DNA of 64,000 nucleotides, from assembly GCA_041571435.1 (NCBI GenBank), contig JBFFUI010000001.1, forward strand, positions 32,001 through 96,000, in the 5' to 3' direction. The stretch is from Sulfurimonadaceae bacterium. GTDB lineage: Bacteria; Campylobacterota; Campylobacteria; Campylobacterales; Sulfurimonadaceae. The first letter of the stretch is position 1. The number at the start of each line of letters is the position of its first letter. Of the stretch, positions 1 to 64,000 are shown one piece after another. The position numbers were made by a program, and so were the translations under genes. The notes under the pieces were generated by a model. It was not told the origin of the DNA and made no database searches. It saw only the letters and a program-made list of their open reading frames with translations.

Positions 1-557
1 GCGACGACAAAGTTATAGGTAGGCGAACCGTCGGCACGTGCGATGATAAAGTCATCCAGAATATCCTCTGCCTGAAAACTGACACGGCCCTTGATACCGT
101 CTTCGATGACGATCTCGCCTGTCTGCGGTGCTTTAATGCGGATGACCGGTTCGACCCCCTTCGGCGGCGTCCCCTCAAAATCACGGTAGCGTCCGTCATA
201 ACGGGTACGCTCTTTGTTGGCCATCTGCGTCTCCCGCAGTTCGGCCAGCTCATCTTTAGTCATATAGCAGCGGTACGCCTTGCCTTCGTCAAGCAGCTGT
301 TGTACATATTTTGCATAGATCTCATCGCGCTGAGATTGATAGGTGATCTCACCGTCGTGTTCCAAACCGACCCATTTAAATGCTTCCACGATTGCCTTGG
401 CCGCCTCCTCTGAGTTGCGGCTTTTGTCCGTGTCTTCAATACGCAAAACAAATTGACCACCATTACGACGTGCCCAAAGATAAGATAAGAGTGCTGTTCT
501 AAGACCTCCGATATGTAAGTAGCCTGTCGGGCTCGGAGCAAAACGTGTCACAACCAT
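1..557 (-). CDS. gltX: Glutamate--tRNA ligase, 5' part (runs off the window edge)
   Basis: Manual translation from ATG at 557: MVVTRFAPSPTGYLHIGGLRTAL...LRIEDTD...IARADGSPTYNFVV. HIGH-type motif of GluRS. Absent from the ORF track because it is truncated. Confidence 0.95.
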   Translation of the reverse strand, partial: MVVTRFAPSPTGYLHIGGLRTALLSYLWARRNGGQFVLRIEDTDKSRNSEEAAKAIVEAFKWVGLEHDGEITYQSQRDEIYAKYVQQLLDEGKAYRCYMTKDELAELRETQMANKERTRYDGRYRDFEGTPPKGVEPVIRIKAPQTGEIVIEDGIKGRVSFQAEDILDDFIIARADGSPTYNFVV

Positions 558-695
558 AGTTGACCTTTACAGTAATGTCGAAACATCACAAAAATTGATC
601 TGAATTCTAACAAAAGTGCGCTTTAAAAGCAGAGTCTCTTGTAGCATTATATTAAAGTAGGTAAAATACGCCCAATATCATCCAAGTGAGCACTT

Positions 696-1532
696 TTGAA
701 ATACCTACTTCCCTTACTTTTGTTTATCACTCTACATGCCGAGACTGTTGATGGTATCGCGATCATGGTCAAAGACCAGCCTATCACGCTTTATGACATT
801 TCCGAAGCGATGCAAGAGCACAACATTCCCCAAGAGCAGGCAGTCGAACTTCTGGAGCGCAAGAAACTCGAAGAGATAGAGATCAAAGAGCGCCATATCA
901 CGGCATCCAAACAGGAAGTTTTCGACGACATCCAACGCATGGCCGAACAGAACCATATGAGCGTTATTGAACTCTATTCGGCTATTCAGAGCTCACAAGG
1001 CCTCAGTGAGGCAAAACTCAAGGAAAAGATCGAAGAGAAGATCCTGAACCAAAAGCTCTACAGTGCCATCGCCTTTTCCCACCTTGAGCAGCCGAACGAT
1101 GATGAGATCGACGAGTATTACAGACTCCACCTAGAAGAGTTTCAAAAGCCCGATTCGTTTGATGTCCTTCTCTACCTCTGCCCGGACAAGAACCGTCTTC
1201 AAGAGAAGATCGATAACCCGATGTTCTATTCACCGGATGTGACCAGTGAAGCGCACACGTTCAAAACAGCTGAGATGAACCCCCGTTTAGCCGAGCTGCT
1301 GAACGGAACATCGCTGAACAGTTTTACCCCGATCCTTCCCTCACCAAACGGCGGTTTTATGAGCTTTTACCTAAAGGGAAAAGGGGCAAGCAATACGCCT
1401 GATCTTGAAACGATCCGACCACAAATATCAAATGCACTTATGGCGCAAAAGCGCGAGACTATTCTAAAAGACTATTTTGATCGTCAGCGGCTCAATGCTG
1501 AGATCAAGGTGATCCGCCTGCCACGTAACTAG
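696..1532 (+). CDS. SurA-like periplasmic chaperone / peptidylprolyl isomerase family protein
   Basis: Signal peptide MKYLLPLLLFITLHA, then VDGIAIMVKDQPITLYDI typical of the SurA N-terminal domain; C-terminal LKDYFDRQRLNAEIKV. Confidence 0.75.
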   Translation: MKYLLPLLLFITLHAETVDGIAIMVKDQPITLYDISEAMQEHNIPQEQAVELLERKKLEEIEIKERHITASKQEVFDDIQRMAEQNHMSVIELYSAIQSSQGLSEAKLKEKIEEKILNQKLYSAIAFSHLEQPNDDEIDEYYRLHLEEFQKPDSFDVLLYLCPDKNRLQEKIDNPMFYSPDVTSEAHTFKTAEMNPRLAELLNGTSLNSFTPILPSPNGGFMSFYLKGKGASNTPDLETIRPQISNALMAQKRETILKDYFDRQRLNAEIKVIRLPRN

Positions 1533-1629
1533 TCTCATCGCTTTCACTTTTCTGAATAACGTCGTCATGCCGTCATTCATCTGCTTCTATGCAAACAATC
1601 AAAAGAACAGCAAACGTAAAAAAATTATG

Positions 1630-1656
1630 ATTTCCGGGTCTGACCCGGTAGGAAAT
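1630..1656. terminator. Hairpin between convergent genes, possible terminator
   Basis: Palindrome ccgggtc-t-gacccgg inside atttcc...ggaaat, between the convergent SurA-like gene and accC. Confidence 0.3.
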
Positions 1657-1708
1657 AGAAAGTAAAGGTTAAACAGCTCAGGAGCCCGTCCCTCGCTGTG
1701 TTGGAGCG

Positions 1709-3049
1709 TTAGCCCTTGTAGTTCTCTAGATACTTCGTATCGAAGTTATTGTTGATGAAGTCAGGGTTCTTCATCATCTTTTTGTGGAAATCGATCGTCG
1801 TACGGATGCCCTCGATCTTAAATTCGCTCAATGCGCGGTGCATACGTGCGACCGCCTGCTCGCGAGTGTCTGCTTTGACGATCAGCTTACCGATCATAGA
1901 GTCATACGTTGATGGTACCGTGTAACCAGCGTGGGCGTGTGTATCGATACGTACACCCAGACCACCCGGCGCAACCCACTCTTTGATCGTACCCGGAGAC
2001 GGCAAGAAACGCACCGAGTCTTCTGCAGAGATACGACACTCTATAGAGTGCCCGTGGAATTTGATACTCTCTTGTGACGGAAGCTCTTCGCCCTCAGCAA
2101 CACGGATCATCCACTCGATAAGATCAAGTCCGCTCACCTCTTCAGAAACAGTGTGCTCGACCTGAAGACGTGTGTTCATCTCCATAAAGTAGAAGTCGAG
2201 GTTTTTGTCAAGAAGGAACTCAAATGTTCCCGCACCTTCATACTTGATGAACTGTGTTGCACGAACTGCTGCAGCGTGAAGACGTTTACGCACGTCAGGA
2301 GTCAGTACATTTGCCGGCGACTCTTCGATCAGTTTTTGGTGACGACGCTGCATTGAACAGTCACGCTCACCGACATGGATAACGTTACCGTGGCTGTCTG
2401 CCATGACCTGTACTTCGATGTGACGCGGTGCTTCAATGAACTTCTCCATATAGATAGTACCGTCGCCAAATGCGGTGATCGCTTCAGACTCAGCTGCCAA
2501 AAAGGCGTTTCTAAGTTCTTCTTCTCTCTCAACAACACGCATACCGCGTCCGCCGCCGCCTTGTGCCGCTTTCAAGATAACCGGATAACCGACCACTTTG
2601 GCACGCTCAGCAGCATCTGCGATGTCGTGAATCGCGCCATCAGAACCCGGTACAACGGGAACCTTCGCAGCGATCATGACATCTTTCGCTTTGGACTTGT
2701 CCGCCATCATCTCCATTACCGCTACAGTCGGTCCAATGAACTTGATACCGTGATGCGTACAGATCTCAACAAAAGTCTGGTTCTCACTCAAAAAACCGTA
2801 TCCAGGGAAGATCGCATCACAATTACTGATCTCGGCAGCAGAAATGATCGCCGGAATATTCAGGTAACTCTCAGAGCTTGGCGCCTTACCGATACAGATC
2901 GATGCATCCGCAAGATTGAGGTATTCAGAACCTTCATCACCTTTAGAGTAGACAGCAACAGCCTCTTTACCCATCTCTTTAATGGTGCGGATAGCACGAA
3001 GAGCGATCTCTCCGCGATTCGCAACTAAGATTCGTTTGATCTCAGCCAT
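1709..3049 (-). CDS. accC: Acetyl-CoA carboxylase biotin carboxylase subunit
   Basis: RILVANRGEIA, PGYGFLSEN, GGGGRG, RDCSMQRRHQK and EMNTRLQVEH motifs; adjacent to accB. Confidence 0.95.
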   Translation of the reverse strand: MAEIKRILVANRGEIALRAIRTIKEMGKEAVAVYSKGDEGSEYLNLADASICIGKAPSSESYLNIPAIISAAEISNCDAIFPGYGFLSENQTFVEICTHHGIKFIGPTVAVMEMMADKSKAKDVMIAAKVPVVPGSDGAIHDIADAAERAKVVGYPVILKAAQGGGGRGMRVVEREEELRNAFLAAESEAITAFGDGTIYMEKFIEAPRHIEVQVMADSHGNVIHVGERDCSMQRRHQKLIEESPANVLTPDVRKRLHAAAVRATQFIKYEGAGTFEFLLDKNLDFYFMEMNTRLQVEHTVSEEVSGLDLIEWMIRVAEGEELPSQESIKFHGHSIECRISAEDSVRFLPSPGTIKEWVAPGGLGVRIDTHAHAGYTVPSTYDSMIGKLIVKADTREQAVARMHRALSEFKIEGIRTTIDFHKKMMKNPDFINNNFDTKYLENYKG

Positions 3050-3051
3050 AT

Positions 3052-3504
3052 TTAGATCTTCTCTACGACAAACAGTGGCATATCGTACTCAACGGCCTGA
3101 CCGTCAACAACAAGGATCTCAACGATTTTACAATCAAACTCTGCTTCCAGCTCATTCATAATCTTCATCGCTTCAAGAACAGCGACCGCTTGACCTTTTT
3201 TGACCGTATCCCCAACTTTAACAAACGGAGCCGAGTCTGGTGATGGTGCTGCATAGAATGTACCCACCATTGGAGAATCAATCGTATCACCACTGATCGC
3301 TGCTGCAGCCGGTGCCGGAGATGCAGCTGGTGCTGCCACTGGAGCTGCTGCAACAGGTGCCGCTGCTACTGCTTGAACCGGTGCTGCGACAAGACCTGTT
3401 GCTTTTTCCATCTCGATCTCAAATCCATCTTTATTGATTTTGATCTTTGAAAGACCGCTTTCGTCAAACTTAGTGATAAGTGAGTTAATTTGCTTCATTT
3501 CCAT
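3052..3504 (-). CDS. accB: Biotin carboxyl carrier protein
   Basis: Ala/Pro-rich linker, SPMVGTFY, EAMKIMN biotinylation motif. Confidence 0.96.
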   Translation of the reverse strand: MEMKQINSLITKFDESGLSKIKINKDGFEIEMEKATGLVAAPVQAVAAAPVAAAPVAAPAASPAPAAAAISGDTIDSPMVGTFYAAPSPDSAPFVKVGDTVKKGQAVAVLEAMKIMNELEAEFDCKIVEILVVDGQAVEYDMPLFVVEKI

Positions 3505-3687
3505 AGTTAAAGGCTCCTAAATAGCTTCTAAACACCTTTGCCTCCCTTATAAAGGGGCGCAAGTGCTCTTAAATTTATTGCGATATAATAGCACAAATCA
3601 TATTAATAGAAGTAATGTTTGCTTCTCAGTATACTTTAAAACAAGATCTGTTTTTTACAGATTTACACAGATGAAAAAGGAACAAAC

Positions 3688-4248
3688 TTGGGTTTAAAAG
3701 CTGATACATGGATTCGGGAACAGGCACTTGAAAATGGAATGATCTCTCCTTTTTGTGAAGATCAGGTGGGCAAAGGCGTTGTCTCTTACGGATTGAGTTC
3801 ATACGGGTATGACATTCGTGTCAGCAATGAGTTCAAAATCTTTACCAATCTAAACTCAACAGTCGTTGATCCGAAGCACTTTGATGATGCCAATGTCGTG
3901 GATTTTGAGGGGGACGTTTGTATTGTTCCACCAAACTCATTTGCCTTGGCGCGCACGGTCGAATACTTCAAGATCCCTCGTGACGTTCTTGCGATCTGTC
4001 TGGGCAAATCGACGTACGCCCGCTGTGGTATCATAGTCAATGTCACCCCGTTCGAACCGGAGTTCGAAGGGCATATTACCATTGAGATCTCAAACACAAC
4101 ACCGCTTCCGGCAAAGATCTATGCCAATGAGGGAATCGCACAGGTCCTTTTCCTCCAGGGGGATGAAAATTGTGAGACAAGCTATAAAGACAAAAAAGGT
4201 AAATATCACGGTCAAGAGGGTATCACCTTGCCAAGGATCTTGAAATAA
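3688..4248 (+). CDS. dcd: dCTP deaminase
   Basis: [21 protein letters not shown] and NEGIAQVLF motifs; TTG start after an AAGGAA RBS. Confidence 0.95.
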
Positions 4249-4283
4249 GACCCCTGGGCAAAGCGCTTTTAGAGCTCTTCTTT

Positions 4284-4643
4284 TTGGGCGGCGTCTTGCT
4301 GCCTCTTCTTATCAGTTTTACCGACATTACCCTGCGCATCACTCTACAAGATGAGCTCCCTGCAGATATCGTCCTCGTTGTCAGTTTTTTCCTGCTGCTC
4401 GTGCTATATACATTGGGTTACCGTTCGCTTTGGAGATGGATACTGAAAAGACATCAGACCGACACTACAAAACTGCTCGAACTGGGTACGCTTTCGATCG
4501 TATTCAGCGATCTTCTCATCTATGCCTCGCTCTATCAACAGGGTAATACGCTCTCCAATCTTATCTGGCTTGTTTTCTATCTTGTTTTAATCGCACTCTT
4601 TTATCTTTTGGGAAAGCGAAGTATCAAACAACTAGCGATATAA
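4284..4643 (+). CDS. Hypothetical membrane protein
   Basis: 119-aa ORF with about four hydrophobic segments; start uncertain. Confidence 0.5.
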   Translation: MGGVLLPLLISFTDITLRITLQDELPADIVLVVSFFLLLVLYTLGYRSLWRWILKRHQTDTTKLLELGTLSIVFSDLLIYASLYQQGNTLSNLIWLVFYLVLIALFYLLGKRSIKQLAI

Positions 4644-4674
4644 TTTCACATTCACACTACAGAAGGAAAGATCG

Positions 4675-4905
4675 ATGTTACACGAATACAGAGATATTAT
4701 TACACACATGAAAGAAAATGAAGCGGACAACGCTCACTTTTTACACATTTTTGACAAGCACAATGCACTTGACGATCAAATTGTTGCCGGTGAAAAAGGG
4801 ACAATGACAGACGTTGAGCTGGAAAAACTTAAAAAAGAGAAGCTTCTTTTAAAAGATGAAGCCTATGCTATCTTGATGAAATACAAACAAGAGCACAACC
4901 TTTAA
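4675..4905 (+). CDS. DUF465/YdcH-family small protein
   Basis: MLHEYRD...HFxxIFDKHNALDDQI...LKKEKLLLKDE pattern; strong RBS. Confidence 0.85.
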   Translation: MLHEYRDIITHMKENEADNAHFLHIFDKHNALDDQIVAGEKGTMTDVELEKLKKEKLLLKDEAYAILMKYKQEHNL

Positions 4906-4935
4906 TCCTATTGCGGTGCATCTGCACCGTATTTT

Positions 4936-5289
4936 CTACCCTTTTAGAAAATCAACCACCTTTTCAGGCGGTCTTCCTATCACGGCTTTATCACCTTTGA
5001 TGACAATCGGACGCTCAATCAGTTTCGGAAAACGGCTCATCGCACGGATCAGCACCCCCTCATCTTCGACATCGGCGAGATTTAACTCTTTGAATTTATC
5101 TTCTTTGGTGCGCATCAGCTCTTTGGCATGAATACCCAGCTTTTTGAGCACATCTTTGATAGCCTCTTCATCCGGTTCAGCCTCAAGGTATTTCACCACA
5201 TCAGCTTCCACTCCGTTCTCCTCCAAAAGCTTCATCGCCTCTCTTGATTTTGAACATCGTGGGTTATGCCAAATTTGAATTTCGCTCAT
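4936..5289 (-). CDS. arsC: Arsenate reductase (glutaredoxin-dependent ArsC family)
   Basis: HNPRCSKSR active site, LIERPIV and IGRPPE motifs. Confidence 0.85.
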   Translation of the reverse strand: MSEIQIWHNPRCSKSREAMKLLEENGVEADVVKYLEAEPDEEAIKDVLKKLGIHAKELMRTKEDKFKELNLADVEDEGVLIRAMSRFPKLIERPIVIKGDKAVIGRPPEKVVDFLKG

Positions 5290-5411
5290 TATAATCTCCT
5301 GATATTTTTAAAAATAATAACAGAGTCGCTATAAAAAGCTGTCTTGTTTTTGGTATCGTAGAAAAAGATTAAGAAAAAAGTTGCGTCTTGCGGAGAGCCT
5401 CCGCATGCGTA

Positions 5412-6020
5412 TTAGTCTTCGATGCTGGAGACTTTTCTGTTGGTGAAGTGATAAATAATCTTGTCTGACACGTAACCGCGTTGAAACTTCCAGTACGTCC
5501 AACTATTTTGTTCCAGACTTGGCGTGGCGTGTGCCGGCGGATACCCTTGCGCAAGAACGACCGCCTCTTTGCGCATCCCGACTTCGACTCTGCCCGCTTT
5601 GATAGCAGCCTGCTCTTGTGCTGTGAACTTGGAGAGGTCCACTTCCTTGCCGGCAAAGTAACGGTCGAGCATCTGATCCATGTTGGTTTTTGAATGTCTT
5701 GGACTGTTTCTAAGATAATAACGTTTGTCATTGTAGGTAAAAGCAATTTGTCTGGAGTTAATGTCTTCGTAAAAGATGACGCTGTTAACCGGAATAGGAA
5801 AGCCCAGCGTATAGTTCAATGTCGAAAGCCCGCTGCCCTGTGCTAACATAGTATGCTGCGTATACATTTTTGCATGTTCGCTGACCTGTTTCTGGTGCGC
5901 AGGGTTAACAGCTGCCCCGCCACAACCGCTAAAGCCGAAGCCCATCAAGCCGATAATACTGCCTAAAAAAACCTGTTTGACAACGTAGTTCATTTCATTC
6001 CTTGGTTTCATAAATTTCAA
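5412..6020 (-). CDS. Putative lipoprotein (C-terminal SmpA/OmlA-like segment)
   Basis: Lipobox FSG|C; C-terminal GMRKEAVVLAQGYPP...WTYW. True start probably one of the downstream Mets. Confidence 0.65.
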   Translation of the reverse strand: MKFMKPRNEMNYVVKQVFLGSIIGLMGFGFSGCGGAAVNPAHQKQVSEHAKMYTQHTMLAQGSGLSTLNYTLGFPIPVNSVIFYEDINSRQIAFTYNDKRYYLRNSPRHSKTNMDQMLDRYFAGKEVDLSKFTAQEQAAIKAGRVEVGMRKEAVVLAQGYPPAHATPSLEQNSWTYWKFQRGYVSDKIIYHFTNRKVSSIED

Positions 6021-6204
6021 TAATGTACAACAAAAATCATTTTATCAATGTTAAATTATCCTCTGAAATACTCCGCAACATTCAAAAGCTACTCTTTTCG
6101 TCTCCAGACAAAACCTTTCGGATACTGCCGCTTTCGCATCAACACCGTGGAAAGCGCGTTAACAAGCCAGAAGCATTACCTATGATATAAACAGGCCCGC
6201 ACGC

Positions 6205-8013
6205 TTATAATAGATGTTTATTGATCCAATACGACAGTACATAGAGGCCCCAGACATGCTGTTTAAAACGACCGCGTTTGCCGCGTTCAATATACTCTTT
6301 AAGTACTTCACGGTTAAAGAGCCCGGTCTTGTCGTTCACGGCTTCGATAAGGTCTATCTTGCCTGAAGCGGCCAGCCACTCCATATAGGGGTTGGAGAAC
6401 CCTTTTTTCTTTCGACTGATCACCGAATCGGGAAGATAGTCCGCTGCGACTTTTTTCAACAGCGCCTTCGTAACGCCATCCTGATAGCGTAGATGCGGTG
6501 CGATACTGAAGACCGTCTCCGCCAGATTATGGTCAAGAAACGGCGTTCGTGATTCGATGGAGTGTGCCATCGAGACGCGGTCAAGCTTGGTCAAAAAGTG
6601 TTCGGCCTGGAAGAGCTTGAGGTCTATATAGCTGTACCAGATGCTCGGATCGCTATGCCCGCTTGCCTCAAATGCACTGCGGTATGGTGCCAGGAAACGC
6701 AGACCGTCCCCGTCTTTGATGTTTTGACGCATCAGGATGTTTTTTTGCAGATCGGTGAACTTCTCACCCGAGGTCCGAAAGAGCAGCTGCTCGTCAAAGA
6801 CCCGCTTGTACCACTCCCACTCCCTGTTCATGGAGAAGTTGGCGCGAAAATACTTTTTAAGCCAGTTCTTGTGCTGCAGCGAAGCCGCCTTTTCGATATC
6901 GAGGTACTCAAAATACTGACGGTATCCAAGAAAGAGCTCGTCGCTTCCCTCACCGCTGAGCACCACTTTGTACCCCTTTTTTTTGATCCCCTCAAAGAGC
7001 AGATAAAGTGGGATCGCGGCCGGATCGTTAAGCGGCTCGTCCATTGTATCAAAGACCTTTTCACTCGCCCCGATAAAATCATCCTGTGTTATCTCGATCG
7101 CACTGTTCTTGACCCCCAGAGCCTCCGCCGTAAAATTGGCATTTTGGCGTTCGTCATAGTTCTTATACTCGGCATAGCCCAGAGTGAAGGTGTGCAATGA
7201 CGTCCCCTGCTCTTTGGCGATCGCCGCGATCAGCGCACTGTCTATGCCGCCGGAAAGCAGTGACGCCATCGGCACATCGGCACTCAAACGCAGCCTGATA
7301 CTCTCGGTCAAACCCTCTTCTATCTTCTCTATCGCCACCTTTTCATCAGTGATGGACGATGAGGGGGTATCCAACAGCGAGTAGTAACTTTTTTTCGCGA
7401 TCTTCGTACCGTCAAAATGGAGCATCTCGCCCGCTTCCAGCTTCTGGACCCCTTCAAAAAAGGTGTGCGGCGGTGTCGGTGCCAGAAAACCCAGGTAACT
7501 GCTCAAGGCATCTTTATTGAGTCGTTTTTTGTTCAGAAACGGGACAACTCCTTTTATCTCGGAAGCGAAGACGAAGCGGGCTCTGTCATGCAGATAATAG
7601 AGGGGTTTTTTGCCCAAACGGTCACGTATGAGATAGAGGTCCTTGCCGTCCAAAAGGGCAATAGCGAACATCCCTACAAGATGTTCAATAAAGTCCAGAC
7701 CCCACTTTTTATAGGCAGCCAGCAGCACCTCCGTGTCCGAGTCACTCTTAAAACTGAAATCGGAAGAGAGCTCTTCGCGTAACGTTTTATGGTTGTATAT
7801 CTCCCCGTTAAAGCTGAGCAGCAGCTCTCCATGACGCATCGGCTGGTGGGCCTTGGCCTGCAGGTCAACAATACTCAGGCGGTTGTGGGCGAAAAAGAGT
7901 TGTTCCTGCTCAACGATCCCGCAGTAGTCAGGTCCGCGGTGCGTCATACTGCCAAGTGCCTGACGCGCCTGAGCAGGGTTGTACTCACCCAGTATCCCAA
8001 AGATGGCGCACAT
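6205..8013 (-). CDS. asnB: Asparagine synthase (glutamine-hydrolysing) family amidotransferase
   Basis: N-terminal MCAIFG (catalytic Cys), HRGPD, FNGEIYN, RDRLGKKPLY, LSGGIDS, SGEGSDE. ATG at 8013 overlaps the upstream TGA. Confidence 0.9.
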   Translation of the reverse strand: MCAIFGILGEYNPAQARQALGSMTHRGPDYCGIVEQEQLFFAHNRLSIVDLQAKAHQPMRHGELLLSFNGEIYNHKTLREELSSDFSFKSDSDTEVLLAAYKKWGLDFIEHLVGMFAIALLDGKDLYLIRDRLGKKPLYYLHDRARFVFASEIKGVVPFLNKKRLNKDALSSYLGFLAPTPPHTFFEGVQKLEAGEMLHFDGTKIAKKSYYSLLDTPSSSITDEKVAIEKIEEGLTESIRLRLSADVPMASLLSGGIDSALIAAIAKEQGTSLHTFTLGYAEYKNYDERQNANFTAEALGVKNSAIEITQDDFIGASEKVFDTMDEPLNDPAAIPLYLLFEGIKKKGYKVVLSGEGSDELFLGYRQYFEYLDIEKAASLQHKNWLKKYFRANFSMNREWEWYKRVFDEQLLFRTSGEKFTDLQKNILMRQNIKDGDGLRFLAPYRSAFEASGHSDPSIWYSYIDLKLFQAEHFLTKLDRVSMAHSIESRTPFLDHNLAETVFSIAPHLRYQDGVTKALLKKVAADYLPDSVISRKKKGFSNPYMEWLAASGKIDLIEAVNDKTGLFNREVLKEYIERGKRGRFKQHVWGLYVLSYWINKHLL

Positions 8014-8618
8014 CACGCACCTCCTTGAGACGATGGTTGCGTGTTCTTCTGTAAATAGACCGTAAAGTCTTTCGGCAGATACCCTCTCTGCATACGAAAC
8101 GATACCCCAAGCGCTTTGGCAAGCTCCTCGATCTCTTCCGGTCGGTAATAGTTATAGACCATCGAACTGTCCTCGCCTTCCAACAGGTTAAAAACAAACC
8201 CTTTTTTGCTCGCATGCAGACAGCGTATGATAAACATGTCCGTCTCTTCACGCGTCAATATGTTCATCGCACCGCTGCAGATGTAGTAGTCGGCTTCCGG
8301 CAGAGGGTCTCTCAGCACATCACACTTTCTAATCTCACTATCGACCCTCTTACGTGCCGCTTCGACCATCGTTTCCATGATCTCCAATCCGATATAAGAT
8401 CGGGGAGCGCAATGCTCTTTTTCCATATAGATATAGAGGTCGGCGAACCCGCATCCCACATCCACGACGCTCTCGTTCCCGCTGAGCTCGATCATTTCCA
8501 GAAGGATCTCAAACCGCTTGTACTGCGTCTGCTGTGAATTCCAATGTACCCCTCGGGCACTGACACCGTGACGTTCAATCACTTCACTGTAATACCGATC
8601 ATTATCAATCCGACTCAT
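8013..8618 (-). CDS. Class I SAM-dependent methyltransferase
   Basis: VVDVGCGFAD motif I; stop overlaps the asnB start. Confidence 0.85.
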   Translation of the reverse strand: MSRIDNDRYYSEVIERHGVSARGVHWNSQQTQYKRFEILLEMIELSGNESVVDVGCGFADLYIYMEKEHCAPRSYIGLEIMETMVEAARKRVDSEIRKCDVLRDPLPEADYYICSGAMNILTREETDMFIIRCLHASKKGFVFNLLEGEDSSMVYNYYRPEEIEELAKALGVSFRMQRGYLPKDFTVYLQKNTQPSSQGGA

Positions 8619-8685
8619 AGCGGTATTATAGTAAAATCCATAGATATATTACGACTGCCGCACAAAAGTGGAGAAAGGGGTAACA

Positions 8686-9558
8686 ATGGCGAAACGAAAA
8701 CCTATCCATGCTCTGGAGCTCGGCGGTACTCTCTTCGTTCCGGCTTCGCACAAAAACCTGGATGCCATTCTCTCCGGCCGGAAATACCCCGAACTGCGCT
8801 CCGTCGTCATCGATTTTGAAGACGGGCTGACCAGTACCGACCAGCCTAAAGCCTTGTCCAACCTGGGAAAGCCCCTGGACAAACTGCAAGAAAGCAAGCT
8901 CCTGCGTTTTATCCGGCCCCGAAGCCCGCAGATGTTAAAAACATTGCTGCGACATAAGAGCATCAATAGACTAGACGGGTTTATTCTTCCCAAATTCGGT
9001 CTCTACAACGCTGGCGAATACCTGACCTTAATAGACGGACACAGTTTCATGCCAAGCATTGAAGGCGAAGAGCTTTTCGACACCCAAAAGCTCCAACAAC
9101 TCCGCGACCTTCTGCTGCCACATCAAGAACGTATCATCTGCATCCGTTTCGGTGCGCAGGACATGCTGCGCCAACTCAGACTCCGGCAAGCCGGTTCCAT
9201 CTACGACATGCTCGCTCCAGCCCAGGTCATCGGAAACCTCATCGCCACCTTTAAGTCCCACGGTTTTGAGGTCAGTGCCCCGGTCTTTCCAGACTTTTCT
9301 GACACAGAGGGCTTTCAAAAAGAGATCAGCTATGAACTACACAACGGATTCATCTCCAAGACCATCATCCACCCTGGCCAGATCGAGCCATTGAATGTGC
9401 TCTACCGTGTAACGGAGCAGGAGCTGCAGGAGGCAAAAGCCTTGCTGTCGCAACAAGATGGGGTCGTGAATCTTGAGGGGAAAATGGGCGAGACCAATAC
9501 CCAAAGTCCCTGGGCCAAACAGATTCTGGAGAGGTACAAACTTTTCAATGTTGTCTAG
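8686..9558 (+). CDS. HpcH/HpaI aldolase / citrate lyase beta-family protein
   Basis: LGGTLFVPA, VIDFEDG, FILPKF, KTIIHPGQI motifs; ATG 8686 after an AAGGGG RBS. Confidence 0.8.
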   Translation: MAKRKPIHALELGGTLFVPASHKNLDAILSGRKYPELRSVVIDFEDGLTSTDQPKALSNLGKPLDKLQESKLLRFIRPRSPQMLKTLLRHKSINRLDGFILPKFGLYNAGEYLTLIDGHSFMPSIEGEELFDTQKLQQLRDLLLPHQERIICIRFGAQDMLRQLRLRQAGSIYDMLAPAQVIGNLIATFKSHGFEVSAPVFPDFSDTEGFQKEISYELHNGFISKTIIHPGQIEPLNVLYRVTEQELQEAKALLSQQDGVVNLEGKMGETNTQSPWAKQILERYKLFNVV

Positions 9559-10744
9559 AATAGTGCTCTTTTGTCTCTCTACATTAGCTATCTGGGCCCA
9601 AGAGGCCGCCCCGGCTGGCCTTGACCTTCGCAATTTCCGGGGAGATGTCCAGCTTTACACCTATGACATCAACCTTCCGGGTTCGGATTACGATGCCTAT
9701 GCAACAGCCATTGGAGGCAGGTTGGGCTACAAAACCGGCCCCTACTACCGCTTTGGTATCGAGCTTGAATATGCCGGATCACATGCGGTCGGAAACACCA
9801 AAAATGCTGAACGGCTTCAACTTTTTGACAACGACACCCCTTCCCTTCATCTCAATGCGCTTTCCCAAGGCAATCTCTTCTATCAGAACCCGACCACCTA
9901 TTTCCGTCTCGGCGCACAGACCATGAGCACCCCGCTCTTCAATGAAGACCCGACCCGCATCGTACCCTGGGGTGCAACCGGTGCGACCATCACCTATAAT
10001 CGGGTAGAAGACCTTACTTTGATCGGGGCAGCGATCAACACAATCCGCAGCAACACCTCCTCTGTCTATCGTAAAGAGAGTGCCAGCGGACCGATAGACC
10101 ATGGGCTCTATTTTCTTGGCGGCAGCTATAGCATCAATGACGGAAACTGGATGCAGGCCTATTACTATCTGGCGCCAAACCTCTATGACTCGCTCTACCT
10201 GCAGTACGAATACCGCCGTACGCTCTTTGACGATGCCCTGGTCTGCTTCGGTATTCAATACATCAAGACCTACACCAACGGCGGGAGCAGTTCGCAGGCC
10301 GTAACCGACAGCCCGATAGGCGGTGATGATGTCAATCTGGCAGCTTTCAAAGCCAGCGTCAACTATCAGGACCTCGACCTGCAGTTGAGCTACTCTAAAA
10401 ACAGCGGCCAAAGCGGTATCAGTAATGCCTATGGCGGATTGAGCAAGGTCTACACCTCTTCCATGATCGCCAACGGCCGCAAGAACAACCGCCCGGAGAC
10501 CTGGTCATTCAAAGCGGCCTACGACATTTTTCACTCCGAATATTTTGGCAATACCGAAGCAGGACTGTGGTTGACAAAAACAGATTATCAGGACGTCACC
10601 GAAGCAGACTTCTTCTCCACCTATGCCCACCTTCGCCACTACTTCGGCATTAACACATCCGCCTATCTGCGTGTTGAACAGATCGACTATGACGGCATAG
10701 ATGATGCGGTGTTTTTACGGCTTATTTTGAAACAGGAGTTTTAA
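9548..10744 (+). CDS. OprD-like outer-membrane porin
   Basis: Signal peptide MLSRIVLFCLSTLAIWA, LGAQTMSTPL (GRQ..xTPL-like), aromatic-rich beta pattern, C-terminal Phe (KQEF). Confidence 0.7.
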   Translation: MLSRIVLFCLSTLAIWAQEAAPAGLDLRNFRGDVQLYTYDINLPGSDYDAYATAIGGRLGYKTGPYYRFGIELEYAGSHAVGNTKNAERLQLFDNDTPSLHLNALSQGNLFYQNPTTYFRLGAQTMSTPLFNEDPTRIVPWGATGATITYNRVEDLTLIGAAINTIRSNTSSVYRKESASGPIDHGLYFLGGSYSINDGNWMQAYYYLAPNLYDSLYLQYEYRRTLFDDALVCFGIQYIKTYTNGGSSSQAVTDSPIGGDDVNLAAFKASVNYQDLDLQLSYSKNSGQSGISNAYGGLSKVYTSSMIANGRKNNRPETWSFKAAYDIFHSEYFGNTEAGLWLTKTDYQDVTEADFFSTYAHLRHYFGINTSAYLRVEQIDYDGIDDAVFLRLILKQEF

Positions 10745-11119
10745 GGTCATCTGGAAGTCTGATATCGATATTGATACAAGTGGGTAAAACAGACCTGTTC
10801 CTTGTCGTCAGGTCCACAAGAAAGTTTTGACAATAACTATGAATCTCTACCCCGCACCCTAGTCATAGTATCTGTCGCTATACTCGGTACAAACAGATAA
10901 ATTACGTTACAATGATTTGGATCATTTGTATCAATTAATGGACAGTTCAATCTATACTTTATTTCTATGATCTACTGCTCTTTTGAAACAATGGGGCGAA
11001 TAAGGAACATGTTAGTATTGGACTTATCTGGAGAAGAGTATTATGAATCCATTAATGGCATCCGACAAAGCTATACTGCTTGATCACGATATGATATTTT
11101 TCGAAAAAGAGCTGTAACG

Positions 11120-12052
11120 ATGCAAAAAACTTCTGTCAGTGTCATCATTCCGACGTATAACAGAGCTCATTTAGTCGAAAAAGCCATCCAAAGTGTTCTG
11201 CAACAAGACTATCCTGACTTTGAAATCATTGTTGTCGATGACTGTTCCACCGATAATACTGAAGACATTGTAAAAAACATAAATGACAGACGCATAAAAT
11301 TTATTAAGCATCTCCAGAACAAAGGGGCCAATACCGCTAGAAACACCGGTATCAAGGCTGCGATAGGAGAATATATTGCTTTCCAGGACAGTGATGATGA
11401 ATGGGCACCTGGTAAACTATCCAAACAGGTAGCTGAATTTAATAAGGCTTCTCAGGATATCGGTGTCGTTTATACTGCTTTTTGGCGTATTGAGGGAGAG
11501 AAAAAAACCTATACACCCTCAGCCGATATACTTAAAACAGACGGCTTTATCCTTGAAGAGCTCTTAAAGCGCAACTTCATCACGACCCAGTCGATCCTGG
11601 TCAAAAAAGCTTGCTTTGAAGAGGTCGGTCTTTTTGACGAGACGATGCCGCGTCTTCAGGATTGGGAGTTGTTGCTGCGCCTCTCCAAACGGTACCCGTT
11701 CCTTTTTATCGACGAGCCGCTGGTTAACGTCTACCACACTCCGGGCAGCATCACCTCCAATCAAGAAGCGTTGACAAAGGCTCTGGTGTTGATGCTTGAA
11801 AAACATCATGACGATTTTGCCAAATACAAAAAGGTACTTGCCAATTTCAACTGCTATATCGGTCAGCAGTTTTTCTTGTCCGGCGACCTCAGGAAAAGTT
11901 TGTACTACTGTAAAGAAGCCTTGAAAATCCAACCGGGCAATCCAAAGTTCTGGCTCATTCTGGCCACTTTTTTACTGGGAAGGACCCTCTATGTCAAAAT
12001 CAAAAATTTTGTCATAACCGTCATCAAACTCTTTTCCATAAAAAAACGCTAA
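11120..12052 (+). CDS. Glycosyltransferase family 2
   Basis: SVIIPTYNR, IIVVDDCSTD, AFQDSDD, QDWEL motifs. Confidence 0.92.
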   Translation: MQKTSVSVIIPTYNRAHLVEKAIQSVLQQDYPDFEIIVVDDCSTDNTEDIVKNINDRRIKFIKHLQNKGANTARNTGIKAAIGEYIAFQDSDDEWAPGKLSKQVAEFNKASQDIGVVYTAFWRIEGEKKTYTPSADILKTDGFILEELLKRNFITTQSILVKKACFEEVGLFDETMPRLQDWELLLRLSKRYPFLFIDEPLVNVYHTPGSITSNQEALTKALVLMLEKHHDDFAKYKKVLANFNCYIGQQFFLSGDLRKSLYYCKEALKIQPGNPKFWLILATFLLGRTLYVKIKNFVITVIKLFSIKKR

Positions 12053-12097
12053 AATGCAGCAAAAGCCTGACAGCAATCTAAGAGGAACAGATATAGC

Positions 12098-12802
12098 ATG
12101 ATATCCGTCTGCATCGCGACCTATAACGGTGAACAGTACATCAAAGCCCAGCTTGACTCGATTTTATGCCAACTTTCAGATGGTGATGAGATCATCATCT
12201 CGGATGACAGTTCCAGCGACCGGACAGTCGAAATAATCAAGAGTTTTGATTCCGACATCATTGTTCTGTTGGAGAACCAAACATTCAGAAGTCCGGTTTT
12301 CAATTTTGAAAACACCCTGAACCATGCAAAAAACGACTTCATTTTTCTTTCGGATCAGGACGATATATGGGAAGAGAACAAAGTCAGCACTATCATGCAA
12401 CATTTGCAGCACAATGATCTCGTCTTGAGTGACGCTTCACTTATCGATGCCGAAGGAAAAGAGATCAATGCCTCTTTTTTTGCGCTTAACGGATCCGCTC
12501 CCGGACTGTTCAAAAATCTGGTGAAAAACTCCTATATCGGCTGCACGATGGCCTTTAACCGAAAGATCCTTGAGCAGGCACTCCCTTTTCCGGAGAACAC
12601 ACCTATGCACGACTGGTGGATAGGGCTGATCGCTGAGATGTTCGGAAAAGTCTATTTTTGTAAAGAGCCGCTTGTCCACTACCGCAGGCATGATGCCAAT
12701 GCATCCGCGAGTGCCGAAAAAAGTCCTTATGGTTTCGGAGAAAAAATATCGATGCGCCTTATTCTTCTCGTCAACTTGGCAAAAAGGTGGTTCAGAAAAT
12801 GA
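12098..12802 (+). CDS. Glycosyltransferase family 2 (rhamnosyltransferase-like)
   Basis: ISVCIATYNG, SDDSSSD, LSDQDD, GCTMAF, MHDWW, YRRH motifs. Confidence 0.9.
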   Translation: MISVCIATYNGEQYIKAQLDSILCQLSDGDEIIISDDSSSDRTVEIIKSFDSDIIVLLENQTFRSPVFNFENTLNHAKNDFIFLSDQDDIWEENKVSTIMQHLQHNDLVLSDASLIDAEGKEINASFFALNGSAPGLFKNLVKNSYIGCTMAFNRKILEQALPFPENTPMHDWWIGLIAEMFGKVYFCKEPLVHYRRHDANASASAEKSPYGFGEKISMRLILLVNLAKRWFRK

Positions 12803-13629
12803 GCCTTGTCACCGCCTCTATCGTTATCTACAACAATGCACCTGATGTTTTAAACAAAGCCATCGACAGCTTTTTAAACACCGAACTTGATGTTCACCTG
12901 TACCTTGTGGATAACTCTCCAACCGATCAGCTGCATACGGCATGGGATGACCCGCGCGTCACTTACATCTTTAACGGTCAAAACCTCGGCTACGGTGCCG
13001 CACATAATGTTGCCATCAAGAGGGCCATGAAGCAAGAGAGCCGCTACCATCTCGTGCTCAACCCGGATGTCTATTTTGAACAAGGGGTGATTGAAACGCT
13101 CCAAACGTATATGGATGACAATCCGGATGTCGGGCTGGTGATGCCGAAGGTCCTCTACCCGGACGGCAGGGAGCAGAGGCTGTGCAAACTCTCTCCGGCA
13201 CCTAAAGACCAGTTCTACCGCCGCTTTATGCCGATCCGCTCCATTCTCGAAAGACGCAATGAGCTCTATGAACTGCGTGGAGCTGACTTTACGCAAGAGA
13301 TGAACGTCCCTTTTCTATCGGGGTCATTTATGTTTTTGCGTATTGATGCCCTTAAAAAAGTCGGCTTGTTTGATGAGCACATCTTCATGTACCTTGAAGA
13401 TGCCGACCTCTGCAGACGGCTGCATCGTCATTACAGGACCATGTACTATCCAAAGGTATCCATTGTCCATGAGTTCTTCAAAGGCTCGCATAAAAGCTGG
13501 CGCCTGATGTTCTTTCACATTCGCAGTGCCCTCTACTATTTCACAAAATGGGGATGGTTTATCGACAAAGAACGCGACGAAATTAATGAAAAAACGATTC
13601 AGCGAGAGCTGAAAAAAGTTGGAACATAA
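12799..13629 (+). CDS. Glycosyltransferase family 2 (WbbL-like)
   Basis: LVDNS, NLGYGAAHN, VLNPDV, SGSFMF, FMYLEDADL. ATG 12799 overlaps the upstream TGA. Confidence 0.9.
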   Translation: MSLVTASIVIYNNAPDVLNKAIDSFLNTELDVHLYLVDNSPTDQLHTAWDDPRVTYIFNGQNLGYGAAHNVAIKRAMKQESRYHLVLNPDVYFEQGVIETLQTYMDDNPDVGLVMPKVLYPDGREQRLCKLSPAPKDQFYRRFMPIRSILERRNELYELRGADFTQEMNVPFLSGSFMFLRIDALKKVGLFDEHIFMYLEDADLCRRLHRHYRTMYYPKVSIVHEFFKGSHKSWRLMFFHIRSALYYFTKWGWFIDKERDEINEKTIQRELKKVGT

Positions 13630-13686
13630 CCACATCTTATGCCATTTGAGATAAAATACGACATAATCTAACAAAGAGAGTTTCAC

Positions 13687-15777
13687 TTGCCACACATTAA
13701 TACAATAACAACCAAGCACATCCTCATATTGGCCGTCATTGCCTATCTGTTTTCATTCGCGGTACGCATGATCTGGGTCTTCCAGTTTCAGGACAACCCG
13801 CAGTTTATCTGGAACGGCCAGTTGATGATCAACACCAATGACGGCTACTTCTTTGCTTCAAGTGCACAAAAATGGTTGGAGGGGACACTGCAACATAATC
13901 CGCAGACGGGGGGACTTTTTTATACAGCAGCTATCACATTTTCAGCATTGGCTACCAAATATCTGCCTTTTTCTCTCGACACCGTGATCCTCTATATGCC
14001 TGCTGTTGTCTCCAGCCTTGTCGTTATCCCTATCATTCTTATCGGACGCCTTTTCGGTATGACCGCAGTCGGCTTTTTCGCGGCACTTTTAGGCTCTATC
14101 GCATGGAGTTACTACAACCGTACCATGATAGGGTATTTCGACACCGACATGTTCTCTGCAATGGCGCCGATGTTTATCCTCTATTTCCTCCTTGCTACGA
14201 TAAAAAGTGAAAAATTTGTCTTTGCCCTGTTAAGCGCTTTGGGTATTTTGGTCTATCCGTTCCTCTATGACCATGGGCGTGCCATTGTCTATGCGATGGG
14301 AATCCTCTACATGCTCTACATGATCATATTCCACCGCAAAGATGCCTTTACCTATCACTCTATATTGCTTATTGCCATCAGTTTGATGGCGATCAATCCC
14401 TGGGTGCAGCTCGCAGTTATCATTGCACTTTTCATCGCCATAAAAAGAGAGCTGATAAGCGCCAATGCCTCTCTCTACAGCTCTATCCTCGCCGTTTTCC
14501 TGTTTCTCTACACGGGGCATGTGTTCGAGCTGCTCTGGATGCGGGTCTCGATGTACTTCAACCGTGGTGTCGAAAGCAGCGGCCTGCACTTTTACCAGGT
14601 CATTCAAACGGTGCGTGAAGCGGGCCAGATCCCCTTTGAGACCATGGCGAACCGTATCTCCGGTTCTGTGCTTGGACTGTTCGCTGCACTTGCTGGCTAT
14701 ATCGTTCTTGTCGTACGCCATAGAGAGTTTATTTTGGCACTGCCGCTTATCGGTATCGGTGTCTTTTCCCTCTTCGGCGGGTTGCGCTTTACCGTCTATG
14801 CGGTGCCTGTGGCTGCGATCGGTGCCGTCTATTTGTTTCATGTCATCGCAATGTATGCGAAAGAGAAGAAACTCTACTACCTTATTCTGTCCCTATTGAC
14901 AGCAGCAGCGATCTATCCGAATATCACCCACATCATAGGGTACAAAGTACCGACCGTCTTTATGCAAAAAGAGGTGCAGATACTGGATGATCTGAAAAAA
15001 CAGTCATCCTCAAAAGACTATGTTATCACTTGGTGGGACTACGGCTACCCTATCTGGTACTACGGAGACAAAAACACCCTGATCGACGGCGGTAAACATA
15101 ACAATGACAACTTCATCGTCTCCGAGATCATGCTCACGACATCACCGCTGGAAGCGGCACGCCTTTCGCGTCTTGCTGTAGAGACCTATGTGGCTTCTGA
15201 CTACAAAAACATTGCCAACACCCTCTTCAAGAACCGTCAGCCGGATCAGGTCGATGTAAGCGCTTATCTTGAGAACCTGCGTTATGGTGATGTCCAGCTT
15301 CCTGAAAAAAGCCGTGATATCTTTCTCTATTTTCCGATGCGTATGCTGGACATTCTGCCGACGGTCAAGATATTCTCCAACATCGATCTTAGTACCGGTA
15401 AAGCGCTCTCTTCGCCATTCTTTTACTCGACGCAGCGTTTCCAGGATAACGCCGGTATTCTCAATCTTGGCAATAGCGTCGCCTTGCTAAAACAGGAAGG
15501 TGTGGTTCAGATCGGCAATCAAAAAGTGCCTCTGGGTGAATTCATCAAAGTGCGCTACAACCAACAAGGCAAGATTGAAGTCAACAGACAGACCATTACT
15601 CCGATGTCGCGTCTCTCTCTGATCTACCTTGAGTCATACCAGAGGTTTATTCTGCTCGACAGCGAGTACCTCAACTCGACCTACATCCAGATGTATATCT
15701 TCGAGAACTATGATAAAGAGCTCTTCGAACCGGTGATCCTGGATCCGTTGGTAAAAATATACAAACTAAAGATATGA
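13687..15777 (+). CDS. pglB: STT3/PglB oligosaccharyltransferase (N-linked protein glycosylation)
   Basis: NTNDGY, YFDTD, QTVRE, WWDYG and DGGKH motifs; multi-TM N-terminus and soluble C-terminus. Confidence 0.95.
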   Translation: MPHINTITTKHILILAVIAYLFSFAVRMIWVFQFQDNPQFIWNGQLMINTNDGYFFASSAQKWLEGTLQHNPQTGGLFYTAAITFSALATKYLPFSLDTVILYMPAVVSSLVVIPIILIGRLFGMTAVGFFAALLGSIAWSYYNRTMIGYFDTDMFSAMAPMFILYFLLATIKSEKFVFALLSALGILVYPFLYDHGRAIVYAMGILYMLYMIIFHRKDAFTYHSILLIAISLMAINPWVQLAVIIALFIAIKRELISANASLYSSILAVFLFLYTGHVFELLWMRVSMYFNRGVESSGLHFYQVIQTVREAGQIPFETMANRISGSVLGLFAALAGYIVLVVRHREFILALPLIGIGVFSLFGGLRFTVYAVPVAAIGAVYLFHVIAMYAKEKKLYYLILSLLTAAAIYPNITHIIGYKVPTVFMQKEVQILDDLKKQSSSKDYVITWWDYGYPIWYYGDKNTLIDGGKHNNDNFIVSEIMLTTSPLEAARLSRLAVETYVASDYKNIANTLFKNRQPDQVDVSAYLENLRYGDVQLPEKSRDIFLYFPMRMLDILPTVKIFSNIDLSTGKALSSPFFYSTQRFQDNAGILNLGNSVALLKQEGVVQIGNQKVPLGEFIKVRYNQQGKIEVNRQTITPMSRLSLIYLESYQRFILLDSEYLNSTYIQMYIFENYDKELFEPVILDPLVKIYKLKI

Positions 15778-16637
15778 GACTCCTGCTCACGGGTGCGACC
15801 GGCTTTATTGGCTCCTCTTTTTACGCGCACTATCGAGACAGGTTTGAGATAGAGACCTTCGACTTTCGAAATGATCCGAAGGCTCTCTTTCTGGACAATA
15901 TCGACACAGTTGTCCACCTTGCAGCTCTTGTCCACCAGATGGACGGCGCTTCTGCAGAGGCTTACCGTGAGGTCAATGTCGTAAAGACCGTCGCTCTTGC
16001 CAAACAGGCCAAAGCCGACGGTGTAAAACAGTTTGTCTTTATGAGCAGTGTCAAAGTCTATGGCGAAGAGAGCGATACACCCTATGATGAGACGACACCC
16101 TGCCATCCAAAAGACCCTTACGGAGAGAGCAAACTGGAGGCCGAAAACGCACTGCTCTCTCTGCAGAGTGACACCTTTACCGTCTCTATTATCCGTACAC
16201 CGGTCGTCTATGGAGAAGGGGTAAAGGCCAATATCCTAAAACTCATCAGCTTGACAAACCGCTACAGCTACCTCCCTTTTGGCGGGATCAACAACAAACG
16301 CAGCATGGTCTACCTTGAGAACCTGACGCACCTTATCGCCGAGGTTGTCTTACAGAACAGGGGTGGTATCTTTTTGGCCAGTGATGACAGCCCGATCAGC
16401 ACATCATACTTGATAGAGCAGATAGCAACTGCTTTAGAGAAAAAATGCAGACTTTTCTCTTTTATACCGTTAAAAGTTCTGCTTCAACGATTTAAACCCC
16501 AGCTCTTTCAGCGCCTTTATGGCAATCTTTATGTCGACAACGTACGTACAAAAGCCTCTTTGCATCTTAGCAACCCCTACACTGCCCAGGAAGGCATCGA
16601 AAGAATGGTATCCTGGTATAAGGAGCAAAGGCAATGA
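15774..16637 (+). CDS. NAD-dependent epimerase/reductase (WbpK/WbpV-like extended SDR)
   Basis: TGATGFIG, VHLAALVH, SSVKVYGE, YGESK, RSMVYLENL. Confidence 0.85.
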   Translation: MRLLLTGATGFIGSSFYAHYRDRFEIETFDFRNDPKALFLDNIDTVVHLAALVHQMDGASAEAYREVNVVKTVALAKQAKADGVKQFVFMSSVKVYGEESDTPYDETTPCHPKDPYGESKLEAENALLSLQSDTFTVSIIRTPVVYGEGVKANILKLISLTNRYSYLPFGGINNKRSMVYLENLTHLIAEVVLQNRGGIFLASDDSPISTSYLIEQIATALEKKCRLFSFIPLKVLLQRFKPQLFQRLYGNLYVDNVRTKASLHLSNPYTAQEGIERMVSWYKEQRQ

Positions 16638-17602
16638 CGATCACCCTCATACTGCTCACATTCATCCTATCGCTGGTCCTCACCCTTGCTATCCGCTACT
16701 ATGCGCACCGTAAAGATCTGCTTGACCACCCTAATGACCGCAGTTCGCATGTCACACCTACACCCAAAGGCGGCGGTTTGGCGGTCATGGTCGCCTTTTA
16801 CGGTGCGTTGAGTTTTCTCTACTTTCAAGATCAGGTCGAGGGCCGGCTCTTTTTTGCATTGTGCTCCGCACTGCCGGTAGTTCTCGTCAGCCTGATCGAC
16901 GACCTCTATCCGCTCTCGGCCAGAGTACGTTTTGCAGTTCAGCTTCTGAGTGCGCTCACTGCCCTCGCTTTTTTAGGCGGTGTCGACACCCTCAACCTTG
17001 CCCTTTTTCCACTCTCGGGCATCTGGGTAAACCTCTTGGCCCTAATGGGTATCATCTGGATGACGAATCTCTACAACTTCCTCGACGGCATCGACGGCTA
17101 CGCCGGTTCACAGGCCCTTTTTGTCGGCGTGGCGGCCTACGACCTCTTCGGCAGTGAAACAGCATTTCTGATCGCAATAGCCGCTGCAGGCTTTTTAGTG
17201 TTCAACTGGCACAAGGCATCCATCTTTATGGGCGATGTCGGCAGCGCACCGCTTGGTTTCATCTTTGCGGTCCTCATGCTGTATGATGCCGCTTCGACAC
17301 ACTTTCTGGGCTGGCTTATGCTGCTCTCTCTCTTTTGGTTTGATGCGACACTCACCCTTCTCCGTCGTGCGATCAGAGGCGAAAAACTGTCACAGGCACA
17401 TAAGAAACATGCCTACCAGCGGCTCAATCAGTCCGGATATTCCCACAGCAAAGTGGTTCTCTTGGCCATGTCACTTAACCTACTTATAGGGGTCATACTC
17501 TATTTTGCCCCTGAAAACAGCTACTTATATCTCTTTTTAGCCCTCATGGTGGTATTATATTCTCTCATAAAATGGATCGACACCAAGAAGGCCTTTGATT
17601 GA
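16634..17602 (+). CDS. MraY/WecA/WbpL-family polytopic phosphoglycosyl transferase
   Basis: PNDRSSHxxPTPKGGG, LIDD, NLYNFLDGIDG, FMGDVG, AHKKHAYQRL motifs. Confidence 0.9.
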   Translation: MTITLILLTFILSLVLTLAIRYYAHRKDLLDHPNDRSSHVTPTPKGGGLAVMVAFYGALSFLYFQDQVEGRLFFALCSALPVVLVSLIDDLYPLSARVRFAVQLLSALTALAFLGGVDTLNLALFPLSGIWVNLLALMGIIWMTNLYNFLDGIDGYAGSQALFVGVAAYDLFGSETAFLIAIAAAGFLVFNWHKASIFMGDVGSAPLGFIFAVLMLYDAASTHFLGWLMLLSLFWFDATLTLLRRAIRGEKLSQAHKKHAYQRLNQSGYSHSKVVLLAMSLNLLIGVILYFAPENSYLYLFLALMVVLYSLIKWIDTKKAFD

Positions 17603-19374
17603 ATTTATTACAACCCAGCTTTGCAAAACGGCTTCTCTTCTTTTTACTCAGTGACCTGATCCTCTTTTTCATCTCGCTGCATCTGGCCTATGCACTGCGT
17701 TTTGACTTTGTCATTGAGCCGCGATTCATGGAAAACTTTGTGACAGTATTCGTCACGCTGGCACTCTTAAAAATACTCTTCTTTTTTCTGTTCAGGGTCT
17801 ACAACATCACCTGGCGCTTCTTCGGTCTTGATGATGCCCTGAACCTCATAAAAGCCCATTTAGCAGCCGCTATCACTTTCGGTGCCCTCTTTTACCTCTT
17901 CTATGATTTCTTTATGCCGATCCCGAGAAGCGTGATCCTTATCGACCTCTTTCTCTCACTGATGCTGACCGGTGCCCTGCGCATCTCGAAACGAGCACTC
18001 TCGGAACAGCTCACAAGAGGCGAACATAGACAGACGCTCATCATCGGTGTCAACCCTAAGACAAGTTCTATTATCAAAAGTGCGCTTAACGGCGAACTGA
18101 ACTACTTTCCGGTAGCTATCTTCGCGCTTCTCGAAGAGAATCAGAGTGCCATCAACACCTACATCAACAAAGTGAAGGTCTATGCATCGGCAGCGCTTGA
18201 ACAGCAGATATCAAAACTGAACATCACCGCCGCCATCATCACCGCCGATCTCTCCCAAACCGACCTGAAAGCGCTCTTTAAACGTCTGAATGAAGCCGGT
18301 ATAGAGGAGATAAAGCTGGCCAAGATCCTGGGATCGCAACATGAAAGACTGGAAGACCTCTCCATTGAAGATCTGCTTGCACGCCATCCGCAGGATCTTG
18401 ACAATGAAGCAATCGCCGCATTTATAAAAGGCAAGAACGTCCTGATCACCGGAGCCGGCGGCAGTATAGGCTCGGAGATAACGATGCAGTGCAGAGCCTT
18501 TGGTGCCGCCTCACTGACGCTGGTCGACAACAGTGAGTTCAACCTTTATCAGATCGCTGAAGAGCTTCCCGAAGCCACACACGCACTCTGTTCTGTCACC
18601 GACTATCAAAGTCTGGATCGGCTCTTTGCTGAACATCCTGCCGACATCGTCATCCACGCCGCCGCCTACAAACATGTTCCGCTCTGCGAAGAGAACATAG
18701 AGATCGCCCTCACCAACAATATCATCGGCACAAAGAACGTGGTGGATCTCAGTATCAAACACAAGGTCAAAAAAGTGGTCATCATCTCCACCGACAAGGC
18801 TGTCCGTCCGACCAATGTCATGGGGACGACCAAACGCATCGGCGAGCTTTACGCCCAAAATGTCGACAGCAGAGAGACAGAGATCGTCGCCGTACGTTTT
18901 GGCAACGTCCTGGGAAGCTCAGGCAGTGTCATCCCGAAATTTAAAAAGCAGATCGAAGCCGGCGGTCCGGTCACGGTGACGGACAGAGAGATGACCCGCT
19001 ACTTCATGTTGATCCCGGAAGCCTGTCAGCTTGTGCTGCAGGCAGCGTCAATCGCCAAAGGAAACGAGCTCTTTATTCTCGACATGGGCGAACCGGTCAG
19101 GATCTATGACCTGGCCCAGCAGATGATCAGACTGTATGGCAAAGAAGATGAGATAGAGATCACCATCTCAGGCCTGCGCGCCGGCGAAAAGCTCTATGAA
19201 GAGCTGTTGATCGATGAGAGTGAGAAAAAGACAGAGTACAGCTCGATCTTTATTGCCAATCCGACACACTATCCTATAGAACAGTTGGAAAACGACATTG
19301 AAGCGCTACTGCAATCGGAGAACAAGATAGAAGCTCTGAAGAAGATCGTGCCTGAATTTACGCATAAGGCGTAG
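17599..19374 (+). CDS. pglF: Membrane-anchored UDP-GlcNAc 4,6-dehydratase (PglF/WbpM/CapD family)
   Basis: Four N-terminal TMs, TGAGGSIGSE, HAAAYKHVP, STDKAVRPTNVMG, RFGNVLGSSGSV, GEKLYEELL. Confidence 0.88.
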   Translation: MNLLQPSFAKRLLFFLLSDLILFFISLHLAYALRFDFVIEPRFMENFVTVFVTLALLKILFFFLFRVYNITWRFFGLDDALNLIKAHLAAAITFGALFYLFYDFFMPIPRSVILIDLFLSLMLTGALRISKRALSEQLTRGEHRQTLIIGVNPKTSSIIKSALNGELNYFPVAIFALLEENQSAINTYINKVKVYASAALEQQISKLNITAAIITADLSQTDLKALFKRLNEAGIEEIKLAKILGSQHERLEDLSIEDLLARHPQDLDNEAIAAFIKGKNVLITGAGGSIGSEITMQCRAFGAASLTLVDNSEFNLYQIAEELPEATHALCSVTDYQSLDRLFAEHPADIVIHAAAYKHVPLCEENIEIALTNNIIGTKNVVDLSIKHKVKKVVIISTDKAVRPTNVMGTTKRIGELYAQNVDSRETEIVAVRFGNVLGSSGSVIPKFKKQIEAGGPVTVTDREMTRYFMLIPEACQLVLQAASIAKGNELFILDMGEPVRIYDLAQQMIRLYGKEDEIEITISGLRAGEKLYEELLIDESEKKTEYSSIFIANPTHYPIEQLENDIEALLQSENKIEALKKIVPEFTHKA

Positions 19375-19390
19375 AGGAGTGTGGATAAGG

Positions 19391-19422
19391 GCAACGCTTG
19401 AGCTGTTGCGTCAAGCGTCTGC
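19391..19422. terminator. Hairpin between convergent pglF and ilvD
   Basis: acgcttga...tcaagcgt perfect 8-bp stem plus flanking gca/tgc pairing. Confidence 0.5.
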
Positions 19423-19426
19423 CGGA

Positions 19427-21112
19427 TTACAGTTCAGTCTTTAGCGCGGCACCGTTCGATGCATTGCTGACAAGAAGGCTGTAACGTTTCAGCCATTTTG
19501 AAGTGATCTCCTTCTTGACCGGTTTCCAGTGAATACGGCGACGCTCAAGCTCTTCACCGTCGACATTCAGCTGAAGAAGATGCGTATCAACATCAAGTTC
19601 GATCTCGTCACCGTCTTCGATCAGCGCGATTAGACCGCCCTCTGCCGCTTCTGGAGAGACGTGGCCGATACTTGCACCGCGCGTCGCTCCCGAGAAGCGG
19701 CCGTCTGTGATCAGTGCAACACTTTCGCCAAGTCCCATACCCATGATCAGTGACGTCGGGGCAAGCATCTCCTGCATACCCGGACCGCCTTTAGGGCCTT
19801 CGTAACGGATCACGACAACATTGCCCGCTTTGACTTTGTGGCCCATTATACCAGCGATCGCCTCTTGCTGCGAGTTGAAACAGACCGCCGTCCCTTTGAA
19901 CTGACGCATACCCGCTGCGATACCTGCTGTCTTGACAACGGCACCCTCTTCCGCAAGGTTACCGAACAGGATCGAAAGACCGCCGACAGGCGAGAAGGCG
20001 TTGTCATTGGTATGGATGATGCTGGTATCTTTGATGTCGGCATCTTTGATACGTTCCGCCAGGGTCTCACCCGTAACGGTCAACACATTCGTACGCAGGA
20101 TGTCCCCGCGCTTGCTGACCTCTTTCATCACCGCGTTGACACCGCCGGCACGGTTGATGTCGTCCATGTGAACGGTTGAAAGCGACGGCGATATCTTCGC
20201 AATGTGCGCGACATCTTTACCGATCTCATTGATGTTGGTGATATCAAACTCGACCTCGGCCTCTTTGGCGATAGAGAGAAGGTGCAGTACCGTGTTGGAC
20301 GAACCGCCCATCGCCATATCGATGACAAAGGCGTTGTGGATCGCATCTTCGTTCAGGATGTTGCGCATCTTCCATTTAGGGTCTTCGCTCTTGGCCATCT
20401 CCACGATGCGTTTGGCAGCCTCTTTGACCATCTCGATACGCTCCGGTGTCATGGCCAGAACCGTACCGTTACCCGGCAGTGCCACACCCATCGCTTCACA
20501 CAGTGTGTTCATCGAGTTCGCTGTGAACATACCCGAGCATGAACCGCCGCTTGGACAGGCTTCGCACTCGATCTCGTAAAGCTCTTCGTCCGACATCTGC
20601 CCTTCGGCATGTTTTCCGACCGCTTCAAACGCGGTAGCAAGATCGATCGGTGTACCGTCGGCCTTGTGACCTGCCTTCATCGGACCGCCCGAAACAAAGA
20701 TCGTCGGTACGTTGACACGGAGTGCTCCCATCAACATACCCGGAACGATCTTGTCGCAGTTGGGGATACAGATAAGCGCATCCAGTTTATGCGCATTCAT
20801 AACGGTCTCGATCGAATCGGCGATCAGCTCACGTGACGGCAGCGAGTAGAGCATACCGTCATGCCCCATCGCGATACCGTCGTCGACACCGATCGTGTTA
20901 AACTCGAACGGCACGCCGCCCGCCTCACGGATCGCCTCTTTAACGATGCGGCCGTACTCCTGCAGGAAAAAGTGTCCCGGAATAATATCGATGTGGGAGT
21001 TGGCCACACCGATAAACGGTTTGTCAAAATCTTCGTCTTTTAGACCTGTTGCCCGCAATAGAGAACGGTGGGGTGTTTTATCGAACCCTCTTTTTATAGT
21101 ATCACTGCGCAT
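19427..21112 (-). CDS. ilvD: Dihydroxy-acid dehydratase
   Basis: [55 protein letters not shown]. Confidence 0.97.
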
Positions 21113-21144
21113 GAAGTACCCTTGCTGTATATAATAGTGATGCG

Positions 21145-21153
21145 ATTATATCA
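21145..21153 (-). promoter_or_regulatory. Extended -10 element of the ilvD promoter
   Basis: TGATATAAT (TGnTATAAT) on the minus strand about 35 nt upstream of the ilvD ATG. Confidence 0.6.
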
Positions 21154-21211
21154 AATTACAGCCCTTATTCTAAGGCTTGTTCAAAAAATTTATATTTTTT
21201 CAAAAAAACCC

Positions 21212-21240
21212 TTTACAAGGCAAATCTTTTTTGCTATACT
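21212..21240 (+). promoter_or_regulatory. Sigma-70 promoter of the tRNA cluster
   Basis: TTTACA, 17-nt spacer, TATACT preceded by TGc; A/T-tract UP-like region upstream. Confidence 0.7.
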
Positions 21241-21261
21241 TCCGCCCTACAACGACAAAGT

Positions 21262-21336
21262 GCGGGAATAGCTCAGTGGTAGAGCACAACCTTGCCAAGG
21301 TTGGGGTCGCGAGTTCGAACCTCGTTTCCCGCTCCA
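21262..21336 (+). tRNA. tRNA-Gly (GCC)
   Basis: gcgggaa/ttcccgc acceptor stem, anticodon loop ttGCCaa, gttcgaac T-loop, CCA end. Confidence 0.97.
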
Positions 21337-21405
21337 TAAACACTTTATATGATTTCTTTTATAAGAAGTTATATAAAGTGTTTGCGTTGTACACAATGGC
21401 AAGAT

Positions 21406-21492
21406 GCCCGGATGGCGAAATTGGTAGACGCAAGGGACTTAAAATCCCTCGGTGGTAACACTGTACCGGTTCAAGTCCGGTTCCGGGCACCA
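21406..21492 (+). tRNA. tRNA-Leu (TAA)
   Basis: gcccgga/tccgggc acceptor, loop ctTAAaa, long variable arm, CCA. Confidence 0.97.
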
Positions 21493-21499
21493 CCAGAGT

Positions 21500-21573
21500 G
21501 GTGCCATCGCCAAGTGGTAAGGCCGCAGCCTGCAAAGCTGCTATCCCCGGTTCAAATCCGGGTGGCACCTCCA
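21500..21573 (+). tRNA. tRNA-Cys (GCA)
   Basis: ggtgcca/tggcacc acceptor, loop ctGCAaa, U discriminator, CCA. Confidence 0.97.
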
Positions 21574-21596
21574 CCTTTTTACGTAACACTTAACAT

Positions 21597-21685
21597 GGAG
21601 ATCTGGCTGAGTTGGTCGAAAGCACCGGTCTTGAAAACCGGCGAGGGTCACACCTCCCAGGGTTCGAATCCCTGGGTCTCCACCA
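21597..21685 (+). tRNA. tRNA-Ser (TGA)
   Basis: ggagatc/ggtctcc acceptor, loop ctTGAaa, long variable arm, CCA. Confidence 0.96.
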
Positions 21686-21972
21686 CTACATTTTACAATC
21701 CCTAACAAACCCCTAAATTACGAACTTTCAAACGATTTAAAAAACGATGCTTTTCTAAAAGTGATACCTAATATGTATTTTTATCAACTTTCTTTTTACG
21801 TTTTAACTTTCTAAATTTCACCACATGTCTCCTCTTTTATCTCTAAACAAGAACAATTTTTGTCGTATTGAACTGTTTTGTTAATTTTAAACATTTTTTG
21901 TAGAAAAAAGTAATTAATTGTTTAAGACTATAGTGTATAGAATGTCCGGTATTAAATAGTTAGGCTAAAAAA

Positions 21973-22452
21973 ATAAAAACGCTATTATTCATATCAGTTT
22001 TGCTCTTTAGCGTTATTGGTAATGCACAGTCTCAAGATGTATGCATAGCTAATAATTTGGCACAAATATCAGGTGTCATGCCCGGTGATTCTAAAAAAAT
22101 CGTTATAGAGAAACTAGGCAAACCTGATTCTGTAACACTTAAGCATGATAGGGATTCTAGCGGACAAAATGCTGGAGAATTTCTTCAGTATAAAGGGCTT
22201 GAGTTATTTGTTGCTAACATAGGTGGCGTTTCATATATGAAAGCATACAACGCTAAATATGAAAGCGTTTATGGTATTAAAGTAGGCATGTCATATGAAA
22301 AAGTTAGCAAATTACTCGATTCAACTGATAAGAACAAAATAATTATTTATCTTTGTAATCAACCTGATATCGTAGATACTCATTTTATTTTTAATTTCAG
22401 CGCTATAGGAGGCACTCTTGAATCTATTGAATTACAACAAAGCGAATTGTAA
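21973..22452 (+). CDS. Cassette-borne secreted hypothetical protein; start appears to be ATA (mutated ATG?)
   Basis: In-frame upstream extension of the 22000 ORF gives a complete signal peptide (I)KTLLFISVLLFSVIGNAQS; stop immediately precedes attC. Confidence 0.6.
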   Translation: MKTLLFISVLLFSVIGNAQSQDVCIANNLAQISGVMPGDSKKIVIEKLGKPDSVTLKHDRDSSGQNAGEFLQYKGLELFVANIGGVSYMKAYNAKYESVYGIKVGMSYEKVSKLLDSTDKNKIIIYLCNQPDIVDTHFIFNFSAIGGTLESIELQQSEL

Positions 22453-22524
22453 GCCTAACAAACCAAAGGAGACCAATCAAAAACCCGCGAGCGGCTTTTT
22501 GATTGCTCATCTTAAACGTTATGT
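22453..22524 (+). repeat. attC recombination site (72 bp)
   Basis: RYYYAAC inverse core GCCTAAC, central imperfect palindrome caatcaaaaa-cccgc-ga-gcggc-tttttgattg flanked by gag/ctc, GTTRRRY-like core GTTATGT. Confidence 0.85.
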
Positions 22525-22546
22525 TCCCAAATCTAAAGGATAAAAA

Positions 22547-23338
22547 ATGATAAAAATATTATCGTCAGCCATACTTCTCTTAAGTATAGGTGTCGACCTG
22601 CACGCTTACAACTATGGCTCACTTGAAGGCAATATGAAAGGGTGTGAAGAAGGTAATCCAAAGGCATGCAATGATTTGGCCGGAATGTATCTCTCTGGTG
22701 AGAGTAAATATAAATTAAGAGAAGACAAAACAAAAGCCCAAGAGTTCTATGACAAATCAATGAGCCTATATAGCAAATATTGTGATGAAGGGGATGCAAA
22801 AGCCTGTTTCGATTTAGGAGACAAATATAATGGAATGAGATAGGGTATTGACCAGAACTATACGATGATGATGAAGTACTATACCAAGTCATGCGAATAT
22901 GGTTATGGTTTTGCGTGTAATGAACTTGGGGGAGCATACAAGAGGGGCAGAGGTGTCAACAAAGACAAAGCTAAGTCACAAATATTTTATGACAAAGCCC
23001 TTGTTCTGTATGAAAAAGAGTGTGTAGGTGGAATGGCAAAATCTTGTAAACACCTAGGCCTAATCTATCTGCTTGAAATGTACGGCACTAAAAATATCGA
23101 CAACAAAGCAAAAAAACATTTTAAAAAAGCATATGATATTTATGAAACTGATTGTAACAATAATGATGCAGAAGGATGTTATCAAATCGCATCATCTTAC
23201 CTGAGAGGCGATAAAGTTATAAATATTGTCAAAGACGAAATATTAGCCAAAGAATTTTATGAGAAGTCATGCAAACTAGGCGAATCAAGTGCCTGTCATG
23301 AAGCAAGGCGAATTGGCGAAAAACTAAATATGCCCTAA
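22547..23338 (+). pseudogene. Secreted Cys-rich Sel1-like repeat protein interrupted by an in-frame TAG (22841-22843)
   Basis: ORFs 22547-22843 and 22865-23338 are in the same frame and are bridged by GIDQNYT; repeated KACxxLG / YYxKSC motifs; signal peptide. Confidence 0.8.
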
Positions 23339-23344
23339 TAATGA

Positions 23345-23380
23345 GGGAGATAACAAAGGAGACCAGTTAAAAACCTACGG
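23345..23380 (+). repeat. Truncated second attC (left arm only)
   Basis: gataac-aaaggagaccagttaaaaacctacg resembles cctaac-aaacc-aaaggagaccaatcaaaaacccgcg of the first attC; right arm is missing. Confidence 0.65.
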
Positions 23381-23479
23381 TTGTCCCAGTTTGATATAGA
23401 CCGATACTGCGATGATGCCCATATAGACGATCGCAATGTAATTTATCTTTCTTCGGTAGTAGTGTGTCAACGCTTTCAT
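23375..23479 (-). CDS. 34-aa single-TM peptide, possibly a truncated gene
   Basis: AAGGA RBS, MKALTHYYRRKINYIAIVYMGIIAVSVYIKLGQP*; the stop codon lies inside the attC remnant. Confidence 0.45.
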   Translation of the reverse strand: MKALTHYYRRKINYIAIVYMGIIAVSVYIKLGQP

Positions 23480-23491
23480 CTTGTTTCCTTT

Positions 23492-23914
23492 TTATAGCTT
23501 GAGTTGGATATTTTCGCAGTGGTCCTGCTCATGGGAACAGGCCGTAGAGACTTGGCGGTCCAGCGGTTTCTCGATCAACGACTCCACGATCGTCTGCTGG
23601 AACCCGCACAGTTTTTTGCCGCTGATGACCATTAGCGGTCTTTTGATAAGGATCGGTTCGCGCATCAGCAGCTGCAGTGCCACCGCCGGACTCATCTGCT
23701 CCGGTTTGACCGTCCCGTTCTTGATGGCCGGGGCATTCGGATTGAACCACTCGGTATGCGGCTTGTCCAGTAAAAAGGCGTAGAGCTCGTTGGTAGCCAG
23801 CCCGTGTTCCAGAAGATTACACTCGATCACGATACACCCCGCTTCACGAAGGATCTTCTTCTGCTTGGCATTGGTGACGCAGCCCGGTTTTTCGTAAAAG
23901 AGAACGATTTTCAT
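23492..23914 (-). CDS. Nitrogenase-associated ArsC/Spx-family protein
   Basis: FYEKPGCxTNAKQK, WFNPNAPAIKNG, EPILIKRPL pattern of the nif-associated (NifO-like) subfamily; coupled to the upstream ORF. Confidence 0.8.
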   Translation of the reverse strand: MKIVLFYEKPGCVTNAKQKKILREAGCIVIECNLLEHGLATNELYAFLLDKPHTEWFNPNAPAIKNGTVKPEQMSPAVALQLLMREPILIKRPLMVISGKKLCGFQQTIVESLIEKPLDRQVSTACSHEQDHCENIQLKL

Positions 23915-24165
23915 CCCATTTCCACCATATCGATCGCTTTGTCGGTCAGACAGTAGGTCTGGATACCGTCGTCATGCAGGTTCATGCATTCGCTGACACA
24001 GCCTGCATCGGAGAGGGTCTCTATGGTCGCTTCGATGACAGAGAGCTCAAGCCCCAGATATTCGGCCAAATCATACGAATCATAGACATTGTAGTTGTCT
24101 TCGTCACAAAGGTTGTAAATTCCTTTCATAACACTTTTGATAATAGGCGGTGTCACAACACTCAT
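23911..24165 (-). CDS. Small acidic hypothetical protein (winged-helix-like)
   Basis: 84 aa, DLAEYLGL...TIETLSDAG...YCLTDKA; ATGA overlaps on both sides. Confidence 0.7.
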   Translation of the reverse strand: MSVVTPPIIKSVMKGIYNLCDEDNYNVYDSYDLAEYLGLELSVIEATIETLSDAGCVSECMNLHDDGIQTYCLTDKAIDMVEMG

Positions 24166-25199
24166 GCCGTCTCCTTAAGTACGTTGATCTGCTTCTGCCA
24201 GGCGATCTTCTGAAGCGGGTGAAGCGAGGTCCGCTCCATCCACTGCTCAAAAGCGCTGACATAATGCTCTTTTACATACAAATGCAAGTTCTGTACCTGT
24301 TCGCCAAGCAGCTGCAGGTAAGCTCTCGCCTCATCGACACTAAACCTTTTCACAGGCTGCAGGCGGCGTGAAACACCCTCGAGAAGCTTCTCATCGGCCG
24401 CGTCGCCGACGATCTCCAAGAACCTTGACGCCGCGCTCGGGTCGGCAAAGGTCTCGTTCCAGATACGCCCGTTGATCACCTGGTCGCAGGCCAGGTCCAT
24501 AAAGACGGGGTAGCGCTCCAGCACTGCCACCAGCTCGGTAAAATCATTGTCGACCATGGCACGAAACAACATTCGGCTACGATTGCGTATCTTGACACGC
24601 AGTTTGTCGTCGTTGATCACCTCTTTGTTGACCAGGTTAAAACGCTCGAGTGCCCAAAGACGCGAGTGGTTGAAGGCCATGATCGCAACAATGACATTTT
24701 TGTCGCTCACCTGGTCGGGGTGTGATCCGGATGGTCGGTAAAAGGCCCACTCCAGGCGCGCCTCCACATCCTCATGGTGCATGTAGAGCGCATCGCCTCT
24801 CGCTTCGTAATCACTCTCTTCCTGAAGCGCCTCTATCGCCTCGGGTCTGTAGTGTTCCATGATGTAGTCGATGGACTCCTCAAGGCGCTTGTCGCCGCCG
24901 AAGATGACGTCGTTTGTCGTGATGCCCGTCGTAAAGCCCATCACCGTGTGGTCACGCCCTTCATACGAGCTCAGGGTCTCGCGGGTCTCCCACGAGGCGC
25001 CCAGACAGGTCTGCGGCCCGTGCACCAGGTGCACGGCGTCGGCATAGGGAAAGAGCGAGATCTGCGCGCCGTCAAACGCACAGCCCCCCGCCGCCAGTCC
25101 GGGTTTTGGCATGTCACAGCCGGCACCCGGTTTTTTGTCCTTACTGTGCGAACAGGCACTCTCGTTCATCAGCTCTTTGATCTTTGCGCGATTGACCAT
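24162..25199 (-). pseudogene. nifE: Chimeric ORF: N-terminal ~122 aa of NifE fused in frame to the C-terminal part of an unrelated hypothetical protein
   Basis: KPGLAAGGCAFDGAQISL, HLVHGPQTC, NDVIFGGDKRL...YRPEAI match the NifE N-terminus. Similarity stops before the expected third Cys/IGDD motif. Confidence 0.8.
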
Positions 25200-25234
25200 G
25201 GGGTCTCCTTGCGATCTGTTGTTCTATACCCTAG

Positions 25235-25250
25235 TGCAAGAAGTGTGCGA
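25235..25250 (-). promoter_or_regulatory. Degenerate sigma-54 (-24/-12) promoter upstream of nifE
   Basis: TCGCAC-ACTTC-TTGCA versus consensus TGGCAC-N5-TTGCA; one mismatch in the GG. Confidence 0.6.
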
Positions 25251-25289
25251 GTTGGCAGGAAGATAAGTATTTAAGGAGCTTTTACTCTT

Positions 25290-25438
25290 CACCCTCCAAC
25301 ATCAGAAAGGTCACCTGCTCCTTCGGCGTCAGCGCCGCCAGAAACCAAAACGACACCTTCGAGACCCTCTTCGAACAGGCCGACAAAGCGCTCTATCTTG
25401 CGAAAAAACTGGGGAAAAACAGGGTCTGCAGCTGGTAA
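25290..25438 (+). pseudogene. C-terminal remnant of a GGDEF-domain gene
   Basis: Translates to ...RKVTCSFGVSAARNQNDTFETLFEQADKALYLAKKLGKNRVCSW*; no upstream start. Confidence 0.8.
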
Positions 25439-25453
25439 CGGCTAGCGGGAGCG
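25423..25453 (+). repeat. 31-bp perfect direct repeat, copy 1
   Basis: ggtctgcagctggtaacggctagcgggagcg, identical at 27385-27415. Confidence 0.95.
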
Positions 25454-25457
25454 AATG

Positions 25458-25562
25458 CTCTCGTTTAACAGCTCATTGATCTTTGCGCTTTTTCGAACAG
25501 AGAGGCTTCAGCGTCGAAGAGACCGTCATCGATGAGGACTAAGAGCTGTCCGAAGAGCTGGA
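25458..25562 (+). repeat. Joined degenerate copies of nifE 5' sequence (25159-25189) and an internal mdaB-like segment (27597-27673)
   Basis: 28/31 and 71/77 nt identity by manual alignment; the two pieces overlap at a cgc microhomology. Confidence 0.85.
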
Positions 25563-25652
25563 CATCCAAGCTATCTCGCCTATTCTTAAGTTGAATGCTG
25601 TATTATCAATATAAGTAATACTACTAAACACCTCTACGCTAAAAGGACCATC

Positions 25653-27368
25653 ATGGATAAACTTAATGACCTGTTTCTGTTTTCTATCCAGTTGTTTGTC
25701 ATTGTTTTCATCATGTACACGATCTACAAATTCATCTACGACCGCTTTTTGCAGCACAAAAGTACCCTGCTGGAAAACTACCCGGTACTCGGCAGGATAC
25801 GCTATCTTTGCGAAGCGATCCGCGAACCGATGCGCCAGTACTTCGGCTCCGAGGACGGTTTCGGTACCCGCGACAAACTCGACTGGGTCTACAAAGCTGC
25901 AAAGAACCAGAAAAACTATATCTCCTTCGCGCTTGGTTCCAAGACCAATGAGGCGAAATACATCCTCAAGCATGCCAACTTCGCACTCAACGACAACGAA
26001 GTAAGCGACGATATGTCGGTGACGTTCGGTGCAGATCTTCAGCATCCCTACACCAGCCACTCCATCGTGATCCGTTCCGCCATGAGCGACGGGGCACTCA
26101 GCCCCGAAGCGACCCGGGCATTTTCGCGCGCTTCATACTTGGATCAATTCCCCATCAACACCGGCGAAGGGGGACTGACATCTAACCTCTTCGAGACGCA
26201 CGCTATACCGGACACGCACGACTACCTTGTCACACGTTCAGGCAGCGCTTGGCAGCGCGCGCTTTACCGCATGGCGTACAAGATTGTCAGCCCCATTTAT
26301 GCCATCCGTCTCTACAGAAAACTGCTCCTTCCCAAAGAGGAACGCTACCGCTATATCCTCGACCGCGAGAAACTTGTCTTTTTCCATCCGGACTGGAACG
26401 CGCCACTTGAGAGCTTCCCGCAAGAGGTGCCCGAGGATATGCCTGACATCGTTTTGCAGATAGGTTCGGGACTCTACGGCGTACGCAATGCGACAGGCGA
26501 GTTCGATCCGCAGCGTTACAAGAAAGTGATGCGTTTCTGCCGGATGACCGAGATCAAGCTCGCCCAGGGGGCAAAACAGACGGGCGGAAAACTCACCGGC
26601 AGCAAAGTCACCTCGGATATAGCCTACTATAGGGGTGTCAATGCCGGCGTCGACCTCTTCAGCCCGAACCGTTTTCCCTACGGCAAAGACTTGGAGACGT
26701 TCATAGGTTTTGTCGACAACCTGAAAACGCTCTCGGAAAAACCCGTAGGGATCAAGATCGTGATCTCCGACAAGGACTATGTCGACACACTGCTTGCGAC
26801 CATGAAACAGTACAGTGACGAAGGCAAACGCATCATCGACTTCATCACCGTCGACAGCGGCGAAGGGGGAAGCGCCACCGCACCGCTTGCCATGATGGAA
26901 GCCGTGGGACTGCCGCTGGACAGTTCCCTGTTCATCCTCGATACGCTGCTCAAGAAGCATAAGCTGCGAGACCAGGTGAAGGTCATCGCCAGCGGCAAGA
27001 TACTGACGCCTGACGATGTCATCACCACCCTCGCACTGGGTGCCGACATGATCTCGATCGGCAGGGGTTTCATGCTCAGTGCGGGATGCATCCGTGCACG
27101 GGTCTGCTCCGGTGCGACCGGGCAGGCCTGCCCGGTCGGACTTGCCACCCAGGACCCAGGGAAACGGGCCTCCTTTCATGTCATCGAAAAATCCCGCACG
27201 ATCGCCAACTACCACCACAACCTGATCAACGGGGTCAAAGAGATGCTCGCCATTCTCGGCAAGAAAAAGGTCAATATGCTAAACATCCGCGACCTGACCT
27301 ACATCAAAAAAGACGGTGAAGTCTTTTACGATGTCCAAGAATACCTTCACCAGAAGGTCCATGTTTGA
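25653..27368 (+). CDS. FMN-binding glutamate synthase family protein with N-terminal membrane anchor
   Basis: SAMSDGALS, NTGEGG, EIKLAQGAK, KPVGIK, VDSGEGGS, CIRARVC...CPVGLATQD (3Fe-4S Cys motif). Confidence 0.9.
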   Translation: MDKLNDLFLFSIQLFVIVFIMYTIYKFIYDRFLQHKSTLLENYPVLGRIRYLCEAIREPMRQYFGSEDGFGTRDKLDWVYKAAKNQKNYISFALGSKTNEAKYILKHANFALNDNEVSDDMSVTFGADLQHPYTSHSIVIRSAMSDGALSPEATRAFSRASYLDQFPINTGEGGLTSNLFETHAIPDTHDYLVTRSGSAWQRALYRMAYKIVSPIYAIRLYRKLLLPKEERYRYILDREKLVFFHPDWNAPLESFPQEVPEDMPDIVLQIGSGLYGVRNATGEFDPQRYKKVMRFCRMTEIKLAQGAKQTGGKLTGSKVTSDIAYYRGVNAGVDLFSPNRFPYGKDLETFIGFVDNLKTLSEKPVGIKIVISDKDYVDTLLATMKQYSDEGKRIIDFITVDSGEGGSATAPLAMMEAVGLPLDSSLFILDTLLKKHKLRDQVKVIASGKILTPDDVITTLALGADMISIGRGFMLSAGCIRARVCSGATGQACPVGLATQDPGKRASFHVIEKSRTIANYHHNLINGVKEMLAILGKKKVNMLNIRDLTYIKKDGEVFYDVQEYLHQKVHV

Positions 27369-27384
27369 GCATTAAAACCGCCGC

Positions 27385-27415
27385 GGTCTGCAGCTGGTAA
27401 CGGCTAGCGGGAGCG
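27385..27415 (+). repeat. 31-bp perfect direct repeat, copy 2
   Basis: Identical to 25423-25453. Confidence 0.95.
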
Positions 27416-27506
27416 CTCTCTCCCCTTCATTGCTTCTTTGCCCTTTGCCCGTTTTCCTTTGAGGGATATACTATGCGGATACCCCTAAGAAAACAAGGAG
27501 ACCCCC

Positions 27507-28094
27507 ATGCCGAACATCCTAATACTAAACCTGCACCAGAAGTACGAAGGCTTCGCCGAAGGCAAGCTGAACAAGACGATCACCGAAGCGGCGAAACGCT
27601 TTTTCGAACAGCGAGGCTTCAGCGTCGAAGAGACCGTCATCGATGAGGGCTACGAAATCTCCGAAGAGCTGGAGAAGTTCGGCCGCGCCGACACCATTTT
27701 CGTCCAGAGCCCCGTCTACTGGATGGGGCTGCCGTGGCTGGGCAAAAAGTACCTCGACGAGATCCTCTCGGGCGGCTACGGCAGCGTCACCTACAACAAC
27801 GACGGGCGCGCGGACGGCGGCAAGTACGGCAGCGGCGGCCTGATGAAGCCAAAGCGCTACATGCTCAGCTTTACCTACAACTGCCCGACGAGCGAATTTG
27901 ACAATCCCGACGGCTTTTTCGAAGGGCTCAGCGTTGACGGGGCGAACGTCGCGCTGCACAAGGCCTTCCAATTCTGCGGAGCAACGCCGCTGGAGAGCTT
28001 CTCCGTCCACGACGTCTACGGCAAAGGGTTCGAACTCGCCCCCAACCTCGAACGTCTGCAAGCCCTGCTGGAACGCAACTTCCCCACAGCATAA
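27507..28094 (+). CDS. mdaB: MdaB-like NAD(P)H:quinone oxidoreductase (flavodoxin-2 fold)
   Basis: QSPVYWMGLPWLGKKYLDE, DGRADGGKYGSGGLM, YMLSFTYN, FFEG..VD...HKAFQFCG; strong AAGGAG RBS. Confidence 0.8.
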   Translation: MPNILILNLHQKYEGFAEGKLNKTITEAAKRFFEQRGFSVEETVIDEGYEISEELEKFGRADTIFVQSPVYWMGLPWLGKKYLDEILSGGYGSVTYNNDGRADGGKYGSGGLMKPKRYMLSFTYNCPTSEFDNPDGFFEGLSVDGANVALHKAFQFCGATPLESFSVHDVYGKGFELAPNLERLQALLERNFPTA

Positions 28095-28098
28095 CGCA

Positions 28099-28156
28099 CC
28101 GACCAAGCGCTCTATCTTGCGAAAAACTGGGGGAAAATAGGGTTTGCAGCTGGTGA
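28099..28156 (+). repeat. Third, degenerate copy of the GGDEF tail
   Basis: ccgaccaagcgctctatcttgcgaaaaactgggggaaaatagggtttgcagctggtga aligns to 25380-25438. Confidence 0.85.
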
Positions 28157-28273
28157 TAGTATAGCAATAGCGAGAACTTTCGTTCATCAGCTTTTGACAG
28201 TGCCAGTCCGTAAAAAGATCGCGGAGCAGGAAGCGGCAGACGCCCACTAAGCTACACCCCGGGAGTTGAACCT

Positions 28274-28753
28274 CTAGGCGTTGTTCCATGCAAGTTCATA
28301 ACCGCTGATGATCTCTTTTTGGATGAGGACCTCTCGTATGAGATTAAATCCCGCATTCCCTATGGGAAACACTTCAAACTGCATCGTCAGTCTGTCTAGG
28401 CCCAGGCGTTCTTTGTTTTGAAACGCGATGATGCCAGTCCACATCCCTTTTGAGACACCCACTTTCAGACTCGAAAGTTCTATGCTCCGCTTTCCGAAGA
28501 AAAACCACTCTTTTGTAATGCGCGTCTTGCCGATGGTAAGGCGCTTAAAAAAGCTGACATCAAAAAGCTTGACCAGACCTGCGGCCAACACGAAGCTGCC
28601 GAAGATCGAAGTAATGCAATGGTTTAGATAGAGCATTAGTAACCCCACTACGATCATCGTAAGTGATCCCATTGCCATAACAATGCGTTTATCATCATCA
28701 TATACGAAGGTATAGACCGGTCTCTCTCTTTCCATTACTGTCGTCAGGTACAC
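28274..28753 (-). CDS. Hypothetical two-TM membrane protein
   Basis: 159-aa ORF with two hydrophobic helices followed by a soluble beta-rich domain. Confidence 0.6.
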   Translation of the reverse strand: MYLTTVMERERPVYTFVYDDDKRIVMAMGSLTMIVVGLLMLYLNHCITSIFGSFVLAAGLVKLFDVSFFKRLTIGKTRITKEWFFFGKRSIELSSLKVGVSKGMWTGIIAFQNKERLGLDRLTMQFEVFPIGNAGFNLIREVLIQKEIISGYELAWNNA

Positions 28754-29001
28754 ATCAACTCTCTTATAACTTTTCTATTTAGTCTATATTCTAGTGGTAT
28801 AAAACTTAAACTACATCATACGCAATAACATCTTTTGTTTCTATAGAACAGCTATCTTTTCGATCAGCCGCTTGTGCCACCCTGCTAAAATTTAATCACT
28901 TTCTTGCTGCAGCTGTCCAAAAAAATGGCCATACGGGCGCTACCCCCTCTTCTCAAAATATCGCTACAATAGAGGCATAACTGTTTCAAAAGGAGCCTCC
29001 T

Positions 29002-29745
29002 GTGAAAGCGTTACTGTGTGATATAGGCGGGGTGCTGTATGTGGGGGAGACGCCCATAGAAGGTGCTGTTGAGGCGATCGCCCTGTTGAAAAAACGCGTG
29101 CCGGTGCGGTTTTTGACCAACACCACCCAGAAGACGGGCGCCCAGGTGGTCGAAAAACTGCTGAAGATGGGCTTTGACATCGAACCCTCCGAAGTCATCA
29201 CGGCGCTCGACGTCACGAAGATGCTGCTTGAGCGCGAAAAGAGCGGGGCCCTCTTCCTCCTCACCGATGACGCGACACGCTTTTTCGACGACCTCCCCAA
29301 AGAGCCCTGCCACTACGTCGTGGTCGGCGACGCGCAACAGAACTTCAGCTACGAGAACCTCAACCGGGCCTTCAAGGTGCTGCTGCAGGGCGGCGAACTG
29401 CTTGCCGCGGCGAAGAACCGCTACTTCAAGGACCATGACGGCGAACTGAGCATGGATGCCGGCGGGTTCGTGGCGACGCTGGAGTACGCCAGCGGTCAGG
29501 AGGCCCGCATCGTCGGCAAGCCCAGCAAGGCCTTCTACCACCTCGCCTGCAGCGCAATGGGGATGAAGCCCGAAGAGACGGTGATGGTGGGCGACGACAT
29601 CGAAGGCGATGTCCTCGGGGCACAGGAGGCCGGTATCAAAGCCGTCCTCGTGAAGAGCGGGAAGTTCTCGCCGCAGGACCTCGAGCGCGGCATCACCCCG
29701 GACGCGCTCCTGGACTCCGTCGCAGAGATCGGCACCCTATTCTGA
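29002..29745 (+). CDS. HAD-IIA hydrolase (TIGR01458/LHPP-like)
   Basis: CDIGGVLY, FLTNTT, VGKPS, MVGDDIEGDV, VKSGKF; GTG start with AGGAG RBS. Confidence 0.88.
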   Translation: MKALLCDIGGVLYVGETPIEGAVEAIALLKKRVPVRFLTNTTQKTGAQVVEKLLKMGFDIEPSEVITALDVTKMLLEREKSGALFLLTDDATRFFDDLPKEPCHYVVVGDAQQNFSYENLNRAFKVLLQGGELLAAAKNRYFKDHDGELSMDAGGFVATLEYASGQEARIVGKPSKAFYHLACSAMGMKPEETVMVGDDIEGDVLGAQEAGIKAVLVKSGKFSPQDLERGITPDALLDSVAEIGTLF

Positions 29746-29812
29746 CGGAGGCCGCTCGAAAACTGTGTGCTTTAGCAGCTAGCCTCTCTGCGCGCTGTGA
29801 ACTGGAGTGCTG

Positions 29813-31759
29813 CTAGGCCATACACCTCTTGTCAACGACCACACGGTTTCTGCCGTCCGCCTTGGCCTCGTAGAGTGCCCGGTCCGCTTGCTTGAGCGTC
29901 TCTTTAAAATCTTCGCCTTCACAGTGACAGGCACCCCCGATACTGGCTGTCAAGTGGCCGACCTGCGGAAAGCTGTCGACACTGATATGCTTGCGTATCT
30001 TCTCCGCGATCTGCGTCACATTCTCGATCGAATCCACCATTGTCAACAGCAGGAACTCCTCGCCGCCCCAACGGATCAGGTAGTCCTCCTGACGCACGGT
30101 CTCACGGATGATCTCGACAAACCGCTTGAGCACCTCGTCACCGCTCGCATGGCCGTAGGTGTCGTTGACCCGTTTGAAATAGTCGATATCCAGCATGACA
30201 ACACCCAGCTTTTTCCCTTTTGCCTTGACGGCAAGCTCGATGGCATTCAGGTTTGTCTCCAAAAACTCACGGTTGTAAGCGTCGGTCAGCTTGTCGCGGG
30301 AGGCTCTCTCTTCCAGTTTTGCCTGCTGGCTGATCGTCAGACTGATGTCGGTGAAGGTCGCAATGTAGTTGTGTTCGCCGACATGGTTGATGGCCACGGT
30401 AAAAATATGTTTTGAACCTTTTCTGTTCGTCATGGCAACGATGCGCTGCGTTGCCGGCAGCGCGCAGAGCGCGTCAATCCAGCTTTGCCCCTTTGGCACT
30501 TTGCCGAGATGAAAATAGCGTTCGTCTTCGATAAAGAGCTCGCGAATGCTGTCATGCTCCTCCTGAAACGCTGAGAGCGAGGGATAACCGAAGGAGTCGA
30601 AGAAGAGCTTGTTGGCGTACTCTATATGTTGACCGTCGGTCAGTACGACGATGTTCTTTTGCAGCTCCAAAAGGTTGTGAAGACGCTGACGTTCCGACTC
30701 TATCTTGTATTTTTGGTCATCAAAACGGCACAACAGATAGAACAGCAGTCCCAGCAGTGCCGTACCGCCAATGATCAAGAATATCGGACGGCTCGCGACA
30801 TACTGGATGTCCTTGTGCTTTCTGTTGAGAATGATGTAGCCTATCGTCTCTTTCGTGACCGCATTGACAAGCGGCAAAAAGGTCAAAATATGAAAACTTT
30901 TGCTTCCCGGTTCGATAAAGCTGTAGGGTTCGTCGCCGAGCAGCTTTTGCTGTGCCTCCCCGTGCGACTCCATGTATTTGCCTATCAGCCTGTTCGTCTC
31001 GGGATTGCGCAGCGACAGGATCTCCCGCTCGTTCATAAAACCGTCGAAGACCTCACAGGGCATGTAGTTCTGTTGTTCGTTCGAAAAGACCTTCCTCTCG
31101 ACGACATCTTTTCGGATGATAAAATCGACATCGGCCCGGGTGGCCTCGCGGAACTTCTCAAGAATTGTTTTGATGGAGACGGAGAGCTCCACGCTGCCGA
31201 TCGGCTGCATGCCGTCGAACAGCGGGTAGACAAAACGGTAGCCGTTAAAGATACGCCCCTCTTCAAAACCCTCTATCGGTTGATGTGTACGATTGACGTA
31301 CGCCACCGTGCCCCGTATGTCGCTCAGGTTATCGCCGAACGTTTCCGGGCGGTGAAACCGCAGAAAGCTGTCGTTGTTTTTCAGGTGAAAGTGGAGCTGC
31401 TTGAGATGGTTAAGCTGAATGTTCTCATAGACCGGCAGCAGTCTGTTGTAGAGCTGCTCGCGGATCTCTTGTTGGCGCTGAGGCGACGCGCTGGCGGCAT
31501 CGCGGTAGAGAGAGATGATCTCCGGCACCTGGATCCGGTTGTAAAAGACGATGTCCGACTGCGATTTCAAGGCACTTACGATGATGCTGAACGCCGTCGA
31601 CATCATCTCCTTTTCCGCATTGAGCTGTTCGCTGAGACGCTCTTCACGCAGTCTTAGCAGCAGGACAATAAACGTTACGGCAGTGATCATAAAAAAGAAC
31701 ATGTATTTAACAAAAAGCTTCTTTTTTATACTGTCACTGCGTTTCGTTTTTGCTGTCAT
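29813..31759 (-). CDS. Membrane sensor diguanylate cyclase (Cache-like periplasmic domain, PAS-like domain, GGDEF)
   Basis: Two TMs around QLHFH...SFLRFHRP...GDNL; DKLTDAYNR, DIDYFKRVND, RWGGEEF, ADRALYEAK. Confidence 0.9.
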   Translation of the reverse strand: MTAKTKRSDSIKKKLFVKYMFFFMITAVTFIVLLLRLREERLSEQLNAEKEMMSTAFSIIVSALKSQSDIVFYNRIQVPEIISLYRDAASASPQRQQEIREQLYNRLLPVYENIQLNHLKQLHFHLKNNDSFLRFHRPETFGDNLSDIRGTVAYVNRTHQPIEGFEEGRIFNGYRFVYPLFDGMQPIGSVELSVSIKTILEKFREATRADVDFIIRKDVVERKVFSNEQQNYMPCEVFDGFMNEREILSLRNPETNRLIGKYMESHGEAQQKLLGDEPYSFIEPGSKSFHILTFLPLVNAVTKETIGYIILNRKHKDIQYVASRPIFLIIGGTALLGLLFYLLCRFDDQKYKIESERQRLHNLLELQKNIVVLTDGQHIEYANKLFFDSFGYPSLSAFQEEHDSIRELFIEDERYFHLGKVPKGQSWIDALCALPATQRIVAMTNRKGSKHIFTVAINHVGEHNYIATFTDISLTISQQAKLEERASRDKLTDAYNREFLETNLNAIELAVKAKGKKLGVVMLDIDYFKRVNDTYGHASGDEVLKRFVEIIRETVRQEDYLIRWGGEEFLLLTMVDSIENVTQIAEKIRKHISVDSFPQVGHLTASIGGACHCEGEDFKETLKQADRALYEAKADGRNRVVVDKRCMA

Positions 31760-31987
31760 ATCAGACAGTGTCCTGTTGTCGAACGATCATTTATCCTTCT
31801 CGCCTGTCGCTGTTGGCGCCTGCATAAAATGCATCACCGGACGACAGTTATAACTATGGTTCTATAGTATTAGTGTACACAAAATCAGGGAGAATCGGCT
31901 CTCTATCATTGACCTATAATCAAAAGTTAAGACATCTGTTACATTTTAGTAGTATCATAATAGTAGACCTACCTATGGGAGAAGATC

Positions 31988-32122
31988 ATGGAACCGAATT
32001 TCGAAGACATGGACGACTACAAAAAACCGCTGAGCGAGAAGAAGATAAAGCTGATCGTCCTTGCCTTTGTCATTGCGCTGGCAGTCTACGCCATCTATGC
32101 AGTGGTAATGGGCGGATTCTAA
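31988..32122 (+). CDS. 44-aa single-TM small protein
   Basis: GGAGA RBS; MEPNFEDMDDYKKPLSEKKIKLIVLAFVIALAVYAIYAVVMGGF*; below the ORF-track cutoff. Confidence 0.65.
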   Translation: MEPNFEDMDDYKKPLSEKKIKLIVLAFVIALAVYAIYAVVMGGF

Positions 32123-32167
32123 AAGAGCATCAGCACCTTGCCTGTACAGTGATAAAAGGAGGATAAG

Positions 32168-32947
32168 ATGATGAGTACCACTCTGAAAATGACGGCGATC
32201 GCAGCCATGCTCTGCGGCGGCACCCTCTATGCGGATGCCTTTCATGCCGGTAAAAAAGAGAGCGCTTCGCAGCAAAGCGAGAGCCGAAAAAGCAGCGGTT
32301 TTGAACGCAGCCAACGCAGCGATAGCGTTCTGCAGCGTTCGAAAACGCGCCGAAAAACGGCCTCGGAACCGTTCGTGCGTACCGACAAAGTCCCTAAGGC
32401 TAAAACGACAAAACCGCCAAAGACGACAACAAGAGTACCGCAGCAAAAAGAGCTGAGAGCTGCCAAGAAGACGCACAAGTGGGTACCGCCGGCTACGAAA
32501 CCCCTGCCGTACTACCACCGTCCCGGCTACACCATCCACACTATCCCTAAAGTGGCGGTGACCGTGACGCTGGGCAGCCTCGTCTACTACTACGCCGACG
32601 GTATCTACTACCGCCGTCATGACAGCGGCTACATCGTTATCGTACCGCCGATCGGGCTGATCGTACCGGTTCTGCCGCTGGGCTACACGGTGTTTCATTT
32701 CTACGGCGGCACCTACTATTACTATGCCGGGGTCTACTATGTCTGGGACATCGATCACCGCGCCTACCGTGTCGTGGATCTTCCCGATGAGTACATAGAG
32801 TACGAGCCCGGCGACATCATCGACAAGCTGCCCGACGGTGCCTACACTGTCACCATAGACGGCGTGCAGTACTACCGCTACGGTGGCGTCTATTTTCTGC
32901 AGTCCATACAGGGTGAGCGCGTCGTCTACGTCGTCGTCACCCCGTGA
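32168..32947 (+). CDS. Secreted Tyr-rich protein (DUF6515-like)
   Basis: Signal peptide, basic low-complexity linker, repeated YYY..G.YY / PP.G..V..LP motifs; AGGAGG RBS. Confidence 0.7.
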   Translation: MMSTTLKMTAIAAMLCGGTLYADAFHAGKKESASQQSESRKSSGFERSQRSDSVLQRSKTRRKTASEPFVRTDKVPKAKTTKPPKTTTRVPQQKELRAAKKTHKWVPPATKPLPYYHRPGYTIHTIPKVAVTVTLGSLVYYYADGIYYRRHDSGYIVIVPPIGLIVPVLPLGYTVFHFYGGTYYYYAGVYYVWDIDHRAYRVVDLPDEYIEYEPGDIIDKLPDGAYTVTIDGVQYYRYGGVYFLQSIQGERVVYVVVTP

Positions 32948-33101
32948 CGCTGCTAGCGACAAAGAGAAGAGCCCGAAGTGAACACCGAGGCAGAAGAGGA
33001 AGATAAGTCAAAATACCATTTCGGTGCACGCGGGCACTAATCTCTTCTGACATTCGTACATAATATGCATTGAAGAGGGCATCTTACAACAAAGAGTCTA
33101 G

Positions 33102-33251
33102 ATGTCTGACAACCTTCACCTCAACGTCATTTCGATGGACGAAAAACATGATGCCTTTCTGGTACTGCTGGAGGCGGTCCGCACAAGCAACGCGGATACC
33201 TTTTTGTCCCTTTTAACTCCGCTTCTTTTTCTTTATTCTTTACACTTTTGA
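33102..33251 (+). pseudogene. Possible truncated hemerythrin-like gene
   Basis: MSDNLHLNVISMDEKHDAFLVLLEAV...TFLSL resembles hemerythrin helix 1 (xMDxxHxxF), then runs into T-rich non-coding-like sequence. Confidence 0.45.
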
Positions 33252-33262
33252 TTACTGTGAGA

Positions 33263-34360
33263 CTAAAAACGTTTCGTTTCTATCCCGAGCGCCTCACCTA
33301 CAGCCACATTGTGAAGCACCCCATCATAGGTATTTAAAGCCGAGACCATGACAGGCAGTTCATGACAGATGGCCTCTGCACCGTGTTGAGCCAGCGCCTT
33401 GACATACGGCAGGGTCGCGTTGGTCAGGGCATAGGTCGATGTTCTCGGATAGGCCCCCGGCATGTTTGCGACACAGTAGTGGACAACACCCTCTTCGACG
33501 AAAGTCGGTTCAGAGTGTGTCGTCGCATGCGAGCTCTCAAAGCAGCCGCCCTGGTCGATGGAGACATCCACAAGAACACTCCCCTTTTTCATCAGTTTAA
33601 GCATCTCTCTGATGACAAGTTTTGGCGCTTTGGCACCGGGTATCAGTACCGTTCCGACGACAAAATCGCACTCCGGCAGCAGCTTGGCGATCGAACCGGC
33701 CGAGCTGTACATTGTCGCAACATTGGCCGGCATGACATCGTTCAGATAACTCAGCCGTTCAAGATTGATGTCAAAAATCGTCACATCTGCACCCAGTCCC
33801 GCGGCCACCTCAGCGGCACACTTACCGGCCACCCCGCCGCCGAGCACCATCACTTTCGCACGTTCCGTTCCGACGACACCGCCGGCAAGCAGTCCAAGCC
33901 CGCCATGGTAACGGCCTAGATGCACACTCCCCATCAAAGAGGCCATCTTGCCAGCCACTTCGCTCATCGGCTCCAGCAGCGGCAGACGTCCCTTAACCGT
34001 CAGCGTCTCATACGAAAAGGCGCGTATCCCTTTTTTCAGTAAAAACCGTGTCTGCTTCTCATCGGCCGCCAGATGCAGGTAGGTGAAAAGTGTCTGATTG
34101 GGTTTGAAAAGCGCGTATTCAGACTCGATCGGCTCTTTGACCTTGACTATCATCTCTGAAAGCTCAAAGAGCTCTTCCGCCTCCAGCAGTATAGAAGCGC
34201 CCGCATCGACATACTCCCTGTCGCTAAAACCGCTTCCTTCACCCGCTCCGCTCTCCACATAGACGCTGTGGCCGGCTTTAATCAGCTCCGTCACACCGCT
34301 GGGTGTGATCGAAACCCTGTACTCATCTGTTTTGACCTCTTTTGGTACACCTATCAGCAT
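33263..34360 (-). CDS. ald: Alanine dehydrogenase
   Basis: IGVPKEVK..EYRV, KVKEP, FTYLHLAA, PMSEVAG, IDQGGCFE, YCVANMPG. Confidence 0.95.
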   Translation of the reverse strand: MLIGVPKEVKTDEYRVSITPSGVTELIKAGHSVYVESGAGEGSGFSDREYVDAGASILLEAEELFELSEMIVKVKEPIESEYALFKPNQTLFTYLHLAADEKQTRFLLKKGIRAFSYETLTVKGRLPLLEPMSEVAGKMASLMGSVHLGRYHGGLGLLAGGVVGTERAKVMVLGGGVAGKCAAEVAAGLGADVTIFDINLERLSYLNDVMPANVATMYSSAGSIAKLLPECDFVVGTVLIPGAKAPKLVIREMLKLMKKGSVLVDVSIDQGGCFESSHATTHSEPTFVEEGVVHYCVANMPGAYPRTSTYALTNATLPYVKALAQHGAEAICHELPVMVSALNTYDGVLHNVAVGEALGIETKRF

Positions 34361-34469
34361 TAGTTCTCCTTTCTTAAGAGACTACGAACGCTTTAAAACG
34401 CGGCAACCTCGCATTGCGCGAAACGAGCGTTACAGAGGCAGAGAGATCACACCCTCTGCGTCAGGTCGA

Positions 34470-34682
34470 TCAATAACTGCCTTCACTCATGGCGATGACA
34501 AAGTTGTCATCGACTTGGACGACATCGAATTCATGTTTGCCGCAAAAAGACTCATTGAGCTGTTGTGCCCATGCACGCGCGACGCGCAGTGCGTTTTCCT
34601 TGTCGTTGAACGTCTTGATCTGCGGCATGTTCTGACGTTTTGCACACCCACACATCTTCTCTACTACTACATGATATTCCAT
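34470..34682 (-). CDS. Small Cys/His protein (CxC...FCGxH), paralogue 1
   Basis: EKMCGCAK...FCGKHEFDVVQVDDNFVI. Confidence 0.8.
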   Translation of the reverse strand: MEYHVVVEKMCGCAKRQNMPQIKTFNDKENALRVARAWAQQLNESFCGKHEFDVVQVDDNFVIAMSEGSY

Positions 34683-34715
34683 AATGTCACCTTTTCTTTT
34701 TTAAATAGCATCGGT

Positions 34716-34804
34716 TAAACCCTATGCAGTCCCAGCATCAAAATCTTCTTATTGGATGAAATTAGTGTTGTGTATGGCATGTTGCTGAGACAGCATAGGG
34801 TTTA
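34716..34804. repeat. 89-bp element with 22-bp inverted arms
   Basis: taaaccctatgcagtcccagca versus reverse complement of the right arm taaaccctatgctgtctcagca (20/22); 45-nt spacer. Confidence 0.85.
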
Positions 34805-34899
34805 GCGCCTCTGTCTTCTGTTATGACAAATGCATGAAGTGTTCCCATCGGCCTCTAAAGCCCTGAAACAGGGGTGTTTAAAGAGATGGGAAAATGGTA

Positions 34900-35130
34900 T
34901 TAGATCTCACATGCCTCGACGAAGCCGCCCTCTTCGACAGAGATGACAAAATTGTCGTCCACCTCGACAATATCGAAGCCGTGTCTGCCGCAGAAATTGT
35001 TGTTGAGGGCATCCGCCCACTCGTACGCATGCTCCTCGGCATCCTCTTTTGTGTCAAATGTACGGATCTGTTCTGTCGCGTTTTTCTTGGCGCAGGCACA
35101 GAGCTTTTCAAGAACGATGTGGTGTGGCAC
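34900..35130 (-). CDS. Small Cys/His protein (CxC...FCGxH), paralogue 2
   Basis: EKLCACAK...FCGRHGFDIVEVDDNFVI; GTG start overlaps the upstream TAG. Confidence 0.8.
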   Translation of the reverse strand: MPHHIVLEKLCACAKKNATEQIRTFDTKEDAEEHAYEWADALNNNFCGRHGFDIVEVDDNFVISVEEGGFVEACEI

Positions 35131-35315
35131 TAGGAGAGCCTACTGTTTACAGAGATCAGGTAAAACTGGTCTTTGAGTTTGTTAAGCTGTTTGATGATCA
35201 GGTCATGGTGCTCATCGCTGAGAACGTAATGCTGCTCCATAAAATCGTACATCTTGTCGATGTTGGTGTACGTCTCTTTTAAAAGCTCTTCTTTGATCTT
35301 TGCTTCTACGCTCAT
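35130..35315 (-). CDS. 61-aa helical hypothetical protein
   Basis: AAGGAA RBS; translationally coupled to the downstream gene. Confidence 0.7.
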   Translation of the reverse strand: MSVEAKIKEELLKETYTNIDKMYDFMEQHYVLSDEHHDLIIKQLNKLKDQFYLISVNSRLS

Positions 35316-35377
35316 TGTCTATTCCTTCTGTAGTCTTGCCTCTCTATCTGCAAGATATATACCAGAGCGTGTATAGC

Positions 35378-36223
35378 TCAATGCCTGTCAAAAAGACGTT
35401 GCATCTTGGCAAGATCATGCTGCGTCGAATAAAGAGGTTTTGTAGACTCCCGGCGCAGGCGCTTTTCAAAAGTCGTGCCAACGTTTTTATAAAAGAGCCC
35501 CAGTGGCATCGGCAGGGTCTCCAGCGCTTTTTGCATCGCCGCCGCCCGGTCGTTTGTGTCATGCGATGCATCCAGCCGGTACGTGTTCTCCTTGAACCAT
35601 CGATAGGTATTGACCTTGTTAAAGGTGACACAAGGCTGAAAAATATCGACCAGCGCATACCCGGGATGCAAAAATGCGGCTTTAAGCACCTCTTTCGCGT
35701 AGGCGCCGTCACCGACATTGACTCTGGAGACAAAACCGGCCTTGAGTGCCAATGCAACGGCGATCGGGTTGAAGGGTTCGTTCCCCACCCCGTCGACCTG
35801 TACCGCTGTCGTGAACCCCGGCTGGCTTGTCGGCGATGCCTGTCCTTTGGTGAGGCCGTAGACCATATTGTTATGAACGATATGGACAATGTTGACATTG
35901 CGCCGTATAGCGTGCAGGAAATGGTTTCCGCCCTCTCCGTACATGTCGCCGTCTCCGCCTTCAGCGACGACGGTCAGCTGCGGGTTGGCCGTTTTGACAG
36001 CCGTTGCGATGGGCACGGCCCTGCCATGAAGGACGCCGAACATATGGGTATCGATATAGTAAGGTGTCTTGGCAGCCTGCCCGATGCCGGAGACGATGAC
36101 CGTGTTGTTTTTGTCTACCTGCAGCTCCTCCAAAACCTCTTTGATCAGTTTCAAGATACCGAAGTTTCCACAACCCGGGCACCATGCGACATCGACGTTT
36201 TCGCGATCAAACGGATGGTTCAT
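35378..36223 (-). CDS. 2-oxoacid:ferredoxin oxidoreductase beta subunit (TPP-binding)
   Basis: WCPGCG, LHGRA, GGDGD, NNMVYGLTKGQASPT, IFQPCVTFN; ATGA overlap with alpha. Confidence 0.92.
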   Translation of the reverse strand: MNHPFDRENVDVAWCPGCGNFGILKLIKEVLEELQVDKNNTVIVSGIGQAAKTPYYIDTHMFGVLHGRAVPIATAVKTANPQLTVVAEGGDGDMYGEGGNHFLHAIRRNVNIVHIVHNNMVYGLTKGQASPTSQPGFTTAVQVDGVGNEPFNPIAVALALKAGFVSRVNVGDGAYAKEVLKAAFLHPGYALVDIFQPCVTFNKVNTYRWFKENTYRLDASHDTNDRAAAMQKALETLPMPLGLFYKNVGTTFEKRLRRESTKPLYSTQHDLAKMQRLFDRH

Positions 36224-38745
36224 GACAACTCCTTTAGCGATTTCTCTATCATACCGGTCAACTCGTCAGCAAAGAAACTGAACCCGTTGGACTGCAGGAT
36301 CCTCTCGTCTACCGTTATGTCGTGAAGCCTGAGCTGATCGCCAAAAGCGCCATCGGCACTGTTCTCGACGACAATCTTGTGTTTGTACGATTTCAAAACG
36401 CTCAGCTGCGCAGCGCTGAGCGGGTGGACCCAGGCAAAGTGGACCTGGACCAGACGCGGATCGTCCAGTCTATCCAGCGCTTCGGCGATAGCGCCTTTGG
36501 TCGAACCCCAGCCGATGACGGCAATCTCTCCGTCACCCTTGCAGACAGGCAAGACAGCCTCATTGAGGATCCCTTCATTTTTACGTGCACGTTTGGCTAC
36601 CATCTGATCCCGAATCTTGTAATCTTCGGTGATCTGCCCGCGTTCGTCATGTTCGTCACTGACGGCACAGATCAGCCCCTCGCCGAAACCCGGAACCGCT
36701 CTCGGGCTGACGCCGCTTACGGTGTCGCTGTAGCGCGCATACTCTTGTGTGCTTTTTACGATGTATCTGCGCTGTTCGTATGCGGAGAAATCGACATTGG
36801 CTGTCATCATAACGGTGTCTGCCAGGTACTGGTCACTCAAGACGATGACCGGGACCTGATATCGGTCGGCGAGTTCAAAAGCCAGATACCCGTAGTCGAT
36901 GCACTCCTGCAGCGAACCGGGGGCAAGGATCACACGGGGGAAGGGACCGTGTCCCGAGTAAAGTGCCATGTTCAGATCGCCCTGCTCGCTTCGTGTCGGC
37001 AGTCCAGTTGCAGGTCCGGGACGCTGCGCAAGATAGATGACGGCGGGCGTCTCTGTCATACCGCTGAGGCTCAATGCCTCACCCATCAGTGCAAAACCGC
37101 CGCCGGAGGTCGTTGTCATCGCACGTGCCCCTGCATACCATGCGCCCAGCACCATCGTCAACGAGGCGATCTCGTCTTCGCTCTGCTCGACGGCGATCTC
37201 AAACTCTTTTGACATCGCTGCCATAAAGTTTAATACACCGGTCGAGGGCGACATCGGGTAGGCGGTGACCATATTGCAGCCGCCGGATAAAAAGCCGAAG
37301 CCCGAAGCGGTCGTACCGTCCATGAGATGCAGCTTTTCCACCTCTTCAGGATGCGCCTCCGGCAGTGCGGGCAGCGTTGCAAAAGAGAGTCTCTCTCCCT
37401 CTTCAAGACCCGCCTCTGCCGCCTCTATGTTCGCAGGCTCCTCTTTGAAACGATCGCCGATACTGTGCAACAGGTGCTCCCCTTCCATCTTCAACAATCC
37501 GAACAGAAGACCTGCCACATAGGTGTTGGCATAACGGGCACTGCCGAGTTTCTGCACCGTGGCATGCATCGCAATCGCCTTGGCATCGGCATCACGGTCT
37601 GCAAAAGCCTCGTCTGTCAAAATTACGGTTGTTTCCGTGCATCGCCACTTTGCATGTTCCAAAGCCGCTGCATCAATGGCGATAAAAATATCGACCTCCC
37701 TGCAGGGCGCATTCACAGGCCTATTCGAGACCCTGAACAGCACCGTATTGCTGCCGCCCCGCACCCGTGACATAAACTCTTTTGTTGAAAAGGTGTAGTA
37801 ACCGCTCTGTTTAAAGGCATCATTGAGAAGCTTCTCAATCGTATCGATACCGGTTCCCGCCGCCCCGCCGATCAGAATCGCCATACTTTTCTGCTGACCC
37901 GTTCTGACGGTCTTCTCTGCTGCGCTAGAAAATTTTACAGGCGGTTCCGTCGACGGCGTGAGAAACGGTACCGCATAGTTTGCGTGCTCTGGCAGTTTCT
38001 CCGAAACAGGGGCTAAAGGTTCCGGCCTTTCGGAGTACGCATGCTCGACTTCAGGTTCCGGTTCCTCCCCCCAGGTGATCTTCCCGCCGTAATAGCCCAG
38101 AACAATGACAGTGGCACCGGTGAAGAGAACAATGCCATGGTATACGATACCTTCAAATATGGGTTCATATACGATCGAGGGATTTTCGAGGTAAAGAGTA
38201 ATACCGACGACACCCAGCAACAGCGTCAGTGTCGCGACGATCAGCTTGACAACAAAAGGACGGCTCATAGAGAGGTCGTAATTGATCCACCAGCTTAACA
38301 TTCCCGGGATCATTGCAAAAAAGCCCATGACCGTGGCCACGAAAAAGGCATAGAAGACACCGACGGCATAGGCATCTTTAGGAAGCGCAAAAAAAAGAAG
38401 ATCCAATCCCGCCGCAAAGATATGCAGCGCGATCGGAAAGTGGACAAGCATCGGATGGGGGTGGTATTTTCGATAAAGCAGCCTCAGCTTCGCTTTATAC
38501 CGCTCCATTGAAGCGGACGCCTCCTCTTCCAATACGGCAACGACCTTGAACTTCCTGAAGACCTCATCGCCGTGTGGTGCAGCGGCCAGCATCGACGTCA
38601 AATCCTGCCCTGCGCGGTGTATTTTCTGATGCTCGCCGTTTTTCCAGAGAGGGCTCTCTGTGACATCGTAGACTTTGCCTTTGTAAGCGACGTAGGCTTT
38701 CGCCCCGTCACGGCCGTCGTAACGCTTTAGTTCACCAGGTGTCAT
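36220..38745 (-). CDS. Fusion: cytochrome b5-like domain + DUF2231-like 4-TM domain + 2-oxoacid:acceptor oxidoreductase alpha subunit
   Basis: aa1-75 GKVYDVT...HRAGQDLT...APHG; aa~95-226 HPMLVHFPIAL...GYYGG; from aa288 IGGAAGTG, SRVRGG, YPMSP, EDEIAS, TTTSGGGF, QRPGPATGLPT. One uninterrupted frame. Confidence 0.88.
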   Translation of the reverse strand: MTPGELKRYDGRDGAKAYVAYKGKVYDVTESPLWKNGEHQKIHRAGQDLTSMLAAAPHGDEVFRKFKVVAVLEEEASASMERYKAKLRLLYRKYHPHPMLVHFPIALHIFAAGLDLLFFALPKDAYAVGVFYAFFVATVMGFFAMIPGMLSWWINYDLSMSRPFVVKLIVATLTLLLGVVGITLYLENPSIVYEPIFEGIVYHGIVLFTGATVIVLGYYGGKITWGEEPEPEVEHAYSERPEPLAPVSEKLPEHANYAVPFLTPSTEPPVKFSSAAEKTVRTGQQKSMAILIGGAAGTGIDTIEKLLNDAFKQSGYYTFSTKEFMSRVRGGSNTVLFRVSNRPVNAPCREVDIFIAIDAAALEHAKWRCTETTVILTDEAFADRDADAKAIAMHATVQKLGSARYANTYVAGLLFGLLKMEGEHLLHSIGDRFKEEPANIEAAEAGLEEGERLSFATLPALPEAHPEEVEKLHLMDGTTASGFGFLSGGCNMVTAYPMSPSTGVLNFMAAMSKEFEIAVEQSEDEIASLTMVLGAWYAGARAMTTTSGGGFALMGEALSLSGMTETPAVIYLAQRPGPATGLPTRSEQGDLNMALYSGHGPFPRVILAPGSLQECIDYGYLAFELADRYQVPVIVLSDQYLADTVMMTANVDFSAYEQRRYIVKSTQEYARYSDTVSGVSPRAVPGFGEGLICAVSDEHDERGQITEDYKIRDQMVAKRARKNEGILNEAVLPVCKGDGEIAVIGWGSTKGAIAEALDRLDDPRLVQVHFAWVHPLSAAQLSVLKSYKHKIVVENSADGAFGDQLRLHDITVDERILQSNGFSFFADELTGMIEKSLKELS

Positions 38746-38802
38746 CGCCTTCTCCTTCTGGTCAGAACGGGGATGGAAATCGTGCGTAAAACGTGCAGAA
38801 CG

Positions 38803-39483
38803 CTACGATGGGGTCTGCTCATGCTCCTGCATCGTATCGACATAGTCGCACACTTCGTTGTCATCGTTGCACGGCTGACTGTAGCCGGCTATCGGATCGT
38901 TCAGCACCTTCGCCAGGTTATCCGAGACGAATTCCCAGTTGACTAGTTTCCACCAGTTCTCCAGGTATTCCGGCCGGGCGTTGCGGCGGTCGATGTAGTA
39001 GGCATGTTCCCAGACATCACAGGTGAGCAGCGGCACCGTCGCTCGCCGTATCGGCGTATCGGCATTGCTGGTCTGCTCGATCGCGAGTGTGCCCTCTTTG
39101 GTGATGACCAGCCACACCCATCCCGAACCGAACAGCCCCGCAGCTGCAACCAGGAATGCTTCTCTGAACGCATCCATGGTGCCAAAATCGCGTTCGATCA
39201 TATCCGACAGCTCGACCGAAGGGGTGGTCGGCGTGGCCGACAGACTGTGCCAGTAGAAGTCGTGGTTATAGACCTGTGCGGCATTGTTGAAAATCCCGCC
39301 TTCGGCATGTTTGATGATCTCTATGAGAGACATGTCGGCAAACTTCGTGTTCTCGATAAGGCCGTTGAGTTTGTTCACATACCCGGCATGGTGTTTACCG
39401 TAGTGAAAGGAGATGGTCTCTTCGGAGATATAAGGTTCAAGCGCGTTCTGCGCATAAGGCAGTTGCATTAATTGGTGTTGCAT
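38803..39483 (-). CDS. sodB: Fe superoxide dismutase with a C-terminal Cys-containing extension
   Basis: HYGKHH, FNNAAQVYNH, FGSGW, NADTP, DVWEHAYY. Confidence 0.92.
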   Translation of the reverse strand: MQHQLMQLPYAQNALEPYISEETISFHYGKHHAGYVNKLNGLIENTKFADMSLIEIIKHAEGGIFNNAAQVYNHDFYWHSLSATPTTPSVELSDMIERDFGTMDAFREAFLVAAAGLFGSGWVWLVITKEGTLAIEQTSNADTPIRRATVPLLTCDVWEHAYYIDRRNARPEYLENWWKLVNWEFVSDNLAKVLNDPIAGYSQPCNDDNEVCDYVDTMQEHEQTPS

Positions 39484-39709
39484 CGTGTCCTCCTTGTTTT
39501 TTTTAAGCTCTACATATCATCCTACTCTCATAATTTTAAACATCTGCACAATCAAAAAAATTAGATCGAATACATAAGTAAAATCAATACTGAAAAAGAA
39601 GGGTTAGATGCTTGGTGCTGCTAAAATGGAAAAAGGAAGGGTATATAAAGGTAAAAAAAATGGTGTAAGCTGCTGCCCTCGGAGAGGACAGCATAAGAAG
39701 AATAGTTGA

Positions 39710-40000
39710 AAACTACTATTAACGAACCAGGTCGAAGAAGTAGTCAGTTGACGCGATACCTTTGGTCTCTTCGTCAAGTTGGTCAAGAACCTTGTTCGTG
39801 ATCCAAGTCAACAGGTTCAGCGCACCATCGTAGTCAACCACTACTGTAACAACTTGACGGAGACGGTCGAGCAACTCAGGCTGCACCCGCTGCAGCAGAT
39901 TGTCTTGCTCAAACCGATCAAAGCGATTGAACGCCAAGAGACCTATGAATACGGTGCCCAGGACCGCGATGCGGTTTTGGACATCCCCTATATGACCTAA
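39710..40000 (+). pseudogene. Possible decayed gene fragment
   Basis: Coding-like frame ending ...AVLDIPYMT*, interrupted by TGA at 39749, with no convincing start. Confidence 0.3.
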
Positions 40001-40020
40001 CCCAAATACAAAGGAAAACA

Positions 40021-40541
40021 ATGGATTACGAAACCCTTAAAACCGCTCTTTTAAAAGAGGCCAGAAACGCTTTTGAAATAGCATGTACAATGCGCGATAA
40101 TCAGCGTCTTGAGGTCTACCTCAAAAACGGTGAAGCAAAGATGTCAGACTGCATGGAAGAGAGTGAAGAGCTGATATACGGGCCCGACCATATCCTCTGC
40201 TATCAGGTCTATGGCCATGACTACCTTGAAGATGAGATCAAGACCTGGATCGATTACGCACGCGTGATCGAGCAGCCGGAGGATGGTATGCCGATGCCGG
40301 AGCCAACCGACATCGAGAAATCGATCCGCGAACTGATCAACGAGATCGCGCAGAGAAACGGGGTTCCGCCTGAAAGCGTCGTTCGTTCGAGGTCTTTGCA
40401 AACCTTCCGATGGACCTTCTGGGCAGTATTGAGCAGCAGATCATTGAATACTGGTGGAGCGCAAAAGAGGAAGAGAACGGCAAGAAGCTGGCACTCGAAC
40501 AGATCGACGAAGCGATCGGCCTGCCATCCCAGCAGCTGTAA
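40021..40541 (+). pseudogene. Acidic hypothetical protein with a 1-nt frameshift near 40381
   Basis: AAGGA RBS. After ...PPESV the shifted frame reads SFEVFANLPMDLLGSIEQQIIEYWW...QQL* ending at 40541, just short of the convergent gene. Confidence 0.7.
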
Positions 40542-40546
40542 TACCG

Positions 40547-41227
40547 TTACGCTGAAGCTAACGTATTTTTGGCCGCTATCATAGCGTTGCGGCTTGCTTC
40601 GAACCACCCCTCTTTTAGTTCTACGGGCGGCAGGACCTCGACATGAACCACCCCTTTTTTTGAGTGCTTTCTCCCCTCGTTGTAGTAACGTCCGAGCTCT
40701 TTGATGACAATCGGCTGCACCTTGAGACCCAGTTTTTCGGCGACCATCTTTGCACCCGGTTCGAACGCTTTGATCTCGCCATCGAATGAACGTGTGCCTT
40801 CGGGAAAGATCACGACTTTTTTATCCTCTTTTTTACGGACCTCTTTGAGCAGTTTCACACCCGAACGCCGGTCATTTCTATCAATAGTGATATGACCGAT
40901 GATCTCTGTGACCAGGCCGACTGGCCAGCTGTCCATGATCCCCTTGCGCCCGACGAACCGGATGTCAGCCCCAACATATGATTCCAGTATGAAGATGTCC
41001 ATCATGGATTGGTGATTCGCGATTATCAGGTTGGTGTCAGGCGCAAGTTCACCCTCTACCTTATAGTCCAGACCGACACTGGAGAGGACGCGACGGCTGA
41101 TCCATTTCCGTAGACGATCAAGCTTCGATATGTTCTCTCGGTTGAGATATATCAGCATGGCCCCGATGACCATCACAGCATAGGCCATAATGGTACGTAT
41201 ATGAAAAACAGCCTTATCTATCATCAC
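40547..41227 (-). CDS. Lysophospholipid acyltransferase (PlsC family), copy 2
   Basis: NHQSMMD, IDR, FPEGTRS motifs. Confidence 0.88.
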   Translation of the reverse strand: MMIDKAVFHIRTIMAYAVMVIGAMLIYLNRENISKLDRLRKWISRRVLSSVGLDYKVEGELAPDTNLIIANHQSMMDIFILESYVGADIRFVGRKGIMDSWPVGLVTEIIGHITIDRNDRRSGVKLLKEVRKKEDKKVVIFPEGTRSFDGEIKAFEPGAKMVAEKLGLKVQPIVIKELGRYYNEGRKHSKKGVVHVEVLPPVELKEGWFEASRNAMIAAKNTLASA

Positions 41228-41288
41228 GCTCTCTCGTCAATTCATTGACGCTATCAATGAAAAGTGCCTTCGATCTCCTTGTTAATTT

Positions 41289-41969
41289 TCAGACGCCCTG
41301 ATACAGCGCCTCTTGCGCCGCTATCATCTTCTGTCGGCTCGTTTCAAGCCACCCCTCCTCAAATTCTACGGGCGGCAGGATCTCAATATGCACTTTGCCT
41401 TTTTTTGAGTGCCGTCGTCTCTCACTGTAATACTGGTCAAGGTCTTTGATGACAACCGGCTGCACCTTCAGTCCCAGTTTTTCGGCGACCAGTTTTGCCC
41501 CGGATTCAAAAGCCTGTATCTTTCCGTTGGGAGAACGTGTCCCCTCCGGAAAAATGACCACTTTTTTTCCTTTTTTCTCCCGGACCTCTTTTAACAGTTT
41601 AACCCCTGCGCGCCTGTCTTCTCTATCGATGGTGATGTGACCGACAGCATCCACAACAAGCCCTACCGGCCAGACATCCATGATTCCTTTGCGTCCGACA
41701 AAACGGATCTCAGGCCCCACAAACGACTCAAGTAAAAAGATGTCGATCATAGATTGGTGGTTGGCAATAATAAGGTCGGTGTCTTCATCCAGGTGACCTT
41801 TAAGTTCATAAGTCAAACCGACCCCGCGCAATACGTTTCGGCTGATCCACATGCGCCATCTGTCGGTCTTGCTTTTGTCATTTTTAAAGATATCAACAGC
41901 CGTTGAACCGACTGCAATCGCCAAATGGGCTAAAAAGGTGCGAATACGGAATATAATACTATCGATCAT
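41289..41969 (-). CDS. Lysophospholipid acyltransferase (PlsC family), copy 1
   Basis: NHQSMID, IDR, FPEGTRS motifs; close paralogue of the neighbour. Confidence 0.88.
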   Translation of the reverse strand: MIDSIIFRIRTFLAHLAIAVGSTAVDIFKNDKSKTDRWRMWISRNVLRGVGLTYELKGHLDEDTDLIIANHQSMIDIFLLESFVGPEIRFVGRKGIMDVWPVGLVVDAVGHITIDREDRRAGVKLLKEVREKKGKKVVIFPEGTRSPNGKIQAFESGAKLVAEKLGLKVQPVVIKDLDQYYSERRRHSKKGKVHIEILPPVEFEEGWLETSRQKMIAAQEALYQGV

Positions 41970-42133
41970 TGCTCAACTTCTATATTTAACAGATATATAA
42001 TCTTACTAAAAATTGATTTTTTTTTCCTTGTAATCTGCGAGTAACCCTTCTGTAATAGAATGTTACAGCTATTTGTTAGTCATACATCTGTATACTAAAA
42101 AACATTTTCACACCAAAAATAAGGTCTATTTCA

Positions 42134-42577
42134 ATGCAACACTATTCATACACTTCCAGTCGCGGCGCTTTCTCTCTGATGGAGCTTATGATCGTTATTA
42201 TCATTCTCGGTCTTTTGGCATCACTGGTACTTCCAAACCTCATGGGAACGGCGGAGAAGGCAAAACGTGATCTTGTCTGTATCCAGATGAAAGGTGTAGG
42301 TGAGGTACTTGATCGTTTCAAACTCGATAACGGCGTCTACCCGTCAACGGAAGAGGGGCTTCATGCTTTGATCGAAAACCCTAGCGAAGAGAAATATCCG
42401 GACTACGATAATCATGGCTATGTCGCCAAGAAGAACCTGCCGAAAGATTCGTGGAAAAATGAATTTGTCTACATCAATATGGGCAGTACGATCGACCTGA
42501 TCTCTCTCGGTGCCGACCGCAAAGAGGGCGGTGAAGATGATGCAAGCGACATCCGCTTCAGTGAGTGTAAGTTCTAA
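42134..42577 (+). CDS. gspG: Type II secretion major pseudopilin
   Basis: A|FSLMELMIV N-methylation site, FKLDNGVYPSTEEGLHAL, PKDSW, SLGAD..EGG...DI. Confidence 0.92.
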   Translation: MQHYSYTSSRGAFSLMELMIVIIILGLLASLVLPNLMGTAEKAKRDLVCIQMKGVGEVLDRFKLDNGVYPSTEEGLHALIENPSEEKYPDYDNHGYVAKKNLPKDSWKNEFVYINMGSTIDLISLGADRKEGGEDDASDIRFSECKF

Positions 42578-42585
42578 ACCCGGCC

Positions 42586-43110
42586 ATGCGGAAAAAGGCA
42601 TTCACCCTCATTGAGTTGCTGCTTGTTGTAGTGATCATAGGTGTTGTCTACGGTCTGGTGATCAATTCGATAAAGCATATCAACGACAAAGAGGCTGCTC
42701 TCGATTTTGAGACACTCCCCTCTTTTTTGAAGACCTTTCATCAGCGCAACGATGTCGCTTTCGTATGTATCGACAACTGCCAGCAATGTGCCGTCTATGT
42801 GGATGGCGAACAGCTAAAAGAGGTTGATGCCTTTATGAAAGATGAGCGAATGCTTCGGTTTTGGCGTTTTGATGCCAACCTGGGCATGCAGGAGCTTCGG
42901 TTTACTCCGATGTTCGATGCAGACGACAGAGCGTTTGATGTCTGTTTAAAATATGAGATTTTTAAAGACGGGAGCAGTTCAGAGATGGTCATAGAGACAC
43001 AACAAGAGAGTTACGACTATCGTGGCCTGAACCATAAAGTCGACCGCTACTCTTCGCTCCAGACACTCGAAAGCAGTCGCCAGGATGAGCTTCAGGAGGT
43101 GTTGCAATGA
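42586..43110 (+). CDS. Minor pseudopilin (GspH-like)
   Basis: KKA|FTLIELLLV prepilin motif. Confidence 0.75.
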   Translation: MRKKAFTLIELLLVVVIIGVVYGLVINSIKHINDKEAALDFETLPSFLKTFHQRNDVAFVCIDNCQQCAVYVDGEQLKEVDAFMKDERMLRFWRFDANLGMQELRFTPMFDADDRAFDVCLKYEIFKDGSSSEMVIETQQESYDYRGLNHKVDRYSSLQTLESSRQDELQEVLQ

Positions 43111-44321
43111 TTTTTGCATACAAAGGCATCAATACTGAAGGCAAAAAAGTCAAGGACAAACTTGAAGCCACCTCGCTTGAAGAAGCTAAAAGCAAACTCA
43201 AAGCCCAGGGGATCATCTACAAATACATTGAGGAGGAGTCCCCTTCTCTTTTTAGCGGCATAAACTTCAGCCGACGCTACCGCATTTCGCCCAATGAACT
43301 CTCTCAACTCAGCCGTGAGCTCGCGATGTATATCCGCTCCGGGATCAGTATCGTCGGTGCGCTCAAGATCATCCAAAACCAGTACCTCCACAAAAAGAAG
43401 CTCTACCTCTTTTTAAAGACCGTCAGTACCTATCTTGACGAGGGGAAAAACTTCTACGCCGCTCTGGATGAGCAGAAGATCGTTATTCTTCCGGAGTTTT
43501 ACACGCAGTCCATCCGGGTCAGCGAGTCCAGCGGTATTTTAGACGAGGTGCTGCTGGAGCTCTCACGCTTTCTTAAAGAGCAAGACCGCATCTCCAAAGA
43601 GATCAAGTCCGCCTTTGCCTACCCCTCGTTCATGATCCTGATCTCACTCTTTATGGTCGGGTTTATGCTCGCCTTTGTCGTACCGCAGATCACGGGGATC
43701 TTTGAAAGCATGGATCAGAAACTTCCCGCTGCCACCCGGTTTGTGATCGCCGCGGGCGACTTTTTCAGCAACCACTATGCTGCAATCGGTGTCGTGATCG
43801 TGCTGCTTTTCGGTGCGCACTCTTTGATGATGAACTATATTGCCGGCTACAAATATGCCGTACATTCTCTACTTTTGCGTATGCCTCTGTTCGGCAAAGT
43901 TGCCCTTAAAAGCGAGCTGGCGCGATTCTCCTATGTCGGCTCCCTGCTTGTCCGATCCGGTGTCCCTTTTGTACAGACGATCAACCTCTCTGCTAACATC
44001 CTGAACAATGCCGTTTTGCGTCGTGTCTTCCTTGAGGCCTCCAAAAAAGTTGTTGAGGGAAAACGTCTTTCCAATGCACTCAATGAATCCTCTTACACCC
44101 TGGATCCTTCATTTTTACAAGCCATTGCCGTAGGAGAGGAGACCTCTCAGATAGAGCCCGTTTTGATCAACATCTCCGAACTCTATTTTGAAGACAATCG
44201 CGACAAGATCGGTCTCATCCTGAGTCTTCTTGAACCGATGCTGATGCTCTTTGTCGGCGGTACCATCGGCTTTATCGTCGCGGCAATGCTGCTGCCGATC
44301 TTCTCGATGAGTATTTCATGA
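43107..44321 (+). CDS. gspF: Type II secretion inner-membrane platform protein F
   Basis: Two GspF repeats, AFAYP, VVPQI, SGVP, GEET, LLEP...MLLPIF. Confidence 0.9.
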   Translation: MIFAYKGINTEGKKVKDKLEATSLEEAKSKLKAQGIIYKYIEEESPSLFSGINFSRRYRISPNELSQLSRELAMYIRSGISIVGALKIIQNQYLHKKKLYLFLKTVSTYLDEGKNFYAALDEQKIVILPEFYTQSIRVSESSGILDEVLLELSRFLKEQDRISKEIKSAFAYPSFMILISLFMVGFMLAFVVPQITGIFESMDQKLPAATRFVIAAGDFFSNHYAAIGVVIVLLFGAHSLMMNYIAGYKYAVHSLLLRMPLFGKVALKSELARFSYVGSLLVRSGVPFVQTINLSANILNNAVLRRVFLEASKKVVEGKRLSNALNESSYTLDPSFLQAIAVGEETSQIEPVLINISELYFEDNRDKIGLILSLLEPMLMLFVGGTIGFIVAAMLLPIFSMSIS

Positions 44322-45220
44322 TACCGTTGCAGCATCGTCATGGGATCGCCTTGCTGATCACCCTCTTTTTCATCATCGCGATCACTGCTGCAGTCGGTAT
44401 CAGTCTGATGAACCTGAAACAGAGCGGCGAAGAGCTTCGAGAAGCCCGTTTCCTGCTTCAGAGCGGTGCCGTCGTCGAAGATGTCCTCTCGCTGATGAAA
44501 GAAGCGGACAAGCTCGGTACGGTGAGCGACGCCGAAAGTCTCAATATCTTTTTATCCACAGCCGGATTTATACCGCTGGAATTAAAAGAACTTTTGGTTA
44601 AAATAGAGATAACAAGTGCGATGGGACGTATCAATATCAACACACTGGCGGCTTCTAAAGAGTTCCAGCATGCGCTGATAGAGTATATGGACCGTTTTAA
44701 TGTTCAAGATGCCAACTACATGAGCGACCTTTTGATCGACTGCATGGGTGGGCATAAAGATGTCTACAAAACCGATATTTTTGATGAGATGCCGGAGCTT
44801 TACCGTGAACGTATTGTCTCAAAAAGACATCTGAACAAGATCCTGGGCTTCTATGTCCGTGAACGTCACGACAATGCCGTTGTCAAGCTCCCTTGGGACG
44901 CATTGATCCGCTATGATGACAGTAATGTCACAACCGTTGACGTGAACTACATCACGCCGGCCCTTTGGCAGATGTATCTTCCCGGCCTGGATGAGGAACG
45001 GGCTGTTGATCTGGCATCGGGCGGAGGAGCATACAACACACTTGACGATATCGGCCTCTCTGCTGACGATAAGGCACAGCTCGCCAAGTTCGGCCTGAGC
45101 TTTTTTCAACCGGTCGTCCGCATGGATGTCGAGGTCCTGGAGAACAATAGCAGCGCTCATATAGCATTTGACTACGATTTAAGCACTAAAAAGGGTAGAC
45201 ATTTTGAATTTGGGATTTAG
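44318..45220 (+). CDS. GspK-like minor pseudopilin
   Basis: G|IALLITL lacking Glu5, GRININ motif. Confidence 0.7.
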   Translation: MIPLQHRHGIALLITLFFIIAITAAVGISLMNLKQSGEELREARFLLQSGAVVEDVLSLMKEADKLGTVSDAESLNIFLSTAGFIPLELKELLVKIEITSAMGRININTLAASKEFQHALIEYMDRFNVQDANYMSDLLIDCMGGHKDVYKTDIFDEMPELYRERIVSKRHLNKILGFYVRERHDNAVVKLPWDALIRYDDSNVTTVDVNYITPALWQMYLPGLDEERAVDLASGGGAYNTLDDIGLSADDKAQLAKFGLSFFQPVVRMDVEVLENNSSAHIAFDYDLSTKKGRHFEFGI

Positions 45221-46133
45221 ATCTAAGGCCAAAGCCTTTTTTGTCGATGTCGACTCCCCGGCCTACCTTTTAGAGGCACCGGTCAATATTATCCTTTCGC
45301 CCTCTATGTATTGGGTCAAACGCGTAACGCTTCCGGTCAAGTACCTGCGTGAGGTCCGAAGCCTCATCCCCTCTCTTTTCGAGGAGAACCTCCCGGAGGG
45401 AAAATACAGCTACAGCACCTACAAAGACGGTGACAGCTTTCTGATCTTTGCCTACAACGACAAAGAGGTGCTTGACCTTGTTGCCGAAAAAGGGATCACC
45501 GCAGCCAATATTGACAATGTCTATTTTGCACAGAGCGAGTTCGACACGATCGACACGCCACTCAAGATCGATGCGAAGAGTGTCTTAAGTCTGCAAGACG
45601 GTGTTGTCGTCAAACTGCCCGCCGCTTTGGCACCTGACGCCATTGCAATGAACCTGGATGGCCACACCTTTTCAAAACATACCATTCATCTCACCCGCTT
45701 TAACCAGATCGCGGACAAAAAGTCGCAAAAGGTCTTCGGCTCTATCCTGACAGTTCTGATCCTAATGTTTACGACCGAATGGCTTATCACCGCGTCGAAA
45801 GTCTCAGCGATCATTGAGAAACAGGGCGAAGTCTTCAGCAACCATAACCTTCCTGCGACCTCATTTCAAAATGAGGCGATCCATGCCAAGCTGAATACAA
45901 CGTTCGAAAGACAGAGCCGTATCCGGGATATCGTCAACCTTGTGCTGACACTCAAGCTTAAGCCCGAAGAGCAGTTAGAACGTATTGCTATGGAGAGAAA
46001 CCGCATGATCATTGAGCTCCGGACCGAGTCTGAAGCGACAGGGTCAAAAACCCTATCCAGCCTCAAAAGAGAGTTTAAACGCACCGATGGCCGTTTTGAG
46101 AACGGGATCTACACCATGGAGATACAGTTATGA
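45204..46133 (+). CDS. GspL-like bitopic protein
   Basis: Large cytoplasmic N-domain, one TM, periplasmic C-domain; position in the cluster. Confidence 0.5.
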   Translation: MNLGFRSKAKAFFVDVDSPAYLLEAPVNIILSPSMYWVKRVTLPVKYLREVRSLIPSLFEENLPEGKYSYSTYKDGDSFLIFAYNDKEVLDLVAEKGITAANIDNVYFAQSEFDTIDTPLKIDAKSVLSLQDGVVVKLPAALAPDAIAMNLDGHTFSKHTIHLTRFNQIADKKSQKVFGSILTVLILMFTTEWLITASKVSAIIEKQGEVFSNHNLPATSFQNEAIHAKLNTTFERQSRIRDIVNLVLTLKLKPEEQLERIAMERNRMIIELRTESEATGSKTLSSLKREFKRTDGRFENGIYTMEIQL

Positions 46134-46534
46134 AGATCAATCCGCTCTACATAGGAATGCTCCTGGTCGTTGCCCTTCTCTTTGTGGTCTACCAGCTTCA
46201 TGGAAGCAAGACGCAGCTGCGTGAAAGCAAACAGAGCCTGATTAAAGTCGAAGCGATGGCAGAAGAGATCGATGCCCTGAAACGTGCCTGGGACAACCCG
46301 AAGACAACGACTGCGGCATTGCAGAGACTCTTGAAAGCACCGCAGCTCAAATCAGCCAATATCCAGCAGACAAAAAAGCAGGGGTTGATCATCTTAAAGT
46401 CAAAAAAAGCGAATTTTAAAGCGGCCGACTACTTCTTCGCAAAACTTTTCAATGGCGCGTACATTTTACAAAAATTTGAGATCAAGCGTCTGGATGATGA
46501 GTCGCTCAGCTTTCATGTGGAGATCCGTTCATGA
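46130..46534 (+). CDS. GspM-like bitopic protein
   Basis: N-terminal TM, coiled coil, short C-domain; follows the GspL-like gene. Confidence 0.45.
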   Translation: MKINPLYIGMLLVVALLFVVYQLHGSKTQLRESKQSLIKVEAMAEEIDALKRAWDNPKTTTAALQRLLKAPQLKSANIQQTKKQGLIILKSKKANFKAADYFFAKLFNGAYILQKFEIKRLDDESLSFHVEIRS

Positions 46535-47061
46535 AAAAAATAGCCCTCTTCCTTTTCTACACCGTTCTCTTTTTTGGTGCTCTGCTCTTTTTTACCCCAA
46601 AAGAGAACCTCTATTATTTTGCAGAGGAGCAGATCAAACCGCTCGGTGTCGTTATCGGCTACGAAGAGACCGTGGACCACGGTTTTACCCTTGAGATACT
46701 CCATCCTAAGCTCTATGTACAGAAGATCAAGAGTGCTGACATCGGCTCCATCAGCGTTGCTATTTTCGGGTTTTATAATGCGATATCAGTCAACAATGTT
46801 GTTTTGGACAAGACCTTTGAGCAGTTTTTTCCGCCGCTCATCAAACAGATCGATATGGACAACACGCTCTTCTCCCCCCTTCAATTTAATGCAGAAGCCG
46901 TCGGTGACTTTGGTGAAGCCAAGGCGACTGTCGACCTGCTTGAGCGCAGTGCGAAAATCATTGTGAAGCCGTCGAAGCTGATGCTGTCACAGTATAAAAA
47001 CACGCTGCGTCAGCTTAAAAAATCCAAAGAGGGGGACTACTATTATGAATATAAATTTTAA
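46531..47061 (+). CDS. GspN-like protein
   Basis: N-terminal TM ending in F.PK, beta-rich body; position in the cluster. Confidence 0.45.
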   Translation: MKKIALFLFYTVLFFGALLFFTPKENLYYFAEEQIKPLGVVIGYEETVDHGFTLEILHPKLYVQKIKSADIGSISVAIFGFYNAISVNNVVLDKTFEQFFPPLIKQIDMDNTLFSPLQFNAEAVGDFGEAKATVDLLERSAKIIVKPSKLMLSQYKNTLRQLKKSKEGDYYYEYKF

Positions 47062-47893
47062 CCCCTCTGTGGTACGTTTTGTACGTAATGTACTGATTAT
47101 TGTCATGGTGGCAAAAGTCCTCTCTCTTCTCCTATTATGGCTCTTTCAGAGCGAAGGTGTCCACTACCATGCGAACAGCTCCAAACTGCCGGCATACAAA
47201 CGTTACGGTGTCCAAAATATCATAAAACCGACCCAGGCGCCTGACCCGATAACGGCTAAAGGGCCGCTCAGTGACGAGGAGATTGAACTGGCAGCCTATG
47301 GACCGAACATCTCAAGCATGGTGCTGAAAGCTCTTTTCAAGCGCAAAGACGGCGGTCTCATCATCATCGCACTGAAAGCAAAGCCGAATGACTCCGAAGT
47401 CATCGGGATCGATGAAACGTTTCAAGGCTACACCCTTAAAAAGATCGTCGAAAACGGTGCGATCTTCAGTAAAAACGGAGAGACCTTCAGCCTCTACTTC
47501 TCTGACGAACAGCGGCAAGAGAGCCGAACACCAAAACCTGGCAGCAGTAACATGTTAACTTCGGGTAGCGACGACGGCATTAAACAGGTTGCCAAAACAG
47601 ACATCAACCGCTACGCAAAAGATGTGAATCAGATCTGGAAAGAGATCGGTATCACCGAGGTAAAAAAGAACGGCAAGATCACAGGGTTCAAAGTCACACG
47701 GATACAGCCTAACACCCCCTTTGCCCAGCTTGGTTTACGTCAAGGCGATATAATCATTAAAGCCAACAACCAGCCGTTGACATCATACAAGGATGCCATC
47801 GCGATCTATAAAAGGATCGATGAACTCGACGCTGTCGAACTAATCGTCCTACGCAACAATCAAGAAACGGAGATCATCTATGAAATACATTAA
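47045..47893 (+). CDS. gspC: Type II secretion protein C with PDZ domain
   Basis: N-terminal TM, HR-like region, GFKV...PFAQLGLRQGDII...N PDZ motif. Confidence 0.75.
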   Translation: MNINFNPSVVRFVRNVLIIVMVAKVLSLLLLWLFQSEGVHYHANSSKLPAYKRYGVQNIIKPTQAPDPITAKGPLSDEEIELAAYGPNISSMVLKALFKRKDGGLIIIALKAKPNDSEVIGIDETFQGYTLKKIVENGAIFSKNGETFSLYFSDEQRQESRTPKPGSSNMLTSGSDDGIKQVAKTDINRYAKDVNQIWKEIGITEVKKNGKITGFKVTRIQPNTPFAQLGLRQGDIIIKANNQPLTSYKDAIAIYKRIDELDAVELIVLRNNQETEIIYEIH

Positions 47894-49682
47894 ACTACTA
47901 TTGCTTCTGACCTTTTTGCTCACGTCCAGCCTCGATGCCAGAGAAAAGGTCAATATCAAATTTGACAACCTGCAGATCGACAAATTTATCCAGCTCGTTG
48001 CCAAGCTCAGCAATAAGAACATCCTTATCACCAACAAGATCAACGGTACTGTCGACCTTGTAACCGCAGCGCCTGTCTATGATGATGAACTGATGGGTAT
48101 TCTGATCTCTGTCCTGGAGTCTAAAGGGTTCACACTCGTCAAAAACGGCTCGATCTATGAGGTCGTACGTTCGACTGAAGCGGCAAAGCACAATGTCCCT
48201 ATTGTCCGTTCAGGTTATATCGCACGCGGGCATACTATGGTGACGCAGGCGATCAAGGTCGAAGGAGAGAATGTCGATATCGTTGCCGCCAAAGTGCGCT
48301 ACCTTATCTCAAAGACAGCCAAGCTGATGACGATGAAAGAGTCCAACACTCTTCTACTCACAGACTATCCAGCCAATATTCAGACCATCAAACGTATTAT
48401 CAAAGATATCGATACCAAGAACGAGAAAGATATCAAGATCGTCCATGTCGAACATGCCGACTTGAAACAGCTGCACGCCCAGATCAGCGAGATCGCCAAA
48501 TCGATCTTTAATGAAAAAGTCTCGACCCAAGGTGTTAAAGTCCTGCAGAACAAGGATGTCAATGGCCTTATCCTCATCGGAAACAAAAAACAGATCGATG
48601 AGCTTGCCGGCGTGATTGCTACCCTGGACAATGAGCAGAACCTGAACGAAGTCGTTCAGATCATTCCGCTTAAAAACTCGGATGTCAAAAATGTCCTGGC
48701 CAGTCTGAACGAGATCATTACCAAACAGACCTTTGCTGACCCGAGCATGAAGCCCAACGTCTCGGCCAACGAAGAGATCAATGCGATGATTCTTGTGGGA
48801 AATCCTACCATACTTAAAGGCCTGATCAAGATCATCGATACCCTTGATAAAGAGAAGTACCAGGTCTATGTTCAGGCACGGATCGTTGAGATCAATAAGA
48901 ACAGTGCCGAACAGATCGGTCTCAAATACTCGCTTGCAGGCATTACCTCTACCGCGTCAGGACTGCTTGCCTTCAGCGGTAACTTCGGTGGCTCGAGTTC
49001 CATTATCGAATCAGCGCTTGCTATTGTCGGAAATGATGCCATCAACGGCGGTTTGGCCATCGGAGCCTCTTTGGACTTCCTGCAGACAAAAGGGGCGTCA
49101 AAGACTATTTCAAGCCCATCGATACTCTGTGTCAACAACCAGGAGTCCTCGATCTATGTCGGTAAGACCCTCTCGTTCCAAACTGGCTCAACTACAGGCG
49201 CGGCCGGTACAACCAACGCCTTTAAACGCGAGGATGTCGGTTTGACCCTCAAGATCAAACCAAGGGTTTCATCATTAGACAAAGTCACCCTTGACGCAGA
49301 GACCATCCTAGAAAACGTTCTGCCGGTCACAGACACCAATGCCCAACCGGTAACGACGAAACAGACGGTACTGACACAGGCCATCTTGCGCCACGGTGAA
49401 AGCATCATCATCGGCGGGCTTGTTAAAAACTACAGCACCGACCTCGAGACAAAAGTGCCTATCCTTGGCTATATCCCTCTGCTTGGCTGGTTCTTTACCC
49501 ATATTGATACCCAGGAGCAGCAAGACAACCTTATCGTCATCCTAACACCCTACATCATCGATAAAAGTGAAAAGCTCTCCCGTCTTCAGCAGGAACTCGG
49601 TGAGCTGAGCCGACTTCAAGCACAATACAATAGAGAGGTCTTTGAAAAGATTGAGCAGAAAGCTACAGAGGAGAAGAAGTAA
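47880..49682 (+). CDS. gspD: Type II secretion secretin
   Basis: Signal peptide, N0-N3 repeats, QVYVQARIVE, DVGLTLKIKP, GESIIIGGL, KVPILGYIPLLGWFF, ILTPYII. Confidence 0.9.
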   Translation: MKYIKLLLLLTFLLTSSLDAREKVNIKFDNLQIDKFIQLVAKLSNKNILITNKINGTVDLVTAAPVYDDELMGILISVLESKGFTLVKNGSIYEVVRSTEAAKHNVPIVRSGYIARGHTMVTQAIKVEGENVDIVAAKVRYLISKTAKLMTMKESNTLLLTDYPANIQTIKRIIKDIDTKNEKDIKIVHVEHADLKQLHAQISEIAKSIFNEKVSTQGVKVLQNKDVNGLILIGNKKQIDELAGVIATLDNEQNLNEVVQIIPLKNSDVKNVLASLNEIITKQTFADPSMKPNVSANEEINAMILVGNPTILKGLIKIIDTLDKEKYQVYVQARIVEINKNSAEQIGLKYSLAGITSTASGLLAFSGNFGGSSSIIESALAIVGNDAINGGLAIGASLDFLQTKGASKTISSPSILCVNNQESSIYVGKTLSFQTGSTTGAAGTTNAFKREDVGLTLKIKPRVSSLDKVTLDAETILENVLPVTDTNAQPVTTKQTVLTQAILRHGESIIIGGLVKNYSTDLETKVPILGYIPLLGWFFTHIDTQEQQDNLIVILTPYIIDKSEKLSRLQQELGELSRLQAQYNREVFEKIEQKATEEKK

Positions 49683-51202
49683 TGCTCTCTGCTGAGCTCT
49701 ATCATGACCTGAACCTCGAAGCAACAGAGGTCGAAGAGATACCGACGGAGCTACTGGTCAAAAACTATCTTCTGCTCACCCATATCGATGACGCAATCGT
49801 CGCTGCCACTTCCCAAGAGTATATTGTCGAAGCGAGCAACTTCTATAATAAGCTCTCAGAGAAATACCCTTTCGTCATTCTAAACGAAGAGTCTTTCGAA
49901 CGTCTTTACAACCGTTATCTGGAGCTTCGTACCGACAAGCAGATCGAGACGATGCAAGAGGAGGGCGAAAAGTCAGAAGGCGAAGATGACGAACTCTCAT
50001 TGACGGAGTTTTTGCGGACCTCATCGGATATTCTTACCTCCGAAGAGTCCGCACCTATCATCAAGTTCGTCAATGCCCTCTTCTATCAGGCCGTAAAGCG
50101 AAAGGCCTCGGATATTCACATCGAGGTACATGAAAAACGGGGCGAGGTCCGTTTTCGTGTTGACGGCATATTGACCAAAAATGTCGACCTTGAGAAAAAA
50201 GTAATCGCACTTATTATCAGCCGTATCAAGGTCATCTCCAACCTCGATATCTCGGAAAATCGCATCCCTCAGGATGGCCGTACCCAGATCAAGATCGCCG
50301 GTGAGACCCTTGACATCCGTGTCTCCATTCTGCCGACATTCTATGGCGAACGCGTGGTCATGCGTCTGCTTATGCAGAGCGGCTCCGTTCCGCACATCAA
50401 CCAGCTCGGCTTCCCGGAAGAGACCATTCACGACATGAAGACCCTGCTTCGAAGTTCGCACGGCATCATCCTTGTTACCGGTCCGACCGGATCGGGAAAG
50501 ACAACGTCGCTTCATGCCTTTTTGAAAGAGGTCGAAACGCCTGAACTTAACCTTATCACGGTTGAAGACCCGGTCGAGTACAAATCCGAGACGATCTCCC
50601 AGATCCAGGTCAATGAAAAAGTAGGCCTTACCTTCGCCGCTTCACTGCGTTCAATCCTGCGCCAGGATCCCGATATCATCATGATCGGTGAGATCCGTGA
50701 TGAAGAGACCGCCCATATTGCCGTACGCGCAGCCCTTACCGGGCACCTTGTCTTCTCGACGCTGCATACAAACTCTGCCGCAGCGACCATCTCCCGTCTT
50801 GCGGATATGGGGATTGAGCCCTTCCTCATCTCCTCTTCCATTTTAGGGATCATGGCCCAGCGGCTTGTTCGCCGTATCTGCGATGAGTGCAAGACAGAAG
50901 ACACGCTTGCAGAAGACTTTGCCCTTGAGTATCAACTTGACCCCAATGCGACGATTTACAAAGCCGTTGGATGCAAAAAATGTAACTACAGCGGCTTCAG
51001 CGGCCGTCAGTCGATCGGTGAGCTTTTAATCATGGACGACATGATCAAAGACCTACTTAAAGAGACAACCGATGAGCACACCATCTCAAAAGCGTTGGAG
51101 AAAGAGCACCTTGTCACTATTGCTATGCAGCTTAAAGCGATGCTTCTAAGAGGTGAGACCTCATTGGATGAGGCGATACGCATCGGTTTGGCACATGCCT
51201 AA
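49682..51202 (+). CDS. gspE: Type II secretion ATPase E
   Basis: ASDIHIE, PQDG, GPTGSGKTT, TVEDPVEY, LRQDPD, GEIRD, TLHTN, CxxC...CxxC. Confidence 0.92.
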   Translation: MLSAELYHDLNLEATEVEEIPTELLVKNYLLLTHIDDAIVAATSQEYIVEASNFYNKLSEKYPFVILNEESFERLYNRYLELRTDKQIETMQEEGEKSEGEDDELSLTEFLRTSSDILTSEESAPIIKFVNALFYQAVKRKASDIHIEVHEKRGEVRFRVDGILTKNVDLEKKVIALIISRIKVISNLDISENRIPQDGRTQIKIAGETLDIRVSILPTFYGERVVMRLLMQSGSVPHINQLGFPEETIHDMKTLLRSSHGIILVTGPTGSGKTTSLHAFLKEVETPELNLITVEDPVEYKSETISQIQVNEKVGLTFAASLRSILRQDPDIIMIGEIRDEETAHIAVRAALTGHLVFSTLHTNSAAATISRLADMGIEPFLISSSILGIMAQRLVRRICDECKTEDTLAEDFALEYQLDPNATIYKAVGCKKCNYSGFSGRQSIGELLIMDDMIKDLLKETTDEHTISKALEKEHLVTIAMQLKAMLLRGETSLDEAIRIGLAHA

Positions 51203-51671
51203 AAGATCCTGCGGCTTCACCCTCATAGAGGTCCTTGTCGCCGTCATGATCATCGCCGTTGTCATCGGCGCGCTGCTCCAACTTTTTTCCACTAACGCCC
51301 AAGCCTTTTCATCCGTTCATCAAAAGATCCTACAGGCTAACAGAACCACGCTCTTATTGGGCAACCCTGTCTATGGCTACGAAGAGAAAAAAGTTGACCT
51401 TGCCGAGTTGGTCAAGGATTTCAATATCGATGATGACCTTCGGCGTCAGCTCAAACGCAAGAAAGTGCAGATCCTCTACACTGAGGTGACCAGTATCGAC
51501 TTTGGAGAAGCTGCGGCAGCCATATCCGAGGCCGAAACAACCGACACCGAAAATGTAGACAAAGGTGCAATCTCCGAAACAGCCGAAGCGGCAAATGCAC
51601 TTGAAGTCGGGCGGACAACCTTGAAGATCGATGACCAAAGCAGCTCATTTTTACGGGTACGGCTCCAATGA
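51195..51671 (+). CDS. Minor pseudopilin (GspI-like)
   Basis: MPKRSCG|FTLIEVLVAV from ATG 51195. Confidence 0.75.
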   Translation: MPKRSCGFTLIEVLVAVMIIAVVIGALLQLFSTNAQAFSSVHQKILQANRTTLLLGNPVYGYEEKKVDLAELVKDFNIDDDLRRQLKRKKVQILYTEVTSIDFGEAAAAISEAETTDTENVDKGAISETAEAANALEVGRTTLKIDDQSSSFLRVRLQ

Positions 51672-52168
51672 GACGCCACGCATTTACCCTCATAGAGATG
51701 ATGATCGCCATCACCCTCTTCTCCGTCATCATGATATTTCTCTATCAATCTATGGCCAGACTCGACAGATCCAACCAGTTTTACAGTGAAAAACTACATG
51801 GCATTGTAACAGAGCAATCCCTGTTTAAAACACTCTACCTTGATCTATCTCTCTCATTGCCCAACAGTGGTGTCATCGACAATATCAACCGAGATGAAGA
51901 TATGATCTTTATGCAGACATCCCATGTAGTTCACACCCATGTCATGCCTTATGTTGTCTATTTTGTGAAAGAGAAGCACCTCTACCGTGTCGAATCAGCC
52001 GCGAAACTGAGCTACCCTTTCGAGAGCAATATCAATGCCCTGATCGATGATTTCGGCCCGATAAAAAAGTTCCGTATTTACAAAAACAGTACACACTTCC
52101 TTCTCCATATCAATATCGATGGCAAAGAAGACACCCTGCTAAAGATCAGACATCTAGGCGCTGTCTAA
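51668..52168 (+). CDS. Minor pseudopilin (GspJ-like)
   Basis: MRRHA|FTLIEMMIAI; Y......LYR motif. Confidence 0.75.
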   Translation: MRRHAFTLIEMMIAITLFSVIMIFLYQSMARLDRSNQFYSEKLHGIVTEQSLFKTLYLDLSLSLPNSGVIDNINRDEDMIFMQTSHVVHTHVMPYVVYFVKEKHLYRVESAAKLSYPFESNINALIDDFGPIKKFRIYKNSTHFLLHINIDGKEDTLLKIRHLGAV

Positions 52169-52303
52169 AAAGTCTGGTTATACAGAAATATCTATGCGCA
52201 ATATGATGCGTAATAGTCTTTCAGAGCATTATAATAAAGTTAGTTTTGGAAAAGTGTTGGAAGAAAGATGTATGAATCAAGGCCAAAGGCCTTGAATTTA
52301 AAA

Positions 52304-52657
52304 TTAGAGTGCAGCTTTTGCCTGTGCTACTACAGCAGAGAATGCAGCTGCATCGTTCATTGCCATGTCAGCAAGGATCTTACGATCTAGTTCGATGTTC
52401 GCTTTTTTAAGTCCGTTGATGAAACGAGAATAGTTGATGTCATTTAGACGACATGCAGCATTGATACGGATGATCCATAGTTTACGGAACTCACGCTTTT
52501 TCTGTTTACGGTCACGGAATGCATAATACATACTGTGTTCTAGTTGTTCTTTCGCTTTACGGAAGTGCTTGTGACGACCCTGGAAGAAACCTCTAGCTAG
52601 TTTTAATACTTTTTTATGACGACGACGTCTTACGACACCTGTTTTTACTCTTGGCAT
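52304..52657 (-). CDS. rplT: 50S ribosomal protein L20
   Basis: MPRVKTG...[27 protein letters not shown]. Confidence 0.98.
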
Positions 52658-52675
52658 ATTTTGTCCTTTTCTTTA

Positions 52676-52740
52676 CTCTATGACCTTTTTCGATCTATAG
52701 GTGCCACATAGTTGGTGGACTTGCCCAGTTTGAACTGGAG
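52676..52740 (-). promoter_or_regulatory. Structured rpmI-rplT intergenic RNA, candidate L20 autoregulatory element
   Basis: Three consecutive hairpins including CAAGU-[CCAC..GUGG]-CACC just upstream of the rplT RBS. Confidence 0.45.
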
Positions 52741-52759
52741 AATATTGTGAAATGAAAGC

Positions 52760-52951
52760 TTACGCGATCATCGCTTTGATGTTTTTAGCATCAACGGCTG
52801 CAACTGTTTTAGGCGTGTTTTGTTGACGACGCGTTGCTGCATCTTGCTTAGTCAAGATATGGCTACGAAACGCTGTTCCACGTTTGATAGAGCCATTTTT
52901 TTTCACTTTAAAACGCTTTACAGCGCCTTTAACTGATTTCATCTTAGGCAT
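52760..52951 (-). CDS. rpmI: 50S ribosomal protein L35
   Basis: MPKMKS..GAVKRFK...HILTK. Confidence 0.97.
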
Positions 52952-53145
52952 AGTGACTCCTCTCTAATTTTACTATTTTACGTCATTGCGCAAAATAAGT
53001 TCGTGATTATAGCGAAATATCTATTAAAATTCACATGCACATGCTAAAGAGTGCGTAGATTATCCAGAGCCGCTCCCATGCCGATACAGTAAAATTGCCT
53101 ATATTTTCACACTATCTGGACACTTTATTTCGCTATACTTTTTAG

Positions 53146-53508
53146 ATGTCAGAAACAGATTTAGCATTTATGATCTTACAAGCAGAAGAAGAGTTTTGCT
53201 ATTTAGAAGCGCAATGTCTTAAAACAAAGAGAGATGAGTACGATTACAAGCTGCACGCACTCGCACTTATCACACTCTACAACTTTGCGCTCAATCTCAA
53301 ACTTTCCGGTGGAGAACTGATGCGGCTGCTATATGAACTTGATCACAAGAGCCGTCTCTACCAACACCTCATCGCCCCCTATCTGCTGCTGCTGGATGAC
53401 ATGGAGCTGGTATGCAAACAGTACGGCCATAAATATTTAAGGTTTCTATCTGAAAAATCACAGCTAAAGAGCGACGAAGAGATCATGGAGATATTGTTCA
53501 CAAATTAA
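53146..53508 (+). CDS. Hypothetical helical protein
   Basis: 120-aa ORF; TATACT lies 7 nt before the ATG, so possibly leaderless. Confidence 0.55.
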   Translation: MSETDLAFMILQAEEEFCYLEAQCLKTKRDEYDYKLHALALITLYNFALNLKLSGGELMRLLYELDHKSRLYQHLIAPYLLLLDDMELVCKQYGHKYLRFLSEKSQLKSDEEIMEILFTN

Positions 53509-53691
53509 GTGTTAAGTGGGGATTGCACTGAAGTGATTCCGATGGATAGTTCCTGTTAAAAAACGAAGCTGGAGCTTTGTTTGAACGAGTATAGCAACAT
53601 AAATAAAAGCCGTCAGAGTCTACATTACGTCGAGAGGGTAAGGCAAGCACGAGCTTCGCCGATACCTGCGGGGAAGACCCCGGTGAAAACT

Positions 53692-54225
53692 TTACTTTTT
53701 CTTTTCGTCTTTTTTCGGGATTACCAGCATATTGTAGTAACGCCCTTCAAAACGTGGCGGCTTGTCCATTACACCGATATCTTCGACCATTGGCCAGACA
53801 CGTAGAAGAACTTCTTTACCTGCTTCCGGGTGTGCCATCTCGCGACCGCGTAGGAAAACACGGAACTTGACCAATTTTCCTGCTTCCAAAAACTCGCGGG
53901 CATGCTTGACTTTGTAGTTGATATCGTTATCGGCAATCTTGACAGAGAGCTTGATCTCTTTGATCTCGATCTTGACCTGATTTTTACGCTGCTCTTTTTT
54001 CTTCTTCTCTTCTTGGTACTTGAACTTACCGTAATCCATAATTTTTGCGACTGGCGGCTTTGCGTCCGGAGCGATCAGAACCAGGTCTAGGCCCATTTCG
54101 TCAGCTTTTTCCATTGCTTCACTTGTCGGGATAATCCCCAGTGACTCACCGCCATCGACGTTACAACGAACCTCCGCTACGCGGATGTCTTCGTTCATTA
54201 TGGTGTTGTCTTTTTTTCGGTTCAA
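53692..54225 (-). CDS. infC: Translation initiation factor IF-3
   Basis: [34 protein letters not shown] start overlapping the thrS stop. Confidence 0.97.
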
Positions 54226-56030
54226 AAATTTACCTCATTGATTTTTTGTTGAATCATCGTCAAGAACTCTGCTTCACTAAGATTATATTGTTCACGACTG
54301 CGTCTATCGCGTATTGCAATCGTCTTGTTCTCAACCTCATCGTCACCCAGGACAATGATCATCGGAACACGCCCTTTTTCGGCAGTTCTGATACGTTTGT
54401 TCAGGCTCTCGTTTTTCGAGAAGATCTCGCTGTCAGCACCTAGATCGATCAGTTTGTCTGCCAATTCCTTGGCATATGCATTGTGTGGTTCAGCGATCGG
54501 GACGATGGCGACTTGCGTCGGCGCAACGAACATCGGGAACTCACCAGCATAATGTTCTGTCAATATACCAATAAATCGTTCAAAAGAACCTAAAATGGCT
54601 CGGTGAATCATAACCGGCTGTATTTTATTGTTCTCATCGCCGCTGTACTCAAGCTCGAAACGCTCCGGCAGGTTGAAGTCCAATTGGATCGTTCCACACT
54701 GCCATTCACGGCCGATTGCATCGGTGATCTTGATATCGATCTTCGGCCCGTAGAAGGCACCGCCGCCCTCATCGATCTCATAAACGAGATTGTTTTTATC
54801 CATCGCTGTTTTCAGCGCATTGGTCGAAATCTCCCATACTTCATCATCACCCACCGCTTTTTCAGGCTTCGTTGAGATCATCATCTTATAGTCAAAGTTG
54901 AACGTTGTCATGATACGGTCGACAAAATCGACGACTTCAATGATCTGCTCTTCGATCTGATCTGCGGTACAGAAGATGTGGGCATCATCCTGCGTGAACT
55001 CACGAACACGGAAAAGGCCGTGTAGTGCCCCTGTCATCTCATGACGGTGGACAACACCGTACTCAAAGTATTTGAGCGGCAGGTCACGGTAAGAGTGCGG
55101 CTCATCTTCGTACGCTTTGATATGTCCGACGCAGTTCATCGGCTTAACACCAAACTCCGCATCATCGATCTGCGTAAAGTACATGTTCTCGCCGTAGTTC
55201 TGGTAGTGCCCCGATGTCATCCAAAGGTCAGAACGCAGCATCTCCGGACCGCGTACCGGCTCGTAACCGCGTTTTCGGTGTGCTTTAAAGAGCAGTGACT
55301 CCAAACGGGCACGAAGGCGTCCGCCCGCCGGAAGCCAGATCGGGAAACCGGCACCGACCTCTTCACGAAAAGTGAACAGTTTCATCTGGGCACCGATCTT
55401 ACGGTGGTCGCGTTTTTCGGCTTCTGCCAGCATCGTCATATGATTTGACAGGGACTCTTTATCGGCAAAGGCAATCCCGTAGATGCGTGTCAACATCTCG
55501 TTTTTCGAGTCACCGCCCAGATAGGCCCCTGCGATCTTCAGCAGTTTAAAGTAGCGGATCTGACCGATGTTCGGTAGGTGCGGGCCGCGGCAGAGATCTT
55601 CAAACTCACCCTGCTTGTAGATGGAGACCGTATCGCCGGGGATGCGCTTCATCACCTCAAGCTTGAGATGGTCATCGGCAAACTTCGCTTTGGCCTCATC
55701 CATGCTGATCTCATAACGCTCGATCGGGAACTTCTTCTTTGCAAAACCCAACATCGCTTTTTCAATCTTTTTGAGATCACCTTCGCCGACCTCTTCCTTG
55801 GTCTTGAAGTCATAATAGAACCCTTCTTTGACGACCGGTCCGACGTAGAACTCTGCGTCAGGATACAGCGACTTGATGGCCTGTGCCATCAGGTGGGCCG
55901 TTGAGTGTCGAAGCACTTCAAGTGCTTCCGGAGAGTTGTCAAGCTCGATCTCTTCTCCGGTAATACCGTTTGCTTCAGCTGTCAGAAGGTCAACAACCTC
56001 ATCATTGTGTTTAATCGCAATTGCGCTCAT
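54222..56030 (-). CDS. thrS: Threonine--tRNA ligase
   Basis: [63 protein letters not shown] 56030 after GAGG. Confidence 0.97.
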
Positions 56031-56317
56031 ACATACATCCTCTTTCAAAGTGCCCACCACGACAATAGGCAGAACACATTTGAAGATATTAAATTTGCGT
56101 GATTTTAACTAAAAGTCCCCTTGTTTAGAGTAAAAGAAGATCGATGGGGGCTTTTTCACCAGTATAGTCTCAGTTTGGCTCTCTTCGCAATAACATTTTT
56201 CGATTATATAAGTTATCTGTCCGATAAAACTGTTTTTAATTCTTATACGTTAGAATAATCTTATATCAATGTATAAGAACTATATTTACGTTTTTATCAT
56301 CTAAAAGGGTCCCCGTT

Positions 56318-57763
56318 ATGAATACAAATGATCTCAAAGAGCTGCTCAAAAAGAGCAGCAGTTCTGAAATGCTTTCACGCCGTGACGCCCTTAAACTTAT
56401 GGGTATCTCTCCGATTGCAGCCGGGGTACTAGCGTCAACATCGTCAAGTTCGATCGCTTCGGCCGAGACAGTGGATGCCAAAGGCAAGATCGTTATTGTC
56501 GGTGGCGGTGCCGGCGGCATCATGGCACTCGCGCGTCTTCGCTCTAGCCTCGAGAACCCGGACATCACTATCATCGCACCCAATGCGATGCATATCTATC
56601 AGCCCGGACAGGTCTTCCAGGCGGCCGGGCTCTATCTACATGACGATTTGATCAAACCAAACAGTGATTTCATTCCTGATGATGTCAAATGGATCAAGGA
56701 TGAAGTGGCCACTTTCGATCCGGATAACAACACATTGTTGACGCGAAGCGGCGAAAAAGTCACCTATGATTACCTGGTCGTTGCAGCGGGCATTGATTAC
56801 CATTATGAGTGGATCAAAGGCTTAAAAGAGGAAGATATCGGTACAAATGGCATCTCCAGCGTTTATCTTAACAACATGGAAAAGGGAACAACTGACGGCG
56901 GTTCCATTACGTGGGACTGGTTCAATGCGCTCAAGCTGGCTTCTGCCACAGGCCAGAAACCGCATGTCATCTACACCCAGCCCGACACCCCTATCAAATG
57001 CGGCGGTGCACCGCAAAAGTTGCTCTACCTCTCTGCGGATCATCTGAAAAAAGAGGGGCTCTCTGCCGATTATACCTTTGCGACGGCCGTTAGCAGTCTC
57101 TTTGGCCAGAAACCGATTGCCGATTCGCTGGCCGAAGTTCAAAAGCGCTACGACACCATCACCAACAAGTTCAAACACAACCTTATCGCCATCGATATTC
57201 ATAAGAAGATCGCCACTTTTGAACATCGTTATGAGATCAAAGGCGAGTACGACGAAGATCTTGAAGCGTACGATACGATTGAAAAACGTGAACTGGTCGA
57301 GATGGAGTATGACTTTATTCACATCGTCCCGCCGATGAGTGCAGCCCAGTCGGTTGTCGATTCGCCGCTCGGCTGGCAGAAAGGAACGGCAAAAGGGTGG
57401 CTCGAAGTCGACAAAGAGACCCTTCAGCACCGCCGATACAAAAATGTCTTCGGTATCGGTGACGTCTGCGGCATTCCTATGGGTAAAACAGGCGGAAGCG
57501 CCCGTCACCACGCCCCTGTTGTGGTAGAAAACCTCATTTCAGTCATGCAGGGAAAAGCGGTCAAAGCAAAATTTGACGGCTACACCGTCTGCCCGCTGAA
57601 GGTGAGCTACGGTGAGATCATCATGGCCGAGTTCAACTATGACGGACTGGCTCCAAGTTTCTCATTTTTGGCGCCGGAAAAACCACGATGGATCTGGTGG
57701 GCCTTTGACCTCTATATGCTTAAACCGATGTATTGGTATTTGATGATGCGTGGATTGATGTAA
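56318..57763 (+). CDS. sqr: Tat-signal sulfide:quinone oxidoreductase-like flavoprotein (type II-like)
   Basis: SRRDALK twin-arginine signal, IVGGGAGG, YQPG, IKCGGAPQK, NVFGIGD, FDGYTVCP, AEFNY, C-terminal aromatic amphipathic helix. Confidence 0.75.
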   Translation: MNTNDLKELLKKSSSSEMLSRRDALKLMGISPIAAGVLASTSSSSIASAETVDAKGKIVIVGGGAGGIMALARLRSSLENPDITIIAPNAMHIYQPGQVFQAAGLYLHDDLIKPNSDFIPDDVKWIKDEVATFDPDNNTLLTRSGEKVTYDYLVVAAGIDYHYEWIKGLKEEDIGTNGISSVYLNNMEKGTTDGGSITWDWFNALKLASATGQKPHVIYTQPDTPIKCGGAPQKLLYLSADHLKKEGLSADYTFATAVSSLFGQKPIADSLAEVQKRYDTITNKFKHNLIAIDIHKKIATFEHRYEIKGEYDEDLEAYDTIEKRELVEMEYDFIHIVPPMSAAQSVVDSPLGWQKGTAKGWLEVDKETLQHRRYKNVFGIGDVCGIPMGKTGGSARHHAPVVVENLISVMQGKAVKAKFDGYTVCPLKVSYGEIIMAEFNYDGLAPSFSFLAPEKPRWIWWAFDLYMLKPMYWYLMMRGLM

Positions 57764-57880
57764 AAGAGAGCGAAAGCTCATCTTACAGTGTTTTTGAGAT
57801 GTATAAAATTTCAGATTTGATCTAGAAGAGCCGACAGCTCGCCGAGCGGTGGCTCCGGTGCAAGTCCGAAGCCGGTACTT

Positions 57881-58954
57881 TTAAGAGAGTCCGGCGGCTT
57901 CCATGCTCTTGACCTGAGCATCTGTGATGAGTGGATCAACCACCTCATCCAGCAGACCGCCCTGCATAATCTCATTAAGACGGTACAGTGTCAAATTGAT
58001 ACGGTGGTCAGAGATGCGGTTTTGCGGGTAGTTGTAGGTACGGATACGTCCACTGCGGTCGCCCGTTCCAACCTGCTCACTTCGCACTTCGCTGTCTTTT
58101 TTCTGTGCTTCCTGCAGCTCAAGATCGTAAAGACGCGCTTTGAGAACTTTCATCGCTTTGTCTTTATTTTTGTGCTGAGACTTCTGATCCTGGTTGGTTA
58201 CGACCAGACCTGTCGGCAGGTGCGTGATCCGTACAGCGGAATCCGTCGTGTTGACAGACTGCCCGCCATTACCCGAAGCACGCATGACGTCGATCTTAAG
58301 ATCAGTAGGATCGATCTGGATCTCGACATCATCGACCTCCGGCATCACGGCTACCGTGATCGCAGACGTGTGCACACGTCCCTGAGACTCTGTCGCCGGA
58401 ACACGCTGAACACGGTGTGTCCCGCCCTCATATTTCAGACGGCTGTAGACCTGCTCACCTTTGATAAGCGCGATCAGCTCTTTATAGCCGCCGGCATCTG
58501 ACGGGCTGGTGCTCATCAATTCGATCTTCCACCCTTTTATATCCGCATAGCGGGTATAGGCGTTGAAAAGATCGCCGACAAAGATCGCCGCTTCGTCCCC
58601 GCCCGTACCGGCACGAAGTTCCACGATGATATTGCGCTCATCATTAGGGTCTTTAGGGATAAGGAGTTTTTTGATCTCATCTTCAATAACCGGGACCTGC
58701 GGTTCAAGCTCACGGAGCTCTTCTTTGGCCAGTTCGCCAAGTTCGGCATCGGAAAGCATTGATTTGTTGTCTTCGATATCGGAAAGGAGTGCTTTGTACT
58801 CTTTTGTCTTCTCGACAATGGCAAGCATGCCCGACTGTTCTTTTGAAAGCTCAGTCATACGCTTGATATCGGATGCTACGTCCGGTGAGCTGAGAAGCTC
58901 TGTCAGTTCATCGTAGCGTTCGAGAAAAGGGGTTAGTTTATCGGCTAACTTCAA
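57881..58954 (-). CDS. prfA: Peptide chain release factor 1
   Basis: PAT anticodon tripeptide (VPATES), [23 protein letters not shown]. Confidence 0.97.
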
Positions 58955-58969
58955 GGGTGTTACTTACCC

Positions 58970-59230
58970 TTAGATAGCGTTAACAGCTTGCTGAAGGCGG
59001 CTTACTTTACGAGCAGCAGTCTCTTTTTTCAAGATACCTTTGCTTACAAATTTATGGATCTGCTGGTTAGCGATCTTAAATGCTGCAGTTGCCTCTTCTT
59101 TGTTGCCTGCTTCGATTGCAGCGCGAACTGCTTTAACAATGTTTTTTAAACGTGTGCGATAGAATCTGTTACGCTCAGTACGTTTTTCAGTCTGGCGGAT
59201 TCTTTTCAATGCTGACTTATGGTTTGCCAT
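58970..59230 (-). CDS. rpsT: 30S ribosomal protein S20
   Basis: [13 protein letters not shown]...[16 protein letters not shown]. True start is ATG 59230, not the longer ORF-track start. Confidence 0.97.
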
Positions 59231-59330
59231 GTGCATTATCCTTATCATATAAAATTTGAGATAGAATGCTACCTTAAATATAATTAAAATCAAGTTAAGC
59301 AATATAGAGAATTTTAAACGGAGTGTATAA

Positions 59331-60671
59331 ATGAAATTATTTGGAACAGATGGCGTCCGTGGTGAAGCCGGAACTTTTCTGACAGCCTCACTTGCGATGA
59401 AGGTTGCCATGGCTGCGGGGATATACTTCAAAGATGGTGCCAAGACCAACCGTATCCTGATCGGAAAAGACACCCGACGAAGCGGATACATGATCGAAAA
59501 CGCCATTGTCAGCGGTTTGACGGCGGTCGGTTTCGATGTGATCGAGATCGGTCCGATGCCGACACCTGCAATCGCGTTTTTAACGGAAAACATGCGTTGT
59601 GATGCCGGAATCATGATCTCTGCAAGCCACAACTCTTTCGAAGACAACGGCATTAAGTTCTTTGACGGGCACGGCAACAAGTTTTCCGAAGATGTCGAAG
59701 CAGAGATTGAAAAGATCGCACATGATGAGGCGAAGCTTAATGCGGCTGCGGTCACGGGCAAAAATGTAGGCAAGGCGAAACGTATCGACGATGTCATCGG
59801 ACGCTATATCGTTCAGCTCAAGAACTCTTTCAGCAAAGAGTGTTCGCTTCAAGGAATGCGAATCGTTCTGGACACGGCCAACGGGGCAGGCTATAAAGTC
59901 GGTCCTACCGTCTTGGAAGAGCTGGGTGCCGAAGTGATCGTCCTTCACGATAAGCCAGACGGCTTCAATATCAACGAGGATTGCGGGGCGCTGCATCCCA
60001 AGGATGTTCAAAAAGCGGTCGTCGAGTACCGTGCAGACATCGGCTTTGCACTTGATGGCGATGCCGACCGCATTGTTGTCGTCGACGAAAAAGGCGAGGT
60101 GGTCGACGGTGACCAGCTGCTGGGTGCTTTGGGGTTATACCTGAAAGAGAGCGGACAGCTCAAAGGCAACGGCATCGTCGCCACGGTTATGAGCAACCAG
60201 GGGCTCGAAGACTTTATGCAAGAGAACGGGATGAAACTTTACCGTGCCAATGTCGGTGATAAATATGTTTTAGAGATCATGAATGCCCAGGGCATTAACT
60301 TCGGCGGTGAGCAGAGCGGGCATGTCATCATGCACGATTATGCCAAGACAGGAGACGGTCTTGTCTCGGCACTTCAGACACTGGCACTCGTTCTGAACAG
60401 CAAGAAAAAAGCGTCGGAAGTGTTGCGCCCGTTCAGTCTCTACCCGCAAAAGCTGGTCAACCTCAACGTCAATGAGAAAAAACCGCTTGATAGTATTGCC
60501 GGTCTGGATGAAAAATTTGCGGCCATCGACAAAGCCAACATCCGCCACCTCGTGCGTTATTCTGGAACGGAGAACAAGCTGCGTGTCCTGCTTGAAGGTA
60601 AAGATGCCGATGAAATGGAAAAAGCGATGGAGACACTGGTAAACTTTTTCAAGAAAGCGCTCAATGGCTAA
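59331..60671 (+). CDS. glmM: Phosphoglucosamine mutase
   Basis: [43 protein letters not shown]. Confidence 0.96.
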
Positions 60672-61167
60672 GTCACTTCTTGTCATTATCCTCTCACTGA
60701 TCGGTATCTTTATTGTCGATCAGGGGATCAAAGAGTTTTTTATGCTCAAAGCTATGGAGATCTACTCTCTCCCTCAAGACGCGCTCTATGGCAAGGCCTT
60801 TGATATCTATGAGACAAGCTGTATCAACATGCGTCTTGTCTTCAACTACGGGGTCGCCTTCTCAATGCTCTCCTTTTTGGATGAGTACCTCAAGTGGCTT
60901 CAGCTTATCTTGATCATCGGTGTTTTAGCCTATGTCATCAATCTGAAAAAGTTCTGTTATATGTTGCCTTCCGGAATCCTGATCGGTGCGGGACTTTCCA
61001 ATGTCTATGACCGTTTTGTCCATGGCGGTGTGGTCGACTACATCTTCTGGCACTGCGGATTTGACTTTGCGATCTTCAATTTTGCCGATGTCATGATCGA
61101 TCTTGCCGTCGCATGGCTGCTCTTTTTAAACTTCAAACCGAAGTTTTGCCAGGAAAAACAGGGATAA
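60664..61167 (+). CDS. lspA: Lipoprotein signal peptidase
   Basis: DQGIK, NYGVAFS, SNVYDR, GVVDY, FNFAD. Confidence 0.95.
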
Positions 61168-61247
61168 TTCAACCAAGATAGGAATTTTTTCGGGTTTATA
61201 AAATCAATTTAAGTAATCCTGGTGTAAAATTCCCGTCTCTTTTCAAT

Positions 61248-61323
61248 GGTCCGTTAGCTCAGTTGGTAGAGCGCTACCTCGACAAGGTAGATGTCACAAG
61301 TTCAAGTCTTGTACGGACCACCA
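61248..61323 (+). tRNA. tRNA-Val (GAC)
   Basis: ggtccgt/acggacc acceptor, ctacc/ggtag anticodon stem with loop tcGACaa, gttcaagt T-loop, ACCA end. Confidence 0.93.
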
Positions 61324-61440
61324 TCTTCAAAACCCCAAAACAGTAATATTTCAACACTTTTTTCAAACATACAACGCAGTACATCCCTTTGACATTTACA
61401 TTACTATTTCAAGCCAACCGTTTTTAAAAGAGCGGAACCC

Positions 61441-63075
61441 TTAGGCGATCGCAGTGAGGACAATCTCTTTGGCTTCGTCCTGTATCTGTTTGAGATGCTC
61501 GGCCGAGATGAAACTCTCCGCATAGATCTTGTAGATATCTTCTGTTCCGGAGGGGCGTGCAGCGAACCAGCCGTTGTCGGTCGTCACCTTCAGACCGCCT
61601 ATCTTTGCACCGTTGCCGCTTGCTTCGATATATTTCCCGACAATGGTCTCGCCTGCAAGTGTTGTCGAGCTGACATTTTCGGCAGAGAGGTTCTTTAGTT
61701 TTGCTTTCTGCTCCGGTGTTGCAGCGGCATCGATACGGGCGTAGTAGGATTGCCCGAACTCGTTTTCGAACCCTTGGTAGATCTCGCCCGGGTCTTTTTT
61801 GGTCACGGCTTTGATCTCGGCGGCAAGCAGGTTGAGGATGATGCCGTCTTTGTCCGTCGACCAGACGCTCCCGTTCTGACGAAGAAATGAGGCACCCGCA
61901 CTCTCTTCGCCGCCGAAACCGAGACTGCCGTCATATAGACCCTCTACAAACCATTTAAACCCTACCGGCACCTCATATACCTCTTTACCTAGCGAATGGA
62001 CCACACGGTCTATCATAGAGCTCGAGACAAGGGTCTTTCCGATACGAAGGTCGTCACGCCACTGCTTACGGTGACTGAAGAGGTACCAGATGGCAACCGA
62101 GAGGTAGTGGTTGGGGTTCATCAGTCCGGCACTCGGTGTCACGATACCGTGACGGTCAAAGTCCGGATCGTTGGCAAAGGCGATATCGTACTTCTCTTTC
62201 AGGGAGATCAGTGAGGCCATGGCATAGGGTGAAGAGCAATCCATGCGGATCTTGCCGTCATGGTCGCAGCTCATAAAACCGAAGGTCGGGTCGACATGCT
62301 CATTGACGATCTCCATGTCGAGACCGTAGACCTCTTTGATCTTTTGGTAGACCGCGATGCCTGAGCCGCCCATCGGATCAACACCGATGCGCAGGTTTGA
62401 AGCCTTGATGGCCTCAATGTCCACGATGCTCTCCAGCGCACGGACATACGGGGTGATAAAATCGAACTCTTCGATCAGGTCGCTCGCCATCGCCTCATCC
62501 AATGACACCTTCTTGACCTCATCAAGGCCGTTGGCCAGGATCTCATTGGCACGCTTTTCAATGACAGAGGTGACATCCGTGTCTGCAGGGCCGCCGTTGG
62601 GCGGGTTGTATTTAAAGCCACCATCGCTCGGAGGGTTATGCGAAGGGGTGATGACAACGCCGTCGCTCATGACCGATGTGCCTTTATTGGCTTCAAGGAT
62701 GGTAAACGAGATCAGCGGTGTCGGGGTGTATTCGTCATCTTCGGCGATCTTGCAGCTGACCCCATTGGCAACACAGACCTGGATCGTACTCAGCTGCGCC
62801 GGTGTAGAGAGGGCATGGGTGTCTTTACCGATAAAGAGCGTTCCGGTGATGCCTGCCGACTTTCGGTACTCGCACACGGCCTGGGTAATGGCGAAGATGT
62901 GCGCTTCATTAAAACTCTTCTTGGCCGCACTCCCCCGGTGCCCAGAGGTACCAAAAGCGACCTTCTGCGTGCTGATGCCGGCATCCGGCTGTTGCATGTA
63001 GTACGAAGCGATAAGCTTGGGAATGTCTTCCAAGATGCTTTTAGGGGCTTTCCGCCCAGAGTGTGCATGCGCCAT
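61441..63075 (-). CDS. pgm: Phosphoglucomutase (alpha-D-glucose-1,6-bisphosphate-dependent)
   Basis: [34 protein letters not shown]. Confidence 0.95.
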
Positions 63076-63207
63076 TTTTATCCTTTTCAGTGTGTATATT
63101 GGGATATGCTTTTGATATCATAATCAAAAGTACATTTCAATCGACACAAATATCCTCCTTTATGCAGATGCATAAAAGATTGACGTGTCATATACGGTGA
63201 ACTCCGT

Positions 63208-63831
63208 TTATTTCAAGACTGACAGTGCCTCTTTCGCCAGTGCGGTGATCTGTCCAAAATCCTGACGAACAATGGCCTCTTTCGGAACGATCCAGCTGCC
63301 GCCGACACAGAGAACATTCTTCAGGGCCAAATAGTCCTTCATATTGTCCAGGCTGATACCGCCTGTCGGGCAGAAACGCATCTCGCTGAAAGGGCCACTG
63401 AAGGCCTTGAGCGTTGCAAGGCCGCCGACGGCAGTTGCCGGAAAGAGTTTTGCCTGCATCAAGCCGCTGTTTTGTGCAAGCATCACTTCGGAGGCGGTCG
63501 CCACCCCGGGGATAAAGGCGATTTTCTGGGCTTTGGCGCTCTCTATGAGCGCTTCGCTGATACCGGGGCTGAAGAGAAAAGCGGAACCGTGCTCGACCGC
63601 TTTTTTCAGATCGGCAGGGTTACAGACGGTTCCGGCACCGACATACATCTCGGGCATCGTTTTGGCAATAGCTTCTATCGCCTTCAGACCAGCCGGTGTA
63701 CGCAAAGTGACCTCCATGATCTTGATGCCTCCTTCCAGAAGCGCTTCCGCCAGGGGCAGGGCATCTTTTTCTTCATCGATGGCGATGACCGGGACGATAG
63801 GCGATATTTTCATGACATCCAAAGCATTCAT
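63208..63831 (-). CDS. eda: KDPG/KHG aldolase
   Basis: EVTLRT, VGAGTV, SPG, KLFPA, FCPTGGI, VGGSW. Confidence 0.95.
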   Translation of the reverse strand: MNALDVMKISPIVPVIAIDEEKDALPLAEALLEGGIKIMEVTLRTPAGLKAIEAIAKTMPEMYVGAGTVCNPADLKKAVEHGSAFLFSPGISEALIESAKAQKIAFIPGVATASEVMLAQNSGLMQAKLFPATAVGGLATLKAFSGPFSEMRFCPTGGISLDNMKDYLALKNVLCVGGSWIVPKEAIVRQDFGQITALAKEALSVLK

Positions 63832-64000
63832 GCGCGCTCCTTGCCGGGTAGATCGAAAATGGCCGCACCCTCTTCCGCAGGGCCGACATTTTGCCGAATT
63901 GTCACAAAAAGTTCACGGCCGAAACCGTGCCGGTTGCCGCTGAAATCGACAGGGCTGACACTGCGTCCTGCCAGCGTTGCTTCATCGACCAGAAGCGTTA
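63828..64000 (-). CDS. edd: Phosphogluconate dehydratase, 3' end (enters from the window edge)
   Basis: Manual translation ...TLLVDEATLAGR...HGFGRELFVTIRQNVGPAEEGAAIF...* matches the Edd C-terminus; TGA overlaps the eda ATG. Confidence 0.85.
   Translation of the reverse strand, partial: TLLVDEATLAGRSVSPVDFSGNRHGFGRELFVTIRQNVGPAEEGAAIFDLPGKERA

Follow-up and report, generated by a model that had tools for sequence, protein, structure and literature searches.

A single open reading frame on the minus strand (36220..38745) of the window, the 64,000-nucleotide stretch of Sulfurimonadaceae DNA analysed here, was confirmed to encode an 841-aa protein that begins with a haem domain of the cytochrome b5M type, continues through the four membrane helices of DUF2231 and a disordered linker, and ends in a complete alpha subunit of the two-subunit type of 2-oxoacid:ferredoxin oxidoreductase (OFOR). 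The b5M–DUF2231–OFOR design recurs in relatives, and its electrons probably go to the membrane and not to a soluble ferredoxin. No published description of the design was found in a literature search, in keeping with the earlier note on this DNA, which knew of no characterised enzyme with this architecture. OFORs are ancient, oxygen-labile enzymes that are central to anaerobic carbon metabolism and CO2 fixation; two-subunit 2-oxoacid:acceptor oxidoreductases are soluble and reduce ferredoxin or flavodoxin, and we know of no characterised OFOR that hands its electrons to anything but one of these soluble carriers. A haem- and membrane-equipped OFOR, encoded together with a superoxide dismutase (SOD) in Campylobacterota that oxidise sulfur, would amount to a new way for electrons to leave these enzymes and would offer a concrete mechanism for the oxygen tolerance of reverse-TCA organisms.

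Architecture and expression of the fused gene

Four Pfam domains were detected in the fused protein, every one above its gathering cut-off: Cyt-b5 (residues 3–66, 26.5 bits against 23.7), DUF2231 (PF09990; residues 97–225, 43.3 bits against 26.4), POR (residues 296–448, 79.8 bits against 27.4) and POR_N (residues 486–717, 181 bits against 27). Together with the intact reading frame, these bear out the three-part architecture that had been read from the letters. The start codon is preceded by AAGGAG, 7 nt upstream; at the far end, the alpha stop and the beta start share an ATGA overlap with AAGGAG upstream of the beta start, as expected of the translational coupling claimed earlier. The internal Met288 (37882–37884) likewise proved to have no Shine–Dalgarno sequence, and most of the aligned sequences (99 of 118) have I, L or V at its position. 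Contigs of four runs spanned region 36100–39600 with zero indels or joints; all four runs come from one study, possibly the source of the assembly, and so are not independent. Median identity to the query was 64% for b5M, 65% for DUF2231 and 52–72% for the OFOR domains, compared with 13% for the linker, a pattern which supports selection acting to hold b5M and DUF2231.

The unit opens, 57 nt ahead of the fused gene, with a gene (38803..39483, minus strand) predicted to encode a 226-aa Fe-type SOD (Pfam Sod_Fe_N and Sod_Fe_C), for which the best NCBIfam model was Fe-SOD at 258 bits, under its cut-off of 348; a C-terminal tail of ~30 aa contains two Cys. An AAGGAGG of its own precedes the SOD gene, the region upstream is AT-rich, and no terminator-like site was predicted in the interval between it and the fused gene. 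SOD, fused alpha and beta are best explained as one unit, encoding an OFOR for oxygen exposure with a built-in electron exit. The SOD gene was present in 19 of 27 related loci, and in 8/8 relatives with the fused gene as against 9/33 without it, a co-occurrence that is only indicative because the genomes are kin.

The haem domain is of the cytochrome b5M type

Residues 1–75 (38521..38745, minus strand) form a haem domain of the cytochrome b5M type, a MAPR-like prokaryotic b5. The domain is 55–57% identical to two crystallised, haem-bound cytb5M proteins, 6NZX from Hadesarchaea and 6VZ6 from Methanococcoides burtonii; phmmer matched it to 6nzx_A (E 3.3e-21) and 6vz6_A (E 7.6e-21) without gaps across 71–72 residues, and the MAPR-specific insertion is thus absent. 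Foldseek comparison with cytb5M structures gave TM-scores of 0.90–0.91 and an rmsd of 0.9–1.0 Å, as against a TM-score of ~0.6 for classical b5.

Alignment to 6NZX and 6VZ6, whose axial ligands were taken from a preprint (10.1101/2021.11.30.470528), predicted H39 (38629–38631, in GEHQ) and H58 (38572–38574, in APHG) as the axial haem ligands, S31 as the haem hydrogen-bonding residue and H43 as a haem-contact residue, with H42/H61 and S34 of 6NZX aligned to H39/H58 and S31. The axial His and the hydrogen-bonding Ser are therefore kept here. H39, H58 and S31 were invariant in 118 fused homologues, and in the wider module family H39 was found in 65/65 sequences and H58 in 64/65. Of the two axial His proposed earlier, the one in APHG stands, whereas that in HRAGQD is the contact residue H43 and the true partner is H39. 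Homology to the crystallised proteins leads us to infer that the domain binds haem b. Known cytochrome b5M proteins are free and soluble, of ~8 kDa and with no function assigned (10.1101/2021.11.17.468889, 10.1101/2021.11.30.470528), whereas the domain here forms the N-terminal part of an enzyme bound to the membrane.

Topology and conserved face of the membrane domain

A basic helix (residues 78–94; 38464..38514, minus strand), helical in both models, joins the haem domain to TM1, and residues 77–98 hold a mean of 4.7 Lys plus Arg across 118 sequences. DUF2231 itself (residues 95–226; 38068..38463, minus strand) was modelled with four TM helices (97–120, 124–156, 162–187 and 197–225; pLDDT 91), and the positive-inside rule, applied to the 118 sequences, gave an N-in/C-in arrangement. 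This supports a cytoplasmic location for b5M as well as for the OFOR core, in agreement with the shared cytoplasmic face suggested previously.

The conserved set on the cytoplasmic face of DUF2231 consists of an H95-x-H97-P-x3-H102-F-P motif, W152, Y156, K167 and G220, and these face residues are conserved as strongly as the catalytic core. H95, H97 and H102 are the only His conserved across the module family (b5M plus DUF2231); inside the TM segments only H102 is conserved among 65 module sequences, 34 of which have a single TM His, and an H108/H203 pair was found in 2. In the anchors NarI, FdnI and cytochrome b561, four conserved transmembrane His ligate two haems. DUF2231 lacks such a set, most members having one TM His, and was therefore rejected as a classical di-haem quinone-reducing anchor. 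Fold searches with DUF2231 returned generic four-helix or helical bundles only, and no metal or oxidase motif was recognised by Pfam or fold search.

The Pro/Glu-rich linker that follows (residues 227–286; 37888..38067, minus strand) is disordered, with pLDDT below 50 at residues 227–250, and varies from 27 to 79 aa in homologues. A semi-conserved Y-E-V-P-F patch was seen in the linker of about half of the sequences.

A two-subunit OFOR with three cluster cysteines

Residues 287–841 (36223..37887, minus strand; stop codon 36220–36222) make up the OFOR alpha subunit, with domains in the order III-I-II; on NCBIfam TIGR03710, the model for alpha of two-subunit OFORs (cut-off 482.75), it scores 561.2 bits. 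The beta gene, the start of which overlaps the alpha stop (35378..36223, minus strand), encodes the 281-aa TPP and Fe–S cluster subunit; it scores 339.7 bits on NCBIfam TIGR02177 (cut-off 261.9), and TPP_enzyme_C and PFO_beta_C are its only Pfam domains. A YPITP-type motif in alpha and a TPP-binding GDG...NN in beta are OFOR motifs; here, alpha carries the variant Y496-P-M-S-P-S501, invariant in 118 sequences, and beta carries G90-D91-G92 and N118-N119, invariant in 21 beta sequences.

Beta contains three Cys in total (C15, C18 and C198), so that the usual four-Cys set for a single [4Fe-4S] cluster is incomplete. The third cluster Cys is replaced by Gln49 (36077–36079), giving SGIGQ in place of the SGIGC of 5b48_B, 5b46_B, 6n2n_B and 8ys5_C. 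Because Gln occupies this position in 21/21 and 120/120 homologues (141/141), the three-Cys departure is common to a large subfamily.

E values against two-subunit OFOR structures ranged from 2e-66 to 3e-59 for alpha and from 3.5e-62 to 1.5e-59 for beta; the closest solved alpha was 6n2n_A (2e-66), with 5b46_A at 3.7e-64. PDB 6n2n is the Magnetococcus marinus OGOR, a CO2-fixing 2-oxoglutarate:ferredoxin oxidoreductase. In common with 6n2n and Sulfolobus tokodaii StOFOR1/2 (5b46, 5b48), the present enzyme pairs a III-I-II alpha with a TPP/Fe–S beta, and like two-subunit OFORs it has no delta ferredoxin domain. It differs from them in ~286 additional N-terminal residues (haem domain, membrane domain and linker), in the Gln at the third beta cluster position, in the SOD of its unit and in having no nearby ferredoxin gene.

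The last point agrees with the earlier note: no Fer4 match was found in the unit or closer than ~50 kb on the contig, and Flavodoxin_1 had no match in the genome, whereas a Fer4 ORF adjoins each of the genome's canonical OorA-like and PorA-like genes. The canonical four-subunit Por/Oor of Campylobacterota, of the same phylum and reaction class as the fused enzyme and with a set present elsewhere in this genome, have separate alpha, beta, gamma and Fer4 delta subunits; here, by contrast, residues 296–448 of alpha supply the gamma-type POR domain. C. jejuni Por and Oor are reported to have labile 4Fe-4S centres that hemerythrins help to protect (PMC4257069), a precedent for accessory proteins recruited against OFOR oxygen lability; hemerythrin is a free-standing guard with a non-haem di-iron site, where the present enzyme has a fused haem domain.

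Occurrence of fused and unfused forms

The architecture was fused in 117 of the 120 best protein clusters, down to 48% identity and in many cases on long or complete contigs, and 8 of 41 relatives gave an uninterrupted full-length match, which disposes of the possibility, raised earlier, that the fusion is unique to this assembly. The accompanying suggestion that relatives have two separate genes holds for some of them: module, alpha and beta are separate but overlapping genes in G365, G191 and L017, and in genus g29 the module gene lies directly upstream of alpha in 7/7 genomes examined. Such forms are natural fusion or fission and not a stop-loss artefact. Although separate-gene versions could be cited for it, the reading that a lost stop codon or misassembly joined two genes is refuted by recurrence in clusters and relatives and can be dismissed, the more so as the linker is a true insertion missing from the split forms and the four-run contigs, though not independent, carry no indels.

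Other forms lack a part of the design. In P0100 and L104, b5M is joined directly to alpha with no membrane domain, which G411 also dispenses with. Close alpha and beta orthologues without the module were found in G309, G400 and G534, nested inside fused clades, so the OFOR core must also work with another acceptor; G206 retains the module and SOD, but no OFOR was seen in the 15 kb that were fetched, so the partner of the module need not be an OFOR. The module and alpha trees have sub-clades in common. With fused, split, membrane-less and module-less versions all occurring in nature, a panel for experiments is already to hand.

Stand-alone cytochrome b5M–DUF2231 proteins (~215–260 aa, 30–48% identity) are widespread in anaerobes and uncharacterised; they share the conserved His/Trp/Tyr/Lys set with the fused protein but are not fused to an enzyme. 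A UbiA-family gene adjoins the module in 26 of 69 stand-alone loci (median gap 34 nt) and a MenG/UbiE-family methyltransferase lies near it in 14 of the 69. Further fusions join the module to a UbiA prenyltransferase (P0256), to Flavin_Reduct (P0182, as Flavin_Reduct + b5M + DUF2231) and, in P0154, to a fifth TM helix with a cytochrome c domain that has a CxxCH motif. Of these, the two with Flavin_Reduct and cytochrome c suggest that the module transfers electrons at the membrane and receives them from reductases in the cytoplasm.

Where the electrons may go

There is a substantial chance, though a little under an even one, that under oxygen exposure electrons from 2-oxoacids pass through the built-in haem to the membrane, bypassing ferredoxin. 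The architecture, the homology of the haem ligands, the topology, the linkage of the genes and the recurrence in relatives are established by the analysis; the direction of flow, the haem as physiological acceptor and the final acceptor are what we infer here. The alpha–beta core would oxidise a 2-oxoacid with CoA, pyruvate and 2-oxoglutarate being the candidates, and electrons would leave via the single Fe–S cluster in beta. These would be taken up on the cytoplasmic face by the bis-His haem in the tethered b5M domain, and not by a soluble low-potential ferredoxin; the haem would then pass electrons through the conserved cytoplasmic-face site of DUF2231 to the membrane, most likely to menaquinone, while SOD from the same unit would clear superoxide made by the low-potential OFOR when oxygen is present.

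The haem domain supports this path, since both axial His and the hydrogen-bonding Ser are invariant and the predicted fold lies ~0.9 Å rmsd from haem-bound cytb5M, as does the placement of b5M and OFOR on one side of the membrane. A partnership of module and OFOR is further supported by Rosetta-stone linkage, whereby fused, split-adjacent and membrane-less forms and shared sub-clades all connect the two; the lack of a ferredoxin in the unit, set against the Fer4 ORFs beside both canonical OFORs, counts in the same direction. Adjacency and fusion to UbiA, with MenG/UbiE neighbours, hint at quinone. Against this hint, the UbiA neighbour is divergent (80 bits against a cut-off of 180.8, with a weak PDB match only); against the path to quinone, DUF2231 has no known cofactor, and both the module (G309, G400, G534) and the membrane domain (G411) are dispensable. 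Electrons at ~−500 mV passed to menaquinone would conserve no energy.

It is a tentative and rather doubtful proposal that no earlier OFOR has had such a direct connection to the membrane and that the enzyme is a 2-oxoacid:menaquinone (or 2-oxoacid:O2) oxidoreductase with no need of ferredoxin, in which a b5M haem fed by a non-canonical three-Cys cluster hands electrons on to DUF2231 as a new, widespread redox-module family and, with SOD, serves as an oxygen-exposure bypass. If true, DUF2231 would be a docking point shared by different cytoplasmic reductases, such as OFOR and flavin reductase, and by periplasmic cytochromes, reverse-TCA sulfur oxidisers could keep 2-oxoacid metabolism running at oxic–anoxic interfaces, and the function of two unstudied families, DUF2231 and cytochrome b5M (the latter known from crystal structures only), could be approached for the first time.

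The conserved SOD gene, which the earlier note overlooked, is the strongest support for the idea in that note that O2 is involved. With the SOD in 19/27 loci, its co-occurrence with the fused gene and a Desulfurella cluster in which aconitase, the unfused module, rubrerythrin-like, AhpC/TSA, rubrerythrin-like and OFOR alpha and beta genes follow one another (the module four genes upstream of the OFOR pair), an oxygen link is supported, and such stress-gene neighbours fit a role directed at O2 or ROS no less well than they fit quinone reduction. The haem–DUF2231 unit would then pass OFOR electrons to O2 or ROS and not to quinone, at a His-rich cytoplasmic-face site or through partner peroxidases; 2-oxoacid oxidation would drive the local clearance of oxygen or peroxide, protecting oxygen-labile enzymes, with SOD completing the chain. 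We regard this as unlikely, although it draws on SOD being found with the module without OFOR (G206) and with OFOR without the module (G534), on Redoxin/AhpC-TSA genes near 4/69 and class II fumarase-like genes near 16/69 stand-alone modules, on the H-x-H...H motif, Y156 and K167, which could bind metal at the membrane face, and on the hemerythrin-guarded C. jejuni enzymes. A six-coordinate haem with two His ligands carries electrons and offers no site for O2 to bind; moreover, DUF2231 has no recognised metal or oxidase motif, stand-alone modules occur mostly in strict-anaerobe lineages beside UbiA/UbiE-type and not stress genes, and the Fe-SOD reaction requires no electron donor.

Improbable, in our judgement, is a role for the haem in reporting or buffering redox state or O2 without catalytic flux, whereby OFOR would be switched off or its cluster kept reduced and the membrane domain would only localise the enzyme. 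One module is fused to a response-regulator receiver domain (P0241), but such a domain usually controls an output domain and does not mark a sensor; module-less orthologues imply catalysis independent of the module, and SOD linkage would also fit. The Flavin_Reduct and cytochrome c fusions, however, resemble electron-transfer chains, and plain anchoring would not require DUF2231 face residues to be conserved like the catalytic core.

Reverse operation, in which membrane potential would drive electrons from the module into OFOR for CO2 fixation without ferredoxin in reverse-TCA autotrophs, is very improbable. The closest solved alpha, 6n2n_A, belongs to a CO2-fixing enzyme, the two canonical OFORs expected for the reverse TCA cycle are present in the genome and, in G365, the split form has a PEP synthase-like gene upstream of it; yet the gap between quinol or b-haem and ~−500 mV is far beyond one membrane crossing, a module carried by just 13 of 301 sampled genomes of the order cannot be a general solution, and co-expression with SOD points to oxic conditions in which oxidation is favoured.

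Comparison with other enzymes

A working likeness to the haem-to-membrane path may be found in PoxB/PQO, a flavoprotein with TPP_enzyme_N and TPP_enzyme_M that binds the membrane peripherally and makes acetate, not acyl-CoA: there too, TPP-dependent 2-oxoacid decarboxylation feeds membrane quinone with no ferredoxin or NAD. PoxB/PQO belongs to another TPP family and has no Fe–S cluster and no haem, and identity with it was rejected, as Pfam found no TPP_enzyme_N or TPP_enzyme_M in alpha or beta.

In flavocytochrome b2, sulfite oxidase and assimilatory nitrate reductase, a built-in b5-type domain is the first electron acceptor. There too a dehydrogenase is linked, through a flexible hinge, with a haem domain of b5 fold, which in the fused OFOR would shuttle single electrons outward; unlike the fused OFOR, these enzymes are soluble, have flavin or molybdenum centres and a classical b5, and none is a TPP/Fe–S OFOR. 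PDB 1fcb was recovered by Foldseek as a weak fold match to the b5M domain.

The fused gene and its reading frame

The fused gene occupies positions 36220..38745 on the minus strand, where a single 841-aa ORF holds four Pfam domains above the gathering cut-off: Cyt-b5 (residues 3–66), DUF2231 (97–225), POR (296–448) and POR_N (486–717). A b5 domain, a membrane domain and the alpha subunit of a 2-oxoacid:ferredoxin oxidoreductase (OFOR) are thus encoded as one chain, as the earlier note had claimed. Residues 288–830 scored 561 bits (cut-off 482.75) with TIGR03710, the NCBIfam model for the two-subunit 2-oxoacid:acceptor oxidoreductase alpha, and the 281-aa product of the beta gene (35378..36223, minus strand) matched TIGR02177 (339.7 against 261.9). 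Public records name the fused protein only as "2-oxoacid:acceptor oxidoreductase subunit alpha", and no description of a cytochrome b5M–DUF2231–OFOR fusion was found in the literature covered, which lay outside subscription journals.

An AAGGAG motif lies 7 nt before the start of the fused gene. The alpha stop and beta start share ATGA, with a further AAGGAG upstream, bearing out the proposed translational coupling of beta. The internal Met (37882–37884) indeed lacks a Shine–Dalgarno sequence, and 99 of 118 aligned sequences have I, L or V there. These gene signals are consistent with a single polypeptide. Positions 36100–39600 were spanned by contigs of four sequencing runs with no indels and no joints, several of them crossing the domain junction; the runs come from one study, possibly the source of the assembly, and so are not independent. 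The 19 sequencing runs listed included no RNA data.

Recurrence of the fusion among relatives

PF09990, PF01558 and PF01855 were found in one chain in 117 of the best 120 protein clusters at 90% identity. All but one of these fused clusters were 808–888 aa long, the exception being a 729-aa partial sequence, and identity was as low as 48%. Their sources include Sulfurimonas, Sulfuricurvum, Sulfurovum, Thiovulaceae, Arcobacteraceae and Thiomicrolovo. An uninterrupted full-length match was also present in 8 of 41 related genomes. With this recurrence, the fusion is real, and the alternative that it is an artefact and not a genuine gene can be set aside with near certainty.

Across the order, sampled evenly, the b5M–DUF2231 pair (hereafter the module) turned up in 13 of 301 genomes; its open frame is 794 aa or longer in 10 of them and 226–254 aa in the other 3. 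In a family sample, 75 of 301 genomes carried an alpha homologue at E ≤ 1e-60. By open-frame length, 38 of these were read as fused and 22, from genus g29, were 566–628 aa; in the remainder, 3 lacked the module, 1 lacked the membrane domain (b5M joined to alpha), 9 were partial, 1 was distant and 1, at a contig end, was left unclassed.

Natural variants were also found. In the related genome G365, three separate genes with 4-nt overlaps encode the module (232 aa), alpha (559 aa) and beta. The same split arrangement occurs in G191 and in the Sulfurovum MAG L017; L017 and another locus, L020, are split forms by frame lengths and ORFs, and G229 has separate frames in the gene order of G365. The module gene lay directly 5′ of alpha in all 7 g29 genomes examined, one of them truncated by a contig end. 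In G411 (protein P0100), DUF2231 is absent and a short linker joins b5M to alpha, and G309, G400 and G534 retain only alpha and beta. A PEP synthase/pyruvate phosphate dikinase-like gene (831 aa; L105, 3960–6455) stands directly 5′ of the split module–alpha–beta genes of G365.

When 29 alpha cores were placed in a tree, forms lacking the module or the membrane domain fell inside fused clades (support 100/99), which identifies them as secondary losses; the catalytic core can therefore do without the module. Fused and split clades interleave in this tree. In the module tree, all OFOR-associated Campylobacterales modules grouped together (91/80) and divided into the sub-clades seen for alpha. Taken together, these patterns indicate that the association of module and OFOR is old, co-inherited and repeatedly fused or split.

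The haem domain

Residues 2–72 aligned without gaps to the cytochrome b5M structures 6NZX (E 3.3e-21) and 6VZ6 (E 7.6e-21). The modelled domain superposed on these at 0.9–1.0 Å with TM-scores of 0.90–0.91, compared with ~0.6 for classical b5 domains. According to the preprint on 6VZ6 (10.1101/2021.11.30.470528; companion 10.1101/2021.11.17.468889), haem is held by axial H42 and H61, with S34 forming a hydrogen bond and H46 in contact. By alignment, these four residues correspond to H39, H58, S31 and H43 of the fused protein, and H39, H58 and S31 are invariant across 118 fused homologues. The axial pair had been proposed to lie in HRAGQD and APHG. The second assignment (H58) holds, and the first (H43) does not, since alignment with the b5M structures predicts H39 as the other ligand. 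A complex prediction, run without controls on alpha (286–841), beta and haem with b5M (1–76) as partner, gave a score of 0.00 against a mark of 0.32, which counts neither for nor against docking.

The membrane domain and linker

A model of residues 1–240 (pLDDT 91, pTM 0.74) contained a basic helix (78–94) followed by four long helices. Over 118 sequences, K+R averaged 4.7 ahead of TM1 and 2.9 past TM4, with 0.8, 2.3 and 0.1 in loops 1, 2 and 3, respectively; D+E averaged 2.1 in loop 3. This distribution indicates an N-in/C-in topology and hence a haem domain and OFOR core both on the cytoplasmic side, in agreement with the shared face suggested before. In an alignment of 65 modules that included stand-alone relatives, conservation was high at H95 (58/65), H97 (65), H102 (64), W152 (61), Y156 (62), K167 (64) and G220 (65), all of which lie at the cytoplasmic face by this topology. 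Only a single TM-segment His was present in 34 of the 65, so that DUF2231 is not a classical di-haem b anchor. In the fused clade, every sequence has H203, and H108 is conserved at 90% or more; the pair is a candidate second haem site. It occurs in only 2 of the 65 modules of the wider family and is confined to the fused clade as a conserved feature.

A fold search with the membrane part returned only generic four-helix bundles and no specific relative, the best matches being de novo designs (Z up to 12.9), CcmF (10.9) and a b6f subunit (10.1). The ESM Atlas gave no usable match for the DUF2231 part, and the sole mention of DUF2231 found in the literature covered was in a cysteine database. 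The linker (residues 227–286) was disordered in a full-length model with a mean pLDDT of 85.7, falling below 50 at 227–250; its length varied from 27 to 79 aa across homologues. Median identity to the query was 64% for b5M, 65% for DUF2231, 52% for OFOR domain III, 72% for OFOR domains I–II and 13% for the linker. Judged by these values, constraint on both N-terminal domains equals that on the enzyme itself.

The module outside the fusion

Searching residues 1–240 against 1.84 billion representative proteins gave 1679 matches at E ≤ 1e-3, 81 of them at E ≤ 1e-30. The best 150 were mostly stand-alone proteins of ~215–260 aa that matched end to end. Among the best 80 of 502 genomic matches, about a dozen were from Campylobacterota and the rest mostly from anaerobes, including Desulfobacterota-type MAGs, Syntrophia, Desulfurella, Deferribacterales, Thermotogota, Chloroflexi and Nitrospirota. 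Neighbourhoods of stand-alone modules were surveyed at 69 loci by crude ORF calling, with three genes per side. A UbiA-family gene adjoined the module in 26 of these (median gap 34 nt), and class II fumarase/aspartase-like and MenG/UbiE-family methyltransferase genes were nearby in 16 and 14, respectively.

Other proteins join the module to a flavin reductase domain (Flavin_Reduct, N-terminal; P0182), to a fifth TM helix and a CxxCH cytochrome c domain (P0154), to a UbiA prenyltransferase (P0256) or to an N-terminal response-regulator receiver (P0241). The b5M domain also occurs in arrays of four to six (P0125 and P0126) and with a CopD-family domain (P0410 and P0448). Fusions to a reductase and to cytochrome c are what would be expected if the module transferred electrons in the membrane and received them from the cytoplasm. 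No fusion of b5M to OFOR beta turned up in a word-limited search that scored 96 candidates and 90 matches.

The beta cluster site and possible substrates

OFOR beta has three Cys only. Where the four solved beta chains all have a Cys (SGIGC), it has Gln49 (36077–36079; SGIGQ), and this Gln is conserved in 21/21 clade members and 120/120 Desulfurella-centred homologues. These beta subunits come from Campylobacterota, Thermococcus, Methanococcus, Desulfuromonas, Flexistipes, Planctomycetota and other diverse anaerobes. Its presence in 141/141 sequences shows that the three-Cys site marks a large OFOR subfamily without a solved structure, and not the fusion. An oxygen adaptation of this clade was also considered for Gln49 and was ruled out by its occurrence in all 120 diverse homologues.

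No substrate-level NCBIfam equivalog cut-off was passed. An alanine dehydrogenase gene (33263–34360) lies downstream of beta, as it does in 3 relatives; together with the PEP synthase-like gene of G365, it suggests pyruvate as substrate. The aconitase of the Desulfurella cluster described below suggests 2-oxoglutarate, in conflict with these hints.

Association with superoxide dismutase

An Fe-type superoxide dismutase (SOD) gene of 226 aa, with its own ribosome-binding site, ends 57 nt 5′ of the fused gene, and no terminator-like site was found between the two. SOD was present in 19 of 27 loci examined, mostly upstream of fused or split genes. In this set of loci, two pairs recognised as the same contigs were merged, and named MAG contigs and genomes may overlap further. 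It was convergent and downstream in G365 and G384, and absent from the locus in G038, L016, L018, L021, G228, G411, G309 and G400. SOD accompanies OFOR without the module in G534. In G206, a stand-alone b5M–DUF2231 gene is followed directly by SOD (L098, 7223–8530) with no OFOR in the 15 kb fetched, so a link between module and SOD exists independently of OFOR. Among the 41 related genomes, 17 had SOD; these comprised all 8 that carry the fused gene and 9 of the 33 that lack it. Since the genomes are kin, this co-occurrence is only indicative.

Desulfurella acetivorans A63 (CP007051) carries a stand-alone module with 44% identity, and an OFOR alpha/beta pair follows it four genes downstream. 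The cluster (L055, 3239–10947, same strand) runs aconitase (917 aa), b5M–DUF2231, rubrerythrin-like (88 aa), Lipoprotein_15, AhpC/TSA (156 aa), rubrerythrin/ferritin-like (164 aa), OFOR alpha and OFOR beta, and looks like a stress-hardened segment of the TCA cycle. In Campylobacter jejuni, Por and Oor have labile Fe–S centres and are aided by hemerythrins, according to PMC4257069.

The SOD carries a C-terminal tail of ~30 aa (38806–38895, residues 197–226) past the Fe-SOD profile, which spans residues 1–191. Two cysteines stand in it as C-x7-C. Conservation of the tail extends to relatives, among them the convergent copy of G365.

Proposed electron path

Three OFOR alpha genes in the genome exceeded the Pfam cut-off. 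Each of the other two, one OorA-like and one PorA-like, adjoins a Fer4 ORF; the closest Fer4 match to the fused gene is ~50 kb off, which upholds the view that no ferredoxin gene is nearby. Flavodoxin_1 had no match in the genome. Electrons would be handed from the beta cluster to the b5M haem, and from there may pass to the membrane by way of a DUF2231 site that faces the cytoplasm. We tentatively favour the unit as an electron exit, towards the membrane or quinone, for conditions of oxygen exposure. A sink directed at O2 or reactive oxygen species, which would differ from this exit only in the final acceptor, is possible and rather less probable. That the haem senses or guards, and does not carry electrons onward, seems unlikely, and reverse electron flow through the unit very unlikely.

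Other genes around the unit

Three small ORFs lie between beta and alanine dehydrogenase (34470–34682, 34900–35130 and 35130–35315, all minus strand; 70, 76 and 61 aa). A C-x-C...C pattern is shared by two of them, which are paralogues; Pfam matched none of the three, and they are kept downstream in G002, G013, G004, G006 and G132. Upstream of SOD, a 117-nt stretch 80–95% identical among relatives forms the 3′ terminus of an ORF of 100 aa (39719–40021, minus strand), which is followed by a terminator-like hairpin (~39670–39700) and a T run; Pfam gave no match for this ORF, and no tRNA or Rfam match was found in the stretch. Tandem paralogous acyltransferase genes (PF01553, 226 aa each) occupy 40547–41227 and 41289–41969 on the minus strand. 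On the plus strand, two ORFs (42134–42577 and 42586–43110) have, by translation, N-termini that resemble the leader and hydrophobic segment of prepilins or pseudopilins.
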